A stretch of 64,000 bases of DNA, taken from an uncultured Candidatus Saccharibacteria bacterium. GTDB lineage: Bacteria > Patescibacteriota > Minisyncoccia > Phycocordibacterales > CSBR16-119. The number at the start of each line of letters is the position of its first letter. Within the stretch, counting starts at the first letter, position 1. Location: positions 4,548-68,547 of the forward strand of contig CAZHCS010000002.1 in the NCBI GenBank assembly GCA_964531475.1, read 5' to 3'. A program made the position numbers and the translations under genes. Below are positions 1 through 64,000 of this stretch, one piece after another. The notes below the pieces were generated by a model. That model was not told the origin of the DNA, did not search any database, and was given only the letters and a program-made list of their open reading frames with translations.

Positions 1-1
1 G

Positions 2-175
2 CGCCACGTCGTCCGTCCCGGCGTGACTGGTTGGGCCCAGGTCAAGTTTAAATACGCCGGGACCGTCCTCGAGTCGTATCAAAAATTTGAATACGACATG
101 TACTACGCCAAAAACCAAAACCTCTTTATGGACGCTGGTATTATTATGAGGACCGTGTTGAAGCTTTTCATCTAG
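2..175 (+). CDS. C-terminal fragment of a polyprenyl glycosylphosphotransferase (bacterial sugar transferase, WbaP/EpsL-like); 5' end lies outside the window
   Basis: Frame-2 translation ...RPGVTGWAQVKFKYAGTVLESYQKFEYDMYYAKNQNLFMDAGIIMRTVLKLFI* matches the conserved C-terminus of the Bac_transf family; stop TAG 173-175 overlaps the next start (TAGTATG). Confidence 0.7.
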   Translation, partial: RHVVRPGVTGWAQVKFKYAGTVLESYQKFEYDMYYAKNQNLFMDAGIIMRTVLKLFI

Positions 176-176
176 T

Positions 177-1640
177 ATGATCAGGCGCTTCCAAGATTTT
201 TTATTCAAGAACACGAGCGTCCGCCAGACGATAGTAAAAAATACTTTTTGGCTTGCCGTCGGAACGACTGCCAGTAAAATCATCCGGGCTGTCATGGTCA
301 TCTGGGCCGCACGCATGCTCGGCACAGGAGATTATGGTATCTTCTCCTATGCTCTTGGCCTAGTATCAATTTTTTCCGTATTTGCTGATCTTGGACTATC
401 ACCGCTTCTGACGCGCGAGCTCGCTAAAAAAATACCAGAAGGGCGCGCGTATGCAGCTTCGATCATCGGGACCAAGTTCGCTCTTCTTGCCCTTTCGTTT
501 CTGGCCGTGATTGTATTCGCTCCGTTTGCCTCGGATATTCCTGCTGCCAATCCGCTTCTACCGCTCGTCGCACTACTCGTAACATTCGACGCGCTGCGAA
601 GTTTTGGTAACGCCATAATCAGAAGCGAAAACCGGATGGAGCGCGAAGCCCGTCTTTCTTTTGGAACTGAGATAGCGACAGCGATACTCGGCGTTTTAGT
701 TCTAGTTTTCGCTCCGAGCGTCACAAATCTCGTGCTTGCTTATCTTGTAGGTAGTGGCGCAGGAGCAATAGTCATGTTCATGGGCCTCCGGAATTATTTC
801 CGCGGGCTCTTCGTAAGTATTAGTAGAAAACATGCGCTCGTGGCGCTCCGTGGCGCTCTGCCCTACTCGGCTATCGGAATCCTCGGCGGCCTCATGACCA
901 ACATCGACATATTTTTTCTCGGACGCTTTATGGACGCAAATGCAGTTGGTCTCTACGCAGCCGCCCTACGTCCTGTAATGCTCATATATCTCTTGCCGAC
1001 ATTCCTGACCATCGCTGTATTTCCCCAAATGAACACCTACGTCGCGACGGGAAATAATGGGGCCTTGCGAAGCCTTGTTGAACGCGGCCTCATCGCGGCA
1101 TGCGCGCTCGCAATCCCAATCTCGATCGGAGGTCTTGTAGCTGGTGGAAGCTTCGTCCACAATATCTTCGGCGCCGAGTATGCCGGGGCTACGCTACCAT
1201 TCAAAATCCTCATAATGACAGTAGTGCCTGTGTTTGGGAACATGATCCTAGGACACGTACTATTTTCAAAAGACACACGTAGGGCACCCATAAAAGCATC
1301 TGTTACGGGGCTCGTGGTCAATGTCGTACTTGATCTAATCCTCATCCCGCGATTCGGCCTTGCCGGCTCAGCCATAGCGACACTCATCGCTCAGATATCA
1401 ATGAGTTATATTTTCTACACTGAAACGCGAAAACTTATGCCGCTCTCCGTCGTCGGTGGATTGCCGAGCATAGTTATCTCGAGTATCGTCATGGGCGGCG
1501 CAGTGTATGGACTTCTTCACGCTGGCTGGAACAGTTTGTTTGTCATTGCGTCTGGCGTCATAGTCTACATCTCTATGCTTTTCCTTTTGCGAGACAAACT
1601 ACTTATAGAAGTTCTTCAGACACTAAAAAGTTCGCGGTAG
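177..1640 (+). CDS. Polysaccharide flippase (Wzx-like, MOP superfamily)
   Basis: 487 aa with about 12 TM segments; N-terminal KNTFWLAVGTTASKIIRAVMVIWAARMLGTGDYGIFSYALGLVSIF is a typical Wzx/RfbX signature. Confidence 0.8.
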   Translation: MIRRFQDFLFKNTSVRQTIVKNTFWLAVGTTASKIIRAVMVIWAARMLGTGDYGIFSYALGLVSIFSVFADLGLSPLLTRELAKKIPEGRAYAASIIGTKFALLALSFLAVIVFAPFASDIPAANPLLPLVALLVTFDALRSFGNAIIRSENRMEREARLSFGTEIATAILGVLVLVFAPSVTNLVLAYLVGSGAGAIVMFMGLRNYFRGLFVSISRKHALVALRGALPYSAIGILGGLMTNIDIFFLGRFMDANAVGLYAAALRPVMLIYLLPTFLTIAVFPQMNTYVATGNNGALRSLVERGLIAACALAIPISIGGLVAGGSFVHNIFGAEYAGATLPFKILIMTVVPVFGNMILGHVLFSKDTRRAPIKASVTGLVVNVVLDLILIPRFGLAGSAIATLIAQISMSYIFYTETRKLMPLSVVGGLPSIVISSIVMGGAVYGLLHAGWNSLFVIASGVIVYISMLFLLRDKLLIEVLQTLKSSR

Positions 1641-2689
1641 ACATCTTCTGTCTTTTTCAAAAAAAGTTCGAGCGTGAATTCCCGTTCGTAACGCGCTCGC
1701 GCGGCGGCGCCACAGCGCCGCCGCGCTTGTTCGTTTGAAATGCTTTTCAGTGCATTCGCAATCTCGCCGATGTTATTTTCGACAAGGATTCCGCAATCAG
1801 GATTGACTTCTTCCGGGACGCCGCCGACGCGCGATGCGATAATTGGCAGCCCAGCAGCCATGGCCTCCAGGATCGTCATGGGCAAGCCCTCGTGCTTTGA
1901 GATGAGAATAAATGCGCAAGACTTCGCAAGTTCTCTTCGCACTTCGTCCGACTCGAGACTGCCAAGGAGCGTGACCCGTGAGCCAAGATCGAGTCGTTTA
2001 ATTTCCTGTTCTATCTTTTCTCTGTCAGGCCCATCACCAATGATTTCGATAGTCATCGTAACGCCAGACGCTTTGTAGGCCTGGAGCAAGAGTACAAATT
2101 CTTTCGGATACGCCAAACGTCCAACGGAAATTATTTTTTCTTCACAAATGGTTTCGATTTTTGCATCAGCAACACCATTATGAATGACGACGAGTTTTTC
2201 TGCAGGCGCAATCTTGTAACGAAGCGCAAGTCCTCTGTCGTATTCGGAAACGCAGATGATCTTGCTCGTCCATTTCGCGGCAATACGCTCGGCAATCGGT
2301 GCGATGATTTTTCTCGTCCATTTCGCACCGTCAGTGAAGGCAAAACTGTGCGCAGTAAAAATTGTCGGGATGCTTCCACGAATGACGAAGCGCGCCAAGA
2401 ATCCAGCGAATGAGCTGTGAGCGTGGACTAGGTCTGGCTGGAAATCAAACAAAGTCTTTCGAAGAATGGTGTTCGCCTTTAGTAAACGAAGCGGATTGAA
2501 CGAGTTGCCGAAATATTGGTTCGGATAAAAACGGATGCCGAGCTTGGTCGCCTCGTTTTCGAGCCAGCCGTCGGGGGCCGCCATAATGGCGACGGCATTG
2601 CCCATAGTTTTCATGTGCGCCGCCAAGTCTCGCACATGCGTCTGCGCCCCGCCGATTTCAGATTTGGTTATGACGTAAAGGATTTTCAT
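1616..2689 (-). CDS. Glycosyltransferase family 4
   Basis: GT-B fold; C-terminal ...SKHEGLPMTILEAMAAGLPIIASRVGGVPEEV (E-X7-E region); N-terminal KILYVITKSEIGGAQTHV. Confidence 0.85.
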   Translation of the reverse strand: MKILYVITKSEIGGAQTHVRDLAAHMKTMGNAVAIMAAPDGWLENEATKLGIRFYPNQYFGNSFNPLRLLKANTILRKTLFDFQPDLVHAHSSFAGFLARFVIRGSIPTIFTAHSFAFTDGAKWTRKIIAPIAERIAAKWTSKIICVSEYDRGLALRYKIAPAEKLVVIHNGVADAKIETICEEKIISVGRLAYPKEFVLLLQAYKASGVTMTIEIIGDGPDREKIEQEIKRLDLGSRVTLLGSLESDEVRRELAKSCAFILISKHEGLPMTILEAMAAGLPIIASRVGGVPEEVNPDCGILVENNIGEIANALKSISNEQARRRCGAAARARYEREFTLELFLKKTEDVYRELFSV

Positions 2690-3468
2690 TTGTAGAAATC
2701 TTTAAGCTTCCTTGAAAAAACAATACTCGCAATCGGACGCAATAAATAAACGATCGCAAATGGTGAATACTGTCCACGCTTAATAGCATTCCAGCGAGCT
2801 CGCAAGGCACATAATGCCTGTTTATTATTTTTATTAGCCGTAATCGAAACATTCGACATGCGATAGTACAAGAGAAATTCTGGCAGATTGCAGAGCTTGT
2901 TCGCCACAGCGATTCGAAGCCACAAATCATAATCTTGGGCGTATTGAAAACTTTCATCATAACCGCCAACCTTATCAATAACGCTCCTGCGCATCATCGC
3001 AAGCGGATGAATAATATTGTTCCATTTGATTAGATTCTTTTTGACTATCCTGGCGTCGGTTTCCCAGTCGAACCGGTCAACTTCAACACCGCTATCGTCA
3101 ACCACTTTCGCCCACGTTCCGACGACTCCAATATCGGCATGCTCATCAAGAAACTTCACCTGCTTCTCAAACCGCTCCGGCATCGCGACATCGTCCGCGT
3201 CCATACGCGCAATATATTCGCCGCGCGCGACCCGCAGGCCAATGTTCAGTGATTTCGTGAGCCCTACATTGTGTGCGTTCGTGATAATTTTCACTCGCGG
3301 GTCCTTGTAAGAAAACGCCTTTAACATATCTGCCGTCTTATCGGCAGATCCGTCGTCAATGATGATGAATTCAAAATCAGTAAATGTTTGCACCAAAATA
3401 CTCTCGACCGCTTCCCGAAGGAAACGCTCGCCATTTTTGACCGCCATAATAACCGAGACTTTCGGCAT
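2686..3468 (-). CDS. Glycosyltransferase family 2
   Basis: VSVIMAVKNGERFLREAVESILVQTFTDFEFIIIDDGS...ARMDADDV (DXD) and QDYDLWLR motifs. Confidence 0.85.
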   Translation of the reverse strand: MPKVSVIMAVKNGERFLREAVESILVQTFTDFEFIIIDDGSADKTADMLKAFSYKDPRVKIITNAHNVGLTKSLNIGLRVARGEYIARMDADDVAMPERFEKQVKFLDEHADIGVVGTWAKVVDDSGVEVDRFDWETDARIVKKNLIKWNNIIHPLAMMRRSVIDKVGGYDESFQYAQDYDLWLRIAVANKLCNLPEFLLYYRMSNVSITANKNNKQALCALRARWNAIKRGQYSPFAIVYLLRPIASIVFSRKLKDFYK

Positions 3469-3490
3469 AATGGCCCCATCATATCATCCT

Positions 3491-3522
3491 AAGGAAAAAG
3501 CCGGAACCCGTAGGTTCCGGCT
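3491..3522 (-). terminator. Rho-independent terminator after the 3546..3959 gene
   Basis: Hairpin gccggaacc-tacg-ggttccggc followed on the minus strand by TTTTTCC. Confidence 0.6.
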
Positions 3523-3545
3523 GTCTTCTTGTGGTCCCAGAGAAC

Positions 3546-3959
3546 TTATCTCTTGGGACTAAAGGCAAGGTTGTCGTCCATGAAGCATAGACCTTTGACT
3601 CTGATGGTCATATGATCCCCCGAATTACCCCAGTCTGGTTCGGTCGGATTAAAACCCTTAGAGCGTAGGAACTCCACCACTTTCACGCCGAGCTCTCTAG
3701 GCCTCTCAACATAGAAGGTCCGGCCACCAATGCCACGATGACCGTCGGCGATCCAGCAACCATGCTTCGATGTTTCGATATTCAATTCATTCCTGTGATC
3801 GAATCTTCGGAAAAGCCGTCTCATGGCCTTATCACTTGTCGTACAAAATACCCTTCGAGAACGGATGTATCCCCGAATGAACAGGAACGCGAAGAAAAGG
3901 AGCAATCCAAGGGCAAAAAATCCACTCAATGAGTGATCACAGTTGCAGCTACTTTGCAT
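3546..3959 (-). CDS. Hypothetical N-terminally membrane-anchored protein
   Basis: 137-aa ORF; TM helix FFALGLLLFFAFLFI then soluble domain GCWIADGHRGIGGRTFYVERPRELG; no confident family. Confidence 0.4.
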   Translation of the reverse strand: MQSSCNCDHSLSGFFALGLLLFFAFLFIRGYIRSRRVFCTTSDKAMRRLFRRFDHRNELNIETSKHGCWIADGHRGIGGRTFYVERPRELGVKVVEFLRSKGFNPTEPDWGNSGDHMTIRVKGLCFMDDNLAFSPKR

Positions 3960-4028
3960 GGTGCGTTAGTTTTGTTTCTATGATTACTTTACACAGAAAA
4001 TGAGAAAAGTCAATAGCTTCCTTAGCCA

Positions 4029-4634
4029 CTACGAATCTAGGCTCCTTCTCCACCACTCTTTTCCAAAAGCCGCGAGGAGAGCGAAGATCCCGCCAACGAA
4101 TGCGGCAAAGACGAGGATGAGAACAGGTTTATCGTTAAGTGGTTTAACGCCTATAGTTGGCTCTTTGGCAATGCTTGTCAAAACAAAGCCAGATACGTCG
4201 TTAGTTCCGCGGGCTTCGGCAAGCTCTAAGTGATCAGCAACTACAAAAATTCCTACTTCGCGCAATACCGGCAAAGCTTCCTCGGGGCGAGACGAATGAA
4301 TATACACCCGGACCAAATTGGTGTTATCTGGGTTGACGGCCTTAATCCCCAAAACTTTTGACGCTGGGATTCCTAGTTTTTCTTTTACTAACTCATCGTA
4401 ACTTCCAGAAGAGATCTTTTCGGTAAGCTGATGAGCGTTCTCTATAGGAACGAGAGCACCTTCAAAACCTGGATACGTACCTATTTCTATGAGAGTATCG
4501 ACAACGTATGACTTTGGGGCCAAGAAAGCGAAAACAGTCCCTACCACCAAAGCTATCATGACGAAAAAGGCAATGAGGCCCTTTCGTCTTAATATAACTT
4601 TTGCAAAATCTAGGTTCTGTTCTTGGTTGTTCAT
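4029..4634 (-). CDS. Wzz-like polysaccharide chain-length determinant protein (short form)
   Basis: Two TM segments (N- and C-terminal) flanking a soluble domain; N-terminal DFAKVILRRKGLIAFFVMIALVVGTVFAFLAPKSYVV resembles the Wzz motif. Confidence 0.5.
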   Translation of the reverse strand: MNNQEQNLDFAKVILRRKGLIAFFVMIALVVGTVFAFLAPKSYVVDTLIEIGTYPGFEGALVPIENAHQLTEKISSGSYDELVKEKLGIPASKVLGIKAVNPDNTNLVRVYIHSSRPEEALPVLREVGIFVVADHLELAEARGTNDVSGFVLTSIAKEPTIGVKPLNDKPVLILVFAAFVGGIFALLAAFGKEWWRRSLDS

Positions 4635-4643
4635 AAGCGAAGG

Positions 4644-5990
4644 CTATTCTACCAGGGATTGCTTTCTTGACACAACCCACACTTGCATGGCCGCAAAAGA
4701 AACACCTATTATTATCCAATTAAAGGTGTCACCGAAAAACGGATTGTTGTTGTGGAACATGGCATTAACAATGTACGCGACAAAACTACCTACAAGCCCT
4801 GTCGCAATCATGCCAAGATTACCCATATCCTCTGATAACCGAAATAGGCCCCTAAACAAAACAAAGTAGGCAAAAATTCCAAGAACAAGCGCAGGTATTC
4901 CCAGTATGGCAGCAATATTAAGCACTATGTTATGAGGAAAATGTCTTGTGACTATACTCGCTCCAAAATAACCAGCGACGTCAGCGTAGCTTTCTCGAAC
5001 ATAATTCGGATAATTATAACCAACGCCAAGTGGATGACTTGTGATTACATTTACAGCAGAAAGGGCGATTGGAATACGTTCGAGAGATGGTGTCCCTATC
5101 GAAAACACCTCGGAGCGAATTTTTGGATGAGTAGTCATAACCGCAAACACAATACATACGAAGATGAGTGCGGGTATTGGGGCCCAAGGTTTTAGTCTGC
5201 CAGAACGGTATGCCATGACAAAAACCAAAACGGCTCCAAAGAAGGCGCCGCCTATGGCCGATTTAACGAACGTAAGAACGAGAGCAAGAGATATTATGAC
5301 CATCACGCCAAATGAAATCGCGCGACGAGTCAATGTTTTTTTCATAAAGAAAAAAGCTAGAGCAACTGGCACCAACGACCCAAGCTGATACGAAAGAGGT
5401 ATTACGTAAGAACTCAAACCAGAAATGCGGATGCGATCAATTATCTGATACGCGATCGGCCCAGGCACCCCCAATACTTCTCGTGCTTTCCAGAAAAATC
5501 CTTCGGGAAAAAAGTATTGCATGATTCCGAAAAAAGCCGTAACAACGGCAAAAAATACCATGACTCGCAGTGCCCGAACAATACTTTGTTCATCCCTAAG
5601 AATAAATACCGCCAACGGCACGAGCATTCCCGGAACAAAAAGGCGCTTGCCTATCCACTCAACCCAATAGCGAAATTCTTCACCCGCAAGAGCCCCACGT
5701 ATCAAAACCCAAGAGATGAAAACAAGAACGATCAGCAAAAAAGAGAGCGTCTCTCTAGAAAGAGTAAATGATTTACCTGACGCCAATCCGTGGATTATCG
5801 ACCCTAAGGCCACAAGCGCGATCATACCGCCCTTCAAAAGCGCCGTTTCTTCGAAGCCAAGACCGATGATTGGAATTAGAAGATAGAAGCCAATACGCGG
5901 ATCCTTGAGTGTCGCAAAGAAAGCGACAAAAGCATAAACCGCCACGACTATCGTGAGTATCGAGGATATTCCTGTCGTGACAGCCAGCAT
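4644..5990 (-). CDS. O-antigen polymerase/ligase family membrane protein (Wzy_C-like)
   Basis: 448 aa polytopic protein; HFPHNIVLNIAAILGIPALVLG resembles the Wzy_C H-N-x-x-L...G motif. Confidence 0.55.
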   Translation of the reverse strand: MLAVTTGISSILTIVVAVYAFVAFFATLKDPRIGFYLLIPIIGLGFEETALLKGGMIALVALGSIIHGLASGKSFTLSRETLSFLLIVLVFISWVLIRGALAGEEFRYWVEWIGKRLFVPGMLVPLAVFILRDEQSIVRALRVMVFFAVVTAFFGIMQYFFPEGFFWKAREVLGVPGPIAYQIIDRIRISGLSSYVIPLSYQLGSLVPVALAFFFMKKTLTRRAISFGVMVIISLALVLTFVKSAIGGAFFGAVLVFVMAYRSGRLKPWAPIPALIFVCIVFAVMTTHPKIRSEVFSIGTPSLERIPIALSAVNVITSHPLGVGYNYPNYVRESYADVAGYFGASIVTRHFPHNIVLNIAAILGIPALVLGIFAYFVLFRGLFRLSEDMGNLGMIATGLVGSFVAYIVNAMFHNNNPFFGDTFNWIIIGVSFAAMQVWVVSRKQSLVE

Positions 5991-5996
5991 GAGGGA

Positions 5997-6947
5997 CTAG
6001 ACGAGCTCGAAGAATGTCTCCCAGTATCCGACTTCGAGTTTAGGATGCGCCAGCTGCGCGCCCATACTAGTGACACAGAGGTCAGAACCGCGCCAGAAAC
6101 TTTTCCTGATCTCGTATCCGTGATTACGGAGGAATTCCACTATTTCTCTAGCAGACGAGCCTTTCTTGTGAAGAAGCTCGGAATGAATCTCGATGAAGAA
6201 ATATTTTGGACGATTACCCTCGGCTAACGCTTTTTCTGATCCCTTCAATATTTCTTTCTCGTATCCTTCGACATCCATGCGGATAAAGTCGACTTTCTTG
6301 AACTTCAAGAAATCATCAAGGGTCATGATCTCAACTTCCACCTCTTCATATTTCATGCCCATGTCCTCGCGCTTCAAAAAGCTCGAGAGGTTGCCGCGAT
6401 CGTAAACATAGAACTTTGCTTTGTCGCGCTTTTCGCCAAATGCTGCTTGGTGAATATCGGCGTTTCTAATACCGTTCAATTCTAAATTTTTCTTAAGAGC
6501 AGCAAAATTATGTGGTGCCGGCTCGATTGCATACAAGTGTCCAGAAGGACCGGCGAGCTTGGTCTCGATGAGCGCATAATAACCGATATTGGCGCCAACT
6601 TCGAGAATCTTCATACCAGGAGTTATAACGGTTTTAACCTCCGCAGTCGAGTTCTTCTCGTGGACACCATAAAGAGCCAACTCGCGAGAAATACCAAGAT
6701 CATTCAGATCGAGAATCATGCGCGACCCCTGGACCTTTTTCATAATCTTGCCGTCTTTGAAGAAAATATAGAGGAATTTAAGCGGAATATATTCTCTAAA
6801 AAATCGATAAATTATTCTACCGATAACCGCAAACGTCTTTGCTGCAAACGCGATAGGGCCATGTTCTTTTAAAACACGCACTCCTTTTATAAAAAGGTTT
6901 TCATTCGTCTTTAATACTGTGTTTTTGAGATTAGATAGTCGTTTCAT
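5997..6947 (-). CDS. FkbM-family SAM-dependent methyltransferase
   Basis: ILEVGANIGYYAL...YAIEPAPHNFAALKKNLELNG...FIRMDVEGYEKEIL. Confidence 0.8.
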   Translation of the reverse strand: MKRLSNLKNTVLKTNENLFIKGVRVLKEHGPIAFAAKTFAVIGRIIYRFFREYIPLKFLYIFFKDGKIMKKVQGSRMILDLNDLGISRELALYGVHEKNSTAEVKTVITPGMKILEVGANIGYYALIETKLAGPSGHLYAIEPAPHNFAALKKNLELNGIRNADIHQAAFGEKRDKAKFYVYDRGNLSSFLKREDMGMKYEEVEVEIMTLDDFLKFKKVDFIRMDVEGYEKEILKGSEKALAEGNRPKYFFIEIHSELLHKKGSSAREIVEFLRNHGYEIRKSFWRGSDLCVTSMGAQLAHPKLEVGYWETFFELV

Positions 6948-8125
6948 ATGTGTATTCCTTTAGCGCTCATTATTTTTCGTAAAGCCTGTGTGAACGTATT
7001 GGTAAAATTCTCTTGCGTATACTTTTCTGATTCGGCATACGTTGCAAGACTTCGTCTAATAAATTCCTCACGCGGCGTCTCCGAAATCGATTTTACTTTT
7101 TCGATTAGGTATCGCATGTCTACTGATTCCAACATATGCCCGAAATCGCCGACATCAACTCCGTCTTCGATTGTGACAACTGGAACCAGTCCCCGACGCA
7201 TACAGGTTGTGACCGAGGTTGCACAGCCTTCCGAAGATGACGGTAGTATAACATACCCGGATTCGCTGGAAATATCCCGGAAAGTATCGCCCTTAACGTC
7301 CATAAATCCTATAAAATTTATATTAGGAGAAGAGTCTAGCATTGGCTTCATTATCTTGTTAAAGTCCTCTTCTCCGGTAGGGCCTCCAATATAGAGCGTA
7401 AGTTCTGGAAGATTATGGAATACTTCTATAGTAAGAGGTAGGCCCTTCATTATATTACCATTGCCACCGAAATATAGAAATTTCTTCTGATCTTTTTGTC
7501 GGATCTCTTCTTCTGTAGTCGATAACCCCGGATAGCTGGACAACCATATACGCTCTATCTGCTTGCCGAATTTTTTGTAGCCCTCTATTCCCCAATCATT
7601 ACAACAAGTCATAACCGCGTCGGCATACTTCATGAATCGTTCAATGTCGATATCATGAATCATGCGTCGATAGACAATTTCATTTCCAGGAAATCGTTCC
7701 AAGAATTCATCATGACGTTTCGCGGTAATTCGATTAGATAATTCCGGCTCCGGCCCCATGGCAAATAGTATTTTAACCGCCTTTGGCACTCGTTCACATA
7801 TGTCTGCAAAATATTTACCAGAATCACCTACGCCAAGACCGATGAATATATCGTATTCGTCTTTCAATTTTTTAACGTCCTGCATCTCTGCGGTGCGGTC
7901 GATTATATCGACGATAAAGCCAAGCTCGTTCAGTATACGCGCCATCTGGAAGCTTTCCCAATTATTAGGGTGCGACAAGTCACTCATCATACCGCGCAAG
8001 AAAAATTCTTCAGTCTTGTAGTATAGCAACGCACGGCCACGTTTCTCTGAGAGAAATCGATCAAAACCGCGGACAAATTTTCGGCGAGCTATCTTGTAGA
8101 GAATTCGCTTGAATAGTTTATTCAT
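6944..8125 (-). CDS. Putative glycosyltransferase (divergent GT-B)
   Basis: C-terminal LPSSSEGCATSVTTCMRRGLVPVVT resembles the GT-B EX7E region; otherwise divergent. Confidence 0.4.
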   Translation of the reverse strand: MNKLFKRILYKIARRKFVRGFDRFLSEKRGRALLYYKTEEFFLRGMMSDLSHPNNWESFQMARILNELGFIVDIIDRTAEMQDVKKLKDEYDIFIGLGVGDSGKYFADICERVPKAVKILFAMGPEPELSNRITAKRHDEFLERFPGNEIVYRRMIHDIDIERFMKYADAVMTCCNDWGIEGYKKFGKQIERIWLSSYPGLSTTEEEIRQKDQKKFLYFGGNGNIMKGLPLTIEVFHNLPELTLYIGGPTGEEDFNKIMKPMLDSSPNINFIGFMDVKGDTFRDISSESGYVILPSSSEGCATSVTTCMRRGLVPVVTIEDGVDVGDFGHMLESVDMRYLIEKVKSISETPREEFIRRSLATYAESEKYTQENFTNTFTQALRKIMSAKGIHI

Positions 8126-9036
8126 TAGCCGTAAATTAATTTTGAGAGCTCGGCGTCGTTATACCTCTCTGCATTCTTGGTCGAATATGCTTCAGGCGGA
8201 TTAGTGTTGGCCGTACCAGAGCGAACTACATAATAATCACCTTCGTCAAAAGTAAAATATCGCTCGCTTTCACCTATCAAGTCTTCATCTATTTTTTCTC
8301 CAGGAGATATACCAACTATATCGAATGAATCTCTTTTGAATATTGTACGAAGAATGTCATAGATACCGGCAGCCTTCATCTTTGGGATAAATATTTCTCC
8401 GCCTTCAGCTTTTTCAATAGCGTCGGTCACCACTTTTACAGCATCTGTCAGCTTGAAAAAGTATCGGCGCATGTCTGCATGATGAAGCTTCACTTCAATG
8501 TCAGGATGCTCTTTCCAGAACGTGATGAGAGAACCATGAGAGTCGATAATATTACCAAAACGTGTGCATGCGAACGTTGTGTCTGAATTGTGGTCAGCCT
8601 CGATGAACAATTTCTCCATGATATATTTCGTCATGCCGTATGCGTTTGAAGGAGAGGCTGCTTTGTCAGTCGAAATACCGATAGCTGTTTTAACAGAAGG
8701 CGTAGCGATCACTGCTTCGATAAAAGATTTCGAGCCGATGATATTGTTGAGGTATCCTTGGGTTGGCTGCTCTTCAACCATAATAAGATCCTTCATAGCC
8801 GCGGCATGAATAGCTATATCACAACCTCGAAGCGCGTACTTAAGAGTCTCTATATCACGCACATCTCCGATCCGAAATGTGAGGTTCGGATTATTAAACT
8901 CCTTCTTCATCTCATACTGCCTCTCTTCGTTCCTACTATAGATCACGACCTGATTATCGCGGCCAAGCTCTTGGACGAGCGCCTTGCCAAGAGACCCTGT
9001 ACCGCCGGTCACAAGTATTTTCTTGTTCTTGATCAT
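8125..9036 (-). CDS. Polysacc_synt_2-family NAD-dependent dehydratase/epimerase (CapD/PseB/WbpM-like UDP-sugar 4,6-dehydratase)
   Basis: KKILVTGGTGSLGKALVQEL Rossmann motif; AIHAAAMKDLIMVEE; YGMTKYIMEKL catalytic YxxxK. Confidence 0.8.
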   Translation of the reverse strand: MIKNKKILVTGGTGSLGKALVQELGRDNQVVIYSRNEERQYEMKKEFNNPNLTFRIGDVRDIETLKYALRGCDIAIHAAAMKDLIMVEEQPTQGYLNNIIGSKSFIEAVIATPSVKTAIGISTDKAASPSNAYGMTKYIMEKLFIEADHNSDTTFACTRFGNIIDSHGSLITFWKEHPDIEVKLHHADMRRYFFKLTDAVKVVTDAIEKAEGGEIFIPKMKAAGIYDILRTIFKRDSFDIVGISPGEKIDEDLIGESERYFTFDEGDYYVVRSGTANTNPPEAYSTKNAERYNDAELSKLIYG

Positions 9037-9046
9037 GGAGAATTAT

Positions 9047-10069
9047 TTAATGATAAAGCTCCCCTATCTTACTAATTTCGGGAGTTTTCGCAACAAAATC
9101 ACGGATTATAACTACCCCTTCATCTTTTGGAAGAAGCGTCCCAAGCCCATCACAAACACCAAAAATACGGGTTGGCAAATCGACGTCATCTACCAATATG
9201 TCGCCACGAGCCCCAAGGGTGCCAGGTGTTATGAGTGAAAAATCTTGAAAAGTTCTCACTCTTGGCTTATTCAAAATATTCCTCTGGAACAAAAAATTCT
9301 CGACCATGCCGGTATAGCCACCGAGACTCGAAAGCGAGAGGATTTCAATACCGCGAGCACGAGCAGCCGCAAGCGTTTCCGGCATAACAGTCCGGTTCCC
9401 GGCGTCGATGATCTTGCCGCCGGCCTTCATCATCTTCGCAATATCCAGGTTAATCACTGGAATTCCCGGCGTTGCTCCAATGACAATGTCAGCATCGTGC
9501 GCACCAGCTTCGAATGTCTCGACGGCGAAAATCGAGCCCTTGCCCCGTTTTATCAGATTTAGTCCTTCAATAATTTTCTGAGTTTTCACAAAATCCTTGT
9601 CAAAAAGAAATACGCCTGCGCCACGCTCGCAGAGTTTGAGTGTTATTTTCGAACCAATGTTCCCGGCGCCGACAACAAAGACTTTTTTTCCGGCAAGAGA
9701 CCCTGTAAGGAGCGCCACGAACATGTCGAGCGAGTCGACCGTGAAATCATTTGGCTTGTAAACGAGCCATTTACTTTTCTTGATCTTTGAAAGTAGAACG
9801 GCCTCGAGATTGTCCGCTTCGTTTTTTATTTCCGAATCGATAAAGAAATAATCGGCGACACCGTCAAACGCGCTTACGATATCATCAACGCACGAAACGT
9901 CCCGTAGGATGATTGTGATCGCGATAGTCGAATTGGTCTCTCGGACGGAGCCAAAGATTATAGGTGGGTTATTGATGTCGGCTGTCGTTGCCACACCGAC
10001 AATCTTTTCCTTGGGCGAGACCGCCAGGATATTCTTTAACTCTTCGAGTTTTGGTCGTATGTTTTCCAT
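9047..10069 (-). CDS. NAD(P)-binding Rossmann-fold protein of unknown specificity
   Basis: Central KKVFVVGAGNIGSKITLKLCERGAGVFLFDKD dinucleotide-binding motif; N- and C-terminal domains unassigned. Confidence 0.4.
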   Translation of the reverse strand: MENIRPKLEELKNILAVSPKEKIVGVATTADINNPPIIFGSVRETNSTIAITIILRDVSCVDDIVSAFDGVADYFFIDSEIKNEADNLEAVLLSKIKKSKWLVYKPNDFTVDSLDMFVALLTGSLAGKKVFVVGAGNIGSKITLKLCERGAGVFLFDKDFVKTQKIIEGLNLIKRGKGSIFAVETFEAGAHDADIVIGATPGIPVINLDIAKMMKAGGKIIDAGNRTVMPETLAAARARGIEILSLSSLGGYTGMVENFLFQRNILNKPRVRTFQDFSLITPGTLGARGDILVDDVDLPTRIFGVCDGLGTLLPKDEGVVIIRDFVAKTPEISKIGELYH

Positions 10070-10070
10070 A

Positions 10071-10781
10071 TCAGACTATTTTATCCCAATTCCCTTTCAA
10101 AATATGCCGAAGACTCTCTGGGCCATGGTTCATATACAAATCGAGCGCAGATAAATATGCAGCGAATTCTTTGCTCTTATGTTGCAAATATTCTGGATGC
10201 TTGAATTCTTGGAAGATTACCTTGATCCCGGCCTCATCATACATGTGGGTTTTCAAATACGCCTTTGCGCCACTACCTGAAAGATATGTCTTTGCGCCGA
10301 GAACTTTGCATATTTCAAGCGTCACTTCTGTGCCGCCTTTGGTCGTACCTGAAAGGGGTAGGTCAGAAGCGCGAACGATCTTTGTGTCGATACCAAGTTT
10401 TTCTTTCAAGAAAAGTATTAGGTCGATATTAAAATCAGCGAGCCGCTCGTGTTTTTTTGCGTAATGATTTTCAAGAAAATGGAGAACGTCTTTGGCGTGC
10501 GGATGCTTGCCATAATTCTGCTTGAGGGTCGGTAGGTGTTTCTTGATATCAGGACTTTCCCAGTTAATCCGGACCTCGTGAATCTTGGCATTAGATGAGA
10601 GACCCGCAAGCGGCAGAGTTATCCACGTCGGTTTTCCCGAAACGAGTAATTTGTTCCTGTTCTGTACGCCGTTCTTTTCGAACTGAACAGTATCAAGAAT
10701 AACGAAGACGTCAGCAAGATGCATCTTATGGAAAAAGCCGAGCCACGGAAAGGCTTCGGGTTGATGGATAGCGACGATCAT
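10071..10781 (-). CDS. WbqC-family protein
   Basis: MIVAIHQPEAFPWLGFFHKMHLADVFVILDTVQFEKNGVQNRN... matches the WbqC-like family found in O-antigen clusters. Confidence 0.8.
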   Translation of the reverse strand: MIVAIHQPEAFPWLGFFHKMHLADVFVILDTVQFEKNGVQNRNKLLVSGKPTWITLPLAGLSSNAKIHEVRINWESPDIKKHLPTLKQNYGKHPHAKDVLHFLENHYAKKHERLADFNIDLILFLKEKLGIDTKIVRASDLPLSGTTKGGTEVTLEICKVLGAKTYLSGSGAKAYLKTHMYDEAGIKVIFQEFKHPEYLQHKSKEFAAYLSALDLYMNHGPESLRHILKGNWDKIV

Positions 10782-10785
10782 GTCT

Positions 10786-11436
10786 TTAGATCTTTAAGCT
10801 GACGCGGACAGCTTCGAATGCTTCGGCGTATTTGCAGCCGTTCTCAAAGCCGCGAATCTTGGCTCGGCCTTCTACGGCTTCAATCCAGCGCTCGCCGTAT
10901 TTCGCATGCTGACTGCGGTGCTCTTTGAGCGACTCAAGCTTCTGATCAATAGTGTCAGAAATATCGAAATAAACCTGGGCGCGAAACGGATGATATGAGC
11001 GACCAGATGGTGGAATAGGTTCGTACATAAAGATATTGTACATGTAGCGCGCGGCCGAAATCGTCGACTGGGCAGTATTCTTGTGATCCTGGTGAGTGTC
11101 GAATATCCAGTGAGTGAATATATAATCCGGCTTGAATTCGCTCATAATGGCATCAAGGGCTTCGACGGTCGAGCCATTATACGGGACGTTCTTGTTCGGG
11201 AAGTTCAGGACTACGAGATCGGTCACGCCGAGCTTGGCCGCGGCGGCCCGGCCTTCGGTCATAGCTTCGTCGACTGTCCGCAAAACCGTACCGTCAAAAT
11301 TCTGATACGAGGAATCGGTCATGACGACCATTTTGACCTTGTGACCTTCTTTGACAGCCTTGGCCAAAATGCCGCCGCAGGCGAGTTCGATATCATCCAA
11401 ATGGGCTCCGATGGCTAAAATATTCATACGATTCAA
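10786..11436 (-). CDS. PIG-L/LmbE-family N-acetylglucosaminyl deacetylase
   Basis: ILAIGAHLDDIELACGG...PDYIFTHWIFDTHQDH. Confidence 0.8.
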   Translation of the reverse strand: MNRMNILAIGAHLDDIELACGGILAKAVKEGHKVKMVVMTDSSYQNFDGTVLRTVDEAMTEGRAAAAKLGVTDLVVLNFPNKNVPYNGSTVEALDAIMSEFKPDYIFTHWIFDTHQDHKNTAQSTISAARYMYNIFMYEPIPPSGRSYHPFRAQVYFDISDTIDQKLESLKEHRSQHAKYGERWIEAVEGRAKIRGFENGCKYAEAFEAVRVSLKI

Positions 11437-11463
11437 GTGCTCACAATTTACAACAGATTCCCG

Positions 11464-11497
11464 GAAAAAGCAAAAGGTCCCGACATTGTCGGGACCT
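11464..11497 (-). terminator. Rho-independent terminator between the two PIG-L genes
   Basis: ggtcccgac-attg-tcgggacc followed on the minus strand by TTTTGCTTTTT. Confidence 0.6.
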
Positions 11498-11513
11498 TCG
11501 CAAAGAACGTGGT

Positions 11514-12245
11514 TCAGGCCGAGACCGAGAGGCCGATCCTTTCCGGAACAACCTTGATGCCCATGCCAGCCGGCAGCATGTACCGGGTAGGACGCATGAT
11601 CTGTGCAAGCTCCGGATGGAGATCGCCATAGCGCGTGATCCGGACGAAAGCCTCAGCGTTCATGACAGTAGGACTTGTCATCTCGAAGGCACGCGTTTCC
11701 TGCATCTCGAGATTCCCTGCCCACAGTGCATCTGCGTCCTGGCTCGTCATGCAGCGGACCATCTTTTCCTTCGTCTCCAGAACGTCGGTAATGTCGACGT
11801 AGTGGGTCGGATAGAAAGCGAGGTTCTGCGGACGCGGGCCGATCGAGAAGACCTCGAAGGCGAACAGCTCGGTATTCACGCCCTTCTGGAGGAACGGCTC
11901 GATGGTGAGCGCAGAGAGTAGCCGATGATCGGGATTCACATCAACCGGCCAATGAGTGAAGACGAGGTCGGGCTGGTAACTCTTCACCAGCTCGCCGAAT
12001 TCGCGGCGGACCTCGGCCGTCATCACCGGGTTCAGTTCTTCAAGCTTCCAGAACGTCGGTTCGAGGCCGATCAGAGCATGGCTCTTGCGGCTTTCTTCTT
12101 CACGGACCTTGCGGACGCTTTCGTCCGTCGTGAGCGTCGTCACGAGCGAAACGATATCGTGGCCAGCGTCAACGAGACGCTTCAATGTGCCGCCGAAGCC
12201 GGTCTCCATGTCATCGGGGTGGGCAGTAACGGACAGGATCCTCAT
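11514..12245 (-). CDS. Second PIG-L/LmbE-family deacetylase
   Basis: MRILSVTAHPDDMETGFGG...PDLVFTHWPVDVNPDH; the track ORF extends to 12281 but the MRIL start at 12245 fits the family. Confidence 0.75.
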   Translation of the reverse strand: MRILSVTAHPDDMETGFGGTLKRLVDAGHDIVSLVTTLTTDESVRKVREEESRKSHALIGLEPTFWKLEELNPVMTAEVRREFGELVKSYQPDLVFTHWPVDVNPDHRLLSALTIEPFLQKGVNTELFAFEVFSIGPRPQNLAFYPTHYVDITDVLETKEKMVRCMTSQDADALWAGNLEMQETRAFEMTSPTVMNAEAFVRITRYGDLHPELAQIMRPTRYMLPAGMGIKVVPERIGLSVSA

Positions 12246-12304
12246 GTCTTTTGGTTTTAAGGTTTGACGACACACTAGCATACTTTGCTGCTAATGTCAA
12301 CTAC

Positions 12305-12991
12305 CTACCTCCCTATGATGTTCTTGAGCTCGGGGCCGATATTGAAGAGCGCATCCAAGACACACATATTCGGTATGAACTCACCCCACTTCTGTTCGTA
12401 GACAGGATGCTTGAAATTTTGCCAGATAAGATCGATATTGTTTTCTTTTAGGACATTTTCCAACAAATAATCCCGGGCACCATCTCCACTCAAGTAGGTG
12501 TCAGCGCCGACGGCGCGACACATTGCAGCGATCCGTGCAGTTGGCTCCCCACCTGTCGGAACCTTGAGATCACGGATATGAACGATCTTCGTCTTTGATT
12601 CGAGTACGCCTAAAACGAAGTGGAAGAATTTCAAACTGACATCGGCAAGGCCTGTATCCTCTCTACAGGATTCGTATATTGTTTCGATGCGTGGGAAATA
12701 CTCGTCGAAATATTTTGCGCCGGCATATGCGCCTTTGATCGCACCTAAATGCTGCTTGATGTAATCCTGATTGGCAATTTTTATATCTTTAATGAGATCC
12801 GTCTGATGTTCGTAGGCAACGGGAATGGTGAGCCAGAGCGGTCCGTTCGCCGTCTTGATGAGGTTTCTGTTCTGATGGCCCTGCTTCACATACTGGAAAT
12901 CGTCGACGAGGATGAAAACGTCTGACTTAATAAGCTTATCGAATAATCCAAGATATGGTAGGAAATGGACTTGATGGGCCGAGCAGATCAT
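12305..12991 (-). CDS. Second WbqC-family protein
   Basis: MICSAHQVHFLPYLGLFDKLIKSDVFILVDDFQYVKQGHQNRN...; the ATG at 12991 lies two bases after the upstream gene's stop. Confidence 0.75.
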   Translation of the reverse strand: MICSAHQVHFLPYLGLFDKLIKSDVFILVDDFQYVKQGHQNRNLIKTANGPLWLTIPVAYEHQTDLIKDIKIANQDYIKQHLGAIKGAYAGAKYFDEYFPRIETIYESCREDTGLADVSLKFFHFVLGVLESKTKIVHIRDLKVPTGGEPTARIAAMCRAVGADTYLSGDGARDYLLENVLKENNIDLIWQNFKHPVYEQKWGEFIPNMCVLDALFNIGPELKNIIGR

Positions 12992-12992
12992 A

Positions 12993-13721
12993 TTATTTCT
13001 TGAACACGTACAAAAGATACGGAAAATAAAATTTCGAAGCGAAGAGCGAGCGAGAGAGAAACCGCTCGAGCTTATTGCGGGAATCGACAAGGAAGCCGAG
13101 GTAATGCGCGCCAGTGATCTTTTGTGTATCGGAAATGATGAAGGCGGGATTGCCTTTGAAGATCGTCCCCCCACCAACGACGGACTCGCGAGCGAAGCGG
13201 TAGTCGCCGAAAAAATTCCGCAGACTCCTGTCCTTCATCCGCACTTTCGGAGAAAAGAAATAACCAAGCTTGTTGTGCGACGAAAATGCAAGTGTGCCGC
13301 CCGGCTTTAATTTTGAAATTGCTTCACGTAAAGCCTTTTCGCGCAATTCTTTGGTCTCGATGTAGTCGATCGAGTTCATGGGGAAAATGACAGCATCAAA
13401 ATCTCCTCCAATATTTGAAAGGTCGCAAGCATCACCAAGAACAAAAGAAACTTTTGGAAAATCTTGAGGCGGGAAATTCTGTGTAGCCGCGTCAGTGAGT
13501 TTCCGAGAACGATCAACCGAGACAACACTATTTCCATACAAAAGAAGATTCGCTGGGAGTCGCCCGGCTCCCCCACCTATGACCAAGACATGCTTCGCCT
13601 TGATGTCGTATCGATCAATTAAATACTTTTCTGGATTATTAAGACTCCGCAGGCGTGTTGAATTTGCCGCATATTTGGCAACGACTTGATCTGACTCATA
13701 GAGATTTTTATTTTCTTGCAT
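12993..13721 (-). CDS. Class I SAM-dependent methyltransferase
   Basis: HVLVIGGGAGRLPANLL...DAVIFPMNSIDYIETKELREKALREAISKLKPGGTLAF. Confidence 0.75.
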   Translation of the reverse strand: MQENKNLYESDQVVAKYAANSTRLRSLNNPEKYLIDRYDIKAKHVLVIGGGAGRLPANLLLYGNSVVSVDRSRKLTDAATQNFPPQDFPKVSFVLGDACDLSNIGGDFDAVIFPMNSIDYIETKELREKALREAISKLKPGGTLAFSSHNKLGYFFSPKVRMKDRSLRNFFGDYRFARESVVGGGTIFKGNPAFIISDTQKITGAHYLGFLVDSRNKLERFLSRSLFASKFYFPYLLYVFKK

Positions 13722-14694
13722 GAATATTGCTCAAGAAATTCATAAACGCATCAAAGTTTTTCTCGACCGAATAGTTCTCGGCGATATACGCGCGCAAATT
13801 CCGAGAATATTCTTTTCTCTTTTCAACGTCTAAAATCAAGTTTTCCAAAGCGGCCCTCCAACCCTCGCGCGTACCGACGAGCGCGCCAGACTTACCATCA
13901 GTAATCATCTGACAGGCTGACGGCGTAAAGTCGGTCACGACCGGTAGGCCAAGCTGCGAGAAGACGTAGAGTCTGCCCGGATTGTTCGACATTTTAAACC
14001 GCAAGACATAATCATTCTTCACGTAATTTACCAAATTTCTGAAGAAGCTTTTAAATGGTCGCGCTAGAAGTTTGGGTGTTGGCAAGGCTGACGGCGCGAT
14101 ACCAATATCACAATTCTTTAGGTCTTCCAAGAATTTACCCTCCTCCCACTGCACATGCGTAACCGGGCAAACAGATGGATGATTCTGTCTCCAGGTACCG
14201 AGCTTCTTGATATTGTAAATCGCGCGAAGCTCGATATCGCGCGATTTTGCGATCTCGTCGAGTGCCCACGAAACGTCCGCCATACCATCAAGATGCTGTT
14301 TGTTGCCATGGTAACCGATAATAACCCGGCCATTGTTCGTGTGGACCTTTTCTGACGCCGGCACATCTGGAAACATGTAGTAAATAAAAATGTTTTTATT
14401 GTATTTCAAGAAAAAGTCACGTTGCTCTATTGAACTTACAATCAAAAAATCTGCAGCGCGAGACTCTTTGCGCTGATGACGAGTTGTGACTTTTGGATCA
14501 AATATACCGACAAGCATATTTGGGTTCTTCTTTTTCGCATCCCGTACGCGGGAATCCGGCGCCATAAAAAGCGCGACATCATAGGCTTCGTAATTGTCCC
14601 AATCATTTTTGACAACTTCGGCCAAACGCCTAGCGAGACCGTTTAAGACGAGTGTTCCTGCGGCGTTATAGTTTGTGTTGATGACGAATTTCAT
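13708..14694 (-). CDS. Putative glycosyltransferase (GT-B C-terminal domain)
   Basis: ...VFSQLGLPVVTDFTPSACQMITDGKSGALVGTREGWRAALENLILD resembles a GT-B C-terminal domain. Confidence 0.4.
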   Translation of the reverse strand: MKFVINTNYNAAGTLVLNGLARRLAEVVKNDWDNYEAYDVALFMAPDSRVRDAKKKNPNMLVGIFDPKVTTRHQRKESRAADFLIVSSIEQRDFFLKYNKNIFIYYMFPDVPASEKVHTNNGRVIIGYHGNKQHLDGMADVSWALDEIAKSRDIELRAIYNIKKLGTWRQNHPSVCPVTHVQWEEGKFLEDLKNCDIGIAPSALPTPKLLARPFKSFFRNLVNYVKNDYVLRFKMSNNPGRLYVFSQLGLPVVTDFTPSACQMITDGKSGALVGTREGWRAALENLILDVEKRKEYSRNLRAYIAENYSVEKNFDAFMNFLSNIHARK

Positions 14695-14806
14695 CCCATT
14701 AGAAACAGGTCGCGGTCATTCCGCTTTCTGTAACGATTATATTTTTTCTAATAATTCGATTCATAGAAAAATTATTTTATATATTGACCGCAGTTTCTAA
14801 CGGGGT

Positions 14807-15442
14807 TCATGCAGGATAAATGACGGCCCAGATCTCGCCAAACTGCACCGTGTGATGATCAATGCGATACCCCGCCTGCTCGAACTCGTTCTTGAACTGC
14901 GCAAATGTATACTCGGTGAAGTGTGTGGTATCGAGACGATGGTCGAGACCAAGCTCTTTTTTGTAGAGAGTCACCCATTCCCTGTCGATCATCGGGACAC
15001 GGAAAAGAAATTTGTCAGCAAGCGGCCTGATGCTTTTAAGAAAATTTACACGGTCATCGATATGCTCTAAAACGTTTGACATAATAATTATGTCAAATTT
15101 CTCATTGGACAGATCTTTTGTTGCATCAGCGACACGGTATTCGAGATTCGGAGCCGAGGCTTTCCGTTTGGCTTTCTCAATATTTTTTTCTTCGATATCG
15201 ATACCAAGAACGCTTTTAGCAGACGCGGCTACGTCTTTAGCAAGAGACCCGCTTCCACAACCTATATCCAAAACCCGATCGTTTTGGCTGACATTTCTGG
15301 TAAAAAATTCATGATAGCCGATTAGGCGATGCTTTGGATGCTCACCACCTTCGACTTTTATAGCAAGAAATGATATGAGCTTGTAAGAAAAGCTGTGTAG
15401 TTTAAGGGCGAGTATTAGAAAGATTTTATATATTTTCTTCAT
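14807..15442 (-). CDS. Class I SAM-dependent methyltransferase (Methyltransf_11/12-like)
   Basis: RVLDIGCGSGSLAKDVA...FDIIIMSNVLEHIDD. Confidence 0.75.
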   Translation of the reverse strand: MKKIYKIFLILALKLHSFSYKLISFLAIKVEGGEHPKHRLIGYHEFFTRNVSQNDRVLDIGCGSGSLAKDVAASAKSVLGIDIEEKNIEKAKRKASAPNLEYRVADATKDLSNEKFDIIIMSNVLEHIDDRVNFLKSIRPLADKFLFRVPMIDREWVTLYKKELGLDHRLDTTHFTEYTFAQFKNEFEQAGYRIDHHTVQFGEIWAVIYPA

Positions 15443-16556
15443 GAAAAAGTGTTTTATAAACCTGAAGCTCTCGTTCTATAGTCACCGGCAGGCTCTGCCG
15501 AGTTGCGATATATTCCCGAGCGTTATGACCAAGTCTAGCACGGAGCTCTGGATTTTCAAGAAGTACTTTAATAGCCAAATGAAATCCCTCTGGTGTCGGT
15601 TCCGCCAGCAACCCTGTTTCATTATGCGCAATAACTTCACGAATACCCTTCGCATCAGCACCGACGCACGCAAGCCCTACTGCCATAGCCTCTAGAAGCG
15701 ATTTTGGATTACCTTCGTGAAGTGATGGGAGCGCGTAAACTTCGGTCTTCCCAAACTCTTCGATCAAACGACTTTGCGGAATATTGCCAAGAAATGTAAC
15801 AGAAACTCTTGTCCGCTCGGCAGCCTCTACCGCATCGGCCTTGAGGCTCCCCGACCCTGCAACAACCAAATGCGCCGGCAGACCTTCGAGTGACTCGACG
15901 AGTGTTGCGATATTTTTCTGCGGCTCAAGACGTCCGACAAACAAGACACGTCCCGGCTCCGGTGTGACAGGGATCGGCTTGAATCGCTCGATGTCGATAT
16001 AGTTCGGAATGACCGTAATCTTATCCGATGTAATGTGAAATGTTTCTGAAATAAATTTCTTGTCGGCTTCGGACGTAATGATGATCTTGTCGGCTGCGCG
16101 GTATGAAATACGTTCGACGGTTTTGGCGATCCAGATTTTAATCGGACTAAGACCATTTCTTGTGGCAAAGTCATACCATTCATAACCACAACGCACCAAA
16201 AATTTTTTGTTAAAGATTTTTTTCGCAATGACGCCAGCCCATGATCCGTCCATCTGGTTCGTCTTTATAATATCCACACTACGAAATACCCTTGCATAAA
16301 TAAATGGTATCAGGAAAACGTAAAGATTGGACGGTATCCATGATGGTCGAGGAACAATTATTATATTTTTTGGCAAACAAGAGGAAAGAGATCTTTCTGA
16401 TTTATCACCATAAGTAAAGAAATATATTTTTTTACAGTGACCAGCTAGTTCTGAGTAAAGTTTGACTTCACGATCAAAATTACCAACTTTTTTCCATGTT
16501 GCAAGAGAAATGCCGCGAGTGAAAAGAAGTGCGAGCGTTATATCTTTTGTCTTCAT
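15426..16556 (-). CDS. Glycosyltransferase family 4
   Basis: ...EVYALPSLHEGNPKSLLEAMAVGLACVGADAKGIREVIAHNETGLL. Confidence 0.85.
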   Translation of the reverse strand: MKTKDITLALLFTRGISLATWKKVGNFDREVKLYSELAGHCKKIYFFTYGDKSERSLSSCLPKNIIIVPRPSWIPSNLYVFLIPFIYARVFRSVDIIKTNQMDGSWAGVIAKKIFNKKFLVRCGYEWYDFATRNGLSPIKIWIAKTVERISYRAADKIIITSEADKKFISETFHITSDKITVIPNYIDIERFKPIPVTPEPGRVLFVGRLEPQKNIATLVESLEGLPAHLVVAGSGSLKADAVEAAERTRVSVTFLGNIPQSRLIEEFGKTEVYALPSLHEGNPKSLLEAMAVGLACVGADAKGIREVIAHNETGLLAEPTPEGFHLAIKVLLENPELRARLGHNAREYIATRQSLPVTIERELQVYKTLFHEENI

Positions 16557-16559
16557 GAT

Positions 16560-18602
16560 TTAAACCTGCCAGAAATTATAGAGCGTGATATTTGGGAATT
16601 CATCCATAGAGCGTTCTATGTAATCTATCATCACGCGACTTTGCTCTACCCCTGGATTTAAATCATATGCTTGCCTAGCCGCCTTTCTCGCATCTAAAAA
16701 CTTGGCCTGGTATAGATATGCTACCGCCTTCATCCAGTATGTCTGGGGAGCCTGTGGAACCAAGAGCGCAGCCTTGTCCAACGTTTCGTGAGCCTTGTCG
16801 AGATTATTCACCTCAAACAATCTTTGGTATATGTATAGGTTAGCCAACGTTAAATGCATGCGGTAGTCATCGGGCCGACCAAGCAAATATTTCTCAGCTT
16901 CTGCCGCAAAGAATTCAGTCTCTTTCGCAAAATCGGCAACCTTTTGCGGATCATTTAGTATTTCAGGTTTTGCCGATATACCACGCTGAAAGTCTGATAT
17001 TGATTTCCAAAGAATTGTTGCTGGATCGACAGGAGAAGAGAAAAGGTCTGGGTATCTTTCAAGACGTCGCACGCTCGAGCCTACAGTGTGCACAAATCCG
17101 TTTGCCTTCTGGGCCCTGATTATCGGTGATGTGCCTATCACAAACAAATACGCGCATCCAGCCACGAGCACTATGCCGGTCACCCTTGAAGCTAGCGCTC
17201 CAAAAACTACCGCGCCACTCTTACTTGTACGCTCTTTATACGTATCGTGCAAGACGGAAGCAGCAAGAGCGGCCATGACAACTACAGCGATATAAGAAAT
17301 TGTGGTATCGAAAGCAGTCTGCAGCTCCAAAAAGTGTCCTGTGAAATACACAGCCAAAACCGCCGCCAAAGCCTGCCTTTTTTTATCCCCTGAAACAAGT
17401 ACGACATACAACATACCGACAATTATGACGATATAAACAAGAACATATACAGAAACGCCGACTATTCCAGTCTCGACACGCTGATCTATAATTATGTTGT
17501 GAGCGCGATCAAACCACGGCTCAGCACCATTCTTCTTTTCGAGCAAACGGTTGTCGTAATATTTTTCAAACCCGCGATCGAAGTTGTCAGTTCCCCAGCC
17601 CCAAACTGGACGATCGAGGGCCGCTTTGCGTGATAGCTCCCAAACTATTGGTCGCGCTGGAGTTTCTTGCGAGAGATATGCTTCGTTCAAAAAACCCCCT
17701 GGTACAGTAAAGGATCTTATGGCAATAGCCAAAATTACCACTCCGGAAACGGTAAGCCCTACAGCTAAACCTTTGCGGATTTGCGATGATTTAATGCGAG
17801 AAATACCTAGAATCACTGCGAGCCCAAGCACAGTAATAAGAGCTGTCATGGCCGAGGCCTGTGCACCACCGATAACAGTGAGTGGTTCTTTCAAAACATT
17901 AACATCACCAAGCCAGACGTTTTTGTTTATGAAAAAAGGGTTAATAATAAATACTATAGGCAAAAGCCAGTGCCACCATCGCCTGTTGCTAATTTCGGCA
18001 TAGACGTAATAAAAAGAAAGCGCAAATGCAGCGTAGACATACATGGCCGCGAATGAAGAGTTACCAAATGTAAAACCTTCCCATTCGGTCTTGGAAAAAA
18101 TTATGCTAAAGCCGTCTCGGCCAAGAAGTGCGCCGATTGAAAATATTGCTGAAGAAACAAGAAAAACCTTTATGAACCTACGGCGCTTTTCCAAGTCTGA
18201 AAATACAGACATGAGAAACATGTAGAAAAGTCCCAAATGGATAAGATAAAAAATTCCGGACATTCGAGTCATGCGCGACCAAAACGATGTGTGCATATCA
18301 ACTCCCATGAACCCGGAAACTACCGTAAGAACAAGAAGTAAGACCAAAGCTATAGTTATTGGCGATTTAGCCACGCTTATGCGTGCCTTGCCAGATAGCA
18401 TTGCAAGACCAAAAACAAGGGTTAGGATCTCGACAATAACGATAAGATTTACCGCTCGTGACGTAGTTCCGTAAAAAAGATGTTCGATATAAAACACGAA
18501 TGGAAACAAGGCAATAAATGCATAAAGTGTCCATTCGAGAAATTTGTTCAAAGTCGCGCTCCTGGTGTCTATAAACATGGGCCAAGTATAGCCGATTTCC
18601 AC
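16560..18602 (-). CDS. O-antigen-ligase-like polytopic membrane protein with C-terminal TPR repeats
   Basis: AHNIIIDQRVETGIVG (Wzy_C-like) in a 12+ TM core; C-terminal TPR-like YWMKAVAYLYQAKFLDARKAARQAYDLNP. Confidence 0.6.
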   Translation of the reverse strand: MEIGYTWPMFIDTRSATLNKFLEWTLYAFIALFPFVFYIEHLFYGTTSRAVNLIVIVEILTLVFGLAMLSGKARISVAKSPITIALVLLLVLTVVSGFMGVDMHTSFWSRMTRMSGIFYLIHLGLFYMFLMSVFSDLEKRRRFIKVFLVSSAIFSIGALLGRDGFSIIFSKTEWEGFTFGNSSFAAMYVYAAFALSFYYVYAEISNRRWWHWLLPIVFIINPFFINKNVWLGDVNVLKEPLTVIGGAQASAMTALITVLGLAVILGISRIKSSQIRKGLAVGLTVSGVVILAIAIRSFTVPGGFLNEAYLSQETPARPIVWELSRKAALDRPVWGWGTDNFDRGFEKYYDNRLLEKKNGAEPWFDRAHNIIIDQRVETGIVGVSVYVLVYIVIIVGMLYVVLVSGDKKRQALAAVLAVYFTGHFLELQTAFDTTISYIAVVVMAALAASVLHDTYKERTSKSGAVVFGALASRVTGIVLVAGCAYLFVIGTSPIIRAQKANGFVHTVGSSVRRLERYPDLFSSPVDPATILWKSISDFQRGISAKPEILNDPQKVADFAKETEFFAAEAEKYLLGRPDDYRMHLTLANLYIYQRLFEVNNLDKAHETLDKAALLVPQAPQTYWMKAVAYLYQAKFLDARKAARQAYDLNPGVEQSRVMIDYIERSMDEFPNITLYNFWQV

Positions 18603-18620
18603 GGGGCTTTCAATTGGCTA

Positions 18621-18648
18621 TGAAAACACCCCCTTGACGGGGGCGTTT
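18621..18648 (-). terminator. Rho-independent terminator after the 18660..19976 gene
   Basis: cgccccc-gtcaa-gggggtg followed on the minus strand by TTTTCAT. Confidence 0.55.
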
Positions 18649-18659
18649 CAATTTTTGTA

Positions 18660-19976
18660 TCAAGGAACCTGCTCATGCCTAATCAGTGTAGGAACATTAC
18701 CTCCTATCGTCTGTAACACTAAGTCGCGGTCGTTGCCTGTCCCCGTGTATTTTACGGCACCATCAAGATTCACGTCTTCGGGCATATAACCGACAACCAT
18801 ATTCGTCGGAACAAGTCCGCCGATGGCTACCAAGATCGGATCACGATCATTATTGGTTCCAGTGTAACTAACCTTACTGGGCTCGAGTGTCTCAGTGTTA
18901 CCAGGCCAGAGCATCATCACTCCCCCATCGTTTTTCATGGCTTCGTTACCCCACATAGCAGTCAATGGTGAGGTAAAATCGACCATGCTTCCCGATATAA
19001 TCGGGGTTGCAGTCATGGCGCCAAGATGATTACGGTGGCGCACAACGACATGATGGCTCGTGTCCGAAGTCAGAAAGTGTGGCACTGAACTACCATCTAG
19101 ATCGACAATGTCGCCATCTCTTTGGAGCAGTAAACTTCTTACGGCTGAGACGATTACCGGATCAAGCGCATCACGTAACTCCACACGTATCCAATCGACA
19201 ATCGCATCGGTGCCGGCAGTTGCTAGTACTGAGGCATGTATGGAGTCACCACCTATGTAAGGATCGTTTAGCGGAACTAGCCCCTGTGCGCGCAGGCTAT
19301 CATTCATTATGCCGTCATTTTCGAACGGGCCAGAGAGGAAGGCTTTTGCGGACAACATAAAGTCTGTGATCTTGGTGCCGTAAACCCTGACGCTGTCGAT
19401 TGAGACTGTGCCGGCACTACCTGAACTGCCATTTCCATACAGTCTGAAAACCAGGTCCGTCACCCCATCGACATAACCAGGCGACACTAACTGAAAATCC
19501 CAATTAGTCCAGGTACCCTCTGATGTCAGCACAAGAGAATCAAGACTTGTTACGAATCCATCAAGACTTGATCGTAAGTGAAATATTGTTGGCCCACTTC
19601 CCGAACGAGAAATCCAAAGACTTATACCCTCAACCATAATAATGTTTCCGGGGTTCACTGTTAACGCAAAAGCACAGTGATCTCCGACATCAAACGAGAG
19701 AGAGGTCGGCCAGCCACGGCGGATCAACGCCCTATCAGCAGCCTGCCCAGACGTACCACTAGTGAACCCGTTACCAACCGGAAAAATGTTTGGAGTAACG
19801 ACCGTTAACCCTGTCACGACTACGGTGTCAAAATAAGTAGGGTTCAATGTGCCTGGATTTGTCGGTGGCTCAAAAAGCCATTCAGCTAACACATGCTCGT
19901 CCACTTGAGATACTACTTTGCAAGGAGCAAGCGCGGCGATCATAATAATGACCGCAAAGAAAATCAAGTTCTTCAT
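18660..19976 (-). CDS. Secreted protein with tandem D-x-N-x-D-G calcium-binding-like repeats
   Basis: Signal peptide MKNLIFFAVIIMIAALAPC; C-terminal repeats KVSYTGTNNDRDPILVAIGGLVPT / DVNLDGAVKYTGTGNDRDLVLQTIGGNVPT. Confidence 0.5.
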   Translation of the reverse strand: MKNLIFFAVIIMIAALAPCKVVSQVDEHVLAEWLFEPPTNPGTLNPTYFDTVVVTGLTVVTPNIFPVGNGFTSGTSGQAADRALIRRGWPTSLSFDVGDHCAFALTVNPGNIIMVEGISLWISRSGSGPTIFHLRSSLDGFVTSLDSLVLTSEGTWTNWDFQLVSPGYVDGVTDLVFRLYGNGSSGSAGTVSIDSVRVYGTKITDFMLSAKAFLSGPFENDGIMNDSLRAQGLVPLNDPYIGGDSIHASVLATAGTDAIVDWIRVELRDALDPVIVSAVRSLLLQRDGDIVDLDGSSVPHFLTSDTSHHVVVRHRNHLGAMTATPIISGSMVDFTSPLTAMWGNEAMKNDGGVMMLWPGNTETLEPSKVSYTGTNNDRDPILVAIGGLVPTNMVVGYMPEDVNLDGAVKYTGTGNDRDLVLQTIGGNVPTLIRHEQVP

Positions 19977-20017
19977 GTTTGCGATTTTGGTTTGATAAGA
20001 GCTTAACAGAAATCAGG

Positions 20018-20059
20018 CAAAAACAAAACCGCCCCTTTCGGGGCGGTTTTGTTTTTGTT
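20018..20059. terminator. Bidirectional terminator hairpin
   Basis: aaccgcccc-tttc-ggggcggtt flanked by A-run and T-run. Confidence 0.6.
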
Positions 20060-20086
20060 AACAGTTTACACTGTCGAGCCTAAACG

Positions 20087-21919
20087 TTAGTCAAGAGAGA
20101 CGTAGTCGGTCTTGAATTCGTCGAGGTCGCTCGTGTAGCTGTTAAAGCTCGTCGTGCTACCAGTAGTGTTCCACTTGATAGACGTTAGAGCTGCGCGGAA
20201 CAAGTCATCAGTGTCAGAAGGACTCCTGAGGATTGTCATAGTGAAGGTTTCTGATTCACCCTCGTCAACCATGTAGAGACCACCCGTGAGAGTAGAGTCT
20301 GTATTGTTTGCAAGGACACCAGAGACATCAGTTACCGTAGTTGTTCCAGAGTAGTCAACTGCGAACGTGTTGTTTGCAGAGCCAGCTGTAGAGGCAACAG
20401 AGGAAACGTAGACATCATCACCGATAGCTGCAACCTTGAACTTGATAGTGAACGTTGCTGTATCACCATTGTTCGTGTCGCTAGCAGACTTAGTAGCGTC
20501 AACGCTTACGAGGTCCAAAGAGATACCGTTCTCACGGAATTCCTGGGCTTCGCCGCCGACAGTACCAGACTTCTCGTTAGCAGCAAGCTGATCGCCTTCT
20601 TCATTTTCGATGTCCATAGCACCGCGGTTTGTCGAAGTGACAGAGGCAGTGATAGTGGAACCAGCTGTGAAGTCATCAGCGTCAGCGATTTCAGCTACGA
20701 CTTCGAAGTCAACAGTGTCACCAGCTCCTAGATCAAATTCGAGGTTGTCGAAAGTGATAGAAGCAGTAGCACCAGCTGCGATCGAAGGAACCGATTCGGT
20801 GTATTCTTCACCGTCGATTACGAGTCGGATCGTAGAGACCATCGACTGGAAGGTCGAAGTGACTGGAGCAAACGTTACTGGGAATTCATCCAAAGTAGCG
20901 TCAGAATCTCCTTCGAGCTCGAGTTCGCCCTTCAAGAGGACAACATCATCAGTTGTACCTGCATCAGAGATAACTACGATACCAGCCTCTGGGTTGTCTT
21001 CATGAGTCGAAAGCTTGAGCTCAGTGTCAGCAGCATCAGAGAAGGTAACAAACGACATGCCGATACCGTCGCCAGCTGCATCCCAATCTATGTCAGTTGG
21101 GATTTCACCAGTTTCAGTAGTAACAACGCCGTCACCGTCTTCGTAGCGGACAGACTCGATAGCAACCGTCCAGGAATCAGAATCGATATCACCGGAATCA
21201 AGATTGCCAGCAGCGTCAACTGCGATCAAGAGCTTTTCAGTCTCTTCAGCGCGAACGATAGCACCATCAAGGGCGATAGTTCGAGTGTAAGTATCGTCAT
21301 CAGTCTCAGAGAAATCATCGACATCAGCAGAACCAACCTCTTCACCATCGAACCAGACAGAAACACGATCTACGTAATCATCGAGGTGGTCAGAATCCCC
21401 AGAGCTGTTACCAGACGGATCGAAGACAACCTTGACCGAGCGGAGCATGATATCACCGTCGTTCGAAGCTTCAACTTCGACACCAGCGACAACAACCTCT
21501 TCCTCACCTTCACCAACTTCTTCGTTAGTGTACTGAGAGAGAGTGTTCATGTCATCGATAGTACCGTTATCTCCTTCGAGATCACCGTTATCGTTGTTGT
21601 TATCATCGTTGCCGTTGTCATTGTTACCGCAAGAAGCAGCAGCCAATGCAGCACCCGTCATTGGGCCGACGACGCCGTCAGCAGTCAAGCCTTTCGAGGC
21701 CTGGAACGCCATGACGGAAGTCTTGGTCATAGGACCAAACTTACCATCAGCCGTTGCGCCAACGACAGACTGCATAGCCATGACCTGAGCACCAGTCGAA
21801 CCCTGCTTGAGGGTGACAGTGTGGGCGTAGCATGCAGCATCAACTGAAGCAGCAAAACCGAAAGCCAAAAGGGCAACGGCAGCGGCTACAGCGAAAGTTT
21901 TCGTTATAGATTTTGTCAT
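20087..21919 (-). CDS. Secreted surface protein: N-terminal PG_binding_1 domain, Asn/Asp/Gly linker, large acidic Thr/Asp/Ser/Gly-rich domain
   Basis: Signal peptide; LKQGSTGAQVMAMQSVVGATADGKFGPMTKTSVMAFQASKGLTADGVVGPMTGAAL matches the PG_binding_1 consensus; GNNDNGNDDNNNDNGD linker. Confidence 0.65.
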   Translation of the reverse strand: MTKSITKTFAVAAAVALLAFGFAASVDAACYAHTVTLKQGSTGAQVMAMQSVVGATADGKFGPMTKTSVMAFQASKGLTADGVVGPMTGAALAAASCGNNDNGNDDNNNDNGDLEGDNGTIDDMNTLSQYTNEEVGEGEEEVVVAGVEVEASNDGDIMLRSVKVVFDPSGNSSGDSDHLDDYVDRVSVWFDGEEVGSADVDDFSETDDDTYTRTIALDGAIVRAEETEKLLIAVDAAGNLDSGDIDSDSWTVAIESVRYEDGDGVVTTETGEIPTDIDWDAAGDGIGMSFVTFSDAADTELKLSTHEDNPEAGIVVISDAGTTDDVVLLKGELELEGDSDATLDEFPVTFAPVTSTFQSMVSTIRLVIDGEEYTESVPSIAAGATASITFDNLEFDLGAGDTVDFEVVAEIADADDFTAGSTITASVTSTNRGAMDIENEEGDQLAANEKSGTVGGEAQEFRENGISLDLVSVDATKSASDTNNGDTATFTIKFKVAAIGDDVYVSSVASTAGSANNTFAVDYSGTTTVTDVSGVLANNTDSTLTGGLYMVDEGESETFTMTILRSPSDTDDLFRAALTSIKWNTTGSTTSFNSYTSDLDEFKTDYVSLD

Positions 21920-22505
21920 TTTTTTAATAACTGCAAATTATCGTTATTAATTCTCGAGAACGTTGCAACTTTTATTGAAGCAACGGTCTCGTGCGTGTCG
22001 CGCGCTTACGCGCGCGACACGACTTACCTTTCGGTGTTAACCGAAAGTTTTGCCACGGAGATTTTAAACTCTCCGCAGCGGACAGAAGCGGCGGCAACTC
22101 GCGAACTCATCGCCTTGTAGGATAAGAACGCGAAATCACGCGCCAGGTATCTGCCTTGTCGACATGGCGGAGTACCAGTATCGTCGACAAACTAAAAACA
22201 CCAGACTCTTCGAAAAGAATCTGGACGAAATTAAGTTGTCAATGATCGTGTATTCCTGAAGGTTTCCCTTCGTGCGCAAAGACCTAAGTCTTTGCGCGAA
22301 ACAATTTTAAACCATTTCGAGCCGAAGCCGCGAGATGGTTTGTGGATAACCCCTTTGGCTTACGCCTCGGAGCTACCCGCACATCATCTCATGTTTTCGA
22401 AAAAAACTCAATGTGAGCGTAGTCGAGTGTCATGAGCGACGTGCAAATGAAGACGACCAGAAAAACCTTATATTACAATATCAATGTTTGACAAAAGCCT
22501 TTTAC

Positions 22506-23405
22506 TTATGCGTTTAGTGAGTACCTGCTCCACCTCTTTTCGCCACTCTTTTTAACCTTGCCCAAAACCACTAAAGCATTGAGATCACGAAGAACTGTCT
22601 TTTGGCTATAATCTTTGAAATACGAAACGATGTCTTTTATGGCGATATCCTTCTTTTCAGTAATCAGAGTAATGATTTTCTGCTTTCGCTCATCCATACT
22701 AGGAGCTTCAGCCGCCGTTATTTTTGTCGGCCTTTTTATAAAAGACATTGGCTTTTCATAATGTCTTTTAGAAATTGGTGTTTCTTTGGTTGGTACTGAG
22801 GCAGCGTATTCTTCCATGTCAGAATCCTCGACCCGGAAAAAATCGCTCCTTAGCACCAAGTTGGAGGCCTCTCCTTCGGCCATCTTCATATCACGAATAC
22901 CCGAAAAGCCTTCTATGCGCTGACGGTTGCGCAAATCTCCGATAAATTCTATTAGCGCATGCTTCAAAACGCTGTAGTTCATGTCCGATACAAAACCGAC
23001 AACTGTAGAAACCTCTAACAAAGACACTATCTCCCAGGACTTAGAAATTATTCTTGCTATATGAAAATGTAGGTCGCCCGTCAAAGCATATGAAAGGCTT
23101 CTAGTGTCCGATAAAACCGACAAGGCCCGCTCGCGTACCCTGTTACGCATAGGATCGGCCGTATCAATAAGATCAGTTACCATATATATGGCCGTAGTTA
23201 TCTTTTCGGCTTTCTTAGAAACGGACATGAAAACACCTTCGTGAGGGACACGCTTGATTTTATTGGACACGGAGATTTTATTCTGCTCATGTCCATTAGA
23301 TTTAATCTCCTCACTTAGCATAATCTTGTCTTTGAATGTGTCCATTATACAAGAGCCCAACTGAAAGACAAATGCGCCGAGCGCGACACCTTTTTCAAAA
23401 GACAT
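22506..23405 (-). CDS. Hypothetical protein with predicted C-terminal winged-helix DNA-binding domain
   Basis: C-terminal ...ERKQKIITLITEKKDIAIKDIVSYFKDYSQKTVLRDLNALVVLGKVKKSGEKRWSRYSL. Confidence 0.4.
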   Translation of the reverse strand: MSFEKGVALGAFVFQLGSCIMDTFKDKIMLSEEIKSNGHEQNKISVSNKIKRVPHEGVFMSVSKKAEKITTAIYMVTDLIDTADPMRNRVRERALSVLSDTRSLSYALTGDLHFHIARIISKSWEIVSLLEVSTVVGFVSDMNYSVLKHALIEFIGDLRNRQRIEGFSGIRDMKMAEGEASNLVLRSDFFRVEDSDMEEYAASVPTKETPISKRHYEKPMSFIKRPTKITAAEAPSMDERKQKIITLITEKKDIAIKDIVSYFKDYSQKTVLRDLNALVVLGKVKKSGEKRWSRYSLNA

Positions 23406-23493
23406 TGTCGAGTGTCCGGCCAGGGTGCATGGGCAATTTCTGTGAAAAAACCTTATTTTGCAAAGCTATTTTGTGATACAATAATCACCGTAT

Positions 23494-25926
23494 ATGGCTA
23501 AAAAAACTTCTCGCAAGAAAGCTGCCGCGGTTCGTTCCGCGGCTCCGATTGAGAATTCTGAAACACTGCTTGGTATGCGCGTGAGCGCTGAAACCAAGAA
23601 CAGTATATTTTCTATATTGTTCTTTGTCTTTGCACTCGTCTTTGCGCTTTCGGGCTTCCGACTTGGCGGCGTTGCCGGAAATTTTATTTATACCAACTTA
23701 TCAAACCTTTTAGGCGTCGGCTACGTACTCTTGCCTTTGGTTTTCATACTACTTGGCATATCTTCATACAAATCTGAACGACCTGCTTTTGGTGTAACAC
23801 ATATAGTATCTGGCGTACTATTTCTTTTTTCTGGACTTGGAGTCATTCATATTATAAAAGCTGGTGCCGCAGGTGCTGTCGGCAAGATTTCTTCGTGGCC
23901 ATTCGTCAAGCTCTTTGATGTATATCTGGCATTCATATTTTTATTCGCACTATTCGTCGTATCGCTCGTAATCATGTTCGACAAGAGGCCAAGCTGGAGT
24001 CGTTTCAAAGAACGATTGGCCGGATGGTTCGGCTCGCATGTAGAGCCTACAGAAGAAGAAGCCGATTCATCTTCTGAAGAAGAGCCAAACGAAGAAGAGG
24101 AAGAGCCTGCTCCCGAACCTGCTCCGACCACTGCCCCACTTCCAGAAGAGCCTGTTGCCGAAGAACCTGAACGTCAGGGCGCCGTGCCTTTTAGCGCGTC
24201 TTTCAAATCGTCCGGCGAATACAAGGCACCGCCACTTAGTCTCCTACAGAAAAATGATCAAAAGGCTGTAACGGGAGACATCAAAGCCAATTCAAATATT
24301 ATAAAACGCACACTCGAAAACTTCGGCATAGATGTCGAAATGGACGAAGTGACTGTTGGTCCGACTATTACTCGTTTTGCGTTGAAGCCAGCCCAGGGTG
24401 TGCGATTGTCACGCATAACAGCATTGTCGAACGAGCTTCGTCTCGCGCTTGCCGCATCATCGATCCGTATCCAGGCCCCTATTCCTGGAAAGTCACTCGT
24501 CGGTATCGAGGTACCAAATCAAACCAAAGCCATGGTCGACCTGCGAAGCCTTTTGGCCGGAAAAGAGTTCAAAGATTCACCAAAACCTCTGCTTGCGGCA
24601 CTTGGCAGAAGCGTCTCCGGCAAGGCAGAATACGGCAATATCGGTAAGATGCCTCACTTACTCGTTGCCGGAGCAACTGGTTCGGGTAAATCCGTGACAG
24701 TGCACACGATGATCACTTCACTCCTATATAGGAATGGGCCGGAAGACTTGCGCTTCATCATGGTCGACCCAAAACGTGTCGAGTTGACCTTATACAATGG
24801 TATCCCCCACTTGCTGACACCGGTTATTACAAACCCAAAGAAAGCTATTCTCGCGCTCAAGTGGGCTGTTTCGGAAATGGAACGCCGTTACGACATTTTG
24901 GAAAAATGTGCCGTCCGTGATATCGATTCTTATCACGCAAAATACAAAAAGGCTTCACGCGAAGATAACGGCCCCGAAGGTATGCCGTATATTCTCATAA
25001 TCATCGACGAGTTGGCCGACATCATGACGACTTACCCGCGCGAACTCGAGTCCGGTATTGTGCGTTTGGCCCAAATGTCCCGAGCTGTTGGTATCCACCT
25101 CATCCTCTCGACCCAGCGTCCTTCGGTCAACGTCATCACTGGTCTCATCAAAGCCAATGTCCCGAGCCGTATCGCACTTCAAGTATCATCCCAAATCGAC
25201 TCACGCACTATTCTCGACAATGCCGGAGCCGAAAAGCTCTTGGGAGCTGGCGACATGCTTTTTGCGTCAGGCGAAATGGCCCAGCCGCAGCGCATCCAAT
25301 GCGCATTCATTTCTGAAGACGAAGTCAAAGCCGTGACGCACTATCTAAAGACACGCTACCGTGATGAATTGCCTGATGATTTGAATCTAGGCGACGGATC
25401 GATCAGTGCTGACGCGAGCATCTTTTCATCTAGCCTCGAAGACGAAGACCGCGATGAACTTTTTGCGGAGGCAAAAAAACTCGTCATCGAAGAGAAAAAG
25501 GCGTCAACGTCGTACATTCAACGCCGTCTCAAGATCGGCTATTCGCGCGCAGCCCGCATCTTGGATGAACTCGAACAGGCCGGTGTCGTCGGTCCGGCCA
25601 ACGGGGCTAAAGCCCGCGAGATATTCGCCGATGCGGCGACAGTAGGCGCGGCGCGGCCGGCGGCTCCCTTGTCGCCTGCGCCGGCCGCGCCGCGCCCCCA
25701 CACCGTAACAATAGTTCGCGATGACGAAGAAGATGAGACTCCAACCGAAGACGATGATGTGGGCAACGACGACATGTGGCGCGACCAAGAAAATATGAGC
25801 GACGACGGCGACGGCTTCACTGCGACAGAAGATGAGACAGCTCCTGTGGTTGAAGACGAAGAGGTCGTCGCGATAGAAGATGATGAAAATAGCAGCAACG
25901 ATTATGACGAGAACGACAAATATTAA
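23494..25926 (+). CDS. ftsK: DNA translocase FtsK/SpoIIIE with an unusual approximately 120-aa acidic C-terminal tail
   Basis: N-terminal TM segments; Walker A LLVAGATGSGKS; gamma domain ASTSYIQRRLKIGYSRAARILDELEQAGVVGP; tail rich in D/E. Confidence 0.9.
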   Translation: MAKKTSRKKAAAVRSAAPIENSETLLGMRVSAETKNSIFSILFFVFALVFALSGFRLGGVAGNFIYTNLSNLLGVGYVLLPLVFILLGISSYKSERPAFGVTHIVSGVLFLFSGLGVIHIIKAGAAGAVGKISSWPFVKLFDVYLAFIFLFALFVVSLVIMFDKRPSWSRFKERLAGWFGSHVEPTEEEADSSSEEEPNEEEEEPAPEPAPTTAPLPEEPVAEEPERQGAVPFSASFKSSGEYKAPPLSLLQKNDQKAVTGDIKANSNIIKRTLENFGIDVEMDEVTVGPTITRFALKPAQGVRLSRITALSNELRLALAASSIRIQAPIPGKSLVGIEVPNQTKAMVDLRSLLAGKEFKDSPKPLLAALGRSVSGKAEYGNIGKMPHLLVAGATGSGKSVTVHTMITSLLYRNGPEDLRFIMVDPKRVELTLYNGIPHLLTPVITNPKKAILALKWAVSEMERRYDILEKCAVRDIDSYHAKYKKASREDNGPEGMPYILIIIDELADIMTTYPRELESGIVRLAQMSRAVGIHLILSTQRPSVNVITGLIKANVPSRIALQVSSQIDSRTILDNAGAEKLLGAGDMLFASGEMAQPQRIQCAFISEDEVKAVTHYLKTRYRDELPDDLNLGDGSISADASIFSSSLEDEDRDELFAEAKKLVIEEKKASTSYIQRRLKIGYSRAARILDELEQAGVVGPANGAKAREIFADAATVGAARPAAPLSPAPAAPRPHTVTIVRDDEEDETPTEDDDVGNDDMWRDQENMSDDGDGFTATEDETAPVVEDEEVVAIEDDENSSNDYDENDKY

Positions 25927-26284
25927 AACTTGGCTGCGCGCAGGACTCTTGGTCGGTCTTTTCGCCTTTATTATCGGCTATGCATTCTTTCGGACCCAAG
26001 CTGTCGCCAAAGGTGTTGCGCTAGTGATCGAAGGGCTTGCTGATGGATGGGAGACGCACGAGCAACTGATAACGCTCACTGGTACCGCAGCCCACGCAAC
26101 ACACCTATTGATCAACGGCCACGAAACTGCAGTCGACGAGGAAAACCGTTTCGTCAAGACATTGGCCCTCTCCCCCGGCTATAATATAATCACTGTAGAG
26201 GCTCGCGACCGTTTTGAACAGACGACCCGGACAGTCTACCGAGTCTTGTATCAAGAAGCGGAAGCAAAGACGAACGATTTATAA
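25904..26284 (+). CDS. Hypothetical small membrane-anchored protein overlapping the ftsK 3' end
   Basis: ORF 25880..26284; TM helix WLRAGLLVGLFAFIIGYAFF; a start at 25904 gives a 23-nt out-of-frame overlap with ftsK. Confidence 0.35.
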   Translation: MTRTTNIKTWLRAGLLVGLFAFIIGYAFFRTQAVAKGVALVIEGLADGWETHEQLITLTGTAAHATHLLINGHETAVDEENRFVKTLALSPGYNIITVEARDRFEQTTRTVYRVLYQEAEAKTNDL

Positions 26285-26301
26285 ACATTTAAAAACAACG
26301 T

Positions 26302-27408
26302 ATGGCATTAAAAAAGAAAAAGGTTGAAAAGAGCGAAAAATCCATCGAGGAACGAGACGAAGCGGCGCCAGCCGCGAGCGGTATGGCCGGAATCGAAAGC
26401 ACTCTCAAGGCCATCCAGACCAAGTTCGGCGAAGGTGCCATCATGAAGATGGGCGACACGCCAAAAGTAAGCATTGGCGCCATCTCGACTGGCTCGCTCG
26501 GTCTTGATGCCGCGCTCGGTATCGGCGGACTTCCAAAGGGTCGCATCATCGAAATATTCGGCCCTGAATCATCAGGAAAAACCACGCTCGCGCTCCACGT
26601 CGTCTCAGAAGCCCAAAAGCGCGGGGGTATCTGCGCCTATATCGACGCCGAACACGCCATGGATCCGGACTATTCGCGCAAACTCGGCGTCAACACCGAC
26701 GAACTCCTCATTTCGCAACCTGACAATGGTGAACAGGCGCTCGAGATCTGCGAATCGCTAGTACGAAGTGGCAAAATTGACGTTGTTGTCGTTGACTCAG
26801 TCGCGGCACTGACGCCGAAAGATGAAATCGAAGGTGACATGGGTTCGCACCAAGTCGGCAAACAGGCTCGTCTCATGTCGCAAGCAATGCGCAAACTTAC
26901 CGCCCTCGTGTCACGCTCAAAAACAATCATCATCTTCATCAACCAGATCCGCATGCAAATCGGCGTCATGTTCGGAAACCCCGAAACGACAACTGGCGGC
27001 AAGGCGCTCAAATTCTATTCATCGGTGCGCCTTGATATCCGCCGAATAGCGTCAATCAAAAAAGGCGAAGAGGTTGTTGGTTCGCGTACGCGCGTCAAAG
27101 TCGTGAAAAACAAGGTCGCTGCCCCGTTCAAACAGACCGAGTTCGACATAATTTACGGCGAAGGCATCTCCATAGAGGGCGAAATGCTCGCGCTTGGCGA
27201 GAAGATGGGCTTCATCAAAAAGTCTGGCGCGTCTTACAGCTACGTTCCAAATGGAGGTGACTCCTCCTCCGCCAAGGCTTCGGAGGACAAGGAAGTAAAA
27301 CTCGGCCGCGGCTACGATGCTACCCGCCAATTCCTCAAAGAAAAGGAAAACAAAAAAGTCCGCAACGATATCTTGAAAGATGTCGTGAACGGACTGAAGA
27401 CGATATAG
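26302..27408 (+). CDS. recA: Recombinase RecA
   Basis: [70 protein letters not shown]. Confidence 0.95.
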
Positions 27409-27411
27409 AAT

Positions 27412-27444
27412 CAAAAAAGCCCCGCGTGAGCGGGGCTTTCGGTT
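27412..27444. terminator. Bidirectional terminator after recA (A-run/hairpin/T-run)
   Basis: aaaaaagccccgcg-tga-gcggggctttcgg; stronger T-run on the minus strand (TTTTTTG). Confidence 0.65.
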
Positions 27445-27725
27445 GGCTTTCTCGCCGACCGCTCCTGTTTGTAATACAGGAGTAAAATATTGTGATTCCC
27501 TTTCGGGAAATTGTACAAAGGAACTTCGGTCCTCGGCGGAGCAGCGTAAGCTGCTCCGCACGAGAACTATACTCCCAGCTCGACACCAAGATCTATGCTG
27601 GAAAATCGGACAGCGGGCTAACGGGGTTGGACCACACGGGATCCCCTTTCTTCTTTCCCTCGTTGGCATGGGAGCTTGACGATAGTCTACGCCATCCCCA
27701 GCTTGCATAATGCCTTGGCTAACCA
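27440..27725 (-). ncRNA. Candidate structured RNA A (unknown family) ending in an intrinsic terminator on the minus strand; shares a 24-nt module with candidate B
   Basis: No ORF; multiple hairpins; the exact 24-mer GTGATTCCCTTTCGGGAAATTGTA at 27493-27516 recurs at 39235-39258. Confidence 0.35.
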
Positions 27726-27793
27726 GAGTTCATTCGAGGCTCCTATCTTCAAAGAACTCCCTGAAAGCTTAGCATATATAAAATATTTGTCAA

Positions 27794-27863
27794 GCACACA
27801 CACCTACTTTTTGATGGGCTTCGCCATGCGCCTTTGGCGCAATCAAAAAGTAGGTGTGTGTGC
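27794..27863. repeat. Palindromic repeat element, copy 1 (inverted relative to copies 2 and 3)
   Basis: cacacacctactttttgat...gcgcctttggcgc...atcaaaaagtaggtgtgtg. Confidence 0.7.
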
Positions 27864-27966
27864 AGGCATTTTCTTAGCTGTTTTTCTAATCACGAAAAAA
27901 ACCTTGTTTTCAAGGCTATTTAGGCGTTTACGGCAATAACCCGCTAAGCAGCTTATTGTAGTGAGA

Positions 27967-28512
27967 TTATTTGATGAGTTCGACGAGCTTTGCGACCAGG
28001 CGCTCAGGATCATCTTCAAAGACGACGGCCATATGGCTTTTTGGATGTTCGCCGACAAGGCGCTTGATAACCTCGTCGGTTTCCCACGCACCGCGAAGGA
28101 CGCCGACAGGTTTGCCCTCTTGGAGTGCGAGTGTAAATTCATGGAGCGCGTCAAGCTTGCCGCAGCCGACAATAACTGCATCGGCCGCCCGTGTCGCAAA
28201 TATCTGCGCACCACTTCCGCCAAAACCTGTGTAAATGACAATATCGCCATGGTCTCCATCGAGTCTGTATATATCACGGTGTTCGCGCTCGTTAGCCGCC
28301 GGCGAGATATAGAGCGTTTCGCCGCGGCGCTCTTTGGCGCCAATAGCCGCAAAGAGTGGGAAGCCATGCTGCGCGCCAGTAATGAGCAAGTGCCCCGCCT
28401 TCCCCACTTCGCGACCAAGACGCTTGGCGAGCTCGAGCGCATCGAGACTCGCGCCATGCGTTTCAATGGCGCCCGTCACGGCAAATTTCAACCGACGAGA
28501 TTTCATATGCAA
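27967..28512 (-). CDS. TIGR00725/LOG-like (SLOG) Rossmann-fold nucleotide-binding protein
   Basis: KFAVTGAIETHG...LLITGAQHGFPLFAAIGAKERRGETLYISP...IVIYTGFGGSGAQIFATRAADAVIVGCGK. Confidence 0.55.
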   Translation of the reverse strand: MHMKSRRLKFAVTGAIETHGASLDALELAKRLGREVGKAGHLLITGAQHGFPLFAAIGAKERRGETLYISPAANEREHRDIYRLDGDHGDIVIYTGFGGSGAQIFATRAADAVIVGCGKLDALHEFTLALQEGKPVGVLRGAWETDEVIKRLVGEHPKSHMAVVFEDDPERLVAKLVELIK

Positions 28513-28533
28513 AGATTATAGCACAGTGGCGCA

Positions 28534-28647
28534 GCGCAGGGGCTTTCAAAAAGGCTCGCCGCAGGTCCGAGTTTACAGAGGGCCGAGGCGGAAGAAAATC
28601 CGCCCTATGGGGGCGGATTATTCTGGTCTTTTTGAAAGCCCCTGCGC
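28534..28647. repeat. 114-bp element bounded by a perfect 20-bp inverted repeat with internal alternative hairpins
   Basis: gcgcaggggctttcaaaaag ...74 nt... ctttttgaaagcccctgcgc; internal ggcgga-agaaaa-tccgcc and atccgccc-tatg-ggggcggatt share the tccgcc arm. Confidence 0.6.
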
Positions 28648-28652
28648 GTAGC

Positions 28653-30047
28653 CTAAAACATAAGCTCAACACTCTCACCGCTACGCGGTACGACGGCGTT
28701 GACACCCAAGTGATCGCGCAGCTTTTGGGCGAGGAACATCGAGACGTTCGGCTCGCCCATGACGAGGAACGCTTTTTTCAAACTCTCGCGCGTCTTTTCA
28801 ACAAACTGTACCAAGTGAAATGAGTCTTTGTGCCCCGAAAAGCCTTGGATCGTTTCAACTTTTGCTCGCACGTCAATGCGCTCATGGAAAATCATGACAT
28901 CGCGACGTCCTTCTTGGAGCAAGCGCCCAAGCGTACCCGGCGTTTGGTAACCAGTCAGAAGCAGTGTCGCATTCGGGTCGGATAGATAGTTCTTCTCGTG
29001 ATGCAAAATCCTACCGCCAGACGACATGCCTGATCCAGCCATGATTATTTTCGGATTAGGCGCTTTCAAAATAGCGATGGAGTCCTGGGTCTTTTCGGTC
29101 TCAATAAGTCCCGGGAAATTAAAAATGTCATCGCCTGAATTGATCTGCTCGCGTACGGTTTCTTTCAAATACTTCGTGTGCTTCCGAAAGACATCAGTCA
29201 CGCGAATAGCGAGCGGAGAATCAAGGAATATTTTCATGTTCGGCACCTGCTTGCTCTCGACAAAGTTATTTATCTCGTACAAAAATTCCTGCGTGCGCTC
29301 GAGCGAAAATATGGGCACGACGAGTACGCTTTTTTTCTTGTGGGTATCGAGTATAGCCTGCTTTAGCTTATCCTCACGTTCGCTGCGCTCTTCGTGATTG
29401 CGGTCGCCATAGACTGATTCCATGACCAAATACGTTGCGTCGGTCACAGCTTCGGTATCAGCAAGGAGCGGCGATGGCGAATTGCCAAGATCGCCAGTAA
29501 AAACAATCTTTGTCCCGTTGTAAACGATTTCTGCCATAGCCGAACCCAAGACATGCCCCGCGTCTTTAAAGACAACATCGAGCTCACCGCCGAGCGAAAA
29601 CTTTTCGTGATATGAAAATCCTTCCCAAAGTGAAATAGCCTTGTCGATAACACGCTCGGCGTACATTTCATCGAGGCGAAACTCTCGGCCACTATCAGAG
29701 CCTGCCAAAATATTTGCCGTATCGCGCAACATGACAGCCGCCAAATCGCGCGTCGCAGTTGTAGAAATAATGCGGCCCTTGAAACCTTCGTGAACAAGTT
29801 TCGGTATTCGACCAATGTGGTCGGTATGGGCATGAGTCACAATGAGCACATCGACGCTCGCTGGGTCATACGAAAACGGGTGCCAATTCTCGAGCTCGGC
29901 CAAATGCTCTCCTTGGATAAGTCCGCAATCAATTAAGACTTTAAAGCCGCTTTCGGTCTCGATGAGGAAATTCGCGCCCGTCACCCAGCCAGCGCCGCCA
30001 GCAAAAGTCAGCTTTAGCCTCTTTTTTCCATCATTATTTTTTGCCAT
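28653..30047 (-). CDS. MBL-fold metallo-hydrolase with beta-CASP domain (RNase J / RNA-processing-like)
   Basis: VLIVTHAHTDHIGRIPKL (HxHxDH), beta-CASP region; start taken at MAKNNDG (the track ORF extends to 30083). Confidence 0.7.
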   Translation of the reverse strand: MAKNNDGKKRLKLTFAGGAGWVTGANFLIETESGFKVLIDCGLIQGEHLAELENWHPFSYDPASVDVLIVTHAHTDHIGRIPKLVHEGFKGRIISTTATRDLAAVMLRDTANILAGSDSGREFRLDEMYAERVIDKAISLWEGFSYHEKFSLGGELDVVFKDAGHVLGSAMAEIVYNGTKIVFTGDLGNSPSPLLADTEAVTDATYLVMESVYGDRNHEERSEREDKLKQAILDTHKKKSVLVVPIFSLERTQEFLYEINNFVESKQVPNMKIFLDSPLAIRVTDVFRKHTKYLKETVREQINSGDDIFNFPGLIETEKTQDSIAILKAPNPKIIMAGSGMSSGGRILHHEKNYLSDPNATLLLTGYQTPGTLGRLLQEGRRDVMIFHERIDVRAKVETIQGFSGHKDSFHLVQFVEKTRESLKKAFLVMGEPNVSMFLAQKLRDHLGVNAVVPRSGESVELMF

Positions 30048-30447
30048 GATGGTCTTTTGAAAAATAATAACCAAGTGCAACAAAATTTCCCACTAACCCG
30101 CAAAACAGGTCGTTTATTGAATCATTTCTTTCTGCTAAAACATTTCCTATGTCAAAAAAATCTTGCATGGAATATTCCATGACTTCCCATAAAGATGCAG
30201 CCACCAACAACAAAAAACTATTGACCAATATTATCGTCAGAAATCTTTTTTTCCCGCGCCAAAAGGAATATTTTTCGTTAAAAAACCAAATCAAAAAAAG
30301 ACCGCCACAAAAACCGCCAAAGGCGTGCATGAATTGGTCGAAACGGGCAAAACCTTGGTACCAATGAAAATAACTTGCGAGTGCATTCAAAACAAATAAT
30401 GCAAACAAGGAGAAGGCGAATTTTTTGAACAAGTCTCTGCGTGTCAT
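30034..30447 (-). CDS. Hypothetical integral membrane protein
   Basis: 137 aa with 4 predicted TM helices. Confidence 0.45.
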   Translation of the reverse strand: MTRRDLFKKFAFSLFALFVLNALASYFHWYQGFARFDQFMHAFGGFCGGLFLIWFFNEKYSFWRGKKRFLTIILVNSFLLLVAASLWEVMEYSMQDFFDIGNVLAERNDSINDLFCGLVGNFVALGYYFSKDHHGKK

Positions 30448-30470
30448 GATGGAATAATTGTATCATACCA

Positions 30471-30545
30471 CCACACCTACTTTTTCATTGCGCCAAAAGG
30501 CGCCGGACATTGCCCATAAAAAAGTAGGTGTGGGGGCACACCCTC
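30471..30545. repeat. Palindromic repeat element, copy 2
   Basis: cacacctactttttcat-tgcgccaaaaggcgcc...-ataaaaaagtaggtgtgg. Confidence 0.7.
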
Positions 30546-30696
30546 GACAAGCTCGGGATAAAGAAAAACCCTCGAGGGAGGGTTTTTCTTTACGGCTATC
30601 CATATTATCCTAGCTTTTTGAAAAAAGTGGGTGCGATGCGGCCTAGACCACGGCCCAGGCCGACGGCTCGCTCCCCTAGGACTCATGTTCTAGATA

Positions 30697-31212
30697 ATGT
30701 GGGATAACCGTGCTTTTATTCTAGCAAATTTTCCAGTAACGCAAGACTCGACAAACTCGTTCTTGAAAAGTATAATCCATCGAAACACTGCACATACCAT
30801 GAACTACGAAGAAGGCGTCATCTACCTGTACGCTATCGCATTTACGGGGGCAGTCCTCATGCTAATAAAAGGACTTGAGTTCTCGATATCAAACGATAAA
30901 CGCACGTCGTGGACTGAACTCTGGCTGCTAACTGTAGCATACCTCTGCTCCGCCGGTTTTTTCTGGACCAGCATCATAGGCGCCATCATTTCCCTAGTAG
31001 TTGGCCTCATGGGAGGAAAACGATTTGACATCTTTTCCGCCGTACTGGCTCTGATAGCGCTTGTCTTGAATTTCACTATGTTCGGAGCCTCTTGGAACAC
31101 AGAAGGCTGGAACGGCCTCGTCGCCGGGCCCGGCTTCGGACTTGCAGTGATCGGAGGCTTCGTCCTTCTCTTTGGGGCCTACAAAAGAACGAAGGCTCGC
31201 ACGGCCACATAG
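30697..31212 (+). CDS. Hypothetical membrane protein (likely true start at MNYEEG, about 30799)
   Basis: 3-4 TM helices; no family assigned. Confidence 0.4.
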   Translation: MWDNRAFILANFPVTQDSTNSFLKSIIHRNTAHTMNYEEGVIYLYAIAFTGAVLMLIKGLEFSISNDKRTSWTELWLLTVAYLCSAGFFWTSIIGAIISLVVGLMGGKRFDIFSAVLALIALVLNFTMFGASWNTEGWNGLVAGPGFGLAVIGGFVLLFGAYKRTKARTAT

Positions 31213-31215
31213 CAT

Positions 31216-31248
31216 AACGCCCCGACAAGTCGGGGCGTTCGCTTTTCA
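31216..31248 (+). terminator. Rho-independent terminator
   Basis: aacgccccgac-aa-gtcggggcgtt followed by cgcttttc. Confidence 0.6.
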
Positions 31249-31257
31249 ACTATACTA

Positions 31258-31740
31258 TTATGCTGGATAGCTATCTTTGTAGACGTATTCCTGATCAATC
31301 TTTGTGTATGAGAATAGTTCGTCTTCGCCAAAGAAGCGGTTGACTTCGTCTATACCATTTTCAACCGAATCCGACGCATGGACGCAGTTCGACTGGATAC
31401 TCATGGCAAGGTCTCCGCGAATAGTGCCGCCAGGAGCCTCATATGCTTTCGTTGGGCCGACAATGATGCGCACGGCATTGACCGCGCCAATTCCCGAGAG
31501 AGCCATGACGACAACCGGAGCCGATTTCATGAAGTCCTTGATGCCGGCAAAGAACGGCTTATCTTTGATGTGTTTGTAATGGTCTTCGAGTAAGACGTCT
31601 TCGAGCGTGAGCATCTTCAAGCCGTTGATTTTAAGGCCCTTCTTCTCGAAGCGGCTAATAATCTCGCCGACCAAATTGCGCTGGACCGCGTCCGGCTTCA
31701 TGATAATCAAGACTTTCTCGTTTTTCGGGTGAGTGTTCAT
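31258..31740 (-). CDS. ndk: Nucleoside diphosphate kinase
   Basis: KPDAVQRNLVGEIISRFEKKGLKI...NCVHASDS (active-site His). Confidence 0.9.
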   Translation of the reverse strand: MNTHPKNEKVLIIMKPDAVQRNLVGEIISRFEKKGLKINGLKMLTLEDVLLEDHYKHIKDKPFFAGIKDFMKSAPVVVMALSGIGAVNAVRIIVGPTKAYEAPGGTIRGDLAMSIQSNCVHASDSVENGIDEVNRFFGEDELFSYTKIDQEYVYKDSYPA

Positions 31741-31907
31741 AATAGTTTTTAGATTTTAATAGACGTATATTAGCATTCTGTGCCTCAAAATCAAATTAGT
31801 TTATCTCTTACTTTTGTCTTGAAACAAAAGCTCAAGACTCTGGAGAAAACGCCCACTCCTGACAAAGCGGGTGTCAATGTACCCCCCCTCCAACCAGACG
31901 AAGCAGA

Positions 31908-31987
31908 CCGGGCAAAATTCGAATCCCGAGGACCTAGTGCGAGGCGAAGCCAAAGACACGCTCCCGCAGGGTGAGAATTTTGCCCGG
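31908..31987 (-). promoter_or_regulatory. Conserved-core element X within a 13-bp terminator-like stem, 12 nt downstream of the 31999 stop and upstream of ndk
   Basis: ccgggcaaaattc-[GAATCCCGAGGACCTAG...CCCGCAGGGTGAGAA]-ttttgcccgg; core shared with 37491-37558. Confidence 0.5.
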
Positions 31988-31998
31988 ACTGCGAAGCA

Positions 31999-34734
31999 CT
32001 ATATCTTCATAAACTTATCCATCACCTCTTTCTCCACCTCATCGCGTGGCCTTCCATATTTCAAGAAAGAAAGTTCCTTGAGCGATTCGACAATGTCGGG
32101 ATTGCCAGCTGGAAGGTCCGGCGTACGGATGTTGAAAGGCTTGGCCGGAACGCCGTTCATAAGCATGCTGACATACGCGTTTCGGTTATCGAGTTTCAAA
32201 ATATCCTGCGTCGTAAAGACTGGCTCGAGACGTTTTACCAGGACTTCAGCATCTTCGGAAGAGATGCGAAATACCGCCATCGAGCCGACGTTCCCCAAGA
32301 CAGCGTTACGGATATCATCCGAGAGCTGCGAGAGGTATTGGTGTGCGACGTTCAAGCCGAGCTTGTATTTGCGCGCTTCGGAGAGGATGGACGAAATCGA
32401 CGGCGTCGTGAAGTTTTGGAATTCGTCTATGTAGAGATAGAACGGTGGGAAATCTACGCCGTGACTGTCGGCACGCGAGAGCGCGGCCATCTGAATCTTG
32501 CCGACTAGGATTAGGCCGAGCAAGTTGGCATTTATGTCGCCAAGCCTTCCCTTCGAAAGATTTACGAGCAAGATTTTTTTCTTGTCGAGGATTTCGCGGA
32601 AGTTGAAGCTCGATTTTTCCTGCGCAATGATCGGCCGCATGATTTCGTTCGAGATAAAGGTGTCGAATTTTGACGTGATGTACGGCACAAAGTTCTCGAG
32701 GCCTTGCTCGCCTGTCGTCGCCTCGGCCGTCTTCCAGAATTGCTTGATGATCGGATTTGTACAGCGTTCGAGTTTCATATCGCGGAATTTTTTATCAGAG
32801 AGAACACGTCCGATTTCTAGAATCGTATTGCCAGAGGCTGGGTCAGACATAACTAGTCCGGCGGAATTTTTGAAATATTGCTCAAAGAGCGGACCGCCGG
32901 CTGTTTTCATGTCAAAGAGCTGACTAAAGATACCGAGGAGTTCGTTGATGACAAGCGTCTTTTGTTCCGGACGCTCTGGATCAAATTCGAGCATGTTGAG
33001 CCCCATCGGACGCGCCGTCGATGCCGGGTCAAAATATATGACGTCGTCGATGCGCTCTTTCGGTATGTAAGAAAGAATCTTCTGAATATCAGAACCGTGC
33101 GGATCGATGTAGCAAACACCGTCGCCGCGCTCGATGTCTTGGCGTATCATGTTCATGAGAATACCTGTCTTACCGGTACCAGTCTGACCAATGACATAGA
33201 AATGCCGCATGCGGTCTATTTCGGACAAGAAAATATCCGTTTCGGTTCCGCGATAACTGTTTATACCAATACGCACACCCGAAGAACCGATATCAAGAGG
33301 AGCCGGCGCGACGCCTGATTTGCCTTCGCGAAGCTCTGGAGAACCTGTCGCGCCGGCCGGAAAATGCACAAGAGTTGCAAGCTCACGCAAGTTGAGCGGC
33401 AACGCCGTCTCGGCTGGCAAACGAAATGTAAACGAGTGCAGCAAACGGTCGATTTCGCGCTCCCCTGCTCGATTCCAGACCAAAGCATTACCGTTCGGCC
33501 GAGCAAACTGCGAGAACGCCGATTCGATATCGTTCATGATCTCGCGTGTACGTTCGGCGCGCGGCGAAGATGCCACGATGCGGATGTTTGCAACAACAAT
33601 ACTAGACTTGATCTTTTCCCCGATCTCACCAACCACGACGTCATCGATATGCTTTTCCTCGGCGGGCTTGTCTTTTGGTTTTGAAGAAAAAATGCTCGAA
33701 GCAAACGCCTTTAATTCTTTTTTAGTCTCGTAGTAGTCATCGAGTGCGTTCTTGAGCGAAGTGCCTTTTTTAACTTTCTCGAGCGTCTTGGAAAACTTGT
33801 CTACATACTTCATGCCAGCCGGCATGATGAGGAATTGAATAGCTGCGCCTTCGCGAGTCTTGTCGAGTTTACCAAGAGCCGCAAGAAGAGCTTGGAGCGG
33901 ATCATGATCAAATGCTTCGTAAGTCAAGAGTGGAAAAACGTCGTCTTTTGCAAATGATGCCGTTGCCCCGCCTACCGTACCGCCTGGAATAAACACATTG
34001 TAGTCGTCGGAGACTTGGCGGACTTTCGCCCCGTGATAAAACGCGAGCACCTGCTTTTCGAGCAATGTGCGACGTTCTGTCGGGACGGAAACGTAAAAAA
34101 CAATTTCTGGGCTGTCGTGCGAAACGGCAAGTTCGAGAGTAAAATATTGCTTGTAAGGGTCGTTTGAAACAACACCTATGCTCTGCATGCCGGCAAAAAA
34201 CTGCTCCATACCAGAGAGAAGCTCCTTGAGGCTTTTCTGTTTGCCATCGGCTGACGACTCGGGCGGGAGCGTAATCTCAAAGAGCGACAAGTGAAGCGAC
34301 TGCCATTCTGGGTTGCGTTCGGAAAGCCCCGGCACCGAACCAGAGGCATGCAAAAACTGTACGAGGAAACGGTGGAAATCGTCTTCGATATGCGGATTTT
34401 TCATTCGAGCAATGACATCGAGAGTGTTCTTGATGCCGCGCTCCAAAAGCATGCCGTATAGTTCTTCTATAGCACTGTCATGCTCTTCGGGCCGCAACGC
34501 AAGTGTCATGGCTTCGGTTTCAGATGGTGTCGCGCGATATGATTCGTGCAAGACATCTTTGGTATCGGCTTTTTTGTAGGCAGAAATTGTCTCGTGCGTC
34601 ACCTCCGCGCGCGAACGTTCGAGCCCGCGCTCGGCGTTCGCACGCTCCTGCTCGGCCACGCGTTCGCGCAAATACACAAGCTCCTCTTCCGGAGATTTGA
34701 ATTGCGTCGTTTCCCTGCCAATACCGCCTTCCAT
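31999..34734 (-). CDS. Large P-loop ATPase, TraG/VirD4/HerA-like (DUF87-type) with an approximately 500-aa unassigned N-terminal region
   Basis: Walker A FYVIGQTGTGKTGILMN; Walker B FYLYIDEFQNF; C-terminal EARKYKLGLNVAHQYLSQLSDDIRNAVLGNVGSMAVFRISSEDAEVL resembles coupling-protein C-termini. Confidence 0.55.
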   Translation of the reverse strand: MEGGIGRETTQFKSPEEELVYLRERVAEQERANAERGLERSRAEVTHETISAYKKADTKDVLHESYRATPSETEAMTLALRPEEHDSAIEELYGMLLERGIKNTLDVIARMKNPHIEDDFHRFLVQFLHASGSVPGLSERNPEWQSLHLSLFEITLPPESSADGKQKSLKELLSGMEQFFAGMQSIGVVSNDPYKQYFTLELAVSHDSPEIVFYVSVPTERRTLLEKQVLAFYHGAKVRQVSDDYNVFIPGGTVGGATASFAKDDVFPLLTYEAFDHDPLQALLAALGKLDKTREGAAIQFLIMPAGMKYVDKFSKTLEKVKKGTSLKNALDDYYETKKELKAFASSIFSSKPKDKPAEEKHIDDVVVGEIGEKIKSSIVVANIRIVASSPRAERTREIMNDIESAFSQFARPNGNALVWNRAGEREIDRLLHSFTFRLPAETALPLNLRELATLVHFPAGATGSPELREGKSGVAPAPLDIGSSGVRIGINSYRGTETDIFLSEIDRMRHFYVIGQTGTGKTGILMNMIRQDIERGDGVCYIDPHGSDIQKILSYIPKERIDDVIYFDPASTARPMGLNMLEFDPERPEQKTLVINELLGIFSQLFDMKTAGGPLFEQYFKNSAGLVMSDPASGNTILEIGRVLSDKKFRDMKLERCTNPIIKQFWKTAEATTGEQGLENFVPYITSKFDTFISNEIMRPIIAQEKSSFNFREILDKKKILLVNLSKGRLGDINANLLGLILVGKIQMAALSRADSHGVDFPPFYLYIDEFQNFTTPSISSILSEARKYKLGLNVAHQYLSQLSDDIRNAVLGNVGSMAVFRISSEDAEVLVKRLEPVFTTQDILKLDNRNAYVSMLMNGVPAKPFNIRTPDLPAGNPDIVESLKELSFLKYGRPRDEVEKEVMDKFMKI

Positions 34735-34803
34735 ATGAAGAAATTATAGCATGCAAACAAAAGCAAAGAGCCTGACAAGTCAGGCTCTTTGGTCACCTCA
34801 TGG

Positions 34804-35265
34804 CTAGGCATTTTCAAGCTGCCTGATGAATTCGACGGTTTGCACCCCTTTAGCGCACTCGAAGCAGATCCACCCAGGGCTTTGGGCCTTGACCTGCTCT
34901 TCACGATTCGCCTGAGCGCGAGCAATGTCGTCCATTGTTCTTCCTTCTTGCGGCAAGTTCAATCCCGTCGGAAAATCATACGTCAGATTCGAAATGAGAT
35001 CGAACGTATCGGCGTCGATCTGATCGCGCCCCTCAATTCCTTCTGGTGTATGCGACCTTCCTACCTCCTGCTTTTGATCAGGTATGATCTTGACCAGGGT
35101 CCCGACCCCTTCGCAATGTGGGCACGAGACACCCTCGAGATGGTGCAAGCTGTATTTGGCCAGCCGGTTCTTAGCGTTGGGGGGGCCGGCAGTTCCGGTT
35201 AGCTTAAAATCGAGTCCGCGGATCAGGAATTTCAGCCCTTGCACGACGTCTTTCATGTTCGCCAT
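34804..35265 (-). CDS. Hypothetical zinc-ribbon protein
   Basis: CPHCEG ... CFECAKG cysteine pairs. Confidence 0.4.
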   Translation of the reverse strand: MANMKDVVQGLKFLIRGLDFKLTGTAGPPNAKNRLAKYSLHHLEGVSCPHCEGVGTLVKIIPDQKQEVGRSHTPEGIEGRDQIDADTFDLISNLTYDFPTGLNLPQEGRTMDDIARAQANREEQVKAQSPGWICFECAKGVQTVEFIRQLENA

Positions 35266-35316
35266 GGTTGATGGTTTTAAGGTTCGAAGTTTGTGTCGAG
35301 GCGAGTATACCTATTT

Positions 35317-35354
35317 CCCCCGCAAAAGCAAAGAGCCAGCGGGAGCTGGCTCTT
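35317..35354 (-). terminator. Rho-independent terminator, probably for the 35534..36034 gene
   Basis: gagccagc-tccc-gctggctc followed on the minus strand by TTTGCTTTTGC. Confidence 0.5.
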
Positions 35355-35533
35355 CAGTTTGCGCAGGTCGTTCTTCAAGCGATGACGGACCAAACGGCGC
35401 TCCAAGGACTTGGATTTGCGCAGTTTTTTCTTCATCCCGAAGAACTTATTGCAGCATCCGCATTTCGGACCCTCGGGTCCGTGCTGAACACTGTAGTGAT
35501 CGTAAATCCGACCGAAACCGATGTGCATGGTAG

Positions 35534-36034
35534 TTAGAGTTTGTTTTGTACTTTCAGGAGATTCAGTGCATGCTGGTCCGATTCGCTCATGGGCAAATTT
35601 CTCGCTTCTTTGTAGGTGAACCAACCATAGCCAACCAGATTAGGCTGATTCAGAACCACAACACCATCAGAAGTAGTCTCCCAATGGCCAAGATGGTAGT
35701 GCTGTTCAAACCGACATCCTTTCGCCCGGTCCGGCTCCACAATCGGCTCGAATTCACCAGTCGGGCTTTTTAGAAACGCTTGAGGCCAATCACACGTAAC
35801 TGACGTTTGAACATAAATGTCATTCACTTGATGAATGAAATCATCTTCGCCGCTCCAATAGCTTACCTGCGGCATATGCCAGAGACAGCTCCCTTTTTCA
35901 TCAGTAGATGACTGCAGGAGTAGAATCGTTGACTGTGCATCTTTTTTCCTAACTCTGGCAACTTCACCAAAACCAGGATTCGAGCAATGGTCGGAGAGAA
36001 TGGCAAAATTAGCCATGACCCGGATGTTTTTCAT
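35534..36034 (-). CDS. Hypothetical protein
   Basis: 166-aa ORF; no recognisable motif. Confidence 0.4.
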   Translation of the reverse strand: MKNIRVMANFAILSDHCSNPGFGEVARVRKKDAQSTILLLQSSTDEKGSCLWHMPQVSYWSGEDDFIHQVNDIYVQTSVTCDWPQAFLKSPTGEFEPIVEPDRAKGCRFEQHYHLGHWETTSDGVVVLNQPNLVGYGWFTYKEARNLPMSESDQHALNLLKVQNKL

Positions 36035-36068
36035 GGTACGTAGTTTTTCTGTATACTACGCAAATATA

Positions 36069-36836
36069 CTATTTTGTCAATACCACCGGCCCGTTCTCCG
36101 TAATCGCCACCGTATGTTCAAAATGAGCCGAGAGTGAGCCGTCATCGGTGACGTAAGTGTATTCGTCTTCGGTCACGCAAACTTCTTCGGAACCAAGGTT
36201 TAGCATCGGCTCGATTGCAATAACCATACCCGGCACGAGTCGCTCGCCAGTATTTGGCTTGCCATAGTTTGGGACGTAGGGATCTTCATGGACATCGTAG
36301 CCAACACCGTGACCAGAGAGGATTTTAACAATACCGTAACCGAGCGGCCCGACAAAGCTCTCGATAGCGTGGCCGATATCGCCGACACGGTTACCCGGTT
36401 GGGCGGCCGCGACCGCACGCTCAAGCGCTTCGCGCGTCGTATCTATGAGCGCGGCCGCCTCGTCGGACACTTTGCCACACGGCACGGTAATAGCACTATC
36501 GGTAATAAAACCCTTGTGACGCAATCCTAGGTCAAGCGACACAATATCGCCATCTTGAAGAACAATCTCGTCGAGTGGAATACCGTGTACAACTTCGTCG
36601 TTAACAGAAACGCAAAGCGCCGCCGGATACGGATATGACACGCCTTCGGGTGTGTAACCTAGAAATGCCGCCTCGTCGCCACCCTCGGCGATAAGTTCAC
36701 GAGCACGTTTGTCTAGCGCTGTGGCAGAAGTGCCAGGTACGACAAGTTTGGCCACCTCGCGCAAAATTTCTGCATGACGTGCGCCGCCCTCACGCATAAT
36801 AGCTATTTCAGCTTCTGTTTTTAAACGGATGGTCAT
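36069..36836 (-). CDS. map: Methionine aminopeptidase, type I
   Basis: DGDIVSLDLG...ILSGHGVGYDVHEDPYVPNYG...AIEPML...FEHTVAIT. Confidence 0.9.
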   Translation of the reverse strand: MTIRLKTEAEIAIMREGGARHAEILREVAKLVVPGTSATALDKRARELIAEGGDEAAFLGYTPEGVSYPYPAALCVSVNDEVVHGIPLDEIVLQDGDIVSLDLGLRHKGFITDSAITVPCGKVSDEAAALIDTTREALERAVAAAQPGNRVGDIGHAIESFVGPLGYGIVKILSGHGVGYDVHEDPYVPNYGKPNTGERLVPGMVIAIEPMLNLGSEEVCVTEDEYTYVTDDGSLSAHFEHTVAITENGPVVLTK

Positions 36837-37423
36837 GCGCCAAAAGACGTCTTAGAAATAATCTCGTTAGCTACTTCTTCGATTGTTTGTTCGCCATTTA
36901 TTTCAATAAAACGATAGTCTCTGTTGTTGCGATACCATTCGACTGCCGGCATGACATCTCGATCAAACCAAGAAAGACGTTTTTCTACTTCGCCGGCACT
37001 TTTATCGTCAGCTCGAGCACGCTCGCCAAGTCGTGCGCGCGACCATTCGTTCGATACGTTCATATAAACAATGAACGGCTTTTCGCGCTTGTAAAAACGC
37101 ATGGCAGTATCTAGCATGACCGCTTCGTCCTTCGAACGTGGTGTGCCGTCGATAACTATATGCTGGCGCCCATTGAAGCTTTCAATAAGAAGATGCGACC
37201 AAATATGCGCTGCCAAAAAGTCAGGCTGTCGCTCTCCTGTTTTCATGATCTCGTACGCAAGTCCGGCCGTATAGTTTGGCTCTTTGACGAAGTTGCGGAA
37301 CTTTTGACCGGTTTCCAGATAAAATATATCCGTGTCGCTCGCAGCACGCAGGCGCTCCATAAGAAGCGCCGCTTGGGTGCCTTTGCCGCAGCCAGACCGG
37401 CCAATGAAGATAAAGGTTTGCAT
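36833..37423 (-). CDS. adk: Adenylate kinase
   Basis: FIFIGRSGCGKGTQAALL P-loop; sits in the secY-adk-map-like context. Confidence 0.8.
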   Translation of the reverse strand: MQTFIFIGRSGCGKGTQAALLMERLRAASDTDIFYLETGQKFRNFVKEPNYTAGLAYEIMKTGERQPDFLAAHIWSHLLIESFNGRQHIVIDGTPRSKDEAVMLDTAMRFYKREKPFIVYMNVSNEWSRARLGERARADDKSAGEVEKRLSWFDRDVMPAVEWYRNNRDYRFIEINGEQTIEEVANEIISKTSFGA

Positions 37424-37490
37424 GAGATTAGTATACAGTATTTAGTATACGGTATACAGTATGGGTTTTACGTTCCGACTCAGCGTAGCA

Positions 37491-37558
37491 AAAATGCCGA
37501 TTTTCGAATCCCGAGGACCTAGCATAGCGATCCCGCAGGGTGAGAAAATCGGCATTTT
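37491..37558 (-). promoter_or_regulatory. Conserved-core element Y within a 15-bp terminator-like stem plus U-run, 12 nt downstream of the rpsR stop and 67 nt upstream of adk
   Basis: aaaatgccgattttc-[GAATCCCGAGGACCTAG..CCCGCAGGGTGAGAA]-aatcggcatttt. Confidence 0.5.
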
Positions 37559-37569
37559 GCGAAGCCTCT

Positions 37570-37767
37570 TTACTCTGCGACGAACGGCAAGAGTGCCATT
37601 AATCGCGCCCTTTTGACCGCGAGCGCCACTTTCTTCTGATTCTTTGAAGAGAGCTTTGTCTTTCGCTTGTTCATAATGCGGCCAGAAGCGTCCAAAAACT
37701 GCTTCAAGATTGCCGTGTCTTTGTAGTCAACGTGCTTTATATTGTTTGATGTGTAGTAATCGTTCAT
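37570..37767 (-). CDS. rpsR: 30S ribosomal protein S18
   Basis: 65 aa; ...DYKDTAILKQFLDASGRIMNKRKTKLSSKNQKKVALAVKRARLMALLPF. Confidence 0.85.
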   Translation of the reverse strand: MNDYYTSNNIKHVDYKDTAILKQFLDASGRIMNKRKTKLSSKNQKKVALAVKRARLMALLPFVAE

Positions 37768-37845
37768 TTTTATAGTTATTAGTGTCTAGTGAATAGTGGC
37801 TAGTGCTTCACTTCTAATCACTAGAAGTTAGTCACTAGTCACTCA

Positions 37846-38331
37846 TTAAAACGGGATGTCTTCGACGTTTATATCATCTTCCGGATATTCGATAGTCTCG
37901 AGTTCTGGGGCTTTCATCGGAGCATCAGGCTCGTTAGAAGAAGCTGCAGCCTGTCCACCGTACGAACCACCGCCAGATGACTTTGGACCGAACTGGAACG
38001 TGTCGACAATAATTTCCGTACGGTATTTCTTGCCGCCGTCTGCGTCCCAACTTCTCGTCTGCAAGCGACCCTCTACGTATATAGAGCTCCCCTTTTTCAT
38101 GTACTGCTGAACAATCTCGGCCTGGCGTCCAAAGACAACCAAGTTATGGTATTCAGTCGAGTCCTGTTTTGCACCATTTTTGTCCTTCCAGGTGCGATTG
38201 GTGGCGATAGAGAAATTGCACACCTTGATACCAGATGGGAGAGCTTTCGTCTCCGGATCGCGGGTCAGGTTTCCCATGACAATAGCCTTGTTGAGATACA
38301 TCCCGTTAGTGACAGGTCGCGGTCTTAACAC
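37846..38331 (-). CDS. ssb: Single-stranded DNA-binding protein
   Basis: OB fold LNKAIVMGNLTRDPETKALPSG...; C-terminal acidic tip DDINVEDIPF; the true start may be MYL at 38301. Confidence 0.9.
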   Translation of the reverse strand: MLRPRPVTNGMYLNKAIVMGNLTRDPETKALPSGIKVCNFSIATNRTWKDKNGAKQDSTEYHNLVVFGRQAEIVQQYMKKGSSIYVEGRLQTRSWDADGGKKYRTEIIVDTFQFGPKSSGGGSYGGQAAASSNEPDAPMKAPELETIEYPEDDINVEDIPF

Positions 38332-38455
38332 AACCTGTTTGCTATAGTAGTAATTATTTTATCCAAATCTCCACATCTGTATATCGAGCGACCGTGGTCA
38401 CTAACGGGATACATAACGTAAGGTTAGTGGATAATCCTCTTCGTATTGTAAGCGA

Positions 38456-38938
38456 CTACTCAGCTTCTCGCAAGGATGTATCTCCTTCTACCAACTCGTC
38501 AATCTTTTGATCGACAACAGCGGCATCCATTGGAGCAGCATCGCTGTCCGCCTGCGTTCGGCGCTGGCCTGCGGCACGCGACTGCATCATACGAGTACCG
38601 ATAAAGGTGTTCTCGCGAACAGTCTTGATAAGAATTGAACGCAAGATAGATGGGTTCTTGTCGATAGACGCGGCAAATGCTTCAAGCGAAGCAGCTTCGA
38701 GCTCGAACTTAACCCATCCGAAGTATGCAGTATCGAACGAGCGATTCTTGTTGTCGATCTCTTTTACAACATCGTATGCGAGCTTCATAGACTCGGGATA
38801 CTTGTCAGCGATAACTTCGGCGCCCATCGAGGTCAAGGTACCCTTGATACCTTCGACGACTTTGGCGAGCTCTTCTTCTGAAAGAGTCGGCATGACATGG
38901 TAGCCGAGTTCGTAGATTTTTTTATTTGAATCTTCCAT
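38456..38938 (-). CDS. rpsF: 30S ribosomal protein S6 with acidic C-terminal extension
   Basis: KIYELGYHVMPTLSEEELAKVVEGIKG...KLAYDV...; position in the rpsF-ssb-rpsR order. Confidence 0.75.
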   Translation of the reverse strand: MEDSNKKIYELGYHVMPTLSEEELAKVVEGIKGTLTSMGAEVIADKYPESMKLAYDVVKEIDNKNRSFDTAYFGWVKFELEAASLEAFAASIDKNPSILRSILIKTVRENTFIGTRMMQSRAAGQRRTQADSDAAPMDAAVVDQKIDELVEGDTSLREAE

Positions 38939-39127
38939 GGTTATGAGTAAGTAATAAGTAGAAAGTCGTAAGTCGCACGAATTCCTATTTTAATAATTGA
39001 TAATTTTGGCAAAACCCGCCTTCGCCAAGGCTAAGTCGGGCAAAGAAAAAACGCTCGTATCGGACCTAGCGGCGGCCTCACTCAAGGGCAGCCGAACGAA
39101 ACGTTGTTGAGATATTATCACGTATGT

Positions 39128-39413
39128 ATAAAAACACAAGAGCCGCGAAAATTCGCGGCTCCAGCACGTTCCGGTTCAAAACACGGTTCGTGTACCTTAG
39201 TACGCCAGACTGAGCTGTTGCGGTTCAGGGTGTCGTGATTCCCTTTCGGGAAATTGTATCTAAAGAACCAGTTCATCCCACGGCAGGCGGAGAGTGTCCC
39301 CACCCTCCTCTCCTGCCGGGAATGATTCTTCACGACGATCGATCGGGCCCATCGGGGCCCCTTCTTACAGGACTTCTGTGTCAACCGACGTCGGAAAATT
39401 TATAGCATGCCGA
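39128..39413 (-). ncRNA. Candidate structured RNA B (unknown family) directly downstream of tatD, ending in an intrinsic terminator; shares a 24-nt module with candidate A
   Basis: Terminator gagccgcg-aattt-cgcggctc plus TTGTGTTTTTA on the minus strand; 24-mer at 39235-39258; the only ORF is a low-complexity 88-aa frame. Confidence 0.35.
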
Positions 39414-40265
39414 CTATTTTGAGTCAATACCAAAAAGCGTAGCCATATTTTTGAGTAGTTTAAGCCGAACTTCTTCTGTGTCGAGGTCCTTGATCTCAGC
39501 GATTTTCTTTACCGTCTCTTCTACCATCCACGGCTCACAGTCTTTTCCACGATACGGTACAGGTGCGACGAACGGCGCGTCGGTTTCCGAGAGGATTCGG
39601 TCGATAGGAGTAATCTTTAAGACTTCGTCATAGTCACGAGCAAACGTGATAACGCCTGTGAACGACAGATAAAAACCAAGTTTCAGAAACCTCTCGGCAA
39701 TAGCGGGCGTTCCAACAAAGAAATGCACGTCTCCGCGCAACCCCACAGGTCTTGCCTGTGTAGTAGATTCCAAGATTTCCAAGACATCTTCATACGCATC
39801 CATAGTTCCCTTTTGCGGACGGATATGGAGTATGAGCGGCAAGTTTTTCTCGATTGCCAAATCAATTTGTTGTATAAAAATTTCTTTCTGCAAATTCTTC
39901 GTCGCTATATCATTCTCATCAATTCTGAAATAATCAAGCCCACATTCGCCAATAGCGACGACTTTTTCCTTCCCAGCAAGCTCGCGGAATTTCTCCATCG
40001 TCACGCCGAAGCTTTCAGTGTAGGCGGAGCCAGCATCACTCGATGCTTTCGCCAAAGGCTCAAGCATGGCACAGGGATGAAACCCGACGGACGCAAAAAG
40101 GTTTGCACTTAGTGGCGCGATTCGTACAGCTTCGGCTGAAGTTTCGTAATCGGTTCCGACAGTGATAGTGCCGATTTCTTTTTCTTCGAGGATTTTAATA
40201 ATCTCTTCCTTGCGCTCGGCAAGTGGCGAGAGATTTAAGTGCGAATGAATATCGAAATATTTCAT
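39414..40265 (-). CDS. tatD: TatD-family metal-dependent hydrolase/DNase
   Basis: MKYFDIHSHLNLSP... conserved His/Glu/Asp ligands across the TIM barrel. Confidence 0.85.
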   Translation of the reverse strand: MKYFDIHSHLNLSPLAERKEEIIKILEEKEIGTITVGTDYETSAEAVRIAPLSANLFASVGFHPCAMLEPLAKASSDAGSAYTESFGVTMEKFRELAGKEKVVAIGECGLDYFRIDENDIATKNLQKEIFIQQIDLAIEKNLPLILHIRPQKGTMDAYEDVLEILESTTQARPVGLRGDVHFFVGTPAIAERFLKLGFYLSFTGVITFARDYDEVLKITPIDRILSETDAPFVAPVPYRGKDCEPWMVEETVKKIAEIKDLDTEEVRLKLLKNMATLFGIDSK

Positions 40266-40266
40266 A

Positions 40267-41691
40267 CTAATCTTTACGCAAAAAAAGTGGCTTTTCTGGT
40301 TTTTTATTCTCTTTGATGAGTAACTGGATTACTGATGACGTTTCAGGTAAAAACGGCTCAAGAGCGACCGCGATACGCGCAAGTCTTTCAACACATGTTC
40401 GAATAATCTCTTTACCTTTTTCTAAATCATCTTTCACTACTGAAAACGGTTTTTCGGCATTAATATAACGATCAAGTTCGGTTATTTCTTTTGAAATAGC
40501 TTCCATGGACGCCTGGATATCGAAGCCTTGTATCTCGCCAGCGTAGACTGGCATTTCAACCAGAGGCTCACAATATTTTTCCGATAGCGTCATCGTGCGA
40601 CTAACGAGATTTCCAAGTCCATTGGCAAGATGAGCATTGTAACTTTCCTTAAAACGCTCAACAGTAAAAGGACTATCCTCGAAGCTTGAGATTTCAGAAA
40701 GAAGAAACATGCGAAGGGCGTCAGTTCCGTATTCGCGAGCGATCTCAAGCGGATCAACAACATTTCCAAGTGTCTTTGACATACGTACGCCTCCATCGGC
40801 AGTAATGAACCCATTTACTACTATCTGATATGAATTTGGGAGTCCCGCAGCGATAAGCATAGCTTGCCAAATGACGCCCTGGAAACGGGTATTATCTTTG
40901 CCGCAATACTGTGTCGGCGTACCATCCTGCCAAAACTTTTTGAAATTAGTTTCGTTCTCAGGCCAACCAAGTGTCGAGATGTAGTTAGAAAGCGCGTCAA
41001 ACCAAACATACATGACCTGGCTTTCGTCCCCTGGCACTGGTACACCCCAGGACATTTTCTCTTTCAATCGAGATATAGAAAAGTCTTCAAGTCCACGCGA
41101 CACGAACGCTTTCATTTCGTTATAGCGAAAATCGGGCACAATAAAATCTGGCCTTGTCTCGTAGAATGCGAGAAGTTTGTCTTGCAACGCAGAGAGCTTG
41201 AAAAAGTAATTCTCTTCGTCTATGAGCTCAATATTTGTTCCTGGATGAAGTGGACATTCTCCGTTTACGAGCTCAGAGTCAGTCTTTTCACTCTCGCAAC
41301 CGACGCAATATTTTGTTTGGTATGTTTTTTTGTAAATATATCCATTATCGGCAACCCTCTTCCAAAATTCCTGAGCGGCATGTAAATGATGCTCGTCAGT
41401 CGTTCGGATAAAATGAACTTCTGGATTAATACCAAATGCATCGACTTGTCCGCGAAAGACAGCGAACGCATCGTCCACAAATTGTTGCGGCTGCTTCCCC
41501 GCCGCTAGGGCTTTCGTGTAAATCTTCTGACCATGTTCGTCAGTGCCACTATTAAAAAAAACTTCATCACCAATTAATATATGATGTCTTGCTATGACGT
41601 CCGCGCGTATGAACTCAAGCGCATGCCCCATATGAAGCGGTGCATTCACATACGGAAGAGTAGTTGTTATGTAAAAAGGCTTACGACTCAT
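40267..41691 (-). CDS. metG: Methionyl-tRNA synthetase (short form)
   Basis: TTTLPYVNAPLHMGHALE (HIGH region), RMSKTLGN (KMSKS), Zn knuckle CVGCESE...CPLH. Confidence 0.95.
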   Translation of the reverse strand: MSRKPFYITTTLPYVNAPLHMGHALEFIRADVIARHHILIGDEVFFNSGTDEHGQKIYTKALAAGKQPQQFVDDAFAVFRGQVDAFGINPEVHFIRTTDEHHLHAAQEFWKRVADNGYIYKKTYQTKYCVGCESEKTDSELVNGECPLHPGTNIELIDEENYFFKLSALQDKLLAFYETRPDFIVPDFRYNEMKAFVSRGLEDFSISRLKEKMSWGVPVPGDESQVMYVWFDALSNYISTLGWPENETNFKKFWQDGTPTQYCGKDNTRFQGVIWQAMLIAAGLPNSYQIVVNGFITADGGVRMSKTLGNVVDPLEIAREYGTDALRMFLLSEISSFEDSPFTVERFKESYNAHLANGLGNLVSRTMTLSEKYCEPLVEMPVYAGEIQGFDIQASMEAISKEITELDRYINAEKPFSVVKDDLEKGKEIIRTCVERLARIAVALEPFLPETSSVIQLLIKENKKPEKPLFLRKD

Positions 41692-42748
41692 GCTGCATTT
41701 TGGCCAAACGCTCTTTCTCTAGGTCACCAATATATTCGAGCGCCGTCACTGCGACCGGTACCGCAAGAATAAGTCCCCAAAAACCGGCGAGTCCAACGCC
41801 GATCAAAACCGATAGGATAACCACAAGCGGAGAAACGCCTGTCATTTTGTTTACGACGAGAGGCGCAATAAGGTAGCCTTCGAGCTGCTGGATGACGAGG
41901 TACAGCGCGACAACCATAAGAGCCAAACTAATGCCGCCGCCAGCGAACGCAAGAGACACGGCCGGTATCGCCGCCAAGAAAATACCAAAAGGAATTAGTT
42001 CAAATATTGCGGCCACAACAGCCAAGAGAACAGCGTTTTTTACTCCAAGCAAAGAAAGTCCCAAAAATGTGAGCAGTCCGACAAGTATTCCCAATATAAC
42101 CTGTCCCTGCATCCAAAGAGCTATTTTTCTTTGTGATCTTTTCCATAGATCTATAACATACGCCTCGCTATGTATAGGCGAAGCAATACGCAAAAACGAC
42201 TCTATGCCGTCACGCGAAACAGACAGATAAAAAGATATTATGGCGACAAGAGCGACGTTTAATACTCCGCCGAACAATGTAGATATCGTATTGCCAAAAC
42301 CTGATGCAACGACAGATAAGAAAGACTGTGCACTTGAAACCAGATTATCTAGGTTGCTAGATGTGACCGAACCTGGGTTAACATCGCCCAGCGCAGCAAG
42401 GTCGACATTTGATATTGGCAGACCCTTTGGGAAATATTCCCCTATTACCGGCAACAGGTTGACGAATTCTGAAATCAAAACCGGTACGAAGAAGTAAAAT
42501 ATCCCAACAACCACCAGTGCTGTCAAAAGATACATGACAACGACAGACAAAACACGGTTGATGCGCGTCTTTTCTTTTAGATATTCGGCGGCCGTCCTGA
42601 TGAACGATGCCAAAACAACCGACGTCAAAACAACAAAAACCAAGTGTTTGAGCTTCCAGAGTGCGGCTATGACGACACCGGCAATCAGGACCTTGAAAAT
42701 GGCCTTGCGGCTTATATTGACCGTGTAGATTTTGTCACCTTCTTTCAT
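41681..42748 (-). CDS. AI-2E family transporter (PerM-like)
   Basis: 8 TM helices; ...LEGYLIAPLVVNKMTGVSPLVVILSVLIGVGLAGFWGLILAVPV. Confidence 0.8.
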   Translation of the reverse strand: MKEGDKIYTVNISRKAIFKVLIAGVVIAALWKLKHLVFVVLTSVVLASFIRTAAEYLKEKTRINRVLSVVVMYLLTALVVVGIFYFFVPVLISEFVNLLPVIGEYFPKGLPISNVDLAALGDVNPGSVTSSNLDNLVSSAQSFLSVVASGFGNTISTLFGGVLNVALVAIISFYLSVSRDGIESFLRIASPIHSEAYVIDLWKRSQRKIALWMQGQVILGILVGLLTFLGLSLLGVKNAVLLAVVAAIFELIPFGIFLAAIPAVSLAFAGGGISLALMVVALYLVIQQLEGYLIAPLVVNKMTGVSPLVVILSVLIGVGLAGFWGLILAVPVAVTALEYIGDLEKERLAKMQHES

Positions 42749-42781
42749 ACGACCAACTATACCAGGTTTGGCCTGTATTAG

Positions 42782-44095
42782 CTACGCGAGCTTTTGAGCG
42801 AAATAGTCGGATAAATCAGCGATTTTGACACGCTCTTGGGAGCCGTCATCGCGGTGGCGTATAGATACTGAGTCATCTTGCTCGAGTGTATCGAAGTCGA
42901 CGACGACACAAAACGGCGTACCGATTTCATCCTGACGGCGATAGCGCTTGCCAATGTTGCCATTGTCATCCCAAGCGACGCGGCCAAATTTCTTTTTGAG
43001 AGCTGCGTAAACTTCGCGAGCTTTGGCGACAAGTTCTGGTTTGTTTTTAAGTAAAGGAGAGACAGCGCATAGTACAGGAGCGATTGCGGGACTTAGTTTT
43101 AGATACGCCCTCGATTCCCCATTCATTTCGTCTTCGGTATAAGCAGAAACGAGAACGGCCAAAAAAGCACGGTCGGCACCAAGCGACGGCTCGATAACAT
43201 GAGGGGTTAGTTTCTCGCCCGCCTCTTCATCTAGATATGAATCAGCAAGTCCATGAGCTTTGAGGTCAAAGTCAGTACGATACGCCAGACCGAATAATTC
43301 TTTCCTACCAAACGGGAAATCAAATTCAAAATCTATTGTGCGCTTAGAATAGTGCGCCAGATCTTCTGGAGCAACTTCGAGTTCATGGATTGTTTTCGGA
43401 TCGATGCCAATACTTGTGGCCCATTCTTTGATAACGTTTTGCCACATAGTAAATGCTTCTTTCCATTCTGATTCTTTGACAAAGTATTCTATCTCCATCT
43501 GTTCGAACTCTCGAGATCGGAACAAGAAGTCACGAGGAGTGATTTCATTCCTAAACGCCTTACCTATCTGAGCAATACCGAATGGTAGCTTTGGATGATA
43601 CGCATCAAGTGTATTCTTGAAGTTCGCAAAAATTCCTTGTGCCGTTTCTGGACGAAGGTATGCGACCGAGGCTGAATCCTCAACAGCTCCAACGTTCGTC
43701 TTGAACATCATATTAAATTGGCGTGGAGCAGAAAGTTTTCCCTTACAATCAGGACAGAATTCCTTGTCATCTATTTGATCAGCTCGAAAACGATGTTTAC
43801 ACTTTTCACATTCGACAAGCGGATCAGAAAAACCGGCTACATGTCCGCTAGCTTCCCATACCTTTGAACTCATTAGAATAGCCGCGCGCACGCCGTACAT
43901 GTTCTCACGTGAAGTTACAAACTTTTCCCACCAAGAAGCCTTGATGTTGTCAAGGAGCTCATTACCCAAATGGCCGTAATCCCATGTACCAGCAAGGCCT
44001 CCATATATTTCAGAACCCTGAAATACAAAGCCGCGCCTCTTGCACAGGCTTACTATCTTCTGCATAAGGTCAGTAGGGTTATTGGACGGTGTCAT
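42782..44095 (-). CDS. glyQS: Glycyl-tRNA synthetase, dimeric class II type
   Basis: GFVFQGSEIYGGLAGTWDYGHLG..., FRNEITPRDFLFRSREFEQMEIEYF, SLGADRAFLAVL. Confidence 0.9.
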   Translation of the reverse strand: MTPSNNPTDLMQKIVSLCKRRGFVFQGSEIYGGLAGTWDYGHLGNELLDNIKASWWEKFVTSRENMYGVRAAILMSSKVWEASGHVAGFSDPLVECEKCKHRFRADQIDDKEFCPDCKGKLSAPRQFNMMFKTNVGAVEDSASVAYLRPETAQGIFANFKNTLDAYHPKLPFGIAQIGKAFRNEITPRDFLFRSREFEQMEIEYFVKESEWKEAFTMWQNVIKEWATSIGIDPKTIHELEVAPEDLAHYSKRTIDFEFDFPFGRKELFGLAYRTDFDLKAHGLADSYLDEEAGEKLTPHVIEPSLGADRAFLAVLVSAYTEDEMNGESRAYLKLSPAIAPVLCAVSPLLKNKPELVAKAREVYAALKKKFGRVAWDDNGNIGKRYRRQDEIGTPFCVVVDFDTLEQDDSVSIRHRDDGSQERVKIADLSDYFAQKLA

Positions 44096-45977
44096 GCTGT
44101 GAATTATAGTTACTGTCGCGATTTAGTCTAGTAGTTATAGGCTGGAGCGACCGTACTATGTCTACATTGGTGAAAACATCTCGGGCAGTCAATACCGTAT
44201 CCGACACTAGATTTGGAGCCGTGCCAGACTGAGAAGACGAAGGATTTAGGCGCACCTGGAAGTTGACCTGTCTTGGAGAAGATGATGTGCCGACTCCAGC
44301 TTCGACGGTGCCGATATTCCACGTAACCTCACGGGTCGGCGCGTTATAAGTTATCGACTGACCAGACGGACTCGTCGCGCCGACCCATTCGACATAAAGC
44401 GGAAGCGTGGCTTTGACCGTCGCCCCACTGACGCGATTGATCGTGTTTGCAATACTCCAAACTATCGTGTACGTCGTCGGCTGTCCCGAAGTTGGCGGTA
44501 TAGGTCCAGAATTCTGAAACGGTCCAGAATTATACAGTGCGTGACCAGTGATCGAAAGCTGTGTGCCAAATTTTACAGTCTTTTTTATAAAGTTCTCGAT
44601 CTCCAAAAAACTATTACCAAGTTCTGGCTTGCGCCCCCTGATCGAAAGATCTATCACGATTTCAGGATTTTTGGTCGAAGAACCAGAAAGAGAAAGCGGG
44701 CGGAAAGAGAATGATAGTTCCCCGCGATCACCTGGATCGATAGTCCCAAGACGACTAGATGTTTCCCTATTCCAAATTATAGTGCGAGTTGATGAGTCGT
44801 AAAAACCGTCATCGGAACTTATGGAATCAGGATCAAAAGCAGAACCAGAAAATTGTGCCGTTATCTCGACGTCGGTTATTTTGGCATCGAGAGAGTTAGA
44901 GAAATTTATAGAGCCTTCGGTAGACTGCCCAGCTATCGCAACAGATTCTGCTCCTACGCTACCGTTTATACTAAGGGCAAGATCCAAGAATGGCTGCTCG
45001 ATGGCGATTCTGTAGCTTTCGGAATTAAATTGTGTTCCGATAGTTTGTTCGTCATTTGGGTCTGCAGTGCCGGCATAAATATTGAACGCGCGGCTCTCGC
45101 CGGCTTCGGCTACAATAACACCTTCGACGCGAATCGTTTTTTCTGCGCCTTTGTCGAGATCGCCCAAGAACCAAATATTGTTAGAAAATGTTGGCTCTGG
45201 AGTTGATCGCTTCCAATCAAATCCAGGAGGATAATCGACAATGACCATCATATTTTCTGCAGCCTCTTCGGTGTTAAGGCTAGTTACGATATCAAAGGCA
45301 ATTTCCTGGTTTGTGTTTGATACTTCGGGGCCTTTTACAGAAAGGTTGAGCGGAGTCGACGAAATATTTACGACATATAGCTCCTCTTTAACGAAAATAG
45401 CCGAAGAGCCTGGAACACGGTACTCTAAAACTATATTTATGTCTCGTGTAGTTCCCTGCTGTCCGAAAAGCACCAGGTCGAGAAGTTTTTCCGAAACACC
45501 GCCAGCCGGAACTGTACCGACAGTAAAACGATCGCGCTCAATACTTTCGCCAACACCTGCGCCTTTCTGGTATTCAAGGAGCAGGTCGGAATATTCTAAA
45601 CTTACATTGTTCTTGTTTATTATTTCTATCTTCAAAGGCAAGGCTTCGCCTCCGGAAACAAAGGCGTTACCCAAAACATTTATCTCAATATTGTCTGCGG
45701 AAACAGTATTCGATTCTCCAAAAAACATAAAGGCTCCAAATATGACAGCCAAAGAGAAGAAAGCAATAGCGCCCAAGAAGAATTTCTTGAACATGGTATT
45801 TGAAAGAAGGCTTTTTTGCTCTTTTATAACAGCGGCCGGCTCATGTTTCCATTCCGAAGGAGCTTCGCGTTCGTCTTCATATATTGGACTGCGAGGTTTT
45901 TGTTTCGGCGCAGAGCGCGGGCTGTAGAGTTTTTCTTTGAGCCGATCGAGATGGCTTTTTCCTTTCTTTGGAGGCAT
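44079..45977 (-). CDS. Large membrane-anchored extracellular protein (single N-terminal TM, beta-rich ectodomain)
   Basis: Basic N-terminus, TM FFLGAIAFFSLAVIFGAFMFF, then approximately 560 aa rich in S/T/N/G. Confidence 0.5.
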   Translation of the reverse strand: MPPKKGKSHLDRLKEKLYSPRSAPKQKPRSPIYEDEREAPSEWKHEPAAVIKEQKSLLSNTMFKKFFLGAIAFFSLAVIFGAFMFFGESNTVSADNIEINVLGNAFVSGGEALPLKIEIINKNNVSLEYSDLLLEYQKGAGVGESIERDRFTVGTVPAGGVSEKLLDLVLFGQQGTTRDINIVLEYRVPGSSAIFVKEELYVVNISSTPLNLSVKGPEVSNTNQEIAFDIVTSLNTEEAAENMMVIVDYPPGFDWKRSTPEPTFSNNIWFLGDLDKGAEKTIRVEGVIVAEAGESRAFNIYAGTADPNDEQTIGTQFNSESYRIAIEQPFLDLALSINGSVGAESVAIAGQSTEGSINFSNSLDAKITDVEITAQFSGSAFDPDSISSDDGFYDSSTRTIIWNRETSSRLGTIDPGDRGELSFSFRPLSLSGSSTKNPEIVIDLSIRGRKPELGNSFLEIENFIKKTVKFGTQLSITGHALYNSGPFQNSGPIPPTSGQPTTYTIVWSIANTINRVSGATVKATLPLYVEWVGATSPSGQSITYNAPTREVTWNIGTVEAGVGTSSSPRQVNFQVRLNPSSSQSGTAPNLVSDTVLTARDVFTNVDIVRSLQPITTRLNRDSNYNSQHDTVQ

Positions 45978-45998
45978 GAGATATATGATACCACCAAA

Positions 45999-46580
45999 TC
46001 AGATGAGTTGTGTAGCTGCGAGTGACTTGTTTACTTCGCGGATTATGTTTTTCTTTGTTGCTGCAACTTTTTCCATGACTTCGCCGTTAAAAGGACTAGT
46101 GACAAAATCATGTCCAGCCTGTTCTCCCCAATAGCCGAGCGTGTGAAGAATCTTGAGCGCGAGCAAGGCTTCGACGGATTCGATGATAGCTCCGCCCAAT
46201 TTTTCTTGTGAAGTAAATTCATAAGCGGCAACCAGGTCGTCAAAGAGCGCCGGATGCGGCTCGCCCTCTGGGGCGAGCCGCATCAAGAGCTGCAAACTCC
46301 GCACGCGCGATGGTGTCGCTAGGCTTTTTTTGGAGTTTAGTTCGTGAATCGGTCGTGCGGACACCAAACGCCAGTACGTCTTGCCTTTAACAAGCGATAC
46401 ATCGATATATTTGAAATCCTGAACGAAGAACCGGAGGCGCGATTCGATTTTCCTGATTCCGGTCGCCTTGGCATGAATCACACCGAAATCTTTTGTAAAC
46501 AAATCAAAAGTCTTGTCCGCCTCCCCACTCGAGCGAGTCCTCATAACGAACGCTTCGGTGTGATAAATGGTGTGAGACAT
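45999..46580 (-). CDS. recO: DNA repair protein RecO (short form)
   Basis: N-terminal OB-fold pattern HTEAFVMRTRSSGEADKTFDLFTKDFGVIHAKATGIRKIESRLRFFVQDF... Confidence 0.55.
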   Translation of the reverse strand: MSHTIYHTEAFVMRTRSSGEADKTFDLFTKDFGVIHAKATGIRKIESRLRFFVQDFKYIDVSLVKGKTYWRLVSARPIHELNSKKSLATPSRVRSLQLLMRLAPEGEPHPALFDDLVAAYEFTSQEKLGGAIIESVEALLALKILHTLGYWGEQAGHDFVTSPFNGEVMEKVAATKKNIIREVNKSLAATQLI

Positions 46581-49500
46581 TATTTTGATATCTTCACTTC
46601 TTCCCCACCAAATGAAATATCTTTGATACCCGCAGTTTTCTTGAGTTCGTCTTCGAATCCGGTAATCACGTCTTTTTGGTTCTCTGGGATAGTGAGGCTG
46701 ACCATTTCACTTGGCAAAAGATTTTGGTCTTTGCGCATACCCTGCACACCCCGCAAGAATTCTCGAAAATCGCCTTCGCGTTTGAGTTCAGGAGTTATTT
46801 CCGTATCCAGAAAGACTCCTGGTTTTTCTTCTCCTAGATTTTCCAGAACAACATTTTTCACATTTATCTCATCAGCGATGATTTCGGTTACTTCATTCCA
46901 AAAAGGAATAGATCCGAAATCATGCTTTATAGAAAGCTTAGAAAGAGGTTGTCGAACTTTAATACCTGATTTTTGTCTCTGTTCAAGCCCCATTGTTACA
47001 AAGTTCCTCGCATGTTGCATGGTCGCTAATATTTCTGTATTAGATTTCTTCCCTTCTGGCCACTTGGCAAGATGCGCCGATTCTTCATCACGTTCGTTGC
47101 GCAGTGTTTGCCAAATATCTTCTGCCGCGAACGGCGCGAATGGGGCCAAGAGTCTCGCAATAGTTTTTAAGACATGATACAGAGTCGCCTTGGCATCAGT
47201 ATCACCATCCTTGAGACGGTCACGAGAGCGTCGCAAGTACCAAGTAGACAAGTCGTCAATGAAATCACGCAACGCACGAACTGGCTCGAGGAGTTTGTAT
47301 GAGTTCAGGCTTTCCGTCATGGAGTTCGTGAGCTCATTGAGCCGCTCAAGGATCCAGATATCGAGCACGTTGTGAGTGGCTAGTGAATAGTGACTAGCTT
47401 CTAGTGAACGATCGCGATAGAGTTCGTAGAACGCCAGCACGTTATAAAGCAGATTGAATACTTTGTTGCGAAGCTCTGCAACAGTTTTCTCATCGAAATT
47501 CTTTGAATCGCCCGGTTGATTGACCGAATACATCCAGAGGCGCAGCGTATCGACGCCGTACTTATCCATCATCTCCCACGGGTTGACGATGTTACCGATA
47601 GACTTACTCATCTTCTTGCCTTTGGCATCGAGAATATGCCCGAGACAAATGCAGTTTTTGTAAGCCTTGCCTTTACCCATGAGCGCGCCCACGGCGTGAA
47701 GCGTATAGAACCAGCCACGCGTCTGATCGACAGCTTCGGAAATAAAGTCTGCCGGATAACCCCTGCCTTTCGAGAGGAATCCGCCATCAATATACTTCTT
47801 GTTCTCGAACGGATAGTGATGTTGCGCGAATGGCATAGCGCCAGAGTCGAACCAAACATCCATGACTTCTTTTACACGACGGAATTCCTTGCCATCCTTT
47901 TCGAGCACAATGTCATCGATAAACGGACGGTGAAGATCGAGCTCTCTACTTGTCGAATTATCAACGTAGGCCTTTAAAATTTTTCCGTTATCTATCTGGT
48001 GGAACAATTTCATCGCTTCGTGATTATCGAGCCCGCGTAAAAGCTTGAACGCTATTTCATTCGTCCCCTGATGAGCAAAACAAACGATCGTTTTGCCAGC
48101 GTATTTCACCAACACCTCATCGAGGAAATTTTTTACTCGCGCTTCAAGGTCGGCCCAGCTTTCGCCAGTGTCACCACGTTTTACCAAAAATCTTTCATCT
48201 GTCGGCAATGCCTTGTACGCATCACGCGAAGCTTTGATTGCCGGATCATCTTGTGTCTGTTCTTCCCAGTTACCACTCTGTATCTCTCCGAGACGATCAT
48301 CAATGACAATATCAGCACTATCTGCATAAGCGCTTGCTGTCTGTCGGGAGCGCAGAATCGGTGAAGAAAATATAATGTCTGGTTTCTCGTCAGCCAATTT
48401 TTCTGCTGCTTCGGCTGCCTGCTTGCGACCAAGGGCTGTCAGCGGATGCTTGTCATGAGCAGAAGACGACATACGCATAACATTGTGTTCGGCCTCGCCA
48501 TGACGAACAAAAATTATCTTTGTGATTGACTGTTTTGAATAGGCCCGCAATGTTTCGACAGAATCAACAACCAATCGCTCCCCGTCCTCGCTCATCCAGA
48601 CCGGCAACGGCGTACCCCAATAACGCTCGCGCGAAATTGCCCAGTCTTTGATGTCTTTGAGCCACTCGCCGAAACGGCCATCACGAATATGAGACGGCTC
48701 CCAATTGATCGATTTATTTTCCTCTACCATTTCGTCGCGAAGTTCCGACATGCGGATGTACCACGAATCACGGGCGTAGTAGACAAGCGGCGTCTTGCAG
48801 CGCCAACAATGCGGGTATGTGTGTTCGTAATTTTTCTTGGCATAAAAGAGTCCGCGCGCAGTCAGGTCGTTGATGACGTCGACTGCAAGCGTCGGTTTAC
48901 CATTCTCGTCTTTTTCCATGGCGAACCTGCCAGAAAAGAATCCGGTGTTTGGTAGAAATTTACCATCGAGTCCGACAACGTGTTCTTTTGGAAGCCCTGC
49001 TTTCGTACCAAGCTCGAAGTCATCCTGGCCGTACATCGGCGCAATGTGAACAATGCCCGTACCGTCAACGGTTGTAACAAAATCGGCAACATAAACTTTG
49101 TGAGATTTGTCGTTTGGCTTGACGAAGTCATAGAGCGGCGCGTATTCCATTCCAGCCATCTCACTTCCCTTGTGTTCGGCGATGATTTCGTACGGTTCGG
49201 CGATGACCGAGAGGCGCTCTTTGGCAACAACTAAAATTTCTTCGCCCACTTTGGCTTCAACATAATCGATATCTGCACCGACAGCGAGCGCGACGTTCCC
49301 CGGAAGCGTCCACGGTGTCGTCGTCCAGGCGACGAAGTATGCTTTGACGAAACCTTTGATCGGAAACTTCGCAAAGATCGAGAGGTCTTTGACGTCTTCA
49401 TAACCCTGCGCGAGTTCATGACTTGCAAGTGGTGTTCCGCAGCGCGAACACCACGGTACGATACGGTAGTCTTTGTACAAAAGTCCGCGCTTCTCTACAT

Positions 49501-49993
49501 GTGCAAGCACACTCCAAAGCGATTCTATATACGAGTTATTGAAAGTGAAGTACGCATTCTTCTTGTCGACCCAATAGCCGATACGGTCGGTGAAGTCTTC
49601 CCAATCTTTTATGTATTCGAAAACAGAGTCCTTGCACTCTTTGTTGAATTTGCCGATGCCGTAGTCTTCGATAGCTTTTTTGGAATTAAGTCCAAGCTTC
49701 TTTTCAATCTGAAGCTCTACCGGCAAGCCATGCGTGTCCCAGCCGCCCTGACGGCGAACATGAAAGCCCTGCATCGTTTTATAACGAGGGATTACGTCCT
49801 TGAAAGCGCGGGCTTCCAGGTGATGGAGCGCGGGCTTGGCATTGGCCGTTGGCGGACCTTCGAAAAAGACAAATTCGCCCTCCGGAGATTCCTTTGTCAG
49901 AGTTTTTTCGAAAATCTTGTTATCCTGCCAAAATTTCAGGATTCGCTCTTCGCGAAGCGCCGCGTCGGATTTAGAGGGTTTTTCGTTTTCCAT
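46580..49993 (-). CDS. ileS: Isoleucyl-tRNA synthetase carrying an approximately 200-aa inserted histidine-phosphatase (PGAM-family) domain
   Basis: HIGH-region PALHHLEARAF, KMSKSIGN; insertion approximately aa 487-685 (about 47941-48535) with FVRHGEAEHN and SSPILRSRQTA signatures. Confidence 0.9.
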   Translation of the reverse strand: MENEKPSKSDAALREERILKFWQDNKIFEKTLTKESPEGEFVFFEGPPTANAKPALHHLEARAFKDVIPRYKTMQGFHVRRQGGWDTHGLPVELQIEKKLGLNSKKAIEDYGIGKFNKECKDSVFEYIKDWEDFTDRIGYWVDKKNAYFTFNNSYIESLWSVLAHVEKRGLLYKDYRIVPWCSRCGTPLASHELAQGYEDVKDLSIFAKFPIKGFVKAYFVAWTTTPWTLPGNVALAVGADIDYVEAKVGEEILVVAKERLSVIAEPYEIIAEHKGSEMAGMEYAPLYDFVKPNDKSHKVYVADFVTTVDGTGIVHIAPMYGQDDFELGTKAGLPKEHVVGLDGKFLPNTGFFSGRFAMEKDENGKPTLAVDVINDLTARGLFYAKKNYEHTYPHCWRCKTPLVYYARDSWYIRMSELRDEMVEENKSINWEPSHIRDGRFGEWLKDIKDWAISRERYWGTPLPVWMSEDGERLVVDSVETLRAYSKQSITKIIFVRHGEAEHNVMRMSSSAHDKHPLTALGRKQAAEAAEKLADEKPDIIFSSPILRSRQTASAYADSADIVIDDRLGEIQSGNWEEQTQDDPAIKASRDAYKALPTDERFLVKRGDTGESWADLEARVKNFLDEVLVKYAGKTIVCFAHQGTNEIAFKLLRGLDNHEAMKLFHQIDNGKILKAYVDNSTSRELDLHRPFIDDIVLEKDGKEFRRVKEVMDVWFDSGAMPFAQHHYPFENKKYIDGGFLSKGRGYPADFISEAVDQTRGWFYTLHAVGALMGKGKAYKNCICLGHILDAKGKKMSKSIGNIVNPWEMMDKYGVDTLRLWMYSVNQPGDSKNFDEKTVAELRNKVFNLLYNVLAFYELYRDRSLEASHYSLATHNVLDIWILERLNELTNSMTESLNSYKLLEPVRALRDFIDDLSTWYLRRSRDRLKDGDTDAKATLYHVLKTIARLLAPFAPFAAEDIWQTLRNERDEESAHLAKWPEGKKSNTEILATMQHARNFVTMGLEQRQKSGIKVRQPLSKLSIKHDFGSIPFWNEVTEIIADEINVKNVVLENLGEEKPGVFLDTEITPELKREGDFREFLRGVQGMRKDQNLLPSEMVSLTIPENQKDVITGFEDELKKTAGIKDISFGGEEVKISK

Positions 49994-50305
49994 CTATCGA
50001 ATTTACCATAAAAATGGCCACGAAAGAAGTTTGTAAAATTTTAAATTTTGGGTTATAAATTGGGAAATAAACCACCTTTATGAAGAATATGGCGCGTCGG
50101 GTGCGTCGGTTCTTCACAAAGAAGGACCCGCGCGTAAGAAAAGTACTCTTACAGATCGTAAGGGACCTAGTTCCACCTGAAATCCGGGGTAAGGCTTTGT
50201 CATCGCACCTCCTCGCGATGCGCAAAGAAATTATCCCCGGCAGACTACAAGGTGTACGTTTTGTCCAAGATTGATGGCTGGGTCTCTGACCTGGCCATCG
50301 TTCGT

Positions 50306-51976
50306 TTACATCCTCTCCGGTGCTTTGATGCCAAGGAGCCAGAGACCGTTATGGATAGTCTGACCGACGGCTTTGGCCAGGGCGATGTTATAAGAAGCGT
50401 TTACATTTTCAACATCGATAATCTTTGTGTTTCCGTACCAAGAATTAAATGCGCGCGCGAGCTCTAAAAGATAAATAGCAACATGATGCGGCGCCAAAAA
50501 GTTAATCGATTCTTCGACGACCTCTGGAAAACGCGTGAGCAAGCGTTCGACATCGCTCACAGCAAGTTCTCTTTTTTCTCCTGACTCGGTAATGCCCGCC
50601 TCGCGCGCCTTTTCGAGCAGCGAATTGATACGCGCATGCGTGTACTGCAAATACGGACCAGAGTCGCCTTCGAAAGAAAGCGATGTTTCTGGGTCGAAGT
50701 TTATATTCTGCCCGGGTTTTGATTTGAGGATGGAAAATTTGATCGCGGCGATGGCGACGGCGTCAATCATCTCTTGCGAGAGCGCGCGTTCGGCAGAGCG
50801 TTCGCGGACTTCTTCGGACACCGTATCGAGGATATCCGTCGCGAGCGGCACGCCACCGAGGCGGCTCGACATCTTTTGCCCCTTGAACGTCATACGGCCA
50901 TGGGGTACATGGCGATTATTGTTTGCCCAGGCATTATCTATCTTATACGCAGCATCAATGACCAAAGCAAAATGCTGAATCTGTTGATAGTCAGTTACAA
51001 ATATAGATAAGTCTGGATGATATCCTTCAAACTTCATCTTTATTAAACCAAGATCTTTTGCTTCATAAGTAGGATTTCCCTGGCTATTGATAAATACAGC
51101 TGTGTTTAACCAAGGTGTTGAAGTATCAGGGATATACACAATCGCGCCTTCACTTTCGGTAAAGACTTTTGGTGTATACTTCTCTACTAATTCTTTACCG
51201 ACAACGCCGGCCTCGCTTTCATAAATATAGCTATCGAAGTGCGAACCGAGCCGCGCCACAACGCTTTCGAAATATTTAATATTGAACTCTTTGCAGGCCT
51301 TGAAGAGCCGGAATTCGGGCGTGTCGGCCCCAGCGTAGAGATTGTCCGCGATCTCTTTGACACGCGATTGGATGCTTTCGTCTTCTTCGAAGCGTTTGGT
51401 GCCTTCGACATACGCATCGCCAAGCGCGCTGATCTCGAGATTCTCCGTATCGATATTTTTCTCAAGCAAGACGAAGATCGCTTTGGCAACGCCGAGCGAG
51501 ATATCCGACGGGAACGAGACGCTCGACACCTCTGCCCCGCTCGCGCGCATGAGGCGCACTAACGACTCGCCGATAGCGTTGTTCATCATGTGGCCGATGT
51601 GGAACGGCTTGAAGAGGTTCGGGCTCGAATGCTCGACGAGGATTTTCTGGCCCGCGTGGATGTTTGAAATGCCGAACTGTGCGTCGATGCCACGGATGAC
51701 GTTCGCAAAATACGCCGGTGAAAGGCGGAAATTGATGAACCCGGGACCCGCGACGTCGGTCGAGGTGACGAACTCGTGGGTTGGGAGCGCAGAGCGGATG
51801 GCTTCGGCGAGTTCGCGCGGATTCTTGCCAGCTTCTTTGGCCAAAGCGAGTGCGACGTTCGTCGAATAGTCGCCATGGGCGAAGACCTCCGGATGCTCGA
51901 GCGCCGGGTCAGCCGAAAATCCGAGCGCTGCGAGCGCTTCGGATATGAGCCTCTTTAATTCTGATTCTATATTCAT
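50306..51976 (-). CDS. argS: Arginyl-tRNA synthetase
   Basis: HSSPNLFKPFHIGHMMNNAIGESL; C-terminal anticodon-binding domain; start taken at MNIESE next to the msrA stop (the track ORF extends to 52039). Confidence 0.9.
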   Translation of the reverse strand: MNIESELKRLISEALAALGFSADPALEHPEVFAHGDYSTNVALALAKEAGKNPRELAEAIRSALPTHEFVTSTDVAGPGFINFRLSPAYFANVIRGIDAQFGISNIHAGQKILVEHSSPNLFKPFHIGHMMNNAIGESLVRLMRASGAEVSSVSFPSDISLGVAKAIFVLLEKNIDTENLEISALGDAYVEGTKRFEEDESIQSRVKEIADNLYAGADTPEFRLFKACKEFNIKYFESVVARLGSHFDSYIYESEAGVVGKELVEKYTPKVFTESEGAIVYIPDTSTPWLNTAVFINSQGNPTYEAKDLGLIKMKFEGYHPDLSIFVTDYQQIQHFALVIDAAYKIDNAWANNNRHVPHGRMTFKGQKMSSRLGGVPLATDILDTVSEEVRERSAERALSQEMIDAVAIAAIKFSILKSKPGQNINFDPETSLSFEGDSGPYLQYTHARINSLLEKAREAGITESGEKRELAVSDVERLLTRFPEVVEESINFLAPHHVAIYLLELARAFNSWYGNTKIIDVENVNASYNIALAKAVGQTIHNGLWLLGIKAPERM

Positions 51977-52521
51977 TTCAATAATTCTTTGTGGTTTTTC
52001 TCGAGCTTTTTTATCTTTGGAGCCACGACCAGCTGGCAATACGCCTTGTCCGGATTCTTGCCGAAGTAGTCGTGATGATAATCCTCGGCCGGATAGAACT
52101 CGTCGGCCAATGAGACTTCGGTCACGATAGCTTTGCCTGCTTGCGCATCGGCTACGAGGACGCCGTATTCGCGGATCTTTTCGTCTATCACATCCTTCTG
52201 TTCGTGCTCGGTGTAGAAAATGGCGGAACGGTATTGGTTGCCGACATCGGCACCTTGGCGATCGAGCGTGGTCGGATCGTGGCTGTCGAAGAAAACGTCG
52301 AGGATGGCTTCGGTCGAAATGTGTTCAGGATCGTATTCCACCTTTACGACTTCGGCGTGACCGGTCATACCAGAGCAAACTTCTTCGTACGTCGGAGCCC
52401 GTCCATCGGTCGGTGAATGCCCGCCCATATATCCGGGAGTGACAGAAAGAACGCCATGGAGGGAACGAAATACAGCCTCGGTACACCAGAAGCATCCACC
52501 GGCTAGGTATATCGTCTCCAT
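51973..52521 (-). CDS. msrA: Peptide methionine sulfoxide reductase MsrA
   Basis: IYLAGGCFWCTEAVF active-site motif. Confidence 0.9.
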   Translation of the reverse strand: METIYLAGGCFWCTEAVFRSLHGVLSVTPGYMGGHSPTDGRAPTYEEVCSGMTGHAEVVKVEYDPEHISTEAILDVFFDSHDPTTLDRQGADVGNQYRSAIFYTEHEQKDVIDEKIREYGVLVADAQAGKAIVTEVSLADEFYPAEDYHHDYFGKNPDKAYCQLVVAPKIKKLEKNHKELLK

Positions 52522-52533
52522 GGCGTTAGTTTA

Positions 52534-53523
52534 TCATAAATCGGCTAGCCCCGCTTTTCGAGATAGTTTCGAAGTATTTCCATGTGACAACAGGCCTTGG
52601 TAAGAAACAATGACTTCTTCCTTGGGGTTATCTTTCAGTTTCTTGAACATCCTATTTTTAGTGGTCGTGCGCAAAACCCTGTGATCGAAGAAATGCACCC
52701 AGCCCAAGAAATCAACGCCGGAGTTGATGGTTCGTATACTGATCTTGTCAGGATGGAGCGTAAGACGTAAACGAACATCGAGAAATTCTTCTATCTTTCC
52801 AAGCAATTGCGAAAGATATCCCTTATTCTCATACAAGATCACAAAATCATCCGCATAGCGAATATAATATTTTACTCGCAGTTCGTTTTTCATATACTGA
52901 TCAAACTCATTCATGTAAACATTCACCAAAAGTTGCGAGGTGAGATTGCCGAGAGGCAATCCCCTGCCTGGAGAGGTGTTAAAACTTTTCACCACCTGAC
53001 GCACGAGCCAGATGATATCTTTGTCTTCAATATGTTTATCCAGAATCTCAAAGAGAGTTTCTTGATCGATGGAAGCGAAGAATTTTTTAATATCGCATTT
53101 CAAAACCCAAAGCGTTTTCGTATTATTTCTGCTTACCTTGTAAACGAATGAACGAAATCGTTTCAACGCCCGATGAGTCCCCTTCCATTTGCGGCAAGAG
53201 TACGAGTCAACAACAAATTTCTTATCGAAATAAGGATATAGATGCCGGTAGATAGCATGGTGAAGCAATCGGTCACGGACACTCGCTTTGTGAATATTTC
53301 TAGGCTTCGGATCGGAAATATTGAAGGCATAGTAACCGCCGTGAACATATCTTTTCGCAACCAAATCTCTGTGTAGGATCAAAATATTATCCATGAGATG
53401 GACTTGAAATTCCTGTACGTCTTTCTTGGCGCGTTTTCCTCTCACGAACTCACGCCACGCGGAAAGCAAATTCTCCGTGGAGATGATATCCTTATACCTA
53501 TGAATAAAAATATTTCGAGCCAT
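52534..53523 (-). CDS. Diversity-generating retroelement (DGR) reverse transcriptase
   Basis: RGLPLGNLTSQLLVNVYMNEFD (the DGR-type I/LGxxxSQ in RT motif 4), RYADDFVI (YxDD), C-terminal SYQGLLSHGNTSKLSRK; 329 aa with no maturase/X domain. Confidence 0.85.
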   Translation of the reverse strand: MARNIFIHRYKDIISTENLLSAWREFVRGKRAKKDVQEFQVHLMDNILILHRDLVAKRYVHGGYYAFNISDPKPRNIHKASVRDRLLHHAIYRHLYPYFDKKFVVDSYSCRKWKGTHRALKRFRSFVYKVSRNNTKTLWVLKCDIKKFFASIDQETLFEILDKHIEDKDIIWLVRQVVKSFNTSPGRGLPLGNLTSQLLVNVYMNEFDQYMKNELRVKYYIRYADDFVILYENKGYLSQLLGKIEEFLDVRLRLTLHPDKISIRTINSGVDFLGWVHFFDHRVLRTTTKNRMFKKLKDNPKEEVIVSYQGLLSHGNTSKLSRKAGLADL

Positions 53524-53558
53524 AAAAATTCAACCAATGCGCCCCCCCCCCACGGCTT

Positions 53559-53906
53559 TTGCCGGTGATCCTGAAACTGAAAGATGCTTATGGAGTATGG
53601 CAAGGATATTGCGCCCACTTCCCTAAAGCAAATCGCTTCACGCTTGGAAGCAAGATCGATTCCGTATTTCTTGAAAGCATAGAGTCTTCTTTTGTCGCCA
53701 GTTATTCCGTCGGACAAGTAAAGTTGAATCATGTTGAGAGCACTATTACGAAAACGGATCTTTTAAAGCTCCTCTTGCAATTGGCTTGGGAAACGAAGGC
53801 GATCGACAACAATAAATATATTCATTTGAGCGAACTCTTAGCCGAAGTCGGCAAGATGCTCGGAGGCTGGAAACGGCAACTGGCAAACAAAACTCCCGCC
53901 GCGTGA
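53559..53906 (+). CDS. avd: DGR accessory variability determinant (Avd; 23S-rRNA-IVS-family four-helix bundle), opposite strand to the RT/TR/VR
   Basis: C-terminal LAEVGKMLGGWKRQ matches the Avd hallmark (compare bAvd IAEVGRILGSW); 115 aa; only a TTG/GTG start is available. Confidence 0.7.
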   Translation: MPVILKLKDAYGVWQGYCAHFPKANRFTLGSKIDSVFLESIESSFVASYSVGQVKLNHVESTITKTDLLKLLLQLAWETKAIDNNKYIHLSELLAEVGKMLGGWKRQLANKTPAA

Positions 53907-53930
53907 TTGTCGACGGGAGAACCGTAGGAG

Positions 53931-54062
53931 TTGCGAACGCCGAGGAAGCGGTAGTTGCGATTCCAGTCATTGTCGAACCAATTCAGGTTCAGGTTACGCT
54001 TCGAATCGTTCCTGTTGAGGTAAGCCACGTTGCGGTTGCCATTGATCTTGGCCACGGAGCCA
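53931..54062 (-). repeat. DGR template repeat (TR), 132 bp
   Basis: Matches 54401-54532 at 112/132 positions; 19 of 20 mismatches have A on the minus strand in this copy; the VR reading frame translated over TR gives Asn-rich VAYLNRNDSKRNLNLNWFDNDWNRNYRFLG. Confidence 0.85.
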
Positions 54063-54305
54063 TGTGTGACGCGCCATCTAGTTCACCACCCTTCGAGTCG
54101 GAGAAACTGAAAACCCTCAAGGCTGAATCGTATTCGCAACCTTATATGTTGCAGAGCATGTCACACCAACTTTTCTCTGGTTTTTGTTCTGAATTCCTCC
54201 TGACACTCTTTTGAAAACCGTGGCCTTCAAAACTCTCGCCAAGAGGCATGCGGACAAATTACCCAAAGCCGTGACCTTAGATTTCTCATTTGTCGAAATT
54301 ATTGT

Positions 54306-54343
54306 AGCAAAAACGCAAAGCCGGCGCACAGAGTGCGCCGGCA
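54306..54343 (-). terminator. GC hairpin plus T-run 55 nt downstream of VR (terminator; also a candidate homing-enhancing stem-loop)
   Basis: gccggcgcac-tct-gtgcgccggc followed on the minus strand by TTTGCGTTTTTGC. Confidence 0.6.
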
Positions 54344-54396
54344 AGTTCCAAGGGTCCAAGTGCCAAGGACGAATCCAAGGCTCAAGGACCAGAGAA

Positions 54397-54999
54397 CTAT
54401 TTGCGACCGCCGAGGAAGCGGTAGTAGCGACTCCAGTCATCGTCGAACCAATGCAGGAGCAGGAAACGCTCCGAACCGCGCCTGCTGAGGCAAGCCACGC
54501 TGCGGTCGCCACCGATCTCGGCCACGGAGCCGAGTGCCACGATCGGGTACTTCCGCTGTTCTTCGGGCAAGGCTGCGCCATACGCAAGGAGCTCCTCGAT
54601 CTTGGCTGGCCGGAACCCGTCCTTCTCCATCTCTTTGATCGCGTTCTCCGAAGAGATGTCGCGGTCGAAGTGGAAGAGTTTGGGTTCGAAACCCACTTTG
54701 CCGGTGCCGGACAGCGGGAAGCGCTTCGCCGTGATGTCGTCGTTCTTCCAGTCGTAGTTGCCGGCGGCGATCATCTGCTCGAGCGTCATGCCATAGTCCA
54801 CGAAGAACTTCATGTCGAGCGGCGAGAGGTTGAGCACCTTGCGCAGCGCTTCACGATCGATCTGCGTCGGATCGGCTTCGATGAGGTCAGCGAGCGAGCC
54901 GTTCGTGAGCAAGGATTGGAATCCTTGATGGTCCTTGCCTTTTGCTTCGAGCAATGTGGCGAGGCTGGCCAGTTGGCCTGAAGTGAATGCGGTTTTCAT
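54397..54999 (-). CDS. DGR target (variable) protein with C-terminal VR
   Basis: 200 aa; C-terminus ...VACLSRRGSERFLLLHWFDDDWSRYYRFLGGRK* encoded by VR; the stop codon lies at the VR 3' boundary. Confidence 0.8.
   Translation of the reverse strand: MKTAFTSGQLASLATLLEAKGKDHQGFQSLLTNGSLADLIEADPTQIDREALRKVLNLSPLDMKFFVDYGMTLEQMIAAGNYDWKNDDITAKRFPLSGTGKVGFEPKLFHFDRDISSENAIKEMEKDGFRPAKIEELLAYGAALPEEQRKYPIVALGSVAEIGGDRSVACLSRRGSERFLLLHWFDDDWSRYYRFLGGRK
54401..54532 (-). repeat. DGR variable repeat (VR), 132 bp, inside the 3' end of the target gene
   Basis: See the TR entry; substitutions occur only where TR has adenine on the coding strand. Confidence 0.85.
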
Positions 55000-55194
55000 C
55001 GGACTTGTGGTCTTTTGAATCTACTCCCGAAGGGTAGCGTGCTATTCTCCTCTCCCGAATGGGCGGTTTGGCATAGCTTTGAAACTTCAATGATGTAAAG
55101 CCTCAAAGCTATGCCAAATTTCGCAAATAGTTCAGTTTTGAAGAACGATTTTTACCTGTCCATTATAACATATGACAAGTCATTTTGTCAATAG

Positions 55195-55716
55195 CTACAT
55201 CTTCCTCGTATCATACGCCCAGTGAAGTAACGCCTGACGTTGGCGGGGACGGCACGTAGCGTCGCCCGGGCGGCAATTGGCCGCGATTTGGCCAAGGTGC
55301 CGGCGGATGGCATTCCAGCGTTTGATCTGCCGTGCGTCTTCCTTGGGGATCCTGCGGCCCATGTAATAGCGGCAATACCATTGGAACCAGCCGCGAGGGT
55401 CGTCACGGTAAATCCAGCCCTTTCGGCGCCATTCGGCGAGCGGCTGGCTTGCGTTCACTTTGAAATGATTGAGCTTGGCGTCGCGCTTGCCTTCGCCCGG
55501 CTTGCCAGGCGCAAACTTGGCTTTCGTGAACCACGATTTCGGGAATTCCTTGGTGCAGTCGCGCATGTAGATGCCGCCGAAGACGCCGATGGCGAGCATC
55601 TCGGCTGGAGTCAAATCCGGCCGGAAATCCGGCGAGAAATTCTTTCCGGCCGGTTCGGTCAGTTCGTATTCGTAACCCTTTTGCATCAGGTCATTGACGA
55701 CAACACGTTTTTTCAT
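55195..55716 (-). CDS. Conserved hypothetical protein (Trp/Arg-rich motif GWIYRDDPRGWFQWYCRYYMGRR)
   Basis: 173-aa ORF; family not recognised. Confidence 0.45.
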   Translation of the reverse strand: MKKRVVVNDLMQKGYEYELTEPAGKNFSPDFRPDLTPAEMLAIGVFGGIYMRDCTKEFPKSWFTKAKFAPGKPGEGKRDAKLNHFKVNASQPLAEWRRKGWIYRDDPRGWFQWYCRYYMGRRIPKEDARQIKRWNAIRRHLGQIAANCRPGDATCRPRQRQALLHWAYDTRKM

Positions 55717-55781
55717 AGGCTCATTTTAGCATTTTTCCAGTGTGTTAAAATAATCAGGTTAATAGTTTAGTAAAAAGAATA

Positions 55782-56456
55782 ATGAAACAAGCAATATCGT
55801 TTATCATATTAGTCGCAGTAGTTGTCGTGGGCTTCATGCTCTTGCGTTCACCGGCCGACGCACCAACACAGGAACAGCCGGCCGATCAGGCGCAAAATGC
55901 AGGCACGCAAGCCGGCACCGATATCAACGGCACCAAGACCTTTGACGCTTCGGCAAGTTCGGCCACCTGGACCGGCAAAAAAACTCTCATCAAGGACTAT
56001 TACGACAACGGCACCGTCGGCATCAAATCCGGCAGCGCGACTTTTGTAAACGGTTTGCTAACCGGCGGCATGGTCACTTTTGACATGACGACGATCGCGG
56101 CAACATCGACCGGCAAAGGCGACGGTATGGACAGGCTTTCGGGCCACTTGAAGTCCGACGACTTCTTCGCTGTCGAGACTTACCCTGAAGCGACATTTGT
56201 CATTACTAGTGCCGCACGCGAAACTGACACCACTTACCTGGTAACCGGCGACCTGACTGTCAAAGGTAAAACTGCGCCAGTTAGCTTCCCTGTGGACGTA
56301 ATCGTCGCGGGCGATACGCTGCTCGCAACCGGCGCAGTTACTGTCGACCGTACGGTCTATGACGTCCGCTTTGGTTCGACAAAATTCTTCCAGGACTTGG
56401 GCGACAACGTGATCGCGGACGAGTTTACGCTTGAATTCGAAGCGGTGATGAAATAG
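55782..56456 (+). CDS. YceI-family periplasmic (polyisoprenoid-binding-like) protein
   Basis: N-terminal TM/signal anchor; TGDLTVKGKTAPVSFPVDV...VYDVRFGSTKF. Confidence 0.7.
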   Translation: MKQAISFIILVAVVVVGFMLLRSPADAPTQEQPADQAQNAGTQAGTDINGTKTFDASASSATWTGKKTLIKDYYDNGTVGIKSGSATFVNGLLTGGMVTFDMTTIAATSTGKGDGMDRLSGHLKSDDFFAVETYPEATFVITSAARETDTTYLVTGDLTVKGKTAPVSFPVDVIVAGDTLLATGAVTVDRTVYDVRFGSTKFFQDLGDNVIADEFTLEFEAVMK

Positions 56457-56499
56457 GACGAGATGTAGGAGTATTAAGTAAATAAGTATTAGGTATTAA

Positions 56500-56540
56500 G
56501 AAAACAAACCGCCCTTGGGCGGTTTGTTTTCTTTCCTCTT
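56500..56540. terminator. Bidirectional terminator
   Basis: aaacaaaccgccc-ttg-ggcggtttgtttt. Confidence 0.65.
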
Positions 56541-56549
56541 TGCGGAGCG

Positions 56550-56918
56550 TCAGTACATTGCAAGCGCCATAATCATCATGAGCGCGCCAACCAGTGCAGA
56601 ATTCTTGGTAAAGTTTATGCGTTCAGACATCTTGTGAAGAGGGTCCGCGACTTTCCAGAAAGGATGCATGACGAGACTAACCCCGACCAAAAATATGACC
56701 AGGAGCGCGAGACCGATGACGATGCCGATACCGGTCAAGACCGACAAGCCGCCGATGAGCATCATGACGCCGGTCATAAATACGGCGATTTTCGGATGTG
56801 GAACTTTTTTCGAAGCCGCGTAGCCAGTCAAGGCTTCGGAGGCTGTAAAGTGGTTGTAAGCGTTGTAGACGAAGTACCCGCCAAGAAGTAATCGTCCGAT
56901 CAAAAATAGTGCTTCCAT
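56550..56918 (-). CDS. DoxX-family membrane protein
   Basis: 4 TM helices; LIGRLLLGGYFVYNAYNHF typical DoxX N-terminus. Confidence 0.75.
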   Translation of the reverse strand: MEALFLIGRLLLGGYFVYNAYNHFTASEALTGYAASKKVPHPKIAVFMTGVMMLIGGLSVLTGIGIVIGLALLVIFLVGVSLVMHPFWKVADPLHKMSERINFTKNSALVGALMMIMALAMY

Positions 56919-56987
56919 TGGATGAAAATTATCTGATAATCCCTACCTCCGCATCTTATCACAAAAAGAAAAGGGCCCGAAGGCCCT

Positions 56988-57515
56988 TTACTTTTTATCA
57001 GACTTGCGGACAAGAAGGCTGTGCAACTTGACCGTGGAAGTACGCTGAGGTTTTTTTATGGAACAATCCGCACTGTCAAAACCCGGACGACACTTATTGG
57101 CCAAGACCTCCAGATGCCACTCTACACGCAGAGCAAAATCAGACTTCACTACAATACGAAACAAGTGGTCCCTCTCTCCGGCGCCCTTGCAGTTGAAATG
57201 GTGGTATGTCGACCTGTCCGCGCAAAAAAGATTTGTCACCCTTGCGACAGGACCAGAGTTTCTTTCGAAGAAACCGAGCCCTACGAGTGCGTGATGAAAT
57301 CTGACAATCAAGAAGCCCCTCACCAGAGAAATCTCCCTTCTTCTGCTCTTCTCAAAAAGAGCACGGTACGGTATGTCTTCCTGAGTAAGCTCTTCCAGAC
57401 AAGCTATAACTGTGGAAGCAAAGAGATGTTCGAAGTGTCCCTCTTGGTAAATATTCCTTAGAATTTTCCCCTTATCATCCCAGACAGTGAAATCCTTACC
57501 GAGTACTATATCCAT
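56988..57515 (-). CDS. Hypothetical protein
   Basis: 175-aa ORF; no family assigned. Confidence 0.35.
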   Translation of the reverse strand: MDIVLGKDFTVWDDKGKILRNIYQEGHFEHLFASTVIACLEELTQEDIPYRALFEKSRRREISLVRGFLIVRFHHALVGLGFFERNSGPVARVTNLFCADRSTYHHFNCKGAGERDHLFRIVVKSDFALRVEWHLEVLANKCRPGFDSADCSIKKPQRTSTVKLHSLLVRKSDKK

Positions 57516-57585
57516 GGCAATGTGTTTTTTCTGAGATTACAGGTGCCAAGGCATTGTGTCAATATATAAAAAGAAAAGTCCGAGA

Positions 57586-57900
57586 TCATCGGACTTTCTT
57601 CTTTGGTATGAAATTGACGCCATCTTTTGTTTCCACCATGCAATAACGTTCCAATAAGTATGCCGGAACATGCACTTCACGGAAAGCCTCATAGCTCACC
57701 CGTTGGAACACGTCTCGCATGTCAGCTGGTGGAGTCGGTTGAATTAAGTCGGCAATGGTTCGGCTTGTCATTGAATCAAGGTTTGAAGAGACAATATCAG
57801 AAAGAATCTTTTGGAACAAGTAAAAACAAAAGAGCCCCGACATGTCGGGGCTCTCTTCCTCTTGGCTTTTTAGGCGGAGGAAACTTCTTGTTGGCTCCAA
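57586..57900 (-). CDS. Hypothetical protein
   Basis: 104-aa ORF; no family assigned. Confidence 0.3.
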   Translation of the reverse strand: MEPTRSFLRLKSQEEESPDMSGLFCFYLFQKILSDIVSSNLDSMTSRTIADLIQPTPPADMRDVFQRVSYEAFREVHVPAYLLERYCMVETKDGVNFIPKKKVR

Positions 57901-58160
57901 TCGACTTATCGACTGGTGTTGTGCCCTGCTTTGGATGGGTGCAGTAACCCATTGCTATAAGATCAGTCCTGGGCGCGGTTCTTCTTGTTGTTGTTCATCA
58001 GGGACGTACCCTGGAAATTCGCCACCGTCGGAGGCGATTCGAACGTGTGTTTCTTCATGTGCTGGACGATTTAGTGTCCGCTTTTTATTTTACCCGAATC
58101 GAGAAGGTTTGCAAGACCAAAAACAAAAGCCCCGCGCAAGGCGAGGCTTTCGTATGTACC

Positions 58161-58487
58161 CTAAGGTATAGGGCGGTATGCGAGCCAGGAGATGGCTTCA
58201 GTACAAACACCACTAATCCAAATGAATCCGTTAGAACAAAGCATGCCAATGAAAGGCGCCGAAGAAATTGAGCTTGTCACCAGTAATGAGATGGCGAGGT
58301 CTTGGACTACATCCAGGAACCAAAACTCGTACTTCTTCCCCGACGACTCATCATCGCCATCACCCCACGGATCCTGTCCTGGGCGCCGAGGTGGCCGCGG
58401 CGGGCCACCATGGCTTTTCATACGCTCTCGTATTTGCTGCCGATGAAGCCTGACGCCGGCAGAAAGCCGTATTCGTGTAGCTATCAT
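58161..58487 (-). CDS. Possible small protein (Pro/Gly-rich N-terminus, hydrophobic C-terminal half) followed by an intrinsic terminator
   Basis: 108-aa ORF 45 nt after the dut stop; terminator-like gcctcgc-cttgc-gcggggc plus TTTTGTTTTTG at 58108-58140 on the minus strand. Confidence 0.25.
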   Translation of the reverse strand: MIATRIRLSAGVRLHRQQIRERMKSHGGPPRPPRRPGQDPWGDGDDESSGKKYEFWFLDVVQDLAISLLVTSSISSAPFIGMLCSNGFIWISGVCTEAISWLAYRPIP

Positions 58488-58531
58488 GTGCTATTTATTT
58501 TAAAACAGCATACGCCCGACGCCGACGAGTG

Positions 58532-58957
58532 TCAATTCTTTCCTGTCGAGCCTTCCCTACCCGCGCCACGCGCCGTATCCGAAAGCTCGTCCACTTCGAC
58601 AAGATCGCAGTCTTCGAATTTTTGGATAATCATCTGGGTAAACTTCTGTCCGGCTTCGATGACTTGTTCTTTGTCGGACGTATTCACAAGCGACGCGACA
58701 AACTCACCACGAAAACCGCTGTCAATGACGCCGCCCATGATTTTCAAACCCTGATTAAACGAGACACTCGATTTGTCCCACACTAGCCCTACATAGCCAA
58801 GCGGGATTTCAAGCGCGATTCCTGTCCGGACCCGCATCTGCCCGCCTGGTGTAAACACGACTTTTTCCAAAGCAAAGAAATCAATCCCAGCATCGCCCGC
58901 GTGCCCCTTTGCCGGCATCTTGGCCCGAGCGTCTAAGCGTTTCCATTGGAGTTCCAT
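58532..58957 (-). CDS. dut: dUTP diphosphatase
   Basis: AGDAGIDFFA, RTGIALEIPLGYVGLVWDKSS, GGVIDSGFRGE; start taken at MELQW (the track ORF extends to 59017). Confidence 0.85.
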   Translation of the reverse strand: MELQWKRLDARAKMPAKGHAGDAGIDFFALEKVVFTPGGQMRVRTGIALEIPLGYVGLVWDKSSVSFNQGLKIMGGVIDSGFRGEFVASLVNTSDKEQVIEAGQKFTQMIIQKFEDCDLVEVDELSDTARGAGREGSTGKN

Positions 58958-58995
58958 AACACTGATTTTAGCATAATTGCAGGTAAGCATTTTAG

Positions 58996-59607
58996 ATGCT
59001 AATATCGACGAAACCACTGAACCCTACAATCATGTCTATCGTAGCTTACGACCAGAACAGGACCAATGAACAACACGACAAGGTCACGAGTGAGGCACTT
59101 AAGCTCGCTCGGGATAAAAATGACGATTACGGATCGTCTTGGACAATCCTAAGACTATCTTCAGTAACCGCTCAGGCCTTTGCAAAAGCATTGAGGATCA
59201 GATCCATACAGGATGCCGGGAAACAGGAAGTCGCGGATTCAATACGGAGCGATTTCATCGGCATTATGAACTATGCGGCAATGGGATTGGCTCTCATGGA
59301 ACCGAACGTCGCGAATGACTTCCATCTGTCCAAGGAACGACAGAACGAACTATTGACCAACGCGATGAGCAAAGCGCGCGCCCTGATGATCAAGAAGAAT
59401 CACGACTATGGCGAAGCATTTCGCATCTTCGAGATCAGTGCTCTGCTCGACCTGATACTCCAGCGACTTGTCCGAATGAAAGCCATGCATGAGCGCAACA
59501 GCATGACCAAGGTTTCCGAAGGCCTGGATCAAAACTATTGCGACCTGATCAACTACGCGGTTTTCTGCGTCATTCGGCTCGACGAAGGCGCTGACCAGAT
59601 GAAGTAG
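58996..59607 (+). CDS. DUF1599-like protein (two helical repeats each with KNxDYG), recalled as a nucleotide-modification-associated family
   Basis: KNDDYGSSW and KNHDYGEAF repeats; neighbours dut and thyA; the true start may be MSIVAY at about 59032. Confidence 0.5.
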   Translation: MLISTKPLNPTIMSIVAYDQNRTNEQHDKVTSEALKLARDKNDDYGSSWTILRLSSVTAQAFAKALRIRSIQDAGKQEVADSIRSDFIGIMNYAAMGLALMEPNVANDFHLSKERQNELLTNAMSKARALMIKKNHDYGEAFRIFEISALLDLILQRLVRMKAMHERNSMTKVSEGLDQNYCDLINYAVFCVIRLDEGADQMK

Positions 59608-59617
59608 CTCTTTCGAG

Positions 59618-59650
59618 AACGCCCCCACGTCATGACGTGGGGGCTTTTTC
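59618..59650 (+). terminator. Rho-independent terminator
   Basis: gcccccacgtcatgacgtgggggc followed by TTTTTC. Confidence 0.65.
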
Positions 59651-59721
59651 ATGCCTTTTGACACCTTTGACTTCCTCCCCCGCTTCGGGTAGGTTTAGGT
59701 AAACCAACACTGACCTTTAAC

Positions 59722-60657
59722 ATGGAAGCGATTCTTTTCGATCCAAACAGAGACGGATACCCGAACCGCGGACACGCAGATCACGAATATCTGCCGTGGG
59801 TTCGGGAACTCCTGCGGATACATGATGAAGACCCTGAGGGAAACCTTTTGGGCAACCGCACCGGTACCGGCACCTATGGCATCTTCGGGGCACGAATGGT
59901 CTTTGACCTCAAGCTCGGCTTCCCGCTCCTGACCACGAAGAAAGTTCACATGAAGAGTATCATCCATGAACTCCTATGGTTTCTGATGGGTAGTACGAAC
60001 ATCAAGTACTTGCAGGAAAATGGTGTGAAGATCTGGGATGAGTGGGCCGACGAAAACGGCGAACTCGGACCAGTGTATGGTTCGCAGTGGCGGTCGTGGC
60101 CAAATATGGTCTTCAAAGGACCCGACGTGACAGGAATTGATGAGGATATCATGGCAGGCTCAGCAGGCTGGAGGAATAAGCCTATTGATCAGATCAAGAA
60201 CCTCATCGACGGGCTCAAGAAAAACCCCCGCGGCCGTCGTCACATCGTCAGTGCCTGGAATCCCGCCGAGATCGACCAGATGAAACTGCCGCCATGCCAC
60301 TGCCTGTTCCAGTTCTTTGTCGACAAAGACAACAACCTGTCCTGCCAGCTTTATCAAAGGAGCTGCGACAGCTTCCTCGGCGTTCCTTTCAACATCGCAT
60401 CCTATGCGCTCCTCACTATGATGGTCGCGCAGGTCTGTGACATGAAGCCCGGTCACTTCGTCCACACATTCGGCGATTTCCACTTGTATGCGGACCACGT
60501 CGAACAGGCACGACTCCAGCTCACGCGCGAACCGAGGCCCCTTCCGCGGATGATCATCAATCCTAAAGTGAAAGACATCTTTGGCTTCAAGTTCGAAGAT
60601 TTCAAGCTAGAGGGCTACGATCCACATCCGAAGATCGAGGCGAAGGTCGCGGTATGA
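59722..60657 (+). CDS. thyA: Thymidylate synthase (ThyA) with an approximately 20-aa insertion and N-terminal extension
   Basis: [42 protein letters not shown], catalytic [48 protein letters not shown]. Confidence 0.9.
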
Positions 60658-60663
60658 ACATTC

Positions 60664-60705
60664 CAAAGCACAAAGCCCCCACGCATGCGTGGGGGCTTTC
60701 GCTAT
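60664..60705. terminator. Bidirectional terminator between thyA and dcd
   Basis: agcccccacg-catg-cgtgggggct. Confidence 0.6.
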
Positions 60706-61790
60706 TTGAACTGCTTACCAAGCTTCGGGCCAACCTGGTCTACATAGTTCGAACTCTTCTCGGTGTACGGTTTTTCAGCCGGCGCCGCCATCGCTTCGTA
60801 AACGATCCGCGCAACTGGCTGATCGACTCGCAGATACATCGGTGCGAACGGCTGGACTTCGAGCGTAAGCGTCGAACCATTACTGCCTCCCCACCCGTCA
60901 TCGATATAGCCCGCGAAATGGCTCCGAAAATTACCAACGCGGTCATCCATGGCCCGCATCTCGCAGGCATGAGTGATCGGCACGCGTACTCCTTCGATGC
61001 TCGAGAGGATATAGAAGTGATCCCTTTCAAGAAAGAGTCGGCCGTCAGTCGGCAGTGGTATCGCTCTCCAGAACACGGTCCGATCGAGACCCTTGGCTGC
61101 CATGTCGAGTACCGCATGCGTCGCGATGGCCTCGTACCCGACGATATCAGACGCAAGATCGATAGCAAGCGACACTGAGCCGTCGTAATCAGCGACATCA
61201 GAAAGTGGTATCGGTGACCCGTCGGGTTTGAAGAGTATCGACCCAGCCGACTTCTCCATGGCGAGCAAGGCTTCCTTATCCCTGATCCGCGTATCGCTTG
61301 AAAAGAAGCGGATCTGATTGAGTGGCAATCCGTCGTAAAGAAGCGTCATGAACGCGAACGGCTTTACCTCGAGCCAAACATCGCCTTCGTAACCAGGCGG
61401 TATCGTATCGTAAGCTGGTACCCCATCAGCCAAAAGTCGTACGTGCATTCCGCTGCGCCCCGTCGTTGACTTCGGATTGCCGTAAGCATAGACGTTTTTG
61501 GGCAGCTTGAACCTCTCGTTCAAACGCACAACATATGTCAGCCCGCGCTGAAGCGGATTGGCGATATTGTGACGCGAACGAGGAATGCTTTTGAGAAGAT
61601 TGCGGATCGATTCCCCTTGGCGAGGCATCGGTAAGGCCGACACCATGTATATCTCGGTAGAGACTGTGGTATCGAGTGAACTCGACCCAACCATGGAAGC
61701 GCAGGCCCGATCAATACAACCTTCGCGAATGAGTTCGCGGATATAGGTGTCAGGCAGAACGCCTTTCAAGGTACTGTAATCTGTCATCAT
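60702..61790 (-). CDS. dcd: Long-form 2'-deoxycytidine 5'-triphosphate deaminase (DCD family, about 360 aa)
   Basis: 362-aa protein matching the long DCD-type dCTP deaminase architecture; sits in a dTMP-synthesis context. Confidence 0.6.
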   Translation of the reverse strand: MMTDYSTLKGVLPDTYIRELIREGCIDRACASMVGSSSLDTTVSTEIYMVSALPMPRQGESIRNLLKSIPRSRHNIANPLQRGLTYVVRLNERFKLPKNVYAYGNPKSTTGRSGMHVRLLADGVPAYDTIPPGYEGDVWLEVKPFAFMTLLYDGLPLNQIRFFSSDTRIRDKEALLAMEKSAGSILFKPDGSPIPLSDVADYDGSVSLAIDLASDIVGYEAIATHAVLDMAAKGLDRTVFWRAIPLPTDGRLFLERDHFYILSSIEGVRVPITHACEMRAMDDRVGNFRSHFAGYIDDGWGGSNGSTLTLEVQPFAPMYLRVDQPVARIVYEAMAAPAEKPYTEKSSNYVDQVGPKLGKQFK

Positions 61791-61892
61791 AGTCTATTGT
61801 TTTTTCTAGAGCCTACACCTTTCACACCTAGTACGCAACCCATGGACAAAGGGTTAGGAAAAGGCTATAACAGGGCAAACAAAACCAAGTAC

Positions 61893-62453
61893 ATGCCACA
61901 TCCAGAAATCATCGCTATCGCCTGTATCAGGAAACACGACCAGGCTATTGGCCGAAATAACGGACTCTTGTTTCGGATCAAAGAAGACATGAAGTTCTTC
62001 GTAAACTGGACAACGGGTCACACTGTCATCATGGGTCGCAATAACTGGGACTCCATCCCGCCGCAATACCGGCCACTTAGGGACCGCTTGAACATAGTCC
62101 TATCACGGCGCATTGACACCAGGTTCCCCGAAGGAGTCTTCAAGGCCAACACGCTCGAAGCGGCCATCGGGCTCGCCACGGTGAAAAAGCATGGCAATAT
62201 CTTCATCATCGGCGGCGGCCAGGTCTACCAAGAAGCCTTGCGAAAAAAACTTGTCGACCTGGTCGTACTAACTGTCGTAAACGACCCGGAAGGCGAAGAC
62301 AATAGTGTGGCGGATACGTTCTTCGCGCCCAATCACGAGTGGAAGAACGACTTCGAGCCGGCAGAGGAGAAAGGCGTATTCAAGAGAGTGCGCGACCACA
62401 CAGGGAAATTCTTTGAGAGGATTCCTGTACTTGTGTATCGTCGCAGGGAGTAA
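61893..62453 (+). CDS. folA: Dihydrofolate reductase
   Basis: IIAIACIRKHDQAIGRNNGLLF...VIMGRNNWDSIP...IFIIGGGQVYQEAL; the ATG at 61893 fits the family better than the ORF start at 61797. Confidence 0.85.
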   Translation: MPHPEIIAIACIRKHDQAIGRNNGLLFRIKEDMKFFVNWTTGHTVIMGRNNWDSIPPQYRPLRDRLNIVLSRRIDTRFPEGVFKANTLEAAIGLATVKKHGNIFIIGGGQVYQEALRKKLVDLVVLTVVNDPEGEDNSVADTFFAPNHEWKNDFEPAEEKGVFKRVRDHTGKFFERIPVLVYRRRE

Positions 62454-62456
62454 ACA

Positions 62457-62530
62457 AGCGCGGGGGCCTATGGCCCCCGCGCTTTCTTATTCCAAAAGAA
62501 AAAGCTCCACGAGGTGGTGTGGAGCTTTTT
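62457..62530 (+). terminator. Two tandem terminator hairpins after folA
   Basis: gcgcgggggcc-tat-ggcccccgcgc plus tcttatt; agctccac-gaggtggtg-tggagct plus ttttc. Confidence 0.6.
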
Positions 62531-62757
62531 CGGGAACAGTGGATATCCAGCTAGGTCAGCGATGGTACCACGATTGGGACACCCACGCTGTTCGCGAACT
62601 TGATCTCCGCAAGCATGTGACCCCGCCTCATGAGTCCAGATATGGCATCGGCGGCTGCTTGTTGCTTGGACGCTTTCTTACCGGCAGTTTTCGTTCCCAT
62701 TGATAGTACGGTTTTGGTTTAAATTCAATACTACGCCTAAAATAAAATGTGTCAACC

Positions 62758-62822
62758 CTCACACCTACTTTTTGATCGCGCCAAAGGCGCTTGGCGGAGC
62801 CCATCAAAAAGTGGGTGTGGAG
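62758..62822. repeat. Palindromic repeat element, copy 3
   Basis: ctcacacctactttttgat-cgcgccaaaggcgc...-atcaaaaagtgggtgtggag. Confidence 0.7.
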
Positions 62823-62972
62823 ACAAACCCCTTCCCCCTCCCAGCGAAGCAGACACGTCATTAAAAAGGGCTTACCGCAGGCGCGTGTTTACAAACGCGC
62901 CGAGGTAGAGGAAAGCCCGCCTTATGAATGGCGGGTTATTCCGTGCCTTTTTAATGATGTGGCTGCGAAGCG

Positions 62973-63404
62973 CTACTTTACTTCTATACCCATCGACCTG
63001 CACTGCCCTTCCAAAATCTTCACGGCAGCGTCAACGGAATTTGCCGACAAATCATTCATTTTTACTTCGGCGATCTCGGCAAGCTTGGCGCGAGTGATGC
63101 TGCCGGCCTTTTTCGTGGCGTTCTTTCCAGAACCCTTTTCAAGTCCAGCTGCTTTTAGAATCATAGGTCCTGTAAGCGGGGTTTTAGCGTCAAACTCGTA
63201 AGTGCGGTCTTCAAAGACGCGAAGCTTGACCGAAACCTTGCCCATACCCATCATGCCCTTTGTGCGATCATTGAATTCGGTCACAAAAGCGGCAATAGGA
63301 ATACCGGCCTGACCAATAGCGGGTCCGACTGGAGGAGCCGGGGTCGCGCGGCCAGCCTCGATCTGTAATTTAACGTTTTTTACTACTTTCTTTTTGGATG
63401 CCAT
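62973..63404 (-). CDS. rplK: 50S ribosomal protein L11
   Basis: VKLQIEAGRATPAPPVGPAIGQAGIPIAAFVTEFNDRTK. Confidence 0.95.
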   Translation of the reverse strand: MASKKKVVKNVKLQIEAGRATPAPPVGPAIGQAGIPIAAFVTEFNDRTKGMMGMGKVSVKLRVFEDRTYEFDAKTPLTGPMILKAAGLEKGSGKNATKKAGSITRAKLAEIAEVKMNDLSANSVDAAVKILEGQCRSMGIEVK

Positions 63405-63422
63405 AGGTGGGGATAGATTAGC

Positions 63423-63971
63423 TTAAATTTTACGAACTTGCAAGAAGTCCAATTCGACCGGCGTTTCTCGTCCGAACATAGACACCAAGACGTTGATCTT
63501 GCCACGTTCGGCGTCGATTTGGTTGACCTTGCCTTCTAGGTCTTTGAACGGGCCATCGACTATCTTGACCGTCTCACCAATAACCATATCGATGTCATGT
63601 TTTGCACCGTCATCTTTCTTCATGCGGCCAAGAAGCATGTCTATTTCTGCCGGAGATACCGGTACAGGGTTTACACCAGCACCAACGAACCCTGTTACGC
63701 GCGGAGTGTTACGAACAACATACCACGAGTCATCGGTCACTATCATGTCTACCAAAACGTATCCAGGATAAATCTTTTCTTCAACCTCGACACGCTTGTT
63801 GCCTTTGATCTTGATGTTTTTCTCGGTCGGGACGATAACGTCAAAAATGCGGTCCTGCATACCAAGACTTTCAATGCGTTGCTTCAAATTCCTCTCGACG
63901 GCACGTTCATAGCCGGCGTAGGTGTGGATGGCGTACCAATTCCTCTGTCCTGAAAGTTCTTGCTTTGCCAT
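63423..63971 (-). CDS. nusG: Transcription termination/antitermination factor NusG
   Basis: NWYAIHTYAGYERAVERNL (NGN domain), C-terminal KOW ...VKIVDGPFKDLEGKV. Confidence 0.9.
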   Translation of the reverse strand: MAKQELSGQRNWYAIHTYAGYERAVERNLKQRIESLGMQDRIFDVIVPTEKNIKIKGNKRVEVEEKIYPGYVLVDMIVTDDSWYVVRNTPRVTGFVGAGVNPVPVSPAEIDMLLGRMKKDDGAKHDIDMVIGETVKIVDGPFKDLEGKVNQIDAERGKINVLVSMFGRETPVELDFLQVRKI

Positions 63972-64000
63972 ATAAGTTAGATTATCTTCTCCAACAAGCT

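Follow-up and report, generated by a model that had tools for sequence, protein, structure and literature searches.

How is a DGR controlled when its avd gene lies antisense between the template repeat (TR) and the reverse transcriptase (RT) gene, and when an uninterrupted run of ten cytosines sits at the point where avd and the RT gene diverge? This question was raised by a locus in a 64-kb stretch of DNA (64,000 nt; hereafter, the window) from an uncultured Candidatus Saccharibacteria bacterium. An initial annotation, made from the letters of the window and a list of its open reading frames, had proposed that the architecture is non-canonical, that expression of Avd and of TR RNA and RT is mutually exclusive or antisense regulated, and that the C run is a phase-variation substrate. 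The minus-strand part of the locus consists of the following features, with positions counted from the first letter of the window.

52534–53523, minus strand: DGR reverse transcriptase (329 aa), from the ORF list and profile searches

53932–54061, minus strand: template repeat (TR; 130 nt), from repeat comparison

54310–54342, minus strand: GC-rich hairpin (10 bp, 9 of them GC; stem 54342→54320) with a T-run, located after the VR and resembling an intrinsic terminator

54397–54999, minus strand: DGR target gene (200 aa, without a Pfam domain), with the VR at its 3′ end

54402–54531, minus strand: variable repeat (VR; 130 nt), at the 3′ end of the target ORF

55162–55191, minus strand: sigma-70-type promoter-like site, TTGACA-18-TATAAT with TG, agreeing with 12 of 12 consensus positions, upstream of the target gene

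The RT ORF, whose ATG start codon lies on the complement at 53521–53523, matched PF00078 in a profile search (7.5e-23), and its closest solved relative in a PDB search was 8ub7_A (3e-42 over residues 12–299), which we take to be the Bordetella bRT chain. TR and VR differed at 20 of 130 positions, 19 of which were minus-strand TR adenines, which puts TR, VR, target, and RT in the minus sense, opposite to the plus-sense avd. All 34 TR adenines occupied codon positions 1 or 2, the distance from the end of the VR to the target stop codon (54397–54399) was 3 nt, and the hairpin at 54342→54320 is also the inverted repeat that DGRs carry downstream of the IMH. Three features that define a DGR were present, namely the adenine pattern of TR and VR, an adjacent RT, and a VR at the 3′ end of the target with a GC-rich inverted repeat, and the locus is a complete, ordinary CPR-type DGR. 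Neither a second Avd-like ORF nor a second VR was found within the 64-kb window. A further ORF call, which spans the TR, is spurious.

The gene on the opposite strand was examined by profile searches.

53559–53906, plus strand: avd ORF (TTG start, 115 aa, containing LAEVGKMLGGWKRQ; alternative GTG at 53565), between TR and RT

This ORF matched PF22296 (bAvd) with 52.5 bits against a gathering threshold of 40. The NF033474 (DivGenRetAVD) match was full-length at 2.1e-17 and 63.3 bits, under the 80-bit cut-off, and the alignment ran end to end with avd residue 1 on profile position 1. Judged by these profile matches, ORF 53559–53906 is a true Avd. The initial annotation had named PF05635 as the profile with which to check the assignment; this model remained sub-threshold (E 0.049 and 14.3 bits; cut-off 33.8) and was set aside in favor of PF22296 as the suitable model, through which the Avd assignment holds. 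A PDB sequence search with the Avd profile returned no matching chain. The placement of a plus-strand Avd antisense to TR and RT, as first annotated, is borne out by the PF22296 match together with the minus-strand TR adenines, and the ORF is not a spurious call that a co-directional avd elsewhere might replace, as the window contains none.

To place this layout among its relatives, an Avd alignment was used to gather 160 related loci. GTDB species genomes, each of them a CPR/Patescibacteria MAG, contributed 80 loci, and metagenome contigs contributed the other 80; contigs from Logan, ENA, and JGI were then added. The RT was head to head with avd in 153 of the 153 relatives with a detectable RT. 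In approximately 76 of the first 82 loci, the TR started 0–30 nt past the avd stop, and in those loci, nearly all TR/VR mismatches were at T when read in the avd sense, with the VR located 450–500 nt beyond the TR. Architecture B3, written TR-(avd)-RT with parentheses for the reverse strand, makes up 90% of the CPR DGR set (Wu et al. 2018, NAR 46:11; PMC5758913). With a reverse-strand avd between TR and RT and the target upstream, the window is a typical member of the B3 class, whose layout has already been described. The architecture can thus not be called non-canonical, and the synteny comparison suggested at the outset revealed nothing exceptional, as the layout of the window was that of all 153 relatives.

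We then considered how the template RNA is delimited, because the antisense model depends on a transcript that runs from TR through avd into RT. Three minus-strand elements flank the TR.

53885–53919, minus strand: stem-loop (53919→53893) with a U-run (53892→53885, UUUUGUUU), directly 3′ of TR

54179–54239, minus strand: conserved leader hairpin, AGAGU-stem-AGAGUG, with a weak partial match to Rfam RT-7 (RF03028)

54301–54309, minus strand: extended −10-like element TGCTACAAT, directly after the T-tail of the target terminator; candidate TR-RNA promoter

The stem-loop folds with −20.8 kcal/mol (z −2.9) and extends into the end of avd, where it covers the stop codon and the final codons (NKTP); the invariant N-K-T-P codons of the Avd C-terminus, read in antisense, form its 3′ arm and U-run. 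A terminator-like hairpin after the TR was present in 125 of 140 dereplicated loci on the RT strand compared with 2 of 140 on the avd strand. These hairpins had a median of 9 bp and −13.8 kcal/mol, and the 96 distinct 5′ arms indicate abundant compensatory change. An Avd-binding stem-loop of approximately 9 bp just downstream of TR has been reported for 207 of 278 DGRs, CPR included (Handa et al. preprint 10.1101/2023.10.23.563531). The stem-loop 3′ of TR is, from its position and fold, probably both the Avd-binding element and the terminator of the TR RNA.

On the other side of the TR, a TGNTANNNT peak was found 230–250 nt upstream of TR in 48 of 122 relatives, and the AGAGU-stem-AGAGUG hairpin with compensatory changes was found in 24 of 122 loci. 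The likeness to RT-7 (RF03028), a motif of RNAs associated with reverse transcriptases, was confined to the first hairpin, which alone aligned (window 54239–54202) with its AGAGU...AGAGUG flanks and compensatory stem changes. The score in the window was 23.3 bits, far below the gathering threshold of 116.8, and therefore the locus is not an RT-7 member by the Rfam criterion; a search of eight relatives gave no RT-7 matches at E ≤ 0.1. A sigma-70-like TTGGTG-17-TATAAG located 50–79 nt upstream of TR was also considered as the TR promoter. This candidate was rejected and reread as part of the conserved leader, because the extended −10 peak 230–250 nt upstream was stronger and conserved hairpins lay between. 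With the stem-loop and U-run after the TR and an extended −10 promoter-like element of its own before it, the template RNA looks like a separate unit of approximately 400 nt, which would overlap avd only at its last 20–35 nt.

These results bear directly on the proposal that a TR-RT co-transcript passes through antisense avd, making Avd and TR-RNA/RT mutually exclusive by transcriptional or antisense interference. The geometry favors it in that avd is convergent with TR and divergent from RT, and no U-run follows the hairpin in the avd sense, so that avd transcripts might continue into the TR. However, the stem-loop and U-run appear to end the TR unit on the RT strand across the relatives, and many relatives carry a promoter-like element of their own for RT. 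Moreover, RNAalifold analysis of the RNA antisense to avd detected no conserved structure past the TR-adjacent stem-loop and thus provided no evidence for a long spacer RNA dual-coded with avd. TR and RT need not be co-transcribed (Wu et al., PMC5758913). Read-through is not needed to account for the locus, and the model loses its premise. We give this proposal hardly any credence, and the antisense position of avd does not in itself imply read-through regulation.

If antisense read-through does not explain the locus, the remaining peculiarity is the homopolymer.

53542–53551, strand not assigned: C10/G10 simple-sequence repeat, flanked by the RT start and the conserved Avd core

The run is located exactly where it was first annotated and is the longest homopolymer in the 64 kb and the sole one of at least 9 nt; only two C runs in the window reach 7 nt. 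A C7 run lies at 31882–31888 and a G7 run at 35179–35185. Using the conserved Avd core (..P[RK]L[IL]PVVLKLKD) as a landmark, the corresponding site was surveyed in 166 loci from many CPR lineages, of which 156 were assessable (7 were at contig edges and 2 were N-masked at the tract). A repeat was present at the avd/RT junction in approximately 147 of the 156 assessable loci. It was a pure C run of 7–13 nt in 133 loci and C5 in 2 more, and the run lengths in these 135 loci were distributed as follows: 5 nt, 2 loci; 7 nt, 11; 8 nt, 15; 9 nt, 42; 10 nt, 46; 11 nt, 11; 12 nt, 6; and 13 nt, 2. Of the remaining loci among the 156, 11 carried (GA)n at the junction, a single one carried (CA)n, and 9 had no repeat. 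The occurrence of three repeat types at one site points to selection on the repeat character itself, not on a sequence motif, and the fact that the codons are all CCC argues against selection for prolines. Most DGRs in this CPR clade therefore carry a pure simple repeat at the avd/RT junction that is polymorphic in length, and this observation is robust. The junction repeat appears to be undescribed: it is not mentioned in Wu 2018, Roux 2021, Paul and Eren 2022, or the Handa preprint, and a full-text literature search of incomplete coverage for DGRs with simple repeats or phase variation returned no relevant paper.

Tract length was compared between assemblies of the same lineage. In the window lineage, with identical 100 + 100-nt flanks, the window had C10, three further contigs (L001, L084, and L085) had C9, and one (L002) had A+C12. 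Other pairs with identical flanks differed in the same manner, with C12 in L007 and C13 in L087, C7 in L010 and C8 in L091, and C9 in L026 and C10 in L028; L016 and L098 were one GA unit apart, again with identical flanks. For an unbiased look-up, Avd proteins with a called start downstream of the tract were used as queries. The P0116 lineage yielded C9 six times, C10 twice, and C12 once; the P0025 lineage yielded C8, C9, and C9; the P0013 lineage yielded C9, C10, and C9; and the P0003 lineage showed no length change, with C9 in four samples. Tract length thus varied between assemblies in four of five sampled lineages. A scan of JGI metagenome contigs with exact-flank patterns found no more alleles.

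These lengths were taken from assembled consensus sequences, and homopolymers in short-read assemblies can be miscalled. The differences might therefore be sequencing or assembly artefacts, in which case the C10 of the window would be a miscalled C9 and its avd would start at an ATG. Consistent with this, C9 is the commonest call in the window lineage, homopolymers are error-prone, and the Logan contigs are unpolished. However, the 3-nt difference between C9 and C12 and the differences of whole dinucleotide units are hard to blame on homopolymer miscalls, the variation was seen in four of five lineages and through several pipelines (GenBank MAGs, JGI, ENA, and Logan), and the flanks were otherwise identical across 200 nt. 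We regard an artefact as very improbable. The C run as a phase-variation substrate, as initially annotated, has thus gained in that its length differs between assemblies of one lineage, and it extends well beyond this locus to the whole clade.

The consequences of such length changes depend on the reading frame of avd, in which two upstream start codons have to be considered.

53537–53539, plus strand: ATG, 2 nt before the C run, out of frame (+1) with avd in the window

53500–53502, plus strand: second upstream ATG, preceded by TATCCT (53487–53492) and 7 nt

Because ATG 53537 is one base out of frame, the avd starts available in the window are limited to TTG (53559) and GTG (53565), which agrees with the starts first listed. 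ATG 53500 opens a 22-codon ORF in the window that ends at TGA 53566–53568, and it would be in frame with avd at C8 or C11. In the C9 contigs, ATG 53537 is in frame and opens a 122-aa Avd (P0001), which begins MRPPPRLLPV (MRPPPRLLPVILKLKD). In the P0002 lineage, which is 84% identical, ATGCGA-C11 is in frame and gives MRPPPPRLLPV, and in the P0004 relative, the equivalent of ATG 53500 is used in frame (MNENILSHKNTAITTPPRLLPV). In only 3 of 130 loci did an ATG separate the tract from the conserved N-terminal P[RK]L[IL]PV, and the repeat-free relatives have an ATG at exactly this place. The (GA)n clade has its repeat immediately after ATGATG. Taken together, these observations suggest that the tract is probably translated and that avd translation probably enters through the repeat as a rule. 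The suggestion that the run lies where both promoters and 5′ UTRs must be is therefore only partly upheld: in the window lineage, the run falls inside the 5′ avd frame, and in sister lineages, it does coincide with the spacer of an RT promoter-like element. Two marks of a contingency locus are present, namely an uninterrupted repeat of at least ~7 G/C in the 5′ part of an ORF or in a promoter and length polymorphism, here between assemblies, in otherwise identical sequence.

If the tract is decoded in this manner, the C10 of the window is an apparent OFF phase. This phase may be leaky, because the TTG and GTG starts could give a near-full-length Avd and NF033474 aligns from residue 1. Across the relatives, an upstream ATG was in frame with avd in 35 of 130 dereplicated loci, compared with 69 and 56 for the shifted phases, as read from assembled consensus sequences. 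These numbers show no enrichment of the ON phase and would be equally expected if the tract were untranslated. Either the OFF phase prevails in most populations, or our assumption about how the tract is decoded is wrong.

The latter possibility leads to a different explanation, according to which the tract is kept for a reason other than switching, for example as an element of DNA or RNA where the two genes diverge, while drift in its length is tolerated and Avd is initiated downstream or in any phase. The roughly random phase relative to the upstream ATGs fits this explanation, as does the alignment of the window ORF from TTG 53559 with the Avd profile from position 1. In addition, the TGA of the ATG-53500 ORF (53566–68) overlaps GTG 53565 (GTGA), so that reinitiation would be possible. 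We considered termination-reinitiation as a rescue of out-of-frame phases and rejected it, as such stop/start overlaps occurred in 12 of 145 loci against a background of 12.5% and were not enriched, which also weakens the non-switching explanation. The latter is further at odds with the three unrelated repeat types (C, GA, and CA) at one site and with the fact that no start codon recurs consistently downstream of the tract and ahead of the conserved N-terminal residues, and the nine repeat-free relatives that keep a DGR indicate that the tract is not a core element. Retention of the tract for a non-switching reason is therefore rather improbable in our view.

A second function of the repeat was suggested by the RT side of the junction. 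Loci were classed by the distance from the run to the Avd core; the "long" class, with 29–39 nt, is the larger group, and the window belongs to the "short" class. On the RT-sense strand, the long class displayed the pattern GGTTGNNN-(6–10 nt)-G(n)-TANNNT-(7 nt)-ATG. TANNNT directly followed the G run in 54 of 120 loci against 4% expected, and in 41 of 120 loci it was followed by N6–8 and the RT start codon. It stood exactly 7 nt before the RT ATG in 23 of 67 loci, and nearly all other offsets accounted for three loci or fewer; the exception was an offset of 4 nt in seven loci, mostly those of the (GA)n clade with ATGATG. In the 41 loci, the spacers from the nearest upstream TTGNNN to TANNNT measured 14 nt in 1 locus, 15 nt in 5, 16 nt in 9, 17 nt in 6, 18 nt in 11, 19 nt in 4, and 21 nt in 1, centering on 16–18 nt. 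In the long class, the junction is thus arranged like a sigma-70 promoter whose spacer is the repeat and would give a leaderless or short-leader RT mRNA.

These features raise the possibility that the tract is mainly an RT-promoter spacer, a transcriptional rheostat in which run length sets the −35/−10 distance and the effects on the avd frame are incidental. Besides the position of TANNNT and of GGTTGNNN relative to the run and the spacers centered on 16–18 nt, run lengths cluster at 9–10 without a 3-nt periodicity, and the majority allele of the P0116 lineage, C9, corresponds to a 17-nt spacer. However, in the short class of the window, the run is followed by CGCATT and is not preceded by a −35-like TTG; the promoter-spacer reading is therefore not applicable to the window. 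In the (GA)n clade, approximately 45 nt lie between the repeat and the RT ATG downstream of it, which places the repeat beyond any spacer. A spacer does not need homopolymer purity, and no compensation between flank and run length toward a 17-nt spacer was detected (26 of 41 observed vs 25.9 in permutations). Furthermore, the conserved avd codons CAA CC(N) themselves read GGTTG in antisense. A tract that serves mainly as an RT rheostat is thus unlikely.

We favor the reading in which the tract gates avd. Four separate units would make up the locus: the target gene, a template RNA of approximately 400 nt, avd on the opposite strand, and RT. The template RNA unit would comprise its own promoter, a structured leader, the TR, and the 3′ stem-loop with its U-run. 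The C10 would be an instance of a hypermutable repeat that selection maintains throughout the clade where avd and RT stand head to head. In the window lineage, this repeat would lie within the first avd codons, 2 nt past ATG 53537. Slipped-strand gain or loss of C would then shift avd among three phases. The C9/C12 phase would yield a 122–123-aa Avd starting with MRPPP(P)RLLPV, the C8/C11 phase would yield a longer Avd from ATG 53500, and the C10/C13 phase, with no ATG in frame, would apparently be OFF or weakly translated from TTG or GTG. In the Bordetella system, cDNA synthesis requires Avd; the tract would thereby gate mutagenic retrohoming in a manner that is stochastic, heritable, and reversible. 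Among the loci of the larger sister group, the tract would also span the distance from a −35-like TTGNNN to a −10-like TANNNT located 7 nt before the RT ATG, and its length should tune RT transcription as well. We assign a probability of approximately 0.5 to gating of avd by a contingency-type tract at the window locus. What the sequences show is that the repeat is present at this site, conserved, pure, and different in length between assemblies, together with its frame relations to avd; from these comparisons, we infer that tract length may alter expression and that switching may occur within populations. The broader proposal is that CPR bacteria gate their DGRs with one hypermutable tract common to avd and RT, acting on Avd translation and, in many lineages, on RT promoter strength, so that only a subpopulation hypermutates at any time; this generalization is tentative, and we hold it with somewhat less confidence.

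Uncontrolled retrohoming should be costly, yet DGRs are described in surveys as broadly active elements in which diversification alternates with selection (PMC8144416). For the largest clade of cellular DGRs, a conserved repeat prone to slippage where avd and RT diverge offers a regulatory principle that is simple and can be tested. If the proposal is true, a mutational switch controls a mutagenesis machine and is conserved across most of the Patescibacteria DGR clade. One practical consequence concerns annotation: avd starts and lengths annotated in CPR MAGs are unreliable, because gene callers choose TTG/GTG or over-extended starts depending on tract phase.

Compared with the B3 DGRs of CPR hosts (PMC5758913), the window is alike in gene order and strands (target/VR, TR, reverse-strand avd, and RT) and in its CPR host. 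That survey does not mention a homopolymer, simple repeat, or promoter at the avd/RT junction, and the repeat is the feature that the window adds. The BPP-1 DGR (mtd-avd-TR-brt) shares with the window the adenine-specific TR-to-VR differences, TR adenines at codon positions 1 and 2, an Avd with an RT, a stem-loop directly 3′ of TR, and a GC hairpin after the VR. In BPP-1, however, the genes are all co-directional and a 140-nt spacer RNA lies between TR and brt, whereas in the window, avd is inverted, the 3′ trailer is approximately 45 nt and ends in a U-run, and a conserved leader of approximately 230 nt precedes the TR. We know of no repeat-based switch in BPP-1.

The closest parallels to the tract are found among contingency loci. 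Poly-G/C tracts occur within ORFs of Campylobacter and Neisseria, promoter-spacer tracts are found at Neisseria porA/opc and Bordetella fim, and in Haemophilus hifA/hifB, a (TA)n repeat is common to two divergent promoters. As in these systems, the tract described here is a pure repeat of at least 7–8 units that lies in the 5′ part of an ORF, between promoter hexamers, or both, its length is polymorphic among near-identical strains, and one tract is placed to serve two divergent genes. It differs from them in that it is a candidate switch, that its hosts are uncultivated CPR bacteria, and that the product it would control is a mutagenesis factor instead of a surface antigen.

The Avd tail was found to share its sequence with an RNA structure downstream of the template repeat (TR):

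53885-53919, minus strand: stem-loop and U-run after the TR, sharing 53885-53906 with avd codons

The C-terminal motif N-K-T-P of Avd (AAC AAA ACT CCC) was invariant, and its codons are the antisense of the 3' arm of the stem-loop and the U-run (GGGAGUUUUGUU). From the sequences, this looks like dual coding, with one stretch encoding both the Avd tail and an RNA hairpin/terminator, and it is kept in 125 of the 140 loci. A 103-aa ORF (window 53903-54214, plus strand) is annotated as a gene in public Logan calls, for example at 1848-2159 of the related locus L001. What this ORF represents is simply the TR and leader sequence read in antisense, a spurious call that recurs beside avd.

Promoter-like elements tied to the start codons were observed for both divergent genes. 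For the RT, a TANNNT spaced exactly 7 nt from the start codon, just upstream of it in RT sense, recurs among relatives (e.g., L009, L021, L029, and L049). For avd, TATCCT-N7-ATG is present in the window (53487-53502, plus strand) and in several relatives, and it sits antisense within the RT codons for (E/K)-D-I. The arrangement suggests that avd and the RT might use back-to-back promoters of the leaderless type, each hidden in the coding sequence of the other gene. A short ORF precedes avd:

53500-53568, plus strand: 22-codon ORF (MNKNISSHKNSTNAPPPHGFCR), opened by ATG 53500 in the phase set by the window's tract

The TGA that ends this ORF shares bases with the GTG at 53565, which is in frame with avd (GTGA), and this stop/start overlap is a possible route for reinitiation of avd translation in the window; such an overlap was not general across the related loci.

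The repeat at the avd/RT junction varied among relatives. In one subclade (L013-L019, L094, and L098), the poly-C run is replaced by (GA)6-17, which directly follows avd ATGATG, and exactly one GA unit separates the tract of L016 from that of L098. A (CA)5 repeat occupies the tract position in a single locus, L023. In two GTDB genome records (L033 and L037), an N-masked stretch upstream of avd exactly covers the repeat position, leaving the tract unreadable.

Beyond the RT stop, the following gene was located:

51973-52521, minus strand: msrA, PF01625 in public gene calls for L001

Since msrA starts 13 nt past the stop codon of the RT and shares its strand, it may be cotranscribed with the RT; the same RT-msrA adjacency was seen in L001. 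In the P0003 Avd lineage (L173/L174, 3246-3330), the DGR target gene is closely followed by a gene for a large serine recombinase (Resolvase/Recombinase/Zn_ribbon_recom), and this adjacency hints that some of these DGRs are located on or beside mobile elements.

Upstream of the TR, within window 54179-54309 on the minus strand, a candidate promoter element was identified:

54309->54301, minus strand: extended -10 (TGCTACAAT), directly after the VR terminator tail

Between this element and the TR lies a conserved leader of ~230 nt; it includes an AGAGU-hairpin-AGAGUG element, and this hairpin element weakly matches Rfam RT-7. In the template RNAs of CPR DGRs, the RT-interacting elements may precede the TR on its 5' side instead of following it on the 3' side.
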